DNA of 63,842 nucleotides, filler included, from Octopus bimaculoides (Eukaryota): NCBI RefSeq assembly GCF_001194135.2. It is 6 parts of 6 records of this genome, joined end to end, with 100 filler letters (N's around TTAATTAATTAA, not from the genome) between each part and the next. Parts side by side here need not be neighbours in the genome. Positions count along the whole stretch, not along the records: positions 49,573 to 57,106 come from NC_069000.1; 5 more parts are not named here. The stretch is one strand, 5' to 3'. The notes under the pieces were generated by a model, which did no database searches, was not told the origin of the DNA, and saw nothing but the letters and a program-made list of their open reading frames with translations. Shown piece by piece: positions 1 to 63,842 of the stretch. Each line of letters starts with the position of its first letter. Positions within the stretch are counted from its first letter, which is position 1. A program made the translations under genes and the position numbers.

Positions 1-819
1 GAACATAGCTACTGGTGAAATACTGCTAAGCATCTCGCACGGCTAGATATATGCAAAATGTATTTTTTAGCCACTTTGTGTTAAATTTTATATTCATAAT
101 TTTACTATTCACGTTCGACATATGTCTTAAATTTGGGAATTTCTGGCACCCGTTATTTGCTACAGAGGCTTCAGATGAGGAGTGTATTACAAAAGCAGGT
201 TTCAATTTGTTATATAAAATCGGGTGAGAAAAAAAAAGAATATCGTCAAAGATTATCTGTAAAATAATGGTCTCCTGATCGATTTATAACATTAATAGAC
301 GACATTATCGCCCCCCCCCAACCCCGCCGAAAGAAAAAAATGGTGAAACTGTAATAACTGAAAACAAAAGCAATGACTATAATAATAGGTACACTGGAAA
401 TAGTTAAACAGTTACAGCGATATTGAGCTAACAATGAGAACATCGGAAGCTTGAATGACCAGATCTCCGATCTCAGTATGTGATAGGGTTGAAAGATCAG
501 ACGCCTAAGTTTGGAAATTTCGTGGGAAAAATAAAACTAAAAACAAAAAAAAAAAAAAACGATATTAAAAGACATGTTTACAGGTTTAAAATGAAAATAA
601 CCGCAAAACATAATATACTGCCTTAAAAAAAATAAAAGTTCATTGCAGAGATAAGAAACAAGAGAAAATATAGTATTTTTATCGACTATTTCTATTCTTC
701 ATATTTTCTTATTATTAGCTATTTTATTTTTTTCATTCGATTCAAGCATAAACACATGGAACGAATTTAGAAACACCGAAACTAGGGTCCGACATTATTG
801 TTTTTTATTAATGTCTTCA

Positions 820-1018
820 AATTTTAGCACAAGCCAGCAATTTCGGGGGATGGAATAAGTTGATTGCATCGACCCAAGTACTCAGCTGGTAATTATTTTA
901 TCAACCTAGAAAGAAGGAAAGGCAAAGTCAACCTCGGCGGAATTTAAATCCAGACGAAAAGGCGGACGAAACACCACTAAGTGTTTTGCATAGCGTGTTA
1001 ACGATTCTATCAGCTCAC
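820..1018 (-). mobile_element. SINE family C
   Basis: Reverse complement of the family C consensus. Other copies at 17935-18092 (-), 18110-18315 (-), 19119-19282 (+), about 10755-10900 (-), about 42760-43030 (+). Confidence 0.8.
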
Positions 1019-1314
1019 AACCTTTACACCACGTAACATCAATATTCAAACTTCGACATTTTAGCATTTAGCATTCGGTTTTCTAATATTTTTTTGTCTT
1101 TTAAGCTCTCGATATTCTGAAATTTCGGTCATTTGAAATTCGGGCTCAACACGATGAGTGGTCACGCATTTGGCCGTCTATCGTTTGTTCTGCTTGGTAC
1201 AGGACCCAAAGTACTATTACTACAATAGACAGGCGCAAAACCAAAAACAAAAAAACCTCCCCGCAAAGCTCACACGGCTCTGATTGACTTCACAATGGAC
1301 GCATACAATAAATA

Positions 1315-1538
1315 TTGCTGTTGGCACTCCGTCGCTTATGACGTCGAGGGTTCCAGTTGACCCGATCAACGAAACAGCCTGCTCGTGAAATTAACGTGCA
1401 AGTGGCTGAGAACTCCACAGACACGTGTACCTTTGACGTAGTTCTCAGGGATATTCGGCGTGGCACAGTGTGACAAGGCTGACCCTTTGAATTACAGGTA
1501 CAACAGAAACAAGAGTGAGAGAAAGTTGTGGTGAAAGA
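1315..1538 (-). mobile_element. SINE family B, 3' part
   Basis: Close match; further fragments at 41345-41452 and 60668-60752. Confidence 0.88.
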
Positions 1539-1674
1539 CTTACATACGTATAAACGCGTGTATTTGTCTTTCTCCTTCTATCTTTCTTTCTCCCTCCTCT
1601 CTCCCGTTCTCTCTCCCTCCCTCTCTTTCTTTCTCCCTCTTTCAGTCACCTCATTCTCTCTCTCTCTATCTCTT

Positions 1675-1714
<40 letters not shown>

Positions 1715-2163
1715 TCTCCCTCTCTATCTCTCCCTGTATGTGTGTACGGATATGGGTGAGAAATATAAAACAAAATAATCATCTTCAACGTAGTCCATTG
1801 GACTGAGTTATATATGCCCCTATCTTATTCTTGGCTTTAGAAATGCAGCGAACCAGCACTGATCGATTGGAATCTCATAGCCAACGGCACTCTTGTTAAG
1901 AAAATTACATACATACATACATATATACATACATGCATACACACATAAATACATATATATAAATATATATATATGCAATGTTATATCTCTGAACGAGGTG
2001 TTAACAGTAACTGCACGATAAAGTGAAGTATATTTGCCATTTAAATGTGGCTGACCCCTAAGGGTGGATGTTACTGTTGCTTTTAGCCCCAGGAGAACAT
2101 CTCCTCCAGCTGGCTTATCGACACATATCTGTGTCCTGTCTATTTTTGCCAATATATGTATTC

Positions 2164-2195
<32 letters not shown>

Positions 2196-2650
2196 NNNNN
2201 NNNNNNNNNNNNNNNNNNNNNNNNNNNNNNNNNNNNNNNNNNNNNNNNNNNNNNNNNNNNNNNNNNNNNNNNNNNNNNNNNNNNNNNNNNNNNNNNNNNN
2301 NNNNNNNNNNNNNNNNNNNNNNNNNNNNNNNNNNNNNNNNNNNNNNNNNNNNNNNNNNNNNNNNNNNNNNNNNNNNNNNNNNNNNNNNNNNNNNNNNNNN
2401 NNNNNNNNNNNNNNNNNNNNNNNNNNNNNNNNNNNNNNNNNNNNNNNNNNNNNNNNNNNNNNNNNNNNNNNNNNNNNNNNNNNNNNNNNNNNNNNNNNNN
2501 NNNNNNNNNNNNNNNNNTATACGTATATATATACATATATATATATACATATATATATCTATATAAAACTGTGATCTTGGAATCTAATGGTTGACCAACT
2601 ATAGGACTTACCCTGAGTACCTATTCGTTTATAGGTGCATATATATATGC

Positions 2651-2734
<84 letters not shown>

Positions 2735-3189
2735 GCACACACATGCATATATATACTCAGAACTATTGATTTCTTGCTAGATAGAAGTGCCGTATTCGGT
2801 GAAGAAATGAGATGTATAGTCAACTGAGAGAACCGAGTAAATACTAGATAATTATTTTATCGACAAATTCGATAAAAGACAAATTCAATCCATGTAGGAT
2901 TAAACCTCAGAAGACAAAACGACGTAACAAAATACTGTAATATATTTTTATAACGTAAATATTCGCGTGGAAAATGTCACATTATACCGTATTTATTACT
3001 ATTATTTAATAAGCATAACACATTCCCAGGTGTTTTCCTTATTGACATTCACAGTCTGCATAACGTCTCTCACTTTCCAATACACTTCCCCACTCTTCTT
3101 CTATCTCTCTTCCTGTCTATATCTCTCCTTCTAGCTTTATCGCCTACTATCTTCCTCACTACTTCACCACAATAAGCTGGTTATCACAG

Positions 3190-3266
3190 GAGTCAATCAA
3201 TATACGGCAACCGAGGTAGTTGATGTCGACGCAGCGTGGCAGTGGTTCAGGGAATTTGAACTATGA
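3190..3266 (+). CDS. Candidate terminal coding exon (x)VNQYTATEVVDVDAAWQWFREFEL*
   Basis: Long pyrimidine tract, TCACAG| acceptor, protein-like composition, AATAAA at 3582; no family recognised. Confidence 0.25.
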
Positions 3267-3486
3267 GTGGAATGGAATAGTGTTGCCAGGATTTCTGTTA
3301 GCTGGGTCTAAGTTGGTGTGGAGGAGGAGGGGTTTATCAACCTCGGCTGGAACACCACGGCGTAGCGGTATCATTGCTGAATGGTCAGAAACACCCAGAG
3401 ACCACGGGTAACATCACTGATGATGTGTTTAGGTGCACACAAGCTAATGCCTCTGAATATGCAACCGTTTCTCTCTCTGTGTGTGC

Positions 3487-3526
<40 letters not shown>

Positions 3527-3631
3527 ATGTGTGTGTGCGCGCGTGCCTTGTGTAAGAGTGAATAATTTGGTTGAGCAGAGAAAATAAATAGCATTCAATA
3601 TATAAATAAATCGTTATGTATGTATGTATAT

Positions 3632-3795
3632 GTTTGTGTGTCTGTGTTTGTCCCCCCACCATCACTTGATAACCAATGTTGGTGTGTTTACGTCTCCGTA
3701 ACATGGCGGTTCGGCAAATGAGACCGATAGAATGAGTACTAGGCTTACAAAGAATAAGTCTTGGAGGTCGATTTGTTCGACTAAAGGCAGTGCTT
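3632..3795 (+). mobile_element. SINE family A, 3' half
   Basis: Body match. Similar partial copies at 8990-9240 (+), 22012-22190 (+), 34360-34565 (-), 34590-34750 (+), 50290-50470 (+), 54700-55040 (-). Confidence 0.8.
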
Positions 3796-3833
3796 CGCCG
3801 AGGAGATCTAATAAAATTGAAACATGTCCTATG
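3793..3833 (+). ncRNA. Decayed hammerhead-like motif, third family
   Basis: CCGAGGA-GAT-CTAATAAA-ATT-GAAA-CATGT-C; U4 mutated; same loop and stem III as the 48.3-kb copy. Confidence 0.35.
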
Positions 3834-4489
3834 ATATTACTAGCTTTGTCTCTCTAGCGTTGTCTTTAGTTTTTAAAGATCCTTACAGATAGGTTTTGTT
3901 GACTAATTTCATGGATAATATCAGATCGTCGAAGTTTTGCAGCATATTGTATCACAGATGTCCGGGCTTTCTTTATACTGATTCCAAATTTAGCAACAGA
4001 ATGAAACCTTCGACGTGAGGAGTGTGACCGACAATAGTAATCCAAGTAGACTTGGATTAATTTTATCCACTTTGAATGGATAAAAAATATTTTTGACCCA
4101 CGCAGGTTTTGGTCCATGTAAATGAAGTAGTTTAACTCTTGCTCTATTTCTTCTTTTTTTCTTATCCCTTTGAAAAAGCTTCCCTATTTGAGACAGAGAA
4201 AGAGAGAAGGGGGGTGAGAGAAAACGTATGTGTGTTGCTGCTTGCGTGTATGGGTACGTGTCCGTTGTGTTGGCAATATTATAAGGTATTACACATAGGT
4301 AATATTGATATGAAAGCAATATACTCTCACTGATGTTGCGTGGCATCTATCATCAGAAGTCTACAGTTTGGCTAGGACTTAGTGCTCCATATACAATGCT
4401 AGCCTTCTGCAACTTGGCACAGATTGGCAGTTGGGTAAAATGGCCCCAGTACTTGACATGCACTATAACTTGTCGACTCTGCTGAGATG

Positions 4490-4835
4490 TAAGACTAAAT
4501 TAATCTCAGAGACATTTCAACTTAGAACACTAAAGACCTGCAACAAATAACATTTATTCGATGTTCAGATAGTATTTGTTCTGAAAATTAGCATTTGCTC
4601 GAGGAATTTTATTCCACATTCCATCTGCTTGTAAAATGGTGTAAATGTATAGTAAGAATTATTTCTTAGTTACCAGACCTCACTATTTGACCTTTTAACA
4701 CATCTACCTGTTGTGTGGTATAGTGTGTTTGAATCGCTTCTTGTGTTAAACACATAAGGAGTCGGCGGTACAGTGTTATAATTGTTCGGCCAATGTAACA
4801 CTTAGAGTCAGGAAGTTCACAGCTTTCATATCTGC
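4490..4835 (-). mobile_element. Decayed Penelope-type GIY-YIG endonuclease
   Basis: CELPDSKCYIGRTIITLYRRLLM...AIQTH, later LQVFSVL...EIN, fitting the YIG.T..TL.RRL.MH pattern. Confidence 0.6.
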
Positions 4836-5733
4836 TATAATGTTTTCATTATATACATCGCAGTCATAGAAATTTTCCGTGATGTCGAACTTGTAGAATT
4901 ATCGACAAAATTTTTTTCTAACGACACCCTTACCGTCTTATAGAAAGAGGAGATATAATTAGATAATGTAGTCCTTCTTATAAATCTACTTAATTAGAAT
5001 TGACGTAGAATCAAACGCTATCATTACCATCTATGGCAGGGAGTCTGTATGCGGTCATAACAGCAAATCGAACTAGACATCGCCATCTTTAAAATTTATT
5101 GAATAATGTAGAGTTAAACAAGGAAATTGTGGATACAGCCAGAACACCATTTATCACATGTATGTCAACTCTATAGGAACTGCCGGAAGCTAAGTAATAT
5201 ATCTCTGTTTTTGTTCTCCTCACTTGGTTATATAGTCTCAGTTAAATGAAGTTTTTCAACTCACTTTAACACTTAAATGAAATTCTTCTGTAGATGTATT
5301 CAATATACACAGCGCTTTTCCGAGATATTTTCCTACAATCATATTGTTGTTTTTGATAGTCAGTGTCACTACACTCCTTTATTTCTCTATTCTTAAGTCT
5401 TGACAACTGAGTAGAATAAGATTCCTTTGTGAAGGTCTTGCCTTCACCAGTTGGTTTAGAATGTAGATCCACTTCCATGCAGCATTTTTATATCTCCCAA
5501 AATTTGGTCAATAGGTTTTATTAGAGTTAACTTGTTTTTTTCCATTTTAAACTCTATTAGAGGGAGTTTTGTTGGATAGATACATGGATAATATGAATTA
5601 ATCAATGTAGTACCCTATTGTATCTATATACAGCTACGTGACTTAACTGTATTTTTACTGAACGAAGATTTTAATTATCAGTTCAGTTACATCCGAATTC
5701 TTGTATGGTATTTGCTCAACACTTTATTACTTA

Positions 5734-6999
5734 CTAGCAGAAATACCCGGCGTTGCCCGGGTTAAAGAGAATAATGAAATCTAAAAACGCCGTCTAGACT
5801 ACGCATCATCTTTATATATAGAGATCTATATACACACACGCACCCAAACACACGTATATATATGTATATTAATATAAATATATGAAAGTCAATGAAGTTT
5901 CGTAAAAGAAGGTGATCATGTACATACTTTCTTGCTGTTGTGATTATAACACCTCATTGTAAACTATGTTCCTTGTTTTCCCTTGTGGAGCATATACAAA
6001 TAGTTTTTTTGTTGCTGCCCACTCTTGAGCAGCCAACATACAGTTGTCCATGTGAGAAGCAGGGNNNNNNNNNNNNNNNNNNNNNNNNNNNNNNNNNNNN
6101 NNNNNNNNNNNNNNNNNNNNNNNNNNNNNNNNNNNNNNNNNNNNNNNNNNNNNNNNNNNNNNNNNNNNNNNNNNNNNNNNNNNNNNNNNNNNNNNNNNNN
6201 NNNNNNNNNNNNNNNNNNNNNNNNNNNNNNNNNNNNNNNNNNNNNNNNNNNNNNNNNNNNNNNNNNNNNNNNNNNNNNNNNNNNNNNNNNNNNNNNNNNN
6301 NNNNNNNNNNNNNNNNNNNNNNNNNNNNNNNNNNNNNNNNNNNNNNNNNNNNNNNNNNNNNNNNNNNNNNNNNNNNNNNNNNNNNNNNNNNNNNNNNNNN
6401 NNNNNNNNNNNNNNNNNNNNNNNNNNNNNNNNNNNNNNNNNNNNNNNNNNNNNNNNNNNNNNNNNNNNNNNNNNNNNNNNNNNNNNNNNNNNNNNNNNNN
6501 NNNNNNNNNNNNNNNNNNNNNNNNNNNNNNNNNNNNNNNNNNNNNNNNNNNNNNNNNNNNNNNNNNNNNNNNNNNNNNNNNNNNNNNNNNNNNNNNNNNN
6601 NNNNNNNNNNNNNNNNNNNNNNNNNNNNNNNNNNNNNNNNNNNNNNNNNNNNNNNNNNNNNNNNNNNNNNNNNNNNNNNNNNNNNNNNNNNNNNNNNNNN
6701 NNNNNNNNNNNNNNNNNNNNNNNNCTGTGAAAGTATCTGTCACTACAGTATCGAAATGTGATTGTTTCAGTTAGTGGAATAGTTTCATTTTAAAAGTGAA
6801 AGTATTTGACATGAGTGTTTTTGTTTCACTTTTGACACGTAATACTTAAATAGTGGAGGAGATATTATGTTGCCGTGTGCTCGAACTCTGCAAGAAGTTA
6901 ATAATTTGTTTTGACTAAAACACAACTGGAACCCTAAGTAAGGCATGTGTAAAATTTGAATGAAATTGGTTGCGTAGTTCTCGAGTTTTAGGGATTCAC

Positions 7000-7050
<51 letters not shown>

Positions 7051-7078
7051 CACATTCTCATTTATATATATATATAGA
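5734..7078 (-). mobile_element. Non-autonomous Helitron (or two stacked Helitrons) with a helicase C-terminal remnant
   Basis: Minus strand A|TC 5' end at 7078 followed by (TGTC)n; hairpin CCCGG/CCGGG at 5746-5761 and CTAG|T 3' end at 5734; internal second TC 5' end at 5824; the middle is an N gap. Confidence 0.75.
5944..6064 (-). pseudogene. Helitron Rep/Helicase (PIF1-like) C-terminal coding remnant
   Basis: PCFSHGQLYVGCSRVGSN, 1-base frameshift in an A7 run, then LFVYAPQGKTRNIVYNEVL*. Confidence 0.85.
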
Positions 7079-7249
7079 TTGATAGATTGATAATGGTGCT
7101 ATCAACATTCTTTGTGCGGTTGTAATAAATTTACTATTGTTTCTATTGAAAAGCCTATGGTACTTTTATCTGGTTATAAAGTATTTCCTGGTTAACGCTA
7201 AGAATTTCTTAACTTTTTCAGTTTCATCATTATTACTTAAACGCTATCA

Positions 7250-7860
7250 TACGCTGTCTAGATTTGTTGTTGCTTCCGAATTTCTTTCTTTGCTCACACC
7301 TATGTAAAAAGTTCATTTTCTTTCAAGCTCGCTTTCGTCTAGTGCAATATAGTTATTATTGCTTTGTTGTTTGTAATATGTTAACCATGCTATTGTCACC
7401 AATTATATTTTTAAAATTGTATTGCAGTCTAATTAGAATTCATGATAATGTATATTAGCTTTGCTTCAGTGTTCCACATCATTAGTATTTGACTTTTCTA
7501 ACTGTAATATATTGTCTAGGAAAATTATTGTTGCAAGGTTGGTGCTAACTGTAAATTTTAGCTGGAATTCCTTTAAAAGTGATTATTAAGTCTTTCTTAT
7601 ATTTATCTTTTCTGTACACATTTATATTGTGAGAGACGTATTAGACACGTGGATTATGCATAGTACTATAACCTAGAATTTATTTAGTTTCTATCAATTC
7701 TAAAATAAAAATCCAATAAATTCACGTACCTCAGCTCTCTTGCAGAAAAAGGAACATACCCAAAATTGAATATGTACTTATCACTCAAAATCCATGCTCT
7801 GCTTTCGTTACATCGCAAGGAATCTCGAACATACAGTATTATTTGTTATTCTTGCTACTG
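7250..7860 (-). mobile_element. Decayed Penelope-like element reverse transcriptase
   Basis: IILYVRDSLRCNESRAW, AEVREFIGFLF, KDLIITFKG, KFTVSTNLATIIFLD in the order expected for PLE RT; many stops. Confidence 0.7.
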
Positions 7861-8436
7861 GTAGTGCTGTATTTTGCCCGGAATTCCTTTGGTGAGCAAA
7901 GATTTGGAGGCAGAATTTTAAAGTTTTACAACGTTCGTTAAAATGAACTTAAATGTTTTCTGATACTATTGCTGTTGGTGTTTAGCCCAGGTCAGTAAAG
8001 TTTGAGCAGGCCAATGTATTTATCAAAGGCATCACAGCTGTCGACACATATTTTCAGGGACAAATTGGACTACGCGATCTAAAATGTCATTTGTTTAGCG
8101 ATGACTAGAATTGATATGAAAGAGATTTCGTTGCTATGTCTAGCAGCTCATCCTTCCCAGTGTTTCTCAATATATATACAGATTTACTGGTAATTATTCC
8201 ATTGTTATTTAGTAATGCATGTCTTACAAATAGCAAGACACTTAAGTCTTTTATCTAATTATAGATTGGCTGATGCGTATATTTTGTCACAGTTGCAGAG
8301 TAATTTGAGACAGTAAGTTTATTTATAGGTTTGAGCGATTAAAGGTTTGAGACTTTGAGTTATGCCATTATTTACTTCGAGTATTATTTACTTCGAGAAA
8401 AATATTTTTGTATTCGAATTTATTTCATGTAAAAAA

Positions 8437-8728
8437 TTGTCTTATTTCGATAATTTCAACCAATCACTGACAAGTATTCAGTTGTTTATATTTACTCCTT
8501 TGGCTGATTAAGCGATGTAAAGCGTATTTAATCTCCATACCTTCGTTTTATTTGCTTTTTTCATTTTAAATTTGCTTTAACCCTAACCCTAACCCTAACC
8601 ATAGGGTTAGGGTTAGGGTTAGGGTTAATTGTTTCAGAATTGTATGTTTATGTAGTCGGCACTTAATGTATCTCGGCTGAATGGACGTCAGTGATTGGTT
8701 GAAATTACAGAAATACGACAACTTTAAC
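8437..8728. mobile_element. MITE-like element with 45-bp inverted ends and an internal telomere-repeat palindrome
   Basis: 8437-8481 vs reverse complement of 8677-8721: 38/45 with a perfect 21-bp core TAATTTCAACCAATCACTGAC; (TAACCC)n-(TTAGGG)n at 8577-8628. Confidence 0.7.
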
Positions 8729-8995
8729 NNNNNNNNNNNNNNNNNNNNNNNNNNNNNNNNNNNNNNNNNNNNNNNNNNNNNNNNNNNNNNNNNNNNNNNN
8801 NNNNNNNNNNNNNNNNNNNNNNNNNNNNNNNNNNNNNNNNNNNNNNNNNNNNNNNNNNNNNNNNNNNNNNNNNNNNNNNNNNNNNNNNNNNNNNNNNNNN
8901 NNNNNNNNNNNNNNNNNNNNNNNNNNNNNNNNNNNNNNNNNNNNNNNNNNNNNNNGTGTGTGTGTGTGTGTGTGTGTGTGTCTGTGTCTGCGTCT

Positions 8996-9028
<33 letters not shown>

Positions 9029-9329
9029 CCTTTCTTTGTGTCTGTGCTTATAGTTTGACAACTGATATTAGTGTGTTTATGTACCCGTAACCTAGCGGTT
9101 CGGCAAAAGTGACCGATAGAGTTAGTTCTAGGATTACAAAGAATAAGTCCTGAGGTCGATTTCGTCAACTAAAAATAACCCTTTGAGGCGGTGCTCCAGC
9201 ATGGCCGCAAGCAAAAGAATAAATGCAAAAAGAATAAACATTTATGCATATATAAATACGCGTATATAAATATACATACACATTATATGTATATGGATTT
9301 ATATACAGATTCATATACGTATGTACACA

Positions 9330-9376
<47 letters not shown>

Positions 9377-9395
9377 GCACACGCACACATATATA

Positions 9396-9766
9396 CAGGG
9401 TAATTCAAAAGTCTCCATACATAGGAAAAGTTTATATTTTTGTAAGAAAGAGTTTATCAGATCCCCTAGATTCCCTGATCTGCCCCTCTTGATTCCTATC
9501 TTTGGGGACATTTGAAAGGCATGGTGCATCGCGGAAGCATAAAAGACATAAAGCATTTGAAGGAACGCATCACCAACTCCTTTGCACACATATCACCAGA
9601 TGTGCTATTACAAGTTCACAATGTGTGGGGAAACGTATTGCAATGTGTATTCAAAACAATGGTAACCATACAGAGACTGTTAAATAAAAAGAGAAACTGT
9701 TATTATAAAGTGTTTCTTATAAAAAGATAAATTGTTCCTGAGTATGGCGACTTTTGAATCACCCTG
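9396..9766 (+). mobile_element. Internally deleted Tc1/mariner element (DDD-type, maT-like TIR)
   Basis: TA|CAGGGT(A/G)ATTCAAAAGTC TIRs at both ends; transposase C-terminus PRFPDL.PLDSYLWGHLKGMV...HLKERI...W..RIAMCIQNNGNH. Confidence 0.85.
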
Positions 9767-9866
9767 TATATATATACAGGGTGATTCAAAAGTCGCCATA
9801 CTCAGGAACAATTTATCTTTTTATAAGAAACACTTTATAATAACAGTTTCTCTTTTTATTTAACAG

Positions 9867-9966
9867 NNNNNNNNNNNNNNNNNNNNNNNNNNNNNNNNNN
9901 NNNNNNNNNNTTAATTAATTAANNNNNNNNNNNNNNNNNNNNNNNNNNNNNNNNNNNNNNNNNNNN
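9867..9966. other. Artificial 100-bp scaffold spacer (also 33927-34026, 44159-44258, 49473-49572, 57107-57206)
   Basis: Exactly 44 N + TTAATTAATTAA (stop in all six frames) + 44 N, five times. Confidence 0.97.
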
Positions 9967-9997
<31 letters not shown>

Positions 9998-11121
9998 ACA
10001 TAATGTACACCTGCTTAATACATACTACACACACATATTTAAATTTGTACATACATACGTCAATACATACATTCATTCTTACATGATCTAAAATAGGTAG
10101 ACACACTTTTGTTTGGGACAGTACACTGTGAGTTGCTAGCATAATAGCAGTCATTCAAAAGAAATACGTACTACACCTGATCGACAAGTTTTTGTCTCTT
10201 TTTCTCACTATCCTTCTATAGCTGATAACACACAAGCCTGCCTTTGTGTTTATTGTAACAATAACTACAGCAGCCTTTGTTCTCTTGGATGTGCCAATGC
10301 TATCTTTCCCTCCCCCACAAATAAACAAAAATTATACATTCTCCACATCTCTCAATCTCGCATCACCGCCATTTTCCATGCGTCAGTCTCCGTGCCATGA
10401 AACGCATAAAAGGATTATCTTTTATGTACATTTTTTCAAGCACAGAAGTACCTCTTTATCTAGAAAGCAATATCTAGCAAAAGATTTTCAGCAATTTGAA
10501 AATCGATCTTTAAACGAATCGTGTTAACCTCTCTAGACCGTTGTGAGACCGTTGGAGCCTATACGTGGTCGTTCGTTAGCTAAAAATGGCAGCCAATTCT
10601 TTATTATTTCACACAATGTTTAAAATAGGAAGGACGCTCTATATCAGGTTATTGCACCAATTATATGTCATGCGTATTGTTCGTAATTTAGGTAAAAGTC
10701 CATTAATTTTGAAAGCGGACCGTTACTCGAGCCTTCGACCCAAACCTATTGTTTCTCTAGTACTCTATTTTATTGACATCGGAGAAGTGGAAAGCAAATT
10801 TGAACACGGTGGAATTTGAAGTCGGATATTTCATAGAGCCGAAAACATTATCGCATGGCATTTTTGTTTCCCGACGTTTTAACGATTCTATCATTCTGTA
10901 GCCCTAATTATTTGTAAATAATGAAGCCATATAACTTCTCACCATATTGCATCGACACTAAAAATAATAGTAAATAAAAGGTATACGAGAATTGCAAATG
11001 TAGGCCATGCGACAGCTGAGAATGTGATATATATGTATGTGAAGAGACGAACAGAGAGTGAGAGAGAGAGAGATAGAAAGAAAGAGAGACAGACGGACAG
11101 ACAGACATTCATTTATCGATT

Positions 11122-11162
<41 letters not shown>

Positions 11163-11164
<2 letters not shown>

Positions 11165-11255
11165 CATCATCATCATCCTTCGACCAACCTATGGTTGGTC
11201 GGAACTCCATTGACAATCCCTTTCCACACTACACGGTCCTGCATTGCTGTATTAA
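11163..11255 (-). mobile_element. Very short RTE-type LINE 3' end with (GAT)n tail
   Basis: Minus strand reads TAMQDRVVWKGIVNG...; 9-bp hairpin CGACCAACC/GGTTGGTCG at 11181-11201; GAT tail. Confidence 0.55.
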
Positions 11256-11316
11256 GACAGACAGACAGGTAGATAGATAGATTAATTGACCAACTGATTG
11301 ATAATTAAACAGAGAC

Positions 11317-11361
<45 letters not shown>

Positions 11362-25154: not shown

Positions 25155-25429
25155 TGCGAGAATTTGGAATATGTAAACTGTTAAGGTTGTCTGCAATAAA
25201 TGGTGCGTTAGGGACTGTGAATAATGATTATACAAATGGTCGAAGGAGATTAGAACGGAATGTCCTGTAGAACTTCTACATAAAGTTTGCCTCTTAGGAA
25301 GGATTAAGATTATTAGAAGGATTTTGAGCACTTGAAAGAGTATTGAAAGCTTGTGGGTATCTAAGGTTATATATAACCTCGCTACCCACATGAATTCTAC
25401 CAGGAGTAAGACCAATCTTGAATCAAATC

Positions 25430-25430
<1 letters not shown>
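25155..25430 (+). mobile_element. R4/Dong-like RLE LINE 3' end, copy 1 (old, divergent)
   Basis: IWNM*TVKVV, NGALGTV, LLHKVCLLGRIKIIRRILST*, 3' UTR, then (AAT)n. Confidence 0.6.
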
Positions 25431-25499
<69 letters not shown>

Positions 25500-25875
25500 T
25501 GAGAAAGAGAGCAAACGATGCTGGATCATAGATATAGCATGCCCAGCAGAGAACAAGGTATGCGATAAGGAAAAAAGAAAAGTCGATAGATATAAAAGGT
25601 TAGCTTTGGAGGCTAAGCAGTTGTGGTTGCTGGAAAATGTGGTAGTAGTACCAATAATTGTCGGAGCACTGGGAACAGTGAATAAAAATCTTGAGAAGTA
25701 CATGGAACAAATAGGGTCTGCAATAAGGGTGGAGCACTTTCAGAAAACAACACTGCTTGGAACCTCTCGAATACGCCGGTTGGTGCTCGAAAAATAAGGA
25801 ATGTTACCTCAGTTTACTGGTAGTGAACAGCTGACACCGAAGTATATCTCCAGCGTTAGAAGCTGTGCAAAGTCA
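25500..25875 (+). mobile_element. R4/Dong-like RLE LINE 3' end, copy 2
   Basis: CWIIDIACPAENKVCDKEKRKVDRYKRLA...VVPIIVGALG...QKTTLLGTSRI*; begins in and ends in (AAT)n. Confidence 0.85.
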
Positions 25876-25880
25876 ATAAC

Positions 25881-25968
<88 letters not shown>

Positions 25969-25987
25969 TGATGATAATAATAATAAT

Positions 25988-26420
25988 GGACACTTTGCAT
26001 CAAGTATGGACTTGACAGAGCAAAAAATTGGTACGACTACAAACCTGAAGGCATCGTCGAAAATCGAAATGCAAAGATCCTGTGGGATTTTGTGATTCAG
26101 TGTGACCATGAGATGGAGAATAGGAAACCGGACATAGTCTTAATTGAGAAAGAAAACAAACTATGCTGGATCATAGATATATCATGCCCAGCTGACAACC
26201 AGGTATGCGATAAGGAAGAAAGAAAAGTTGAGACATATGACAAGTTAGCTTGGGAAGTTAAGCAGTTGTGGTCGATGAAAAAGGTAGCTGTAGTACCAAT
26301 AATTGTCGAAGCCCTGGGAACAGTGAGCAAAAATCTCGAGAAGTACCTGAAACAAATAGGGGCTGCAATAAGTGTGGAACGCTTGCAGAAAACAGCACTG
26401 CTTGGAACCGCTCGAATACT
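25988..26420 (+). mobile_element. R4/Dong-like RLE LINE 3' end, copy 3
   Basis: WYDYKPEGIVENRNAKILWDFVIQCDHEMENRKPDIVLIEK..CWIIDISCPAD..KEERKVETY (PD-D-K restriction-like endonuclease) ...LLGTARILR; 3' UTR missing. Confidence 0.88.
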
Positions 26421-26572
26421 CCGCTCGAATACTTCCTAAGTGTAAAGCAAGCAATTTTTAAGAAGTGGAATAGTATATTACATCGGCTGGTACATTATAT
26501 TATCAACACTATAAAGAATAAATATCGTCGGACATATTTTCGTCGTTCTAAAGAATCTCCGAACCACTATAT

Positions 26573-26574
<2 letters not shown>

Positions 26575-26669
<95 letters not shown>

Positions 26670-26690
26670 GTCGACGACGACGACGACCAC
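26575..26690. repeat. (GAT)n(GGT)n(GAC)n compound microsatellite
   Basis: Direct reading. Confidence 0.95.
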
Positions 26691-27616
26691 GAATTTCTTC
26701 ATTTCGCAGAAATTGATATAAAAACGCTATAGAAATTTAGCATTGAGACAATCACCAGATAACACGTAATATGTCTAATATTTTTATCTTCAACAACATT
26801 TTACATACATACTGACGTAACAATATTAACTCTTTGTCATGTTGTGTAGAAGTGAGCTTAATAGTTAAGGCCATTAATACAGCGACATAAAATATCAGTT
26901 GAATTAAAAACATTATAGCAATTAAGGAATGTGTCTAGAATTCCATTTCTAATTGACACAACTGAAGTGATACACAAACATTTTTCTGCATACAGATCAT
27001 CCACATAAATGGACGCATGCGTGTTCTAGAAAACAGCAATTCTAAGATCTCTAAGTAGTGTTTCATTATACTCGCATATTGTTTCTTAAACTTGAACACA
27101 TTCATTAAACTTCTATATCTTTCTTAACATTGAGCAGTTTTATGTGACCAAAAAAAAAAAAAAAGAGAATGATTTCACTAGTTGGAGCTCTATTAAAACC
27201 TCATCGGCGATTGATATGACAAGTTTCATGTTAACTCATTAACGATAGATTTCCTATTCCTGGTCACGACCAATAGCTTTTAAATGTGTATTTACTAAAA
27301 GCACACACATTGCCTTATAAGTTTGACTTATATTTTACTTATTTTGTCGCTGATATTTATGTTTCTTTTGTGTGCTTATTTCATTTACTTATTTACATTT
27401 TAATTATTCATTTATGTATTGTTTTAATCATTTCAACAGCTCTAAAATACATACATGTATATATTTATATATCTTTTGAAAACAGCCTTTTGCGCAATCG
27501 TCAACGTCGATAGACCGTCGTATAAATTGCTTTGCATTCCGAGTCACCTGTTAAATTCTACTTGGCTTTTACGCACTTAGGAGATAGATAAAACAAAGAG
27601 CATACACACACGCACG

Positions 27617-27734
<118 letters not shown>

Positions 27735-29130
27735 GATAAGGGAAACAAGTCCCTTGCAGTGAACTTCCGGCCGATCTTGCTCACCTCTCACATCATCAAG
27801 ATATTTGAGAGAGTGGTGAGATCACAGATAACCCACTTTCTTGAAAGCAATAGACTGCTGAACCCCAACCAACACGGCTTCCGTAATGGAAGGAACTGCG
27901 TAACGCAGCTCCTGCATCACCTTGATGACATTTTGAGAACCTTGGGAGAGGGCTCGAATACTGATGTTATCTACCTTGATTTCAGCAAGGCTTTGACAGG
28001 ATGGATCATAAGATCCTCTTGAAAAATTTATCCAGCATCGGTGTCTCTGGAAAGTTACTAGAATGGATCAAGTGTTCCCTGACTGGCTGAACCCAACAAG
28101 TTGTAGTCGAAGGAGTAAAATCAAGCCCAGCTACAGTCAGTAGTGGTGTTCCACCAGGCACTGTGATGCGCCCACTTTTTATCATCTACATCAATGACAT
28201 TACTGACATCATCAAGCACAGTAACATACGAATCATTGCAGATGATTCCAGGATCCAGAAGGTCATCAATGAAGTGCGTAACCGGGCATGCCTTCAGTCA
28301 GATCTACAGGCTGTCATCCAATGGGCAGAAAAGAATAATATGCAGCTGAACGAGACAAATTTGAGGATACTTTGAAACTTCATACTCCTTTCCTTCAGGT
28401 GAAACTCTCACAACATCCAACAACATCACATAAGCAGCAACGTTGACATGGCTCGCAGAATGTGTTCCTGGATTCTCAGAGCTTTCCAGACGAGAGATAT
28501 CCACACCATTATTCTTCTCTTCTCCACTTTTGCCCGACCCCCACCTTGAATATTGTTGTTCACTGTGGTCTCCCCACACGAAACAAAGTATCATGAAAAT
28601 TGAAGCACCTCAAAGGTCACTTACAAAAAAGATAAATGGCATCACAGGCCTTGACTATTGGGGTCGACTAGAAAAGCTCAAGCTTTATTCTCTCCAACGC
28701 TGCCGGGAGCACTACATCATCTGCATGATGTGGAAAATATTCCATCAGCATTGCCCAAATGATGTTGGCATCGTCTTTAAGATACACCCAAGACTTGGGC
28801 CCTGTGCTATCTACCCACAACATAAATCATACTTGCATCACATAACAATACGGCACATTATTTCACCTCAATTGGACACGGTCTCTTTAACATTACACCA
28901 AAACATATTAAAGCAGAGACAGACCCCAATAAAGTTCAAGAAGTCTTTGGCCACATTCCTTCAAAAAATCCCGGCTAAACCTCCTATACTCGAATATGTC
29001 TCCGTAAACAATAACTGTCTACTCGAGTGAGTCATGTTGTCCGATTCCTGATTTGAATGACTTTGTCAAGTGGTGCTATTACGTTAGACATGGCCTGGGC
29101 CAATAATGGCCGAAACCTATCAATTTATCA
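27735..29130 (+). mobile_element. 5'-truncated CR1/Jockey-superfamily LINE (RT to 3' end)
   Basis: NFRPILLTSHIIKIFERVV, LLNPNQHGFR, VIYLDFSKA, SGVPPGTV..PLFIIYINDI, IADDSRI, HLEYCCSLWSPH, KLKLYSLQRCRE; 3' stem-loop and TATCAA tail. Confidence 0.88.
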
Positions 29131-29150
29131 AAGTTTATATACATACATAC

Positions 29151-29186
<36 letters not shown>

Positions 29187-30769
29187 GCACGTATGTATAT
29201 ATACGTGCATACATATATACACGTATATATACATGTATATATACGTGTACACGTATATANNNNNNNNNNNNNNNNNNNNNNNNNNNNNNNNNNNNNNNNN
29301 NNNNNNNNNNNNNNNNNNNNNNNNNNNNNNNNNNNNNNNNNNNNNNNNNNNNNNNNNNNNNNNNNNNNNNNNNNNNNNNNNNNNNNNNNNNNNNNNNNNN
29401 NNNNNNNNNNNNNNNNNNNNNNNNNNNNNNNNNNNNNNNNNNNNNNNNNNNNNNNNNNNNNNNNNNNNNNNNNNNNNATAAATATATGTATATATACACA
29501 TATAATTACATATATGTATGTGTGTGTGTGTGTTTAGGGTTAGGGTTAGGAGGAGGATGGAATCTCCCATCTAAGACGGCGTATAAGTTTCTAGCAAAAT
29601 TTGATGCAGATTCTCTACTCAACTTTCTATGTCATATTCAATGCGACGATCACAACGTGTGATGAAGTGTTTTGCCCAAGAACACAGTGCACCACACGGT
29701 CTTGGTAAGAAAGNNNNNNNNNNNNNNNNNNNNNNNNNNNNNNNNNNNNNNNNNNNNNNNNNNNNNNNNNNNNNNNNNNNNNNNNNNNNNNNNNNNNNNN
29801 NNNNNNNNNNNNNNNNNNNNNNNNNNNNNNNNNNNNNNNNNNNNNNNNNNNNNNNNNNNNNNNNNNNNNNNNNNNNNNNNNNNNNNNNNNNNNNNNNNNN
29901 NNNNNNNNNNNNNNNNNNNNNNNNNNNNNNNNNNNNNNNNNNNNNNNNNNNNNNNNNNNNNNNNNNNNNNNNNNNNNNNNNNNNNNNNNNNNNNNNNNNN
30001 NNNNNNNNNNNNNNNNNNNNNNNNNNNNNNNNNNNNNNNNNNNNNNNNNNNNNNNNNNNNNNNNNNNNNNNNNNNNNNNNNNNNNNNNNNNNNNNNNNNN
30101 NNNNNNNNNNNNNNNNNNNNNNNNNNNNNNNNNNNNNNNNNNNNNNNNNNNNNNNNNNNNNNNNNNNNNNNNNNNNNNNNNNNNNNNNNNNNNNNNNNNN
30201 NNNNNNNNNNNNNNNNNNNNNNNNNNNNNNNNNNNNNNNNNNNNNNNNNNNNNNNNNNNNNNNNNNNNNNNNNNNNNNNNNNNNNNNNNNNNNNNNNNNN
30301 NNNNNNNNNNNNNNNNNNNNNNNNNNNNNNNNNNNNNNNNNNNNNNNNNNNNNNNNNNNNNNNNNNNNNNNNNNNNNNNNNNNNNNNNNNNNNNNNNNNN
30401 NNNNNNNNNNNNGAGAGCGAGAGAGTGAAAGATACACACATATACGCACACACAGAGACACACTCTATTCTGCAGCATATAGTTGAAAGGTACACACCAA
30501 TTACATCGATCTCAATGATTTGATTTGTATATTATCTTATCAGACACAGATGGAATGCAGAACGGTCTTCGTTGGTGAGATTTGAGCTCAGAACTTACAG
30601 ATTCAGAATAATCGACACAAGGTTATATTTTCGATGTTCAATCAACAATTGGTAGAGAAAGAAAGATGGAATGAGACAGAGGAAAAGCAAGTTTGGTCAT
30701 AGCCACATTGGAACCAGTGAGAGATGGAGAGAAGGTAGGGAATGGGAGAGGGGGAGGGAGAGAGATGGA

Positions 30770-31050
30770 GTGAGAAGAAGCAGGTGGAGGAGTAGGAGCA
30801 GGAGAAGGAGAAGGTGCAAGAGGAGTAGGAGGAGGAGTAGGAGGAGGAGTAGGAGGAGGAGTAGGAGGAGGAGTAGGAGGAGGAGTAGGGGGAGGAGTAG
30901 GAGGAGGAGTAGGAGGAGGAGTAGGTGCATGAAGAGGGGGACGAGGGGGGAGGAGGTGGAGGAGAAGGAGGAGGAGAAGGAGAGGAGAAGGAGAGGAGAA
31001 GGAGGAGGAGAAGGAGGAGGAGTGGGTGAAGGAGAAGGAGGAGAAGAAGT
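30770..31050. repeat. Purine-rich repeat with 12-bp period (AGGAGGAGGAGT)n
   Basis: Direct reading; source of the spurious poly-P/S/R ORFs. Confidence 0.95.
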
Positions 31051-31489
31051 GAGAGTAAGTGGGCGACAAAAAGTTGTCTGGTTAAGAATTTGCTTCTCAA
31101 TAACCTTCTTTGGACTTCGATCCCACTGTGCGACACATTGCGTAGCAACCGTGGTGAGTGGTGTCTTGCGAGAGAGGAACTGCTCATCCAGAAACTGAGA
31201 AGAAACATCTGGGACACACATGTATGAGTTTGGGTGAGCATAAGTGCGTGCGCGCGCAAGTGTGTGTGTGTACGCGTGTTTATGTAAACTAGCATAAATG
31301 AGATGAGGTGAATGAGAGACAGACAGTTATGTAACGTGAGAGATTATATCAGGTAGACAAAAAACGCAAAAGGCTGCAGACAAAATGCCAAACCCCACCA
31401 CACACGTACACACACACACAGTCACAAAAAAATATTTAGCACAAAATATTGGGCAAAATGAATTTTATACTGAAAAAAAACAGTAAAGG

Positions 31490-31833
31490 AAGCTTACGAA
31501 CCACATGATTCCGAGTTTAGTCCCACTGCGTGGCAACTTGGGCAAGTGTCTTCTACTATGGCCTCGGGCCGACCAAAGCCTTGTGAGTGAATTTGGTAGA
31601 CGGAAACTGAAAGAAGCCCGTCGTATATACATGTGTATATATATGTAAGTGTGTGTATATGTTTGTGTGTCTGTGTTTGTCACCCCAACATCGCTTGACA
31701 ACCGATGCTGGTGTGTTTACGTCTCCGTAACTTAGTGATTCGGCAAAACAGACCGATAGAATAAGTACTAGGCTTACAAAGAATAAGTCCTGGGGTCGAT
31801 TTACTCAAATGACTGAAACAAGTAAAAGAATAG
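31490..31833 (+). mobile_element. SINE family A
   Basis: Body match; small deletion in the tail. Confidence 0.85.
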
Positions 31834-32371
31834 TGAGATAATTAAAATATTCATATCTTATTAAAGTACATGTTGTGTTAGAGCTCAGAATAAACACAGA
31901 ATACTGCATTATTGCTATGAGAGGTTCTCTCGTATGGCCACGTGGTGCCTATATAAACACACGTTTATATTGTTGATAGGCAATAATCGGCTGCTGCGGC
32001 CGTCGGAACTGCCAGACATTGAGTTGTAAATTATGTATGTTACCGAAAGTGTCAATAAATTGTAGTCTCTGGATAGTGTCCTCTACTTTCATTTGTATAT
32101 TTGTTCTGCACCGGTTCATGGAAACTCCTTTGTCGTTCTTGTTGATAGAAATACAATGAATGTTCCATTGAAATCTTTCCAAAAGATTAAATAAAATTAC
32201 CATACAGGATGAGAGAGAAAGAGTGAGGGAGAGGGAGACAGAGCCAGAAAGATAGACAGACAGACACTCAGACAGAGGTGGAAAGGGTGATCGGAAGATC
32301 GGGAAGGCAAGAAAGGGTAAGAGCAAACATTATAATATACTACAAAAGAAACGTAATATTATATTAATTTT

Positions 32372-33263
32372 ATATGTGATCAATAAGTATCCGGACTATT
32401 GCCATAATAACGAAGCTAAAGCATGCAGAATAAAGCTGCTTGGCACAGATTGACCTTCAATTCTGCTGTGTATGTGCACTAAATTTTAATGTTCTAGCTC
32501 ACTTCTGATGTTTACAGCAGTGCTTAGAAGGAAGGTGTGTAGCGTGTGATAGTTGCATTGAATATGACATAGAAAGTTGAGTAGAGAATCTGCATCAAAT
32601 TTTGTCAAAAGCCTGGCGATATCTGTTCAGAGGCCTACGCAAAGTTTTCAAAATGTTTTCATCTTTCTTGACGCAATCAAGAACTTGTGCAACTGAAACC
32701 CGAGTGTCTTTTTGGTCAGCTGAAAGCAGTGTTGGCACAAAGTTAGCATACACGCGTCTCATACCCAAATCTTCAGCGATAATGGACTGAACTGAACCGT
32801 AACTAAACTACACATCCTCTGATAATTCACGGATGGTGATTCGACAAATTTCCCTCACAGCTGCACGCACGCCTGCGATATGTTTTCTCAGTTCTGATGG
32901 TTGCAGGTCTCCCAGAACGTTCCTCAATATCGACACTTTTTCGGCCATCTTGGAAATGTCTGAACCACTCGTACACTCTTGTGCGGCTCATACACTCCTC
33001 TCCATACACTTTCTGCAACTTTGCATAGGCCTCTGAGCAGGTATTACCATGACAACTTTCTTTGTCATGGTCAATGCGACAATCACACGTGACACACCTT
33101 CCTTCCAAGCACTGCTATAAACAGCGGAAGCGAGCTAGAAAGTTGAAACTTAGTGCGCATACTCAGCAGCGATCAAGGTCAATCTTTGCCAAGCGGTTTT
33201 ACTCTGCGTGCAATAGCTTCGTTACTATAGCAACAGTCTGGATATACTTATTGCTCAGACCTT
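32372..33263. mobile_element. Fold-back mariner relic made of two 5' halves
   Basis: Left arm (+): TIR, UTR, RICIKFCQK..CSEAYAK. Right arm (-): TIR, UTR, CSEAYAKLQKVYGEECMSRTRVYEWF..FQDG..ERSGRP..DLGMRRV..FVPTLL..DENILKT. Confidence 0.82.
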
Positions 33264-33682
33264 ATATATATATGTATATGTGCATGTATACACACATACA
33301 TATATCTGTCTTCCTCTATCTTTCTATCTATCCCTCTATCTACCTATCTATCTTTCTTCTTACCCATCTCCCCCTCTCGCTCTGCTTCTTTCTGTTATTC
33401 TAACTTCTACTTTACTGCAATACATTCCTGTGTCTTCCTCCTTGTTCCACTTCCTCCCTCCACCATCCTCTCTGCTCTCGTGTGACCTTTAGCCAACTTT
33501 CTTTTCACTCCAGCCGCTGTGAAGGCAAGACGAACTACTAGCGTTCTACATCAGATTCGCGTTTGGCTGTACAACTTTTTTATGTTGTTTTCACGGTCGA
33601 ATTTTTCCTGTCTTGCTTTACGTTTGCCACCTTGGAATTCTCTGTTTAGTGGGTTGATCCACTACTCAGGAAGAGACTATTC

Positions 33683-33860
33683 TAGAGTACGTTCTGCCTT
33701 ATCTTCGAAACGTCTAGTTAGAATAGAGGCAGCTGATGAATAATTCCAAGTGGCTTTCTGTTTTCCTATGTGTTCGTTCCGTTGTCTGTAGTTCATTGTT
33801 CTAACGTCCTGTACCCTGATATGCATCTATATACACATGTAGATGTAAGTATATACATAT
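33683..33860 (+). repeat. Interspersed repeat carrying GAAACG...GGCAGCTGATGA (second copy 35515-35700, minus)
   Basis: Both copies share TTAGAAT..GGCAGCTGATGA and GTCCTGTACCC.GATATGCATCTATATA.A. Confidence 0.7.
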
Positions 33861-33891
33861 ATGTGTGTATACATGCATATATATTCTTTGT

Positions 33892-33923
<32 letters not shown>

Positions 33924-34026
33924 TATNNNNNNNNNNNNNNNNNNNNNNNNNNNNNNNNNNNNNNNNNNNNTTAATTAATTAANNNNNNNNNNNNNNNNNN
34001 NNNNNNNNNNNNNNNNNNNNNNNNNN

Positions 34027-34065
<39 letters not shown>

Positions 34066-35018
34066 AACACACAATATACACTTATGAATAAATGTAACCT
34101 TCTATACTAAACCTGTTCAGTGTATTACTGTCAACATCTCTGAACAGATATCTATGTAATCTTTTCTTTAACAATTCACTAATTATGAGACAAAAATTTA
34201 TTATGTCGTATATTAATATGAATGGAGGTGTAGTTTCTTTATTGGTAATTGATAATGGATCAACTGAACTGTAATAGAGAGGAGTTTCTGAAGATTATCA
34301 AGCCTCACAATACTCCATTCAGAATTAAATCATAAATTTTTCTAAATTCATCTTTGATCTTCTTTCAGTCATTAGACTGTGGCCATGCTGGGGCACCATC
34401 TTGAGGGGTTTTTTAGTTAAACAAGTTGACCCCAGGACTAATTTTTAAAGCCTAGTACTTATTTTATTGGCTTCTTTTGCTGAACTGGCTAAGTTACAGG
34501 GTCATAAATACACCAACACCAGTCGTCAAGTGGTGATGAGGGAACAAACTGAGACACAAAGACACACATACATAGATATAACAACCAGTACTGATTTGTT
34601 TATGCCACTGTAACTTAGTAGTTCAGCAAATGGAGACCAATAGAATCAGCAACACACTTTAAAGTACATGGTGAGGTCAATTTCTAGGACAAAACCTTAC
34701 AAGGTAATACCCCAACACAACCACAGTTCAATGACTGAAACAAGTTAAAGACTTATTGAATAAAAGAATTTAAGAAGCACATTGAACATATTTATAGAAT
34801 TTTCAGGATGCAATAAAATCGAGGTATTTAAATAACAAAAGCATCAAGGTAAAATCAGAGATAGCATACCTGTACACTAACGTTGTGTACAGACACTCAA
34901 GTACTTACTAAAGTAATAACAGTTTTGTCACTTTCTCAGCTGGGACCAAGATGAGAGTGTCAATATGCAATATATACTTTTTGTGTGAAGAATACTAAAT
35001 GTTAAATTTTATTCTTAA

Positions 35019-35105
35019 TTCACCTGAAGAAATGGCTTCTATTTTTTACATAATGTAATTGATTTGTTCATCAATAAAAAACATGTCTGAAACAGCTGTA
35101 GTGAA
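35019..35105 (+). ncRNA. Hammerhead-like motif, second family
   Basis: Stem I UUCAC/GUGAA perfect; CUGAAGA; GAAA; palindrome ACAGCUGU; GUA triplet; long imperfect stem II. Confidence 0.5.
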
Positions 35106-35156
35106 CCTCAGCTCATCTCTGTTATATATATATATATATATATATANNNNNNNNNN

Positions 35157-35202
<46 letters not shown>

Positions 35203-35205
<3 letters not shown>

Positions 35206-35465
35206 GGTGCATGGCCAAGTGGCTAGACTGTTGCACACATGATCACTAGATCAAGGGTTTGATTCCCTGAATGGGTGGCGCATTGTGTTCTTGAGCAAAA
35301 CACTTCATTTAGCATTGCTCCAGTCCCCCTTCCAATCAGGGGATAATGTTGGCCTGCTCACCTAACCAGTAGGGTGGCAATATTTGAAAGCTAAAGCAAT
35401 GCACAAAGCACATTGTGACCAACGATGTGTAACAACATGGTTGGTCACATGATCGCATGATATAC
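35203..35465 (+). mobile_element. SINE family D (tRNA head, TGTGTTCTTGAGCAAAACACTT core, hairpin tail)
   Basis: A box TGGCCAAGTGG, B box GGTTTGATTCCC; related fragment at 29640-29713 (-). Confidence 0.7.
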
Positions 35466-35760
35466 ATACACACATACATATGTATGTAATACAAATAATA
35501 AATGAGTATATCCATATATACGTACATGTATGTACATACTTACATCTACCTGTATATATAGATGCATATCTGGGTACAGGACATTGCAAACAAAGTGTAG
35601 ACAAAATGATGAACGAGTACAGAAAACACACAGGCCACATAGAGAACATCTCCTTCATCAGCTGCCACCATTCTAATACAGGCGTTTTGAAGAGTTAGGG
35701 CAGATTGTATAGATAAATAGATAGATAGATAAATAGATAAATAGATAGATAGATAGATAA

Positions 35761-38700
35761 GTTTCTTTATTAGCCACTCAGGGCCAAACACAGAGGGGAC
35801 AAAATACAATGTAGAGCTTTTCTTTTTGAGAATAGAAAAAAGGAGAAAAATAAAATTCCGACCAAAAGGGATTGTTAAAAAAAAACAAAAAAAAACATGA
35901 AAAGGGATCTGTATCACAGAAAATATTAGAAATGTAAATAAGAAAATTAGGTTTATCCATGGAAAGAAAAGCCTATGGAGAAGACCACGGTAACCTCAGG
36001 CAGGGAGGGAATAAACACATGAGAGCAAAGTGCTCTCTCTCTCTCTTTTTTCAATTTACAGGATCATGCTCAAAGTGGTTTCATCACTCACATGTTCCCT
36101 CTTTGCTACATTTACCCATCTTTTTTTGAAACTTCCATGAGACAAAACCTGCCTCTCCATTCTCACCTTCCTTTTCAAGTGGTACTTGAAAAAGTTGATG
36201 AGCGATTAGTCAGAGAGGAAAGTGTTTGTCTCTAAATCTTTTGCTTGAGTCCACCACACACATTCTTTTACCATGGCCACCAGTACGATGAAGACTGCCT
36301 TGGCTTCTCAGTTAAGGGAAGGTGGCAGAGCAATTTTCACGATAGACTCAGCCGAGAAGCAAATTCGTCCTACATGTGACAGCAGTCGTTTGGCATAAGC
36401 CCACAGGTCCAAAATGGGTGGACACTGCACAAGTGCGTGCAGAACAGTTTTGTCGCTCTGACCGCATCTCAGTATGGTGGGTCTCGAACCATGCCTGTAG
36501 AGCTTATCTCAAATGGTTAATGCTTCTCGATAGCACTGCCAGGCCAGGGATCTCTGGTGATTGTCCATAGGTCCTTGCCCAAAAGTTGTTCTGTACAGGC
36601 GGGTCAGGTGTTCCTCGTTGATGCCCAGATTCTACCCGAGAACATCGTCACACCTCCCCTCCAATAATTCCCTATAGAAGACCTTTGTGGAATTGAAGCC
36701 ATACAAGTTTGATCCCGGACGACTGTTGCTTGAGAGCAAGGTGGCACTTGCAGTGCCATTCACCTAGTCTCAGTCTCTGTTTGATTCACAACTGCAGTTC
36801 AGCCAAAAAGACGAGCTTCAGAAAAGTGTGCCACACAAACGGCGACCACACCTGTTCCCCATCGTCTATGAAGCACAGGAGATGTTGCAGTCTCAGCGCA
36901 TGTCTGCGCATCATCAACTACGGCATGCCTAACCCTCCATTTAGTGGGATTTGACAGCAAATGGATCGCCTAACCATCGGAACGCTTCCCTTCCACAAAA
37001 AGTGGAAGAGTATGTGTTCTAGTTTGGTGATGGTAAGGTCGGGACAAGGCTCGATGGGCAGACGGTAATCGATGATGGATGCGATGTACATGTTTACCAC
37101 CTCCACCCAACTTTTAGGGATAGCTTCCTCTCGGCCTATTGCTGCGTGAGAGTGGGCACCCTAGTCGTTTTCTCACCCCACTTCTTCTCCATTAGGAGGT
37201 CTGGATCGAACCAGACTCCAAGCAATTTAACCGGTGCATTGGTCCAGCATCCCACGATGGAGACGCTGTTGGATGACATGGGCTTGCTTCTCCAGGTTGT
37301 CAAGCCACAAGCCCACTGACTTTTCCTGGTTAATTTTTCTCCTGTTACCACTTAGCATTCTTTTAGTGTCTTGCCGACCAGGTCGATATGCCTGTGGCTT
37401 GACACTATGACAGCGACATCATCTGCACATGCAGACATGCTCTTCCTGCATCCCAGATCTCGCAGGATGCCCCTCAGTATCACCAGCTTTCGCAGTAGTG
37501 GCTCAAGAGTCAATACATACAAAAGTGAAGAGAGGGGGCATCCTTGATGAACCAAACGCATGATGTTAAATGGTCTGGACAGATGACCATTTAGATGAAC
37601 TACCAAGCGGATGCCACTGTATAAGGCAGTGATTCAACTGTGGAAGACAGGACTGAAATCAGCCACCCTAAGGACAGCCTCCAAGTAGCGATGGTCTACC
37701 CTATCAAAAGCTTTTGATTGATCCAAATTGATCGGTGCCCCATCCATGCCAGGTTCCTTAACTACCCTGTCTATGATGTAGCATGTCAGATGGAGGTTGT
37801 CATGGATACTCCTACCCAGCATGGTGCATATTTGCATCTTGCCGACCAGTTTCTTGATGACAAGCGCCAACCTCTTGGCTAACACCTTGGCCAAAATCTT
37901 CAAATCTGTGTCGAGCAGAGTGATGGGCCTGAAGTTATCTATGACTTTACCCTTGTTTGGATCTTTCTTTAGCAGTGCCACTGCTCCTCACTTTACAGGG
38001 ATGGAGATACTCCTGTTTTGTTGCTATTTGCAGTAGACAGTTGCCAAGACACCTCCAAATAAGTCTGGCATATCACAATAAATTTCATAGGGCAGACCAT
38101 CCAAGCCTGACGACTTGTCTCCCATACAGCCTGCCATTGCATCCTGTACGTCTGCAGCTGTGATGGGTCTTTCACAACACTCCGCCTCACTTGCCAAGAG
38201 TCGTGACAGGCTATGCAGGTAAGCACTAAAGTCCAGTCTGCGTTCTGATCCACCAGTTGTCCTGAAGAGACAGGCAAAGTGTTATTGAAAGGCCTCACAC
38301 ATCCTTTCAGGCTCAAGTAATTCGTGCCCCTGTTCATCTGTCAGAGACCTAATGGCGGCTTTGTTGCCTCATTGTGCTTCCGCCACTTGGACCTCTCGGG
38401 CGGCTCCAACTCCTTCGTTCCTCAGAGCATGCATCCTAGCTCTGACAATGCATCCTTCGTGTTTGGCATTGAAGTATTGGTCGAGGGCCAACATTGCTGC
38501 CAGTACGTTGGATGCGATGCCAGTTCTAAGTGCCTCTTCTAATTTCTTAACTAGGTCTCCCTCTATTCTATTTTGGTCTAATGGCAGGGCCTTACTGTAC
38601 CTAACCGATTCTGCTTTGATAACTTTCTTTAAGGCATACCACCATCTATTGTTGACGATGGTGCTCGTCAATGCTCTCTTAACTAATGTGCTAATCCAGT

Positions 38701-38778
38701 CCCTGTAAGCCTGGTATGCCATGAACAACGCGTTCAGCTTCCAGTAACTGGGACCCTGCCTGAGTGTACAAGTCACAA
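35761..38778 (-). mobile_element. 5'-truncated, frameshifted L1/Tx1-clade LINE (end of APE, RT, 3' UTR)
   Basis: GPSYWKLN; NFRPITLLDTDLKILAKVLAKRL; LDQSKAFDRVDH; QGCPLSSLLYVL; ADDV; VKLLGVWF; 3' end AATAAAGAAAC at 35761; (GATA)n on both flanks. Confidence 0.88.
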
Positions 38779-39265
38779 AGATAGATAGATAGATAGAGAG
38801 GCAGACAATGTCTTACCTGAATACTGTGTAAACTGAGTTTCCAGTTGACTGGCTACTGGTATAATGAATCTTGCTGTTTTGATACAAACCCACCAGAGAC
38901 CATTCCCTAATTATACACCCAAAACTTCCTGTTTTAAATTGATCTAAATTAAAAACCTCCTATTAAAATTTCATGTAAATTTATATTCCAAATGCTATCT
39001 TAGTAATGACAAAATTATTTTTGTAAACTTTACAATTATATGAAAATTTGAGACAAAGACAGTATATTTCAACAGATATATGGTAATGAAAGGGTTAAAT
39101 TGCAGTTTATAATTTGAACTACTTATGTTATAATGTTGCTTTGCTGTACAGCTTTGCACAGCTATGCAGATTACAGCAGACATGGGATTCAGTTTTCATA
39201 CGGAATGTTGCAACAGATTTTTCCCTTTATATATTAATATATTGAATATATATATACATTTCATG

Positions 39266-39332
<67 letters not shown>

Positions 39333-40133
39333 GTATATATATGTATGTGTGTGTATGTGTGTGTGGATGTATGTATAGATGGATGGATGTATATATATAT
39401 ATGTATGTATTTATATACATATATGTGTGTGGTTGTTTGTGTGTGTATGCATTTATGTATATATGTATGGATATATAATTATGTAATAATATGTCAAATG
39501 GAATATAGAAGTAAAAACAATGAAAACAAAGTATATATCAAACTGAGAATTTTCATCAGAAAAAAAAAAGACCACAAAACTCATATGAAATTATTAAAGA
39601 CAATAACAAAGAGAAATGAAAAGGTAATTCAAAGAGTTTCATGAATAATTTTGCCTATAGTAGTAATAATAGGCCAGTGTAGGTACCATGTCTGACCCTT
39701 TCCCTTGATATTCTGTTACTGAGGTGAAGGTATGAAAGTAAAATATGAAAGGAAACATTATTTATTGGACGGTGTTTAAAACATGAAGGAAGATGGAGTG
39801 TGATGCTGGGTCAAACTTTTAACAGAGTTTGCAGAGATGAAAGCAAAAAGAAAAAAAAGGAAAAGAATAAGCATGCCCACATACATGCACAGAAAATTAT
39901 AGACAAACACATGCATACTGAAGTAGATATATATATATATATATATAAATTTGTGTGTGTATGTGTGTGTGTACGTATATTTATGCACATTACATGTGCA
40001 AACATGCACATACATACGGAAAAACTTATGCAAGCATGAAAAAGTGGATGTTAAAATGACGATAATCTCTCTCTTCTTCTCTCAGTTAATAAATATATAT
40101 GCATGTGTGTGTGCGTGTGTGTTTATGTGTGTA

Positions 40134-40170
<37 letters not shown>

Positions 40171-41135
40171 GAATATATGTTTATGTGCGTGTGTTTTTNN
40201 NNNNNNNNNNNNNNNNNNNNNNNNNNNNNNNNNNNNNNNNNNNNNNNNNNNNNNNNNNNNNNNNNNNNNNNNNNNNNNNNNNNNNNNNNNNNNNNNNNNN
40301 NNNNNNNNNNNNNNNNNNNNNNNNNNNNNNNNNNNNNNNNNNNNNNNNNNNNNNNNNNNNNNNNNNNNNNNNNNNNNNNNNNNNNNNNNNNNNNNNNNNN
40401 NNNNNNNNNNNNNNNNNNNNNNNNNNNNNNNNNNNNNNNNNNNNNNNNNNNNNNNNNNNNNNNNNNNNNNNNNNNNNNNNNNNNNNNNNNNNNNNNNNNN
40501 NNNNNNNNNNNNNNNNNNNNNNNNNNNNNNNNNNNNNNNNNNNNNNNNNNNNNNNNNNNNNNNNNNNNNNNNNNNNNNNNNNNNNNNNNNNNNNNNNNNN
40601 NNNNNNNNNNNNNNNNNNNNNNNNNNNNNNNNNNNNNNNNNNNNNNNNNNNNNNNNNNNNNNNNNNNNNNNNNNNNNNNNNNNNNNNNNNNNNNNNNNNN
40701 NNNNNNNNNNNNNNNNNNNNNNNNNNNNNNNNNNNNNNNNNNNNNNNNNNNNNNNNNNNNNNNNNNNNNNNNNNNNNNNNNNNNNNNNNNNNNNNNNNNN
40801 NNNNNNNNNNNNNNNNNNNNNNNNNNNNNNNNNNNNNNNNNNNNNNNNNNNNNNNNNNNNNNNNNNNNNNNNNNNNNNNNNNNNNNNNNNNNNNNNNNNN
40901 NNNNNNNNNNNNNNNNNNNNNNNNNNNNNNNNNNNNNNNNNNNNNNNNNNNNNNNNNNNNNNNNNNNNNNNNNNNNNNNNNNNNNNNNNNNNNNNNNNNN
41001 NNNNNNNNNNNNNNNNNNNNNNNNNNNNNNNNNNNNNNNNNNNNNNNNNNNNNNNNNNNNNNNNNNNNNNNNNNNNNNNNNNNNNNNNNNNNNNNNNNNN
41101 NNNNNNNNNNNNNNNNNNNNNNNNNNNNNNNNNNN

Positions 41136-41169
<34 letters not shown>

Positions 41170-41644
41170 CATATGAATCTAAGTATATGTATGTATGTAT
41201 ATATGTGTTCTATGTATGCATATATATGTCTGCATATGTATGTGTGCACATATACACATGCAAGCATTTATTAGGGCAATTTTTCATCATTTAACAATGC
41301 AGATTTAGTTATTCAGTCAACTGACTTACCTGCCCCGGAACTACTGTGTAAGTGGCTGAGTATTCCACAAGCATGTATACCCTTAATATAATTCTTAAAT
41401 AGAATCAGAGTAACACATTGTGTCAAGGCTGTTCCTTTGAATTCTAAGTACAATCCACCCAATAAGCTTTCATACCAATTCCATCACTTCAGTTTTTTAC
41501 TTAGATGGTAAGACTCAACTTGAGCCATTAGAAAATTGCAGTTGACCAAGATTCCACGTGAATGGGACTGAACCCAGGACCTCAGAATTACAAAGCAAAT
41601 ACCTTAACCATTTGGTCATACTGTGACTACATATATATTATTTT

Positions 41645-42048
41645 ATTCTTTTATTTGTTCCAGTCATTTGACTGAAGCCATGCTGGAGCACCACTTTGAA
41701 GGGTTTTTAGTCAAACAAGTCGAGCCTAGGACTTATTTTTTTAAGCCTAGTACTTATTCTATCAGTCTCCTTTACTGAACCACTAAGTTATGTGGACATA
41801 AACACACCAACACCGGTTGTCAAGTGGTGATGGGGACAAACAAAGACACACACACACGCACAAATATATACATATATATATACAATGGACTTTTTTTCAG
41901 TTTCCATCTACTAAATCCACTCACAAGGCTTTGGTTGGCCCAAGGCTATAGCAGGACACACTTGCCCAAGGTGCTATGCAGTAGGACTGAACCTGGAACC
42001 ATGTGGTTGGGAAGTACACTTCTTACCATACAGCTATGACTGTGCCTA
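41645..42048 (-). mobile_element. SINE family A
   Basis: Reverse-complement match, older copy. Confidence 0.85.
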
Positions 42049-44258
42049 TGTATATATGTGTCTGTGTGTGTGTGGAGAGGAAGGAAAGTGAGCCTTAACA
42101 TATTTATCTACATTCATATATATATATATATATCTCCCTCTACCTACCAATCTATCTCACTTTCTCTCTATATACTGAGAGAGAGATATGCATGTGTGTG
42201 TGTGTATGTAAATATATATATATATAAATACGTATATATATANNNNNNNNNNNNNNNNNNNNNNNNNNNNNNNNNNNNNNNNNNNNNNNNNNNNNNNNNN
42301 NNNNNNNNNNNNNNNNNNNNNNNNNNNNNNNNNNNNNNNNNNNNNNNNNNNNNNNNNNNNNNNNNNNNNNNNNNNNNNNNNNNNNNNNNNNNNNNNNNNN
42401 NNNNNNNNNNNNNNNNNNNNNNNNNNNNNNNNNNNNNNNNNNNNNNNNNNNNNNNNNNNNNNNNNNNNCAAATACATTCATATGCTAAAGTTATGGCCTG
42501 AATTATTGTATATTCCTCTATATCTTTGACCATTGATCTTTTGTTATAGACAAAACAAAAGCAAAATAAATAAATAAAAAGCAACAACAAAATAATCAAA
42601 AGACATGTAAAGATAAAAAAAAAAGAAGTAAACGAAAAAACATTAACATGTTTTTGTTTAAAAAAAAACAGAAAATTTCATCATCATCATCATCATCATA
42701 AAATATATTATTTTCTCATTCTCTTTGTTTTTTTTTTTTTTTTTTAATGTTTTCCACAGCTAGTTTCATTTGCCAGCTGCTATAATAACAAAACTTCTAA
42801 GCAATATAGTAAGCAAAAAAAAAAACAACAAATGCATTGCCGTATTTAGTCTCATCTCTTTATGTTCTGAGTCTTCTGAGTTCAAATCCTGCTAAATTCT
42901 AGCTTTGCCTTTCATCCTTCTGAGTTTGATGAATTAAGCACCTATCAAGAACTCTGCAGTGGAGTGGTGAATAGGGAAACGTTGGTATCATTGATTACCA
43001 TCACCTTCTCGACATTGTAGCCTTGTGTTTATATGCTAGACAAAAAATTTTATTACTTATTACATAATGGAGTGCAGTGCTTGCAATAATAAAGGCATTG
43101 GATTTACTGCTCTGTTGCATTAGAGTTCCAGCCATCTGCACCAGTGATTCTCAACCTTTTGTAACACAGTTCTCCCTTTCGGTGAAGGGTATTTTACAAC
43201 CCTCCTCCATCACATTTTGCAGAAACAAAAAAAAAAACATTGTTTCAATCAAACAGAAGCTAAATTTGCACGGTGGTTTATTATCCATATTTTCTTATAT
43301 GATCCCATCAAATATGTATCTCCTTTTAAATAATTTAGTGAACTCGTGTGCTCTCTTTGTTAAATTTGTACAGAAATTACTAAAGGAGATAAGGAATTAT
43401 GTAGCATAACAATAACACTGTGTAACATGATTCTTGTCTTTGGGTAGCAACTGTTATTTCCTGTTTGCTTACCCCTAGAAAATATAAAAATGGTAATGTT
43501 TCCCTCAAACTTTGCTTATATTACATTTATTCAGATTCCAAAGAATCCTTCTCAACAACTCCTGCTCATAATCAGAGATGTACATATTGTCAACTACTAA
43601 GAGACATGTTCAAGTGGTTACGGTGAAGCAAGTGACAAACAAATCTGTGCTATTGAGCAGAATATTTGCTATAGCAATATTTCTCCTTTAGCGATTCATT
43701 AGTTCCCCCAGAATAATGGAATCACAATGTAAACTGCAGCCTGCGGAGATTTTTCCTGAGAGTGACTTTATTTACTTACCGCAGGATGGAATACCATGGA
43801 TTATAATAACACCTTAAAATGAAGTTCTTACCATTCCTTACTATGTCGATTATATTATTTTTATTTCATTTTATTTTATTTTACCCTACTCTATTATTGA
43901 ACTTGCTTTCCCACATGTTGGTTTCCTAACATTTGGACTCTCTGAAGAAGCCTTGGGGCTCAACCATTGTCCAGTCTCTGTCCAATGTTTGTTCATCCCT
44001 GTATATCACTGACATGATGAGGATAACTTGGATGATTTGGATGCCTCATGGTAGAAACAGCTGTAAGAGTTTAGTATATGTACACTCATTATTATTCTTT
44101 ATTTCTACATATACATATATATATATATATATGTATATGTATACATATATATATATATNNNNNNNNNNNNNNNNNNNNNNNNNNNNNNNNNNNNNNNNNN
44201 NNTTAATTAATTAANNNNNNNNNNNNNNNNNNNNNNNNNNNNNNNNNNNNNNNNNNNN

Positions 44259-44309
<51 letters not shown>

Positions 44310-44606
44310 AATATATATATATATGTGTGTGTGTGCATACGGGGGTGGGGTATCTACACAGTTTCCGTCAAAACCTTGGTTTGCTTGGTCTATTGTAGAA
44401 AACAAAATGCTGCACAGTGAGATTGAACCCGAGACCATGTGGGTGCGAAGAGAGCTTCTTTACCGCATAACGATGCATGAATATGCGCTTCCAAAAAGGA
44501 ACAACGTTAGAGAATGTAGTTACTCATATAGAAAACGACGGATAGTCACAGTTGGAAGACTTTTATCTTTAAATCTGCTCACGCACAGCCGACCCGGGGT
44601 TAAATG

Positions 44607-44649
<43 letters not shown>

Positions 44650-45666
44650 AAGCAACTATGTTTATTGTTAAAAATGAATAATCTACATCGGCGATTCTCA
44701 AGCGTTCTTTTTATCAATTCCTTTATCCTCTGATGTTATGTATTCCGCCATCAACTCCTTACACACTATTCCTCATACATACTTCCCTGCACACATATCC
44801 TCACACACACACACACACACACATACATACACACCATTAACCTCTCTCCCATTTACATTATTATCATTGTATATAATCATTTTATCCAGAAGATTAAAAC
44901 GAACTTGCAAAGCGTCTGTATATCCCGCCGAAATATAGGATTCAGAATAAAATACGAAGAAATAAGAAAGAAATATGGAAAACTTTACAGAAACAAAACA
45001 AGACAAAGAAAAGGCAAAATAAAGAAAAAAAAAAAAGCCACGTGATCAGAACTGGATTTTTCATATTCCTTTATTACTTTTTATATTTTGTTTGGAACAA
45101 TAAATTTCTCAAGTCTATCGACATTTTAGGTTCTTCCCAATCTTATCTATTGGATAACATTATTTTGTGACGCTTGTTATTGCAATTTTATGGGAGGCGT
45201 GAATCATAGTAAACGATGTTGTTTATTGACAAACTTGGAATTGTTTTCACCGTTGTCGTTAGATTTATTTCAGCCACCAAGGAATAGTTTGCCCATGGTA
45301 TCTGATGCTAGTTTGTGATTATGATGTGCAATATGTGTGTTGTAGTTTGTATTTTATGTTCGCTTCGTATTATATCCATTCTATGAGTAAGCCACTAAGT
45401 TCTCTTTGTGCTGTGAATCCGAATTCTATGAAGTAGATGAGCTGTTATTGCTGCTGCTGTTGTTGTTGTTGTTATTATTGATGTTGCAATTGCTACTGTA
45501 TCATCTCAGGTCTGACAAGATGGAGAACTTACCATCCATGGCTCTACCATCGATTATTTTTCGTCTAGGTCTATGATTACGTTGTCCTACGTGTTTTTCT
45601 GCTTTCAAAAAGGTCGTACAGTGTGATCTGGTGAGATTTCGCTGTTATTTCTTCCGAATTGATTGG

Positions 45667-45825
45667 TAGGCGCAGGAGTGGCTGTGTGTTAAGTAGGTTG
45701 CTTACCAACCACATGGTTCCGGGTTCAGTCCCACTGCGTGACACCTTGGGCAAGTGTCTTCTACTATAGCCTCGGGCCTTGTTAGTAGATTTGGTAGACG
45801 GAAACTGAAAGAAGTCCGTCGTATA

Positions 45826-45862
<37 letters not shown>

Positions 45863-46330
45863 NNNNNNNNNNNNNNNNNNNNNNNNNNNNNNNNNNNNNN
45901 NNNNNNNNNNNNNNNNNNNNNNNNNNNNNNNNNNNNNNNNNNNNNNNNNNNNNNNNNNNNNNNNNNNNNNNNNNNNNNNNNNNNNNNNNNNNNNNNNNNN
46001 NNNNNNNNNNNNNNNNNNNNNNNNNNNNNNNNNNNNNNNNNNNNNNNNNNNNNNNNNNNNNNNNNNNNNNNNNNNNNNNNNNNNNNNNNNNNGTGTGTGT
46101 GTGTGTGATTGTGTGTTTGTGTGCCTGTTTGTTCCCCGAACATCGCTTGACAACCGATGCTGGTGTGTTTACGTCCCCGTTACTTAGTGGTTCGGCAAAA
46201 AAGATCGATAGAATAAGTACTAGGCTTACAAAGAATAAGTCCTGGGGTCGATTTGCTCGACTAAAGGCGGTGCTCCAGCATGGCCGCAGTCAAATGACTG
46301 AAACAAGTAAAAGAGTAAAGAGTAAAAAGA
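45667..46330 (+). mobile_element. SINE family A, full length, near consensus
   Basis: Head, gap within the internal microsatellite, tail GGCGGTGCTCCAGCATGGCCGCAGTCAAATGACTGAAAC. Confidence 0.9.
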
Positions 46331-46609
46331 GAGAGTGTTGTCATGTAGATTCATGGGCGGATAAAATATCGCTTTTGTCGGACCTTTAATTACAAAGCCT
46401 TTTGAGATTCTGAATTTCTCTCATCTGGGGTGGTCATCTTGGTTAACACACAAAATTGAACAAATCTTAAATATATTTAAACAGGCGTAGCTGAGTGGTA
46501 AGAATGTTCCTTCCCAAACAAAACAAAAACGAAAAGTTAGCTTATTAATATTATTGATAACATCGAAAAATACCTTAGGAATGAGAACCCAGGTTCGAAA
46601 TTTCCCCAA

Positions 46610-46655
46610 GACACCTGATGAAGGCTGGAAGGTATATCAGCCGAAACGTTGTGTT
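46610..46655 (+). ncRNA. Minimal type I hammerhead ribozyme in a short Penelope-type repeat (element about 46565-46745)
   Basis: Stem I GACAC/GUGUU; CUGAUGA plus an extra A; stem II GGCUG/CAGCC; GAAA; palindromic ACGU stem III; GUU cleavage triplet ending at 46650. Confidence 0.7.
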
Positions 46656-46789
46656 AACAACAAACAAGATGAGGACGAATATCCGTCAATTGTAGATAAT
46701 GTAAATAATGTACATTATTCCTAATCTCTGAAATATAGAACTGTATATCATTATTGATCTGGTTTACGAATGAGTGTAATTGCGGTGCA

Positions 46790-47145
46790 ATGATTGTGTG
46801 AGATGAGTGGAGGAAAAGATTAAGTGCAACGTCTGGGTGCAATAACTGGAGGTAAGAATTTGATCCAATGATTAGGTGCTATGTTTCGGTGCTGTGCCAT
46901 GTTTGGGTGCAGTACATCGTGTTATTACATTTCTTTTAACAAAATGATTGAATGCAATTACTGTTTGCAATAACAATAATGAAGGGCAATGCTTGTGTGC
47001 ATTAATTAGTTGCAATATTTGGGTGCACTGATGAGGTGCAGTGTTTTTGCGAAATGATCAGGTGCATTAATTGGGTGCTATTATTAGGTGTGGTAATTAG
47101 GTCAAATAATTAGATGCGCTGATTAGATGCAGTGTTTGAATGTAA
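46790..47145. repeat. Degenerate minisatellite with a recurring (A/G)GGTGC core
   Basis: About a dozen irregularly spaced GGTGC/GATGC motifs. Confidence 0.55.
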
Positions 47146-47160
47146 TGCATGTTTGTTCTC

Positions 47161-47606
47161 ATTTACTCATTTACTTGTTTCAGTCATTTGACTGTGGCCA
47201 TGCTGGAGCACCGCCTTTAGTCGAGCAAATCGACCCCCAGGACTTATTCTTTGTAAGCCTAGTACTTATTCTATCGGTCTCTTTTTGCCAGACCGCTAAG
47301 TTACGGGGACATAAACACACCAGAGTCGGTTGTCAAGCGATGTTGGGGGGGGGGACACACNNNNNNNNNNATATATATATATATATATATACGACGGGCT
47401 TCTTTCAGTTTTCGTCTACCAAATCCACTCACAAGGCTTTGGTCGGCCCGAGGCTATAATAGAAGACACTTGCCCAAGGTGCCACGCAGTGGGACTGAAC
47501 CCGGAACCATGTGGTCTGTAAGCAAGCTACTTACCACACAGCCACTCCTACGCCACTCCTACACCACTCCTACGCCACTCCTACGCCACTCCTACGCCAC
47601 TCCTAC
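47161..47606 (-). mobile_element. SINE family A with a tandemly reiterated 5' end
   Basis: Full body plus six 11-bp GCCACTCCTAC units at 47541-47606. Confidence 0.9.
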
Positions 47607-48340
47607 GTTCTGTTGAGGTTTTAGTAACTTATTCATTTGTACAGTGGCCAATATGCATCAAGTGCATCTAATAGACTTAGCATGTTTTTTATGTTTCGCT
47701 TCAGACAATCTAAACGTGACAATCACATTTTTTGAAAGCACAGTGCATCCGTAACTACATCATCAAATACGTCCTTGGTTTTTTAAAATAGAAGGGTAAA
47801 AATTTGAGGAATCACTCACCCTACTTTGCTATTTCTAGTAGGGTGAGTGACCACGTAAAAGCTCCTTCATTGGCTTCAACACATTCTCTATGGGCTGTTG
47901 CTGTTTGGCTCCAGGAGAGCAATAGGACACATTGTCTCTAACACTAGATTCCCCGAAGTATCCTTTAGAGTTTTAAGACGGTAGATTAAGAATTCGGGGC
48001 AGATTTGGCAGATAAAAACTGAAGCCAAGAAAGAATAAGTCGAAAGGAAAAGTTGTGATGGTTGTGGATGGAACGACTTTGATCTTATATCTCCTCAATC
48101 AGAGCTGACCAGGAGCTAAACAGCAACATTAACAACAACAACAAAGTGATAACACAGTTAGATAATCGATATAAAAACGAACTAACGACGAATTGGACTT
48201 ACATCATTTAATGTACCCCCCCCAACTTTTTTTTATGAAGTTAGAGTGTGATTTGGTAGATAGTTGTAATAAGTCAAGAAATGGTACTTGATTATGACAG
48301 CACCCTAAGAGCGAACTGTCATTAAGATTCAGGGAGATAA

Positions 48341-48381
48341 CTCCGGACATGTTTCGGTATTGTTAGACCGCTTCAGCGAAA
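48341..48381 (-). ncRNA. Decayed hammerhead-like motif, third family
   Basis: CTGAAGC-GGT-CTAACAAT-ACC-GAAA-CATGT-C; A9 mutated. Confidence 0.4.
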
Positions 48382-49413
48382 TATAGTCTCTCACTCTCTC
48401 TCTCTATGTATTTCTCTGTAAATTTGTGAGTGGGTATAAGTACGCCTGTTTGTATTGTGTATATGCTTTAAAGAAAAATCGTTTAGAGTGTCTAAACTGT
48501 AAGAGATGAATCATTTCTTTCTTAAATAAAAAGAGAAACAAGAAAGAAAATAACTCTACACCTAACCTCACCAAAATTCGTGTTCTTAAATTATTTAGTA
48601 TAAAAGAAGTACAAAACCACCATCACATCCATAACCTCCCCCTATTTAGGTCACCCCCATTTCTTTAATTTCATTTTTTTCCTTTTTTTTTTTTCATTTT
48701 ACCTTACTCTCGTTCTTAACCAATGAGTGTAAAAATATTTCTGAAAAGCCGCAAGAATCTCCATTTTGTGAAATAAAAAGCAAAACATGAAGAACATTAC
48801 AGAAAACATCAATAAAAAGCACGAAGTAATTTTTCCAAGGCGCGAAATATCACGTTGGCATTGCTTAGTTGTAAAGTGTCAAGATTCCTTATGGCTTTGC
48901 ATTTGTCTATAGAATTTCTTTTATATTCCCATTTATATTTTTATTCACTCAACGATTCCTACTTTTTTTTTTTCGCTCTTCCATAACTCCATATAGCAAA
49001 GATAAGAAGGGTTCTTTCTTGTCCTTATTCTTTAAACACCCGTTTCCTCCGTCACTTGCTCTCGCATATTTCACTCACCAGTTCACTTTACACGCAATTT
49101 CATACATAGCACATAACCCTCCCCACCACAACCGCCACCACACACACACAGACACACGCACGGGTGCGAGCGCACATACACACATACAAACATACGCGCA
49201 CTCACACATACGTATACACGTACTCGTACACATACCACGCCGGTACGTTTGTGTGAGTTTGAGTGGCTACGATCAGGTCTGCGTGTGAATAAAGATAAGC
49301 CAGATAGAAAAAAGTGGTAAAAAGGTGATTGATGTGGTGAAAGAGAGATTTCAGAGCGAGACAAAAGAGAGAGAGAGAGGGGGAAGGAGTGTAAGAAAGA
49401 GATACTGAGAGAA

Positions 49414-49472
<59 letters not shown>

Positions 49473-49572
49473 NNNNNNNNNNNNNNNNNNNNNNNNNNNN
49501 NNNNNNNNNNNNNNNNTTAATTAATTAANNNNNNNNNNNNNNNNNNNNNNNNNNNNNNNNNNNNNNNNNNNN

Positions 49573-49631
<59 letters not shown>

Positions 49632-50519
49632 TACACACATGTGCATATGATGATAATGGATCTTTGGTATTTGTGAATGAGGCTTCAGTTATTCTATTGA
49701 GTGAAATATCTGCTCTTGAATTTACCCGTAAGTAGTTGAGCATTCCAAAAACACCTGTACCCTTAACACAATGTGCTGGCCAAATCAGTAGAATACAATG
49801 CTATGCATTTTGAAGTGTTATGTTTTGAATTCTCCACCCATTATGGTGCCTCCCCCTCCTCTCATGTGTTATGCCTGCCACTTCTCCCTCTGCTGCAGTG
49901 TCGAAGACTACCCATCAATATCATATCTCACTTGCCCTTCCCTATCCACTCAGTAATTGTATCAATTTTAAAAACACCTGGTGCATATCATCCACCAACT
50001 GACCACAACTCATGTGCATCCCTCTCTCTTCCCCAGTTCATGGTCCTTGCCTCATCCACCCTACAACTCCACCCAATTTGGCAGTTCGCCTCCCACCCTT
50101 CATTCATCTTCCCATACAATCTAGCAAACCCCTCATCCACCCTCTTGTGCTCAGTTTGTGCCTTGTGAGGCAACCTGAGCATTTTATCTACACACACACA
50201 CATATATATATATCAAACCGTCCAACCCATGCCAGCATGAAAGGCAGACATTAAACGATGATGAAAATGATGCTGGTGTGTTGACAACTGATGCTGGTGT
50301 GTTGACAACTGATGTTGGTGTATTTACATCCCCGTAATTTAGTGGTTTGGCAAAACAGATCGATAGAATAAGTAGTAGGCTTACAAAGAATAAGCCCTGA
50401 GGTCAATTTACTCAACTAAAGGCGGTGCTCCAGCATGGCCACAGTCAATGACTGAAACAAGTAAAGAGTTTAACAAAAAATTATTCATAAAGGATTTAAT
50501 GGGAAACAATAATATATTG

Positions 50520-51530
50520 GAATGAGAAATGAAAATAATCATGGGATTATGATATCATACAACTCCTAGTGTTTGATGTATGATCCTCCACATGCAATAA
50601 CCTTCCTTACGTGTTAATCCATTGAATTTGTCGAGGTGATGATACCTTCTTGTGTCATGCTTTGAGCAGCAACTACAATAGAATCCCAGAGAGCAACTTT
50701 ACTTGAAAACTGCAGTCCATCTTGGTAAATGTGCCTCTTCAGGACACTCCACAGGTTCTTGATTGGTTTTTAAGTCAAGGAAACAAGGTGACCACTCCAT
50801 CAAATGACCTCCAGAGAAGCCTGTTTGCTGCAGATATTCCTTAAAATTCTTTGCTGCATGAGATGGGGCATTAATTTGCATGAAAACCAGCTTTCTCTTG
50901 AATGGAAGTTTTTTACTTTTTGAACCACGGTTGGAAATTGTCCTTTCAGGAGGTAACATGTGTTTTCGACGTCATCTTAAATGTCATCTGGGACTTTCCA
51001 TGGCCTGACCATCATACCACCAAAACATGACCTGATTTCCCCACTGTTGGTGTCTCAACCAATGAGGATAGTTCCCGCTGATTGATACCCAACCTTTACT
51101 CCTGCCATCTGGTCCATTAAGAGAAGCATGACATTTGTCAGTGAACAGAACTGTTGAAAAAATCTATCTTAATGTATTCTTCTGCCCATTTCAATCTTTT
51201 CTGCTCAGAGGGGGCCTTGTAACAGGTTTAACATTCCTGGCTGCCTGCTTCAACAGGCGACACTTGGTAATTTTTGGTACGTCTTCCCTGCCACAATGTT
51301 TGAAGACTTCTCTACTTGTCAGGCATGGCTTCTACACAACTTCCCTTTTCACATGTGACAAAATTCGATTCAAAGCAACCCTCGACTTACCTTGTCTGCC
51401 CTCAACCGAAATAGGAGACTGTGCAAATTTCTTCACTGTTCAGTGATCTTTTCCAAGTATTTTTGATATTTCCTTTTCGAAGCTCTGACACGACAGTAGA
51501 CTTCTCATTCGACAAGATACTGGTCTATGG
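50520..51530 (-). mobile_element. Decayed Tc1-family transposase
   Basis: LKWAEEY, VLFTDKCHASLNGPDG..GW, FMQINAPSHAAK, LMEWSPCFLDL; TIRs not identified. Confidence 0.75.
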
Positions 51531-51543
51531 CAGGATTACGTAA

Positions 51544-51574
<31 letters not shown>

Positions 51575-51826
51575 TGTATGTATGTATGTATGCATGCATG
51601 TATGTATGTATGTATGTATGTATGTATGTATGTATGTATGTATGCATGCATGTTTGTGCATAGCCATAATTCAAAAAAGAGTCACTATCTTTTTCTTCTA
51701 CAACTGCCAACTCTGATGAATGCAGGGCTACAGATATGTTATCTAACATGCAGTTGAACATCCAGTGTGAAACAGCTTGCTAAGATTGGGCATAATGGAT
51801 ATATTATACTGTACACTTCAATTATT

Positions 51827-51904
<78 letters not shown>

Positions 51905-52425
51905 AAGAGAGAGAGAGATATGACAGATAGACAGGCTAATAAACAGAAAAGATGGTGTGTGTGTGAGAGAGAGAGAGAACTACATTGTCCAATGTTCCCT
52001 TCTATTTTTAAGAGGGTAGTGTATAATTTTAGTCAATTGGACTGACTGCTATTTTGAGCAGGTTGAGTAATGACTTAAAACTTGCCTTACTAGCTTGTTT
52101 CTTCTCTTGTTATAGTTGTTGTTCTCATTGCTGCTGCTGCTGCAGTTGTTGTTACTGACATCCAGATAAGAGAGATGAATGATGAAGAAAGGTGCCAAAC
52201 ACCCTCATTTAGCAAATAAGATGAAATATAGAATGTAAAAGTGAAGAATAGTAGCAGCAGTAGTAGCAGTAGCAGCAGCAGTAGCAGTAGCAGCAGCAGT
52301 TATGTGTTAGAGATATGGGATGTGGATAATAAATCTTTCTCCGAACTCAACTTTTCCAATCTTGTTGAAACAAACAACTGCATTAGTATTCAATCTGGTG
52401 ATCCACTATTTCAAACCCTCCCCCA

Positions 52426-52439
52426 TAATAATAATAATA

Positions 52440-52503
<64 letters not shown>

Positions 52504-52554
52504 GTAATAATAATAATAATAGTAGTAACAACAACAATAACAACAACAACAACC

Positions 52555-52585
<31 letters not shown>

Positions 52586-52615
52586 TATTATTATTATTAT
52601 TATGATGACTATTAT
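52426..52615. repeat. (AAT)n(AAC)n(ATT)n compound microsatellite
   Basis: Direct reading; immediately precedes the SINE cluster. Confidence 0.95.
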
Positions 52616-53716
52616 TAAGGTGATGAGCTGGCAGAAACGTTAGCATGCCGGACAAAATGCTGCTAAGTATTTTGTCCGTCCTTATGTTCTGAGTTCAAAT
52701 TCTGCCGAGGTAGACTTTGCCTTTCATCCTTTCGCGGTCACTAAATTAAGTACAAGTTGAACACTGATGTTGATGTAATCGACTATCCCTTTTCCCACGA
52801 ATTTCAGGTCTTGTGCCTATAATAGAAAAGATTATTATTATTTAAGGCAGCAAACTGCCAGAATTGTTTGCATGCCAGACAAAATGCTTACTGGCATTTC
52901 TTTCGGTATTATGCTTTGAGTTCCATCAAGGTCAACTTGACGTTTCGTCCTTTCAGAGTTCACGACATAAGTTCAATTTGAACACTGGGGTTGATGTAAC
53001 TGACTAACCTTGTGCCAAAATCAGAAATAATAATCATTATTTCTATGAAGGTGGTGAGCTGGCAGAATGCTTAGTGGTATTTCATCTGCCATTATGTTCT
53101 GAGTTCAAATTCCGCCGAGGTCGACTTTACCTTTCATTCTTTTGGGGTCGATAAATTAAGTACCATTTGTGCTCTGGGGTCAATGTAATCAACTTAATCT
53201 CTTTGTCTGTCCTTGTTTGTCCCCTCTGTGTTTAGCCACTTGTGGGCAATAAAGAAATAAGATACATTAGCATGCAGGACAAGATGCTTAGTGGCATTTC
53301 TTTTAGATTTATGCTTAGAGTTCAAATTCCATCAAGGGTCGACTTTGTCTTTCATCCTTTTGGGATTGATGAAATAAATACAATTTGGACAATTTGGACA
53401 TGGGCTTATGGCATAGTGGTTAAGAGAAGAGCGCAGGCTACTAACCTCAAGATTCTGAGTTCGATTCCAGGCAGTGACCTAAATTATTATAATAATAATA
53501 ATAATAATAATAGTAACGGGCGAAATGCTTAGTGGTATTTTGTCTGCCATTACATTCTGAGTTCAAATTCCGCCGAGACCGACTTTGCCTTTCATCCTTT
53601 CGGGGTCGATAAATTAAGTACCAGTTATGCACTGGGGTCGATGTAATCGACTTAATCCCTTTGTCTGTCCTTGTTTGTCCCCTCTATGTTTAGCCCCTTG
53701 TGGGCAATAAAGAAAT
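52616..53716 (+). mobile_element. Head-to-tail cluster of five family C SINEs plus one tRNA-like head
   Basis: Copies at about 52616-52835, 52842-53030, 53048-53261, 53265-53385, 53517-53716, each with GAGTTCAAATTC B-box and GTCGACTTTGCCTTTCATCC core; tRNA-like piece at 53402-53480. Confidence 0.85.
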
Positions 53717-53782
53717 GATAATAATAATAATAACAACGAAAAATACCTTAGGAATGAGAACCCAGGTTCGAAATTTCCTCAA

Positions 53783-53828
53783 GACACCTGATGAAGGCTG
53801 GAGAGTATATCAGCTGAAACGTTGTGTT
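53783..53828 (+). ncRNA. Second copy of the same minimal hammerhead (element about 53735-53890)
   Basis: Same layout; stem II GGCUG/CAGCU (G-U closing pair). Confidence 0.65.
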
Positions 53829-54026
53829 AACAACAAACAAGATGAGAACAAATATCCGTCAAATGTAAATAAGGTAATTAATGTAAATAATATATATATA
53901 TATATATATGTATATAAGTACATGCATACGTATATATGTATCTATATAGCTAGAGAGCTAGCTATATAGATAAGCATATATATATATAATATGCATGTAC
54001 ATGTTTATAAAAAATTGTACACACAC

Positions 54027-54068
<42 letters not shown>

Positions 54069-54365
54069 GAATTGAAAGAGAGATAGATAGACAGACAAAC
54101 AGAAAGATAGATAAATAAACAGATAGCTATATGTCACAAGACCACTAGAACTTACTAACTAATTACTATCTAGCTCAATAATTCTAATGTCATTAAAACC
54201 TTTGATGTAATAAATAAAAATGAATAAATAAAATTTCCATATAAATCTAATTAAATACCATAAAAAGTTACTGAATATCAAACCAAACCACAAAAGAAGC
54301 AATAAGACTACTCAGACTTGTACTAGAAAACAGAGAATCCTTAAAACAGCAAAATGTATATACAC

Positions 54366-54403
<38 letters not shown>

Positions 54404-54629
54404 NNNNNNNNNNNNNNNNNNNNNNNNNNNNNNNNNNNNNNNNNNNNNNNNNNNNNNNNNNNNNNNNNNNNNNNNNNNNNNNNNNNNNNNNNNNNNNNNN
54501 NNNNNNNNNNNNNNNNNNNNNNNNNNNNNNNNNNNNNNNNNNNNNNNNNNNNNNNNNNNNNNNNNNNNNNNNNNNNNNNNNNNNNNNNNNNNNNNNNNNN
54601 NNNNNNNNNNNNNNNNNNNNNNNNNNNNN

Positions 54630-54671
<42 letters not shown>

Positions 54672-55192
54672 CATATATATATATATGTATATATATTCTT
54701 TTATTCCCTTACTGGTTTCAGCCAGAGGCTGGGGCCATGCTGGAGCACTACCTTTCAGCATTTTAGGGTCTCTGTTTTTGGTGAAGAAGCAAGTTAGACA
54801 GAGTTACCCTTCTTTGTGCTTCCTGCTACGATGTGGGTTCATCTGGGATTGCAGATATCTTAGTTTCCTTGGAAGGATGTTATACAGTTCTGGTCCTCTG
54901 AAACCCAAGCTGCTGCAATACTGCAATATATATATAATGGACTTCCACACAGTTTCTGTCTACCAAACTCACTCACAAGAAGGTACAAGCCCAAGGTGCT
55001 CTGTACTGGGACTGAACTCAAAAACTAACTACTTGCAAATCACACTGATTATTAATCATACTACGAGTAAATTAACTCTTTTAACTTATCTCTTGAAATT
55101 AAAATTGAAGGATGTGGAAGGTGTGGTAGAAGGTACTAGATACTGAGGGAAAAAAAGGGTAAAATATGTAATTATGTAAATTATAAAAGGCC

Positions 55193-55241
<49 letters not shown>

Positions 55242-56287
55242 TGTGTGTGTAAGTGTTTGTGTGTATGTGTTTAGATTACTCAATAAACATGCCGAAAGAA
55301 GGAAAAAAAATTTAACAAATTAATCTAAAAAATAACATGAAATGCTAAGCAAATGAATAAATATTTATGCATATGTTTATTTGTGCAGGTGAGGTGAAGT
55401 GGGATTATGAAGGCTGGTTATATATAACTTGAAGATTTGCCAATACAAGTGCTTTAAATTGCCTCTGGCAGTTGAAAAATGCTGGAGGGCTTTCAAAGGT
55501 TTACTTANNNNNNNNNNNNNNNNNNNNNNNNNNNNNNNNNNNNNNNNNNNNNNNNNNNNNNNNNNNNNNNNNNNNNNNNNNNNNNNNNNNNNNNNNNNNN
55601 NNNNNNNNNNNNNNNNNNNNNNNNNNNNNNNNNNNNNNNNNNNNNNNNNNNNNNNNNNNNNNNNNNNNNNNNNNNNNNNNNNNNNNNNNNNNNNNNNNNN
55701 NNNNNNNNNNNNNNNNNNNNNNNNNNNNNNNNNNNNNNNNNNNNNNNNNNNNNNNNNNNNNNNNNNNNNNNNNNNNNNNNNNNNNNNNNNNNNNNNNNNN
55801 NNNNNNNNNNNNNNNNNNNNNNNNNNNNNNNNNNNNNNNNNNNNNNNNNNNNNNNNNNNNNNNNNNNNNNNNNNNNNNNNNNNNNNNNNNNNNNNNNNNN
55901 NNNNNNNNNNNNNNNNNNNNNNNNNNNNNNNNNNNNNNNNNNNNNNNNNNNNNNNNNNNNNNNNNNNNNNNNNNNNNNNNNNNNNNNNNNNNNNNNNNNN
56001 NNNNNNNNNNNNNNNNNNNNNNNNNNNNNNNNNNNNNNNNNNNNNNNNNNNNNNNNNNNNNNNNNNNNNNNNNNNNNNNNNNNNNNNNNNNNNNNNNNNN
56101 NNNNNNNNNNNNNNNNNNNNNNNNNNNNNNNNNNNNNNNNNNNNNNNNNNNNNNNNNNNNNNNNNNNNNNNNNNNNNNNNNNNNNNNNNNNNNNNNNNNN
56201 NNNNNNNNNNNNNNNNNNNNNNNNNNNNNNNNNNNNNGTGTGTGTGTACCTATACATGTGCATACACACATACACATACATATATGT

Positions 56288-56600
56288 ATCATCATCATCA
56301 TCACCATCATCATTGTTTAACGTTCGCTTTCCATGCTAGCATGGGTTGGACGATTTAACTGAGGACTGGCGAACCAGATGGCTACACCAGGCTCCAATCT
56401 GATCTGGCAATGTTTCTACAGCTGGATGCCCTTCCTAACGCCAACCATTCCGAGAGTGTAGTGGTTGCTCTTACGTGCCACCAGCATGAGGGTCAGTCAG
56501 GCTGTACTGGCAACAGCCATGCACAAAATGGTATTTTTTACATGCCACCTGCACAGGAGCCAGTCCAGCAGCACTGGCAACAACCTCGCTCGAATGATTT
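56288..56600 (-). mobile_element. Retroposon family E 3' part with (GAT)n tail (RTE-like)
   Basis: CCAACCCATGCTAGCATGGAAAGCGAACGTTAAAC plus (GAT)n; same tail at 50213-50267 (+). Confidence 0.65.
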
Positions 56601-56702
56601 TCTAACGTTTACAATTAAGTGTAATCAGCAGAATCACATGCGCGTTCACCACCAGTGGGGAACAACTTGTATGAGATTCTGAAAATTATATTTACCTTAC
56701 AG

Positions 56703-56729
56703 TTCGTGCTGACGAGAAACATATTTTCA
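56703..56729 (+). other. Candidate 27-nt symmetric microexon
   Basis: TTTACCTTACAG|27 nt|GTAAGA; open in phase 0 (FVLTRNIFS) and phase 1 (xRADEKHIFx). Confidence 0.25.
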
Positions 56730-57208
56730 GTAAGAGAATATTAATTTCAAAACTATAGTTCACGGATAATTTATATTTATGTAATTTTCACTGTCTTGCC
56801 CACATACGTTTTGGTACTTCGCTGAATTTCATTTGAGAACAATTAGGTCTTAGCAGACACATTACATGTGATCTTCTTCTAGCACATTAACAGTCCACCT
56901 AGTGGTCTTCTTTATATATACACACATATATATATATATATATATATAATTAACAACAGGCTGGAGATTGGCAATCAATATGTTATTTAGCCACATCTGG
57001 ACGTGTGTAGGTTCATTCTTAATAACATGCTCATGTATTGTTTATAACAAAAAAAAAAAAAGAGAGAAGCTGCACGTATAACACATAACTTAGAAGCAGC
57101 GCTACANNNNNNNNNNNNNNNNNNNNNNNNNNNNNNNNNNNNNNNNNNNNTTAATTAATTAANNNNNNNNNNNNNNNNNNNNNNNNNNNNNNNNNNNNNN
57201 NNNNNNTA

Positions 57209-57373
57209 TTAGTATAGCTTTCATTACCAAATTTAGGGGTAGACCTTCCTAAATTGTCCCTACATTCAGACACACATGAATACATTCTGAAAATATTCAT
57301 ACATATATCTATATATACAAAGACACAGACATCCATTTCTTGTTTTCTCTCTAGGACGTAGTGTCAGTCATTT
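57209..57373. repeat. Left arm of a 165-bp inverted repeat (partner 59776-59940)
   Basis: Reverse complement matches 59776-59940 at 161/165 by eye; also seen as near-identical ORF-track peptides MDVCVFVYIDIC and MDICVFVYIDIC. Confidence 0.9.
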
Positions 57374-57693
57374 GACTGTGGCCATACTGGAGCACCGCAT
57401 TTAGTTGAACAAATTGACCCTTGGACTTATTCTTTGTAAGCCTAGTACCTATTGTATCATTCGCTTTTGCCGAACTGCTAAGTTACGGGGATGTGAACAC
57501 ACCAATATTGGTTGTCAAGCGATGGTGATGTGGACAAACAAAACATACACATACATATATAAGACGGGCTTCTTTCAGTTTCCCTCTATCAAATCCACTC
57601 ACAAGGCCATGTTAGAAAAAACTCGCCCAAGGTGCCACGCAGTGGAACTGAACCACAGACCTTGTGGTTGATATGCAAGCTTCTTACCACACG
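57367..57693 (-). mobile_element. SINE family A, tail clipped at the inverted-repeat arm
   Basis: Reverse-complement match; joins the inverted repeat at C(A/G)GTCATTT. Confidence 0.8.
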
Positions 57694-57747
57694 ATATTTT
57701 AAAAAATGTTTCAAATTGTGTAGATTACCATTTTATATGACTTTATA

Positions 57748-58680
57748 TCATCTGAGACTTACTTGTCTGATGTTGTCTGGCCACCCATAGGTAATTGTTT
57801 CCATCAGTGTAGCCAAAGTAGAGTCTCTGCTGGTGAACTCAGACAGTTGGTAACGTTTGTTGATGGAAAAATTGACAAGGTCAAATTCAGATTGCTGGNN
57901 NNNNNNNNNNNNNNNNNNNNNNNNNNNNNNNNNNNNNNNNNNNNNNNNNNNNNNNNNNNNNNNNNNNNNNNNNNNNNNNNNNNNNNNNNNNNNNNNNNNN
58001 NNNNNNNNNNNNNNNNNNNNNNNNNNNNNNNNNNNNNNNNNNNNNNNNNNNNNNNNNNNNNNNNNNNNNNNNNNNNNNNNNNNNNNNNNNNNNNNNNNNN
58101 NNNNNNNNNNNNNNNNNNNNNNNNNNNNNNNNNNNNNNNNNNNNNGGAATACCACAACCAGCATTTCACGATCGATGTTTGGATAGTTTGACTGACTTTT
58201 GTCAAGGGCTTTCGGTGCAAATGCCACAGGTTTGCCATCTTGTATGATAACTGCTGTGAATCCTTTCAAAGACCTGTCTACCTCGAGTTCTGTTGGTTTC
58301 TTTAGGTCAAAGAACCTGAGGTTTGATTTCTCTGATATGGTTGATTTGAGTTTTCCAAAACAGTGTATGTGGTCTTCAGACATCTCAAATGGTATATTTT
58401 TCTTGAGGAGCTCCCTTAATGGTTGTGCTTCCACGATGAAGTTTGGAATTGATGTTGCAAAGTAATTCTTCATTCCCAAGAACTTCAGGAGCTCTTCCTT
58501 GTTTTCTGGAACAGACATGTTTCAAACGTCCTGACCTTTTGCTGGGTCTGGCCTGAGGCCATCTTTAGAATAAATATTTCCAAAGAAAGAGAGATTTCAT
58601 GATGACAAATGTAGCGTTTGTCTGAGTTGAATACCAATCCAGATTCCTTTGCTTTTACATGCCTACTTTTTCTTCTGTGC
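57748..58680 (-). mobile_element. Ty3/Gypsy LTR-retrotransposon pol fragment (RT C-terminus, connection, RNase H), frameshifted
   Basis: AKESGLVFNSDK, FLGMKNYF...PLRELLKK, FFDLKKPTELEVDRSLKG...QDGKPVAFAPKALDKSQSNYPNIDREMLVVVF, LMETITYGWPD; no LTRs seen. Confidence 0.85.
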
Positions 58681-59364
58681 TTTTCTAGATTCACAAATCC
58701 TAGTGTATGCTTACATTCATTTAAAGAAGTTCAAATGGAATATTTTGGGAGTATCTCAGAAATTTCTACTAATCCAAAAATAGACCAAATTTGGAAAATG
58801 TGTCGTGTTCTTTTGCTCTTTCTGAGCAGTTCCTAATATTCCTAGGTTTATGTGTATATCTGTGGTTACAGAGCACCTGTAATGTTCAGTACAAATGAAA
58901 ATCTACAGACAACCAGGTCATGAGAGAGCTACTGGCAACCTGTAGTCTGCATACATGTTGTGTGTTTGGGACTGAACTAGCAACCATGCCTTCTAACTTG
59001 CAGCCAAACCTCACTCATCCTCCAATGTAGATAAAGGCACACATTGTGTGATGTGCATGTTTACATGTATAAGTCACAAAATTACATCACTAATCTGTAG
59101 CACAACCTCTCAGAAATATCAAATTATTCATCGATCGAATTACGCCTTCTTGCTCTTACATTCATCTTAAGAAGAAACGTAAGAGCTTCTCTAGGAAATA
59201 TCTACCTCACTCACTGCAACAACACAAAACGCTGGGCCATGAACATTGCAAGCCTTCCTAGGTTTGTGAAACTTCCAAACTCCTTTATGATTGCATATGC
59301 ATGTGTGCATAAATCAGGAGTCCTTTACATGCCAGGTATATACGTTAACCTTTCTCCTTCCTCT

Positions 59365-59620
59365 TATGACCCTGTATTGGGCCCACTGCTGTACGTATTG
59401 GTTCTCTCAGTGATGTAGTCAGCCACTCTCACCGCTGATGATGCTAAACTACCAAAGGCAGTGTAGGACCCTGATGAGAACTCAAACCCAAAGGAAGACA
59501 GCAATGCAACATACATTACTAAGAAAACAAAGTGGTCCAATGCCAAGAAATTTGAAGCACTCCACTATAAGCTCAGAAGCAAATTACATTGAGAAGAAAG
59601 AAGAGGGAATACATGTTGTC
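59365..59620 (+). mobile_element. Highly decayed CR1-type LINE RT fragment
   Basis: VLGPLLYVL, then (frameshift) TADDAKL, later W..NAKKFEALHY. Confidence 0.5.
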
Positions 59621-59775
59621 CCTAAGGAGAACACTTGTTCTAATTCGCCTGGATAGCTGCTCCTAATAAGGGTAGCTACAAAGTGTCAGTCCAAGAGTGG
59701 ACCATAAGGTTATCCAATGATGAAATACCAGGGTTTCCTTGGTGCAACAGATGAGCGAAATGGAGAGGACAAAAG

Positions 59776-59940
59776 AAATGACCGACACTACGTCCTAGAG
59801 AGAAAACAAGAAATGGATATCTGTGTCTTTGTATATATAGATATATGTATGAATATTTTCAGAATGTATTCATGTATGTCTGAATGTAGGGACAATTTAG
59901 GAAGGTCTACCCCTAAAATTGGTAATGAAAGCTATACTAA
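59776..59940. repeat. Right arm of a 165-bp inverted repeat (partner 57209-57373)
   Basis: See left arm. Confidence 0.9.
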
Positions 59941-60899
59941 CATGAGGATTGAACGCCAAAGTATCGTAACAAAGATCTTATACTTTCTATTGTCAGTAAG
60001 AAGCCAATACTGCAACAGTTTAGGGTTTCCAGGGCCCACAGCTTTTCAATATATCGACACAAAACCAGAAAGACCTATGAAGTGTAGGGGTGGATGTGCT
60101 CTAACAACGTATTCACCTTTTTATCTGAGAAACTAAACGAACCCACAGCCAAGAGAAACAGAAAGAAGAGCAGCTTTGTCCATCTAATTGCTTCATCAGA
60201 ACCAAATTTACACAGAGAAATAAGAAGCAAGCTTAAATAAACAAGCAAAGAGAAGATCAAAGCCCAGCATGAACAAAGGCCTTGGATGCAATTAATCAAT
60301 GAGAAGCAATCAAACATATATACATCCATATACAAATATATATATTTAGGTACATATAAAAACAAAGCCAGGAAGTTTGAGTGTTGAATAGATATTTATT
60401 TACCCACGTGACTTCCACGGGATTTCACAATCTTCTTCATGGAGGATATATTTTCAGAAAGCAAGAAACTGTGTGTTCATGTTTGCATTAACAGTTCTGT
60501 TCAGCATTATCCAATACAATTGTATATTCATAGAGAAATGGAAACAAAAAGGAAGCTTGTTCATCAGATCACTGGAATCTCTCTAGACTTACTCTTTTGT
60601 TCAATGTGTATGTATGTGTGCAACAATATGTACAAAGAAATATGCCTGTACATACACACACAATGACAAGGGGGTTTCCGTTGATCCGGTCAACAGAACA
60701 GCTCCCTTTTGAAATTAACATGTAAGTGGCTGAGTACTCCACAGACACGTACAGGGACGGCTAAAGATGTTGACTACAGAGATGTACAAAAACTCATTCA
60801 TAAAAATCCCGTTCCTCTAAAGGATGTTATCATCAGTCTTTCACAGACACAGACATTGAATTCCAAATTGCTGCTCATCTGGATTTCTCCACCATCTGC

Positions 60900-61190
60900 T
60901 CTCATCATGCTGCACTACCTCAGGGGTTTCTCCTGTTTGATATTTCAGCTTTAATGTCAATGGGCCTATTGTGTATACCTTTGTGTGTGTTTGTGTCCAA
61001 GTTTGCATGTGTCTGTGGAATGGCTTTAAGATTTGTCTAATCCAGTCGTTCCTAAAGTGCGAATATTTATGGTTATACAAATTATTTTCCACATAGAAAG
61101 AATCCTAACAAACTGCTTGTGCTCAGCAAAGCTATGCATATCACAGGTAAGTGGTTACGAAAAGGGTTGGCATCAGTAACAATACCTGAA
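60900..61190 (-). pseudogene. Degenerate zinc-finger remnants downstream of the ZNF ORF
   Basis: Minus-strand fragments in shifting frames: CGK*F, NNLYNHKYSH (cf. [10 protein letters not shown]), KPFH, THKGIH, TGETP; Cys pairs lost, with stops and frameshifts. Confidence 0.45.
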
Positions 61191-61547
61191 AANNNNNNNN
61201 NNNNNNNNNNNNNNNNNNNNNNNNNNNNNNNNNNNNNNNNNNNNNNNNNNNNNNNNNNNNNNNNNNNNNNNNNNNNNNNNNNNNNNNNNNNNNNNNNNNN
61301 NNNNNNNNNNNNNNNNNNNNNNNNNNNNNNNNNNNNNNNNNNNNNNNNNNNNNNNNNNNNNNNNNNNNNNNNNNNNNNNNNNNNNNNNNNNNNNNNNNNN
61401 NNNNNNNNNNNNNNNNNNNNNNNNNNNNNNNNNNNNNNNNNNNNNNNNNNNNNNNNNNNNNNNNNNNNNNNNNNNNNNNNNNNNNNNNNNNNNNNNNNNN
61501 NNNNNNNNNNNNNNNNNNNNNNNNNNNNNNNNNNNNNNNNNNNNNNN

Positions 61548-62819
61548 TTTCTCTCCTGTATGAACATATTTGTGTATAGTCAAGTGATTGCTTCGAGAGA
61601 ATGATTTACCACAGAAATCACAGCAAAATGGTTTCTCTCCTGTATGAACATATTTGTGTATAGTCAAGTGATTGTTTTGAGAGAATGATTTCCCACAGAT
61701 ATCACAGTCATATGGTGTCTCTCCTGTGTGAATACGCCTGTGTTGAGTTAAATGACTGTTTATAGGGAATGATTTACCACAGATATCACAGTGAAATGGT
61801 GTCTCTCCTGTGTGAATATGCCTGTGTTTAGTTAAACTACCGCATTGAGAGAATGTTCTACCACAGAAATCACAGTGAAATGGTTTCTCTCCGGAATGAA
61901 TACGTTTGTGACTAGTTAAAGCACAGCTTACGGAGAATGATTTACCACAGATATCACAGTGAAATGGCTTTTCTCCTGTATGAATACGTTTGTGATTAAC
62001 CAAGACATGTCTGTAGGAGAATAAATTACCACAAATATCACAGTGATATGGCTTTTCTCCTGTATGACTTCGTTTGTGACTAGTTAAATTACTGTTTACA
62101 GAGAATGATTTACCACAAATATCACAGTAAAATGGTTTCTCTTCTGTGTGAATACGTCTGTGTATAGTTAAATCACCGCTCGCAGTGAATGATTTACCAC
62201 AGAGATTGCAGCAAAATGGCTTCTCTCCTGTATGAATACGTTTGTGAGAAGTTAAATGACAGTTTCTAGAAAATGATTTCCCACAGATATCGCAGTGAAA
62301 TGGCTTCTCTCCTGTGTGAATACGCCGGTGTTTAGTTAAATCACCATTTGCAGTGAATGATTTACCACAGATATCACATTGAAATGGTTTTTCTCCTGTG
62401 TGAATACGTCTGTGTCTAGTTAAATGACTGCTTGTAGGGAATGATTTACCACAGATATCACAAGGAAATGGTTTATCTCCTGTGTGAAAACGTTTGTGAC
62501 TAATTAAGGCACTTATATCAGAGAATGACTTCCCACAGAAATCACACTCATACGGCTTCTCACCTGTATGAATACGCTTATGTCTAGTTAAGTGATTGTT
62601 TTGGGAGAATGATTTACCACAGGTATCACAGTCAAATGGTTTTTCTCCTGTGTGAATACGTCTATGCATAGTTAAACTACCGCTTACAGAGAATGATTTA
62701 CCACAGATATCACAGTGAAATGGTCTCTCTCCTGTGTGAATACGTCTGTGTATATTTAAGTCCCTTCTTTGAGAGAATACTTTACCACAGATATCACAAT
62801 GATAGAATGATTTTCGCAT
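61548..62819 (-). CDS. Tandem C2H2 zinc-finger protein, 15 complete fingers, no effector domain; 3' end runs into an N gap
   Basis: Uninterrupted 84-bp-period ORF: 15 x C-X2-C-X3-F-X5-L-X2-H-X3-H with TGEKPF/Y linkers. First ATG at 62819 ([13 protein letters not shown]); the track start at 62858 is a TTG. Stop not visible (gap 61193-61547). Confidence 0.92.
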
Positions 62820-62981
62820 ATCTTTCAAAATTACTTTGAGGAATAAATATAGACCCAATCCTTAGAGTTTCTCACCACATTAAATTTTTACCCCTATCTT
62901 TCTCCTTCTTCTTGTTATAGTTTATTCCTTACAAATATATTCCATGCGATCAATTGCGAACTTCACTGATATCTAAAGATG

Positions 62982-63030
62982 CTATAAATTTAGAAAGTCA
63001 TCAAAGAGTAACGAGAAGGCAAAGCATCAG
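62982..63030 (-). other. Candidate splice acceptor at the 5' edge of the ZNF exon
   Basis: Minus strand GCTTTGCCTTCTCGTTACTCTTTGATGACTTTCTAAATTTATAG|CATC; a possible upstream donor ATG|GTAAGT at 63812/63811. Confidence 0.3.
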
Positions 63031-63842
63031 ATATTGAAGTAGAAAAATGTTGCTACTAATCTCAGTTCAGAGCAAACATTTCATAGAATTTCTACCAGAG
63101 ATTTATAGAAATAGGCTTAGATGTGTTCTGTATAACCTTTTTCTTCAAGACTTTAAAAGACGAAAAATGTTGAAGATGTATTCGTTATAAAAGAGAATTT
63201 CTTTCATGCCAATGTCCTCTGGTAATCTGAAATGATAAAGAAACAGTATTAGATATAGAGGAGAGATTAAAATGGAAACGTTACATTTCTTTAGTAATTA
63301 ACAACTTACATCATATAACATTGGGTGAAATGTTTCGGATTCCCTAACTTCAACAAAAACTATGCTGACGAAAACTTTAGATCTAAAGATGAAGTGTACA
63401 AGATGATGATGTAATACTTGTAATATAATGACTTCAAACAGGTCGGGAACAAATTAGCCGTCAGTCATTTTGCCCCACCACCACTTTTATTTTTCACAAG
63501 GGAACAAAAATCGCCGGGGCATATCTCTGTAGTTATGCCGTAAATTTACTGACAAAATATGTATTATTAAACGATTAAAGGACTCAAAAGAAAATTACAC
63601 AAATCGGGTGAGAAAAGTGGAAATATCGATTCCTAAGAAGAAAACCGTTGTGAGGGAGGTCTTACTCCTTGTCTTCAGGAATACTTAAAAAGCTGACAAA
63701 TGTCTGTAAATATAGACTAATCTCCTATGGTTCAGTTTCTTGTCTTAAATATCACAGACCTCCGTTCACAAGTGTGGAACAGATGTTATGTAGATATATT
63801 TTTTTACTTACCATTAGAATACTTGTTGACCAGGATCCGTTC

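What the first reader, a model, noticed from the sequence alone, without database searches (positions are those of the whole stretch)
53200..53716. A SINE subfamily whose 3' tail matches the Tx1/L1 LINE 3' end (tail swap)
Seen: copies 3 and 5 of the cluster end in TTTGTCCCCTCT(G/A)TGTTTAGCC(A/C)CTTGTGGGCAATAAAGAAA; the Tx1-type LINE ends (minus strand, 35803-35762) in TTTGTCCCCTCTGTGTTTGGCCCTGAGTGGCTAATAAAGAAA: 35/42 identical for each, with differences concentrated in a small GCC/GGC-type hairpin before AATAAA. Other family C copies have an unrelated tail plus (ATT)n. Established: SINE-LINE tail sharing is typical for CR1/L2/RTE partners, whereas mammalian L1 needs only poly(A). Inference: one SINE body has switched between two LINE machineries, one of them an L1/Tx1-clade element with stringent tail recognition.
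Basis: partly seen in the sequence, partly recalled or inferred. Interest (0 to 1): 0.72.

Follow-up and report, generated by a model that had tools for sequence, protein, structure and literature searches.

The report
Octopus-type SINE subfamily with replaced tail
Two copies of a short mobile element share a body with their neighbours but carry a different 3' end, an ordinary case of SINE tail exchange; the claimed partner, an L1/Tx1-type LINE, could not be checked.

Summary
The 42-nt tail TTTGTCCCCTCT(G/A)TGTTTAGCC(A/C)CTTGTGGGCAATAAAGAAA occurs exactly twice, at 53216-53257 and 53674-53715. It ends two SINE copies (about 53048-53257 and 53518-53717) with different flanks and different 5' ends. 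Copy 5 has an 18/20 target-site duplication.

These copies lie in a head-to-tail pile of five related SINE copies plus one unrelated tRNA-like SINE, all inside A/T trinucleotide repeats. Body identities group copies 3 and 5 together (88%), with copy 1 as their nearest relative (76-81%). Copy 1 and the more distant copy 2 carry the other tail. So tail B looks like a derived 3' module, and a tail swap within the SINE family is supported.

The tails are not clearly unrelated: both end in a 4-bp stem around an invariant CTTGT loop, followed by an A-rich end. Three of the four stem pairs differ on both sides between the tail types. That suggests related LINE 3' ends rather than two foreign machineries.

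The LINE lies outside my piece, and no octopus LINE sequence was reachable, so the Tx1/L1 claim is untested. SINE tail exchange is well documented.

The parts
52617..52843 (+). SINE copy 1. Full length, long head (AAGGTGATGAGCTGGCAGAAACGTTAGCATGCCGGACAAAATGC...), tail A, then (ATT)4 at 52831-52843.
   Evidence: B-box-like AGTTCAAATTC at 52692.
52806..52818 (+). Tail A terminal hairpin AGGT-CTTGT-GCCT, followed by ATAATAGAAAAG.
   Evidence: Fold. Pair counts.
52844..53047 (+). SINE copy 2. Divergent body lineage, shortened tail A (CTTGTGCCAAAATCAGAAA) plus a mixed AAT/ATT run.
53048..53266 (+). SINE copy 3. Full length with a short head: it lacks the 21-nt segment between the direct repeats GCTGGCAGAA and GCCGGACAAA. 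Tail B, then TAAGATACA. No clear target-site duplication.
53205..53257 (+). Tail B module in copy 3 (53 nt): a T/C-rich tract with a 10-nt tandem duplication (53203-53222), the hairpin GCCA-CTTGT-GGGC at 53235-53247, AATAAA at 53248-53253, and GAAA.
53267..53400 (+). SINE copy 4. Truncated at both the 5' and 3' ends; same body lineage as copy 2.
53400..53517 (+). Unrelated tRNA-like simple SINE (A box TGGCATAGTGG, B box AGTTCGATTCC) with an (ATT)2(ATA)n tail. Copy 5 inserted into that tail.
   Evidence: Not called as a tRNA by ARAGORN or Rfam.
53518..53717 (+). SINE copy 5. 5'-truncated, tail B.
53663..53715 (+). Tail B module in copy 5: 10-nt tandem duplication at 53661-53680, hairpin GCCC-CTTGT-GGGC at 53693-53705, AATAAA at 53706-53711, and GAAA.
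53498..53517 (+). 5' copy of the target-site duplication of copy 5: ATAATAATAATAATAGTAAC.
   Evidence: Read. It matches 53718-53737 at 18 of 20 positions, including the non-repeat end.
53718..53737 (+). 3' copy of the target-site duplication of copy 5: ATAATAATAATAATAACAAC.
   Evidence: Read.

Best explanation
The feature is two independent retrotransposed copies (copy 3 and copy 5) of a derived subfamily of a SINE with tRNA-type promoter boxes. The genome is probably octopod.

The subfamily keeps the family's head and body. From the breakpoint ...ATCCCTTT onward, the ancestral 3' module (tail A) is replaced by a 53-nt module (tail B). Tail B consists of a T/C-rich tract with a 10-nt duplication, a small G+C hairpin with a CUUGU loop, AAUAAA, and a short A-rich end.

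Proposed mechanism:
1. RNA polymerase III transcribes the element from its internal A and B boxes.
2. The ORF2 protein of a 'stringent' LINE binds the 3' hairpin and end.
3. That protein nicks A/T-rich trinucleotide repeats and reverse-transcribes the SINE in place. This target-primed reverse transcription produces target-site duplications and occasional 5' truncation.

The new tail most likely arose by template switching or recombination at the short shared CCCTTT stretch, with the donor being a LINE (or a LINE-tailed element). Both tails keep the same stem/loop/A-rich architecture, with compensatory stem changes. The donor LINE is therefore most likely a relative of the old partner, not a member of an unrelated clade.

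Shown: the two copies, their shared derived module, the independence of the two insertions, the duplication flanking copy 5, the family relationships and the hairpin pair pattern.
Inferred: that the tail comes from a LINE, that the hairpin is what is recognised, how the swap happened, and which LINE is the partner.
For: - The exact 42-mer occurs twice against 0 expected.
- Copies 3 and 5 are 90% identical over 198 nt and 95.5% over the tail.
- The two copies have different flanks and different 5' ends. An 18/20 duplication flanks copy 5.
- Body identities: c3/c5 88%, c1 against c3/c5 76-81%, c1 against c2/c4 64-68%, c2/c4 74%. Tail A is present on both c1 and c2.
- c1 is 77-81% identical to c3/c5 over the shared body, but past the breakpoint the two tails align only weakly and with a long gap. 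This fits module replacement better than gradual drift.
- Hairpin: 89.5% of cells are paired and 3 of 4 pairs changed on both sides. Only 1 of 500 shuffles reaches this, and slid controls give 21-47% paired (on MAFFT alignment A2).
- Tail A's GGY-CTTGT-GCC plus A-rich end recurs on two other SINE bodies in O. vulgaris transcripts, so it behaves as a conserved functional module.
- B-box-like motif is exact in copies 1, 3, 4 and 5. The A-box motif is a 9/11 match in copies 3-5, but at that stringency the motif is no commoner than in shuffles.
- Literature: SINE tail exchange and multiple LINE partners for one body are established (PMC3747384 Table 1; PMC5786205; PMC11481361). According to the abstract listed, ORF2 proteins of stringent LINEs recognise their own 3' tail RNA (PMC4176376).
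Against: - Only two tail-B copies were seen, both in one cluster, so amplification is not demonstrated.
- No LINE sequence was seen, so the LINE origin of either tail is an inference.
- The hairpin is thermodynamically weak (z -1.4 and -0.2 for the 26-nt context). A competing longer-range fold, UUGUCC with GGGCAA, is the minimum-energy structure.
- The covariation rests on five sequences, effectively one A-versus-B contrast. The structure was also derived from the same sequences.
- Copy 3 has an A-G mismatch in the stem and no clear target-site duplication.
- In 400 kb of O. vulgaris transcripts, tail B appears only as a single 14-mer hit.
- ARAGORN and Rfam do not recognise the head as a tRNA.
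Confidence: 0.6

Rival explanations
1. Tail B is the 3' end of an L1/Tx1-clade LINE that recognises its template stringently. The SINE body therefore moved from one LINE machinery (the tail A, (ATT)n type) to an unrelated one.
For: - Tail B ends in AATAAA plus a short A/G/T-interrupted A-rich run, which resembles L1-type ends.
- The terminal repeats differ. Tail A copies lie in (ATT)n, while copy 5 lies in (TAA)n in the sense orientation.
The mismatches cluster in the hairpin block, as expected for a distinct source sequence rather than random decay.
- L1-clade LINEs with conserved 3' hairpins shared with SINEs exist in plants and algae (PMC3472496; PMC3747384 Table 1).
Against: - The LINE is outside my piece, and no octopus LINE could be retrieved.
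- The Tx1 assignment was made by eye.
- Tails A and B share hairpin architecture with compensatory changes. This argues for related partners rather than unrelated machineries.
- Other partners are plausible. A full-length Dong (R4 clade) element and RTE elements, the O. vulgaris one with a microsatellite right after its ORF, are reported in octopus (PMC9115989). From memory, Dong targets TAA repeats.
Confidence: 0.2
2. The LINE match seen by the reader is stacking, not shared ancestry. A severely 5'-truncated tail-B SINE fragment, or the tail of another SINE, inserted into the A/T-repeat tail of a LINE copy.
For: This locus shows six SINE units chained head to tail inside A/T trinucleotide repeats. 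Two of them are 5'-truncated (copies 4 and 5), and copy 5 sits inside the tail of another SINE. Adjacency of a tail fragment to another retroelement's end is therefore common here.
Against: That looks like a distinct variant rather than a decayed SINE copy. Truncation to about 42 nt is extreme.
Confidence: 0.25
3. No swap took place. Tail B is tail A after an internal 10-nt duplication, an insertion and point changes, and the same LINE still moves it.
For: - The tails align weakly but above chance in two of three tests.
- They share CCCTTT at the junction, an invariant CTTGTG, the same stem positions and an A-rich end.
- Tail B contains a 10-nt tandem duplication.
Against: - Past the breakpoint the tails align only weakly and with a roughly 16-nt gap, while the bodies are 77-81% identical.
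- Three stem pairs changed on both sides, which needs six coordinated substitutions within 13 nt.
- The terminal repeats differ in strand: (ATT)n against (TAA)n.
Confidence: 0.12
4. Copies 3 and 5 are products of a local segmental duplication, not of two transposition events.
For: They lie only 458 bp apart, in the same orientation.
Against: - Sequence on both sides differs.
- Copy 3 has the full 5' head and copy 5 is 5'-truncated.
- Copy 5 has its own flanking duplication inside another SINE's tail.
Confidence: 0.03

Closest known systems
CORE-SINEs with alternative LINE tails: MIR/L2, MIR3 (Ther-2)/L3, Mar-1/RTE-3_MD (PMC3747384 Table 1)
   Same: One tRNA-promoter head and body carries different LINE-derived 3' modules in different subfamilies.
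   Different: A CORE domain was not tested in this family. Partners are unknown. Here the two tails look related to each other.
Mollusc 'mosaic' SINEs: bivalve HCD-tRNA SINEs that use at least four LINE clades (PMC11481361), gastropod/bivalve jigsaw SINEs (PMC4758252), and cephalopod IdioSINE2 tail replacement (PMC5786205)
   Same: Same phylum, same module shuffling. Homologous tails occur on different bodies; here tail A is on three bodies.
   Different: Those partnerships were shown against LINE consensus sequences. Here no LINE was available.
L1-clade stringent pairs: ZmSINE2/ZmSINE3 with LINE1-1_ZM, and SINEX-3_CR with L1-1_CR (PMC3472496; PMC3747384)
   Different: Those cases are in plants and green algae and end in (T)n or (A)n. 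An animal Tx1-group case is not in that list. L1/Tx1 membership is untested here.
Eel UnaSINE1/UnaL2 and zebrafish ZfL2-1/ZfL2-2 (PMC3747384; PMC4176376)
   Same: A small 3' stem-loop followed by a short terminal sequence, in LINEs of the stringent type. For the two related zebrafish LINEs, ORF2 proteins are reported to recognise their own 3' tail RNA. This is a model for tails A and B.
   Different: Vertebrate L2 clade, with different loop and terminal repeats. Binding is untested here.
Octopus SINEs OK, OR1 and OR2 (Ohshima and Okada 1994; OR1/OR2 classed as CORE-SINEs in PMC4824008 and PMC5804259)
   Same: Octopod tRNA-derived SINEs. An element I take (from memory) to be OR2-like is also present in the piece.

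Membership tests
tRNA-derived SINE | Internal RNA polymerase III A and B boxes at tRNA-like spacing | tested here: inconclusive
   The B-box-like motif AGTTCAAATTC is exact to the relaxed consensus in copies 1, 3, 4 and 5. The A-box ATGCTTAGTGG is a 9/11 match in copies 3-5, but at that stringency the motif is no commoner than in shuffles. A-to-B spacing is 35 nt.
tRNA-derived SINE | Head recognisable as a tRNA | tested here: not met
   ARAGORN found no tRNA. The Rfam tRNA model gave no hit even at E up to 10.
tRNA-derived SINE | Short, non-coding, repeated, with target-site duplications | tested here: met
   There are five copies of 130-230 nt. Relatives occur in O. vulgaris transcripts. Copy 5 has an 18/20 duplication. 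No duplication was found for copy 3.
SINE/LINE pair of the stringent type | SINE 3' end homologous to the 3' end of a LINE consensus | not testable with these tools
No octopus LINE sequence was reachable.
SINE/LINE pair of the stringent type | Conserved 3' stem-loop kept by compensatory changes | tested here: inconclusive
   89.5% of cells paired, 3 of 4 pairs changed on both sides, and 1 of 500 shuffles reaches this. However, there are only five sequences, the fold energy is weak, and a competing fold exists.
L1/Tx1-clade partner | Tail continuous with an ORF2 (APE endonuclease plus RT) that groups with L1/Tx1 | not testable with these tools
   No LINE ORF lies in the piece; the ORF lists show only a degenerate DDE-transposase remnant, and no external LINE was retrieved.
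CORE-SINE superfamily (includes octopus OR1/OR2) | CORE central domain | not tested
   No CORE consensus is available in the tools. A resemblance to a conserved SINE domain, recalled from memory, is only a lead.

The most novel reading that the evidence does not exclude
An octopod L1/Tx1-group LINE recognises its own 3' hairpin stringently, inserts into (TAA)n repeats, and has captured a tRNA-SINE lineage by tail exchange. This would be the first animal example of a stringent L1-clade SINE/LINE pair. It would also coexist with a second, related hairpin class (tail A) in the same genome.
Probability: 0.15. Interest if true: 0.5.

Novelty: new member of a known kind. Interest (0 to 1): 0.27.

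Why it matters
If the partner really is an L1/Tx1-group LINE, it would extend to animals the idea that the ancestral L1 clade recognised its 3' end specifically and that mammalian L1 later relaxed this. So far that idea rests on plant and algal pairs.

Two tail classes with the same loop but flipped stems would also give a natural system for asking what a LINE reverse transcriptase reads: loop, stem sequence or shape.

As it stands, the locus is an ordinary illustration of SINE module shuffling and of insertion into microsatellite tails.

Tried and rejected
Attempts to reach more sequence from this genome, or a LINE:
1. Exact look-up of a 131-aa window ORF found nothing.
2. A protein search with the antisense ORF that covers tail B found no candidates.
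3. A search with the stitched DDE-transposase remnant gave one Logan protein on a 910-bp contig, with no SINE or LINE.
4. A six-frame chimeric query of copies 1, 3 and 5 produced 7828 word candidates, none scoring E <= 10.
5. Tail pattern scans of metagenome and prokaryote genome collections gave one chance hit in a bacterial-looking contig and nothing else. A SINE-core scan found nothing.
6. I searched the 400 kb of O. vulgaris transcriptome text held for PMC9115989 for tail-B, tail-A and reader-typed LINE-end k-mers. Results: one tail-B 14-mer, two tail-A SINEs, and no LINE end.
7. SINEBase supplements are not held.
8. A full-text search for the SINE and tail strings found nothing relevant.

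Also tried:
- Rfam and ARAGORN for a tRNA-like head: negative.
- A search for further tail-B-like sequence in the piece: none beyond the two copies.

Rejected: segmental duplication as the origin of copies 3 and 5, because the flanks and 5' ends differ. A suspected shared module between this family and the second SINE type in the piece was only marginal (9 of 500 shuffles) and is not claimed.

Full report
**What is in the piece**

The piece 49573-57106 is rich in microsatellites, interrupted by runs of N, and full of short retroposon-like repeats. Between 52617 and 53737 six SINE units lie head to tail on the + strand, all embedded in A/T trinucleotide repeats:
- Copy 1 (52617-52843): full length.
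- Copy 2 (52844-53047).
- Copy 3 (53048-53266): full length.
- Copy 4 (53267-53400): truncated at both ends.
- An unrelated tRNA-like simple SINE (53400-53517), with perfect A and B boxes and an (ATT)2(ATA)n tail.
- Copy 5 (53518-53717): 5'-truncated and inserted into that tail.

**Check of the observation**

Shuffles expect 0. No other tail-B-like sequence exists in the piece. Copies 3 and 5 are 90% identical over 198 nt and 95.5% over the last 67 nt.

They are independent insertions rather than a local duplication. Their flanks differ. Copy 3 has the full 5' head while copy 5 starts inside the head. Copy 5 is also flanked by ATAATAATAATAATAGTAAC (53498-53517) and ATAATAATAATAATAACAAC (53718-53737), which match at 18 of 20 positions including the non-repeat end. 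I found no clear duplication for copy 3.

That string remains unverified.

**Family structure**

Over the shared body the identities are as follows (on alignment A1):

| Comparison | Identity |
|---|---|
| c3 vs c5 | 88% |
| c1 vs c3/c5 | 76-81% |
| c1 vs c2/c4 | 64-68% |
| c2 vs c4 | 74% |

Tail A (...CCCACGAATTTCAGGTCTTGTGCCTATAATAGAAAAG plus (ATT)n) is carried by c1 and, in shortened form, by c2. So it sits on two body lineages. Tail B is carried only by the c3/c5 lineage. Tail B is therefore the derived state.

Homology between c1 and c3/c5 runs through ...GATGTAATCGACT(T)A(A)TCCCTTT. Past that point the two tails align only weakly and with a gap of about 16 nt, although the bodies are 77-81% identical. 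This sharp change fits replacement of a 3' module better than gradual drift.

**Are the tails unrelated?**

Not clearly. Global alignments of tail A against tail B beat shuffles in two of three tests (p about 0.005, 0.15 and 0.01).

The shared architecture is more telling. Both tails end in a 4-bp stem around an invariant CTTGT, followed by an A-rich stretch:
- Tail A: AGGT-CTTGT-GCCT-ATAATAGAAAAG.
- Tail B: GCC(C/A)-CTTGT-GGGC-AATAAAGAAA.

Two O. vulgaris transcripts held as text carry related SINEs with tail A on different bodies: comp3391 with GGC-CTTGT-GCC-TAAATTAAAAAC, and comp3785 with GGT-CTTGT-GCC-TATGTTAAAAAC. So tail A behaves as a conserved, portable module.

On the MAFFT alignment of these five sequences (A2), the four stem pairs are formed in 89.5% of cells. 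Three of the four pairs differ on both sides between the A and B types. One of 500 column shuffles reaches the observed values. Sliding the 3' partner by 1-3 columns drops pairing to 21-47%.

Several caveats apply. There are only five sequences, effectively a single A-versus-B contrast, and the structure was derived from the same sequences. The small hairpin is thermodynamically weak (z -1.4 and -0.2). In the 71-nt context a longer-range pairing, UUGUCC with GGGCAA, is the minimum-energy fold.

With those caveats, the simplest reading is that both tails are versions of one kind of LINE 3' recognition end. For zebrafish ZfL2-1 and ZfL2-2, two related stringent LINEs, ORF2 proteins are reported to recognise their own 3' tail RNA (PMC4176376, abstract). 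That gives a precedent for two related LINE partners. A single shared partner is also possible.

**Points in favour of distinct partners**

The terminal repeats differ. Tail A copies are followed by (ATT)n. Copy 5 lies in (TAA)n in the sense orientation. Tail B continues as AATAAAGAAATAAGA in copy 3, and also in the single O. vulgaris hit: comp3727 begins GGGCAATAAAGAAATAAGAAATATT, identical to copy 3 over 19 nt. The sample is two against two.

**The LINE partner**

I could not obtain any LINE sequence from this genome.
- The protein collection holds essentially no repeat-derived ORFs from it.
- The DNA collections that can be scanned are prokaryotic, viral or metagenomic; scans of the prokaryote-genome and metagenome collections gave only a chance hit.

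The Tx1/L1 assignment therefore stays untested. Alternatives are real. A full-length Dong (R4 clade) element and RTE elements, the O. vulgaris one with a microsatellite beginning at the end of its ORF, are described in octopus (PMC9115989). From memory, Dong is specific for TAA repeats.

This locus shows how readily elements stack into each other's A/T-repeat tails, and how often copies are 5'-truncated. Against it, the clustering of mismatches in the typed string looks like a distinct variant rather than decay.

**Comparison with what is known**

- One SINE body with different LINE tails is textbook. Examples are the CORE-SINEs with L2, L3 or RTE tails (PMC3747384 Table 1), 'occasional tail exchange' including cephalopod IdioSINE2 (PMC5786205), and bivalve SINEs that use at least four LINE clades, with homologous tails shared across superfamilies (PMC11481361).
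- L1-clade LINEs with a conserved 3' hairpin shared with SINEs are known in maize, sorghum and Chlamydomonas (PMC3472496). That list has no animal L1/Tx1 pair.
- The family may be one of the octopus SINEs described in 1994 (OK, OR1, OR2). I had no consensus to test this.
- The head has B-box and A-box-like motifs but is not recognised as a tRNA.

**Verdict**

The sequence observation is real, and a tail replacement within the SINE family is supported. The claim that the other tail is unrelated is weakened. The claim that tail B belongs to an L1/Tx1 LINE cannot be judged here. The phenomenon is a new member of a known kind, of modest interest unless the L1/Tx1 partnership is confirmed genome-wide.

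Noticed in passing
53400-53517: A separate tRNA-like simple SINE. It has a perfect A box (TGGCATAGTGG at 53409) and B box (AGTTCGATTCC at 53458), 49 nt apart, followed directly by (ATT)2(ATA)n. ARAGORN and Rfam do not call it a tRNA. Copy 5 is inserted into its tail.
   Followed up: partly
50420-50480 (+) and 54697-54757 (-): Two copies of the 3' end of another SINE-like repeat, which from memory I take to be OR2-like. Its own terminal hairpin differs by a change on both sides: CAGTC-AAT-GACTG against CAGCC-TCT-GGCTG. Both are followed by GAAAC(A/C)AGTAA. Terminal hairpins seem to be a general feature of SINE ends in this genome.
   Followed up: partly
50540-51500 (-): A degenerate transposase remnant with stops and frameshifts. 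It is 68% identical to a Logan protein (P0001) that has a weak DDE_3 match below Pfam's cut-off. It is probably a Tc1/mariner-type pseudogene.
   Followed up: partly
52633-52656 compared with 53060-53068: Head length polymorphism. Copies 1 and 2 carry about 21 nt between the direct repeats GCTGGCAGAA and GCCGGACAAA, and 5'-truncated copy 4 begins inside it. Copy 3 lacks the segment. It is either a deletion between the repeats or a duplication in the long form.
   Followed up: no
56296-56370 (+) and 50190-50270 (-): A shared 50-nt module, TCATCAT(T/C)GTTTAA(C/T)GT..GC.TT.CATGCT.GCATGGGTTGGACG. It starts another abundant repeat but is followed by different sequence at the two sites.
   Followed up: partly
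53620-53711 (+), frame of copy 5 +2: A sense reading frame runs open through tail B and stops at the TAA inside AATAAA (...NPFVCPCLSPLCLAPCGQ*). This could be chance in a T/C-rich tract, or a hint that the tail derives from the very end of a LINE ORF with a minimal 3' UTR. The six-frame protein search found nothing.
   Followed up: partly
53203-53222 and 53661-53680: A 10-nt tandem duplication (TTGTCTGTCC TTGTTTGTCC) lies inside tail B in both copies, so it was already present in their source element.
   Followed up: no
53740-53880: Just downstream of copy 5's duplication lies a stretch with a B-box-like CCCAGGTTCGAAATT. It is possibly a fragment of yet another tRNA-related element.
   Followed up: no
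50268-50328: A 21-nt unit (TGATGCTGGTGTGTTGACAAC) is repeated 2.9 times inside the presumed OR2-like repeat.
   Followed up: no
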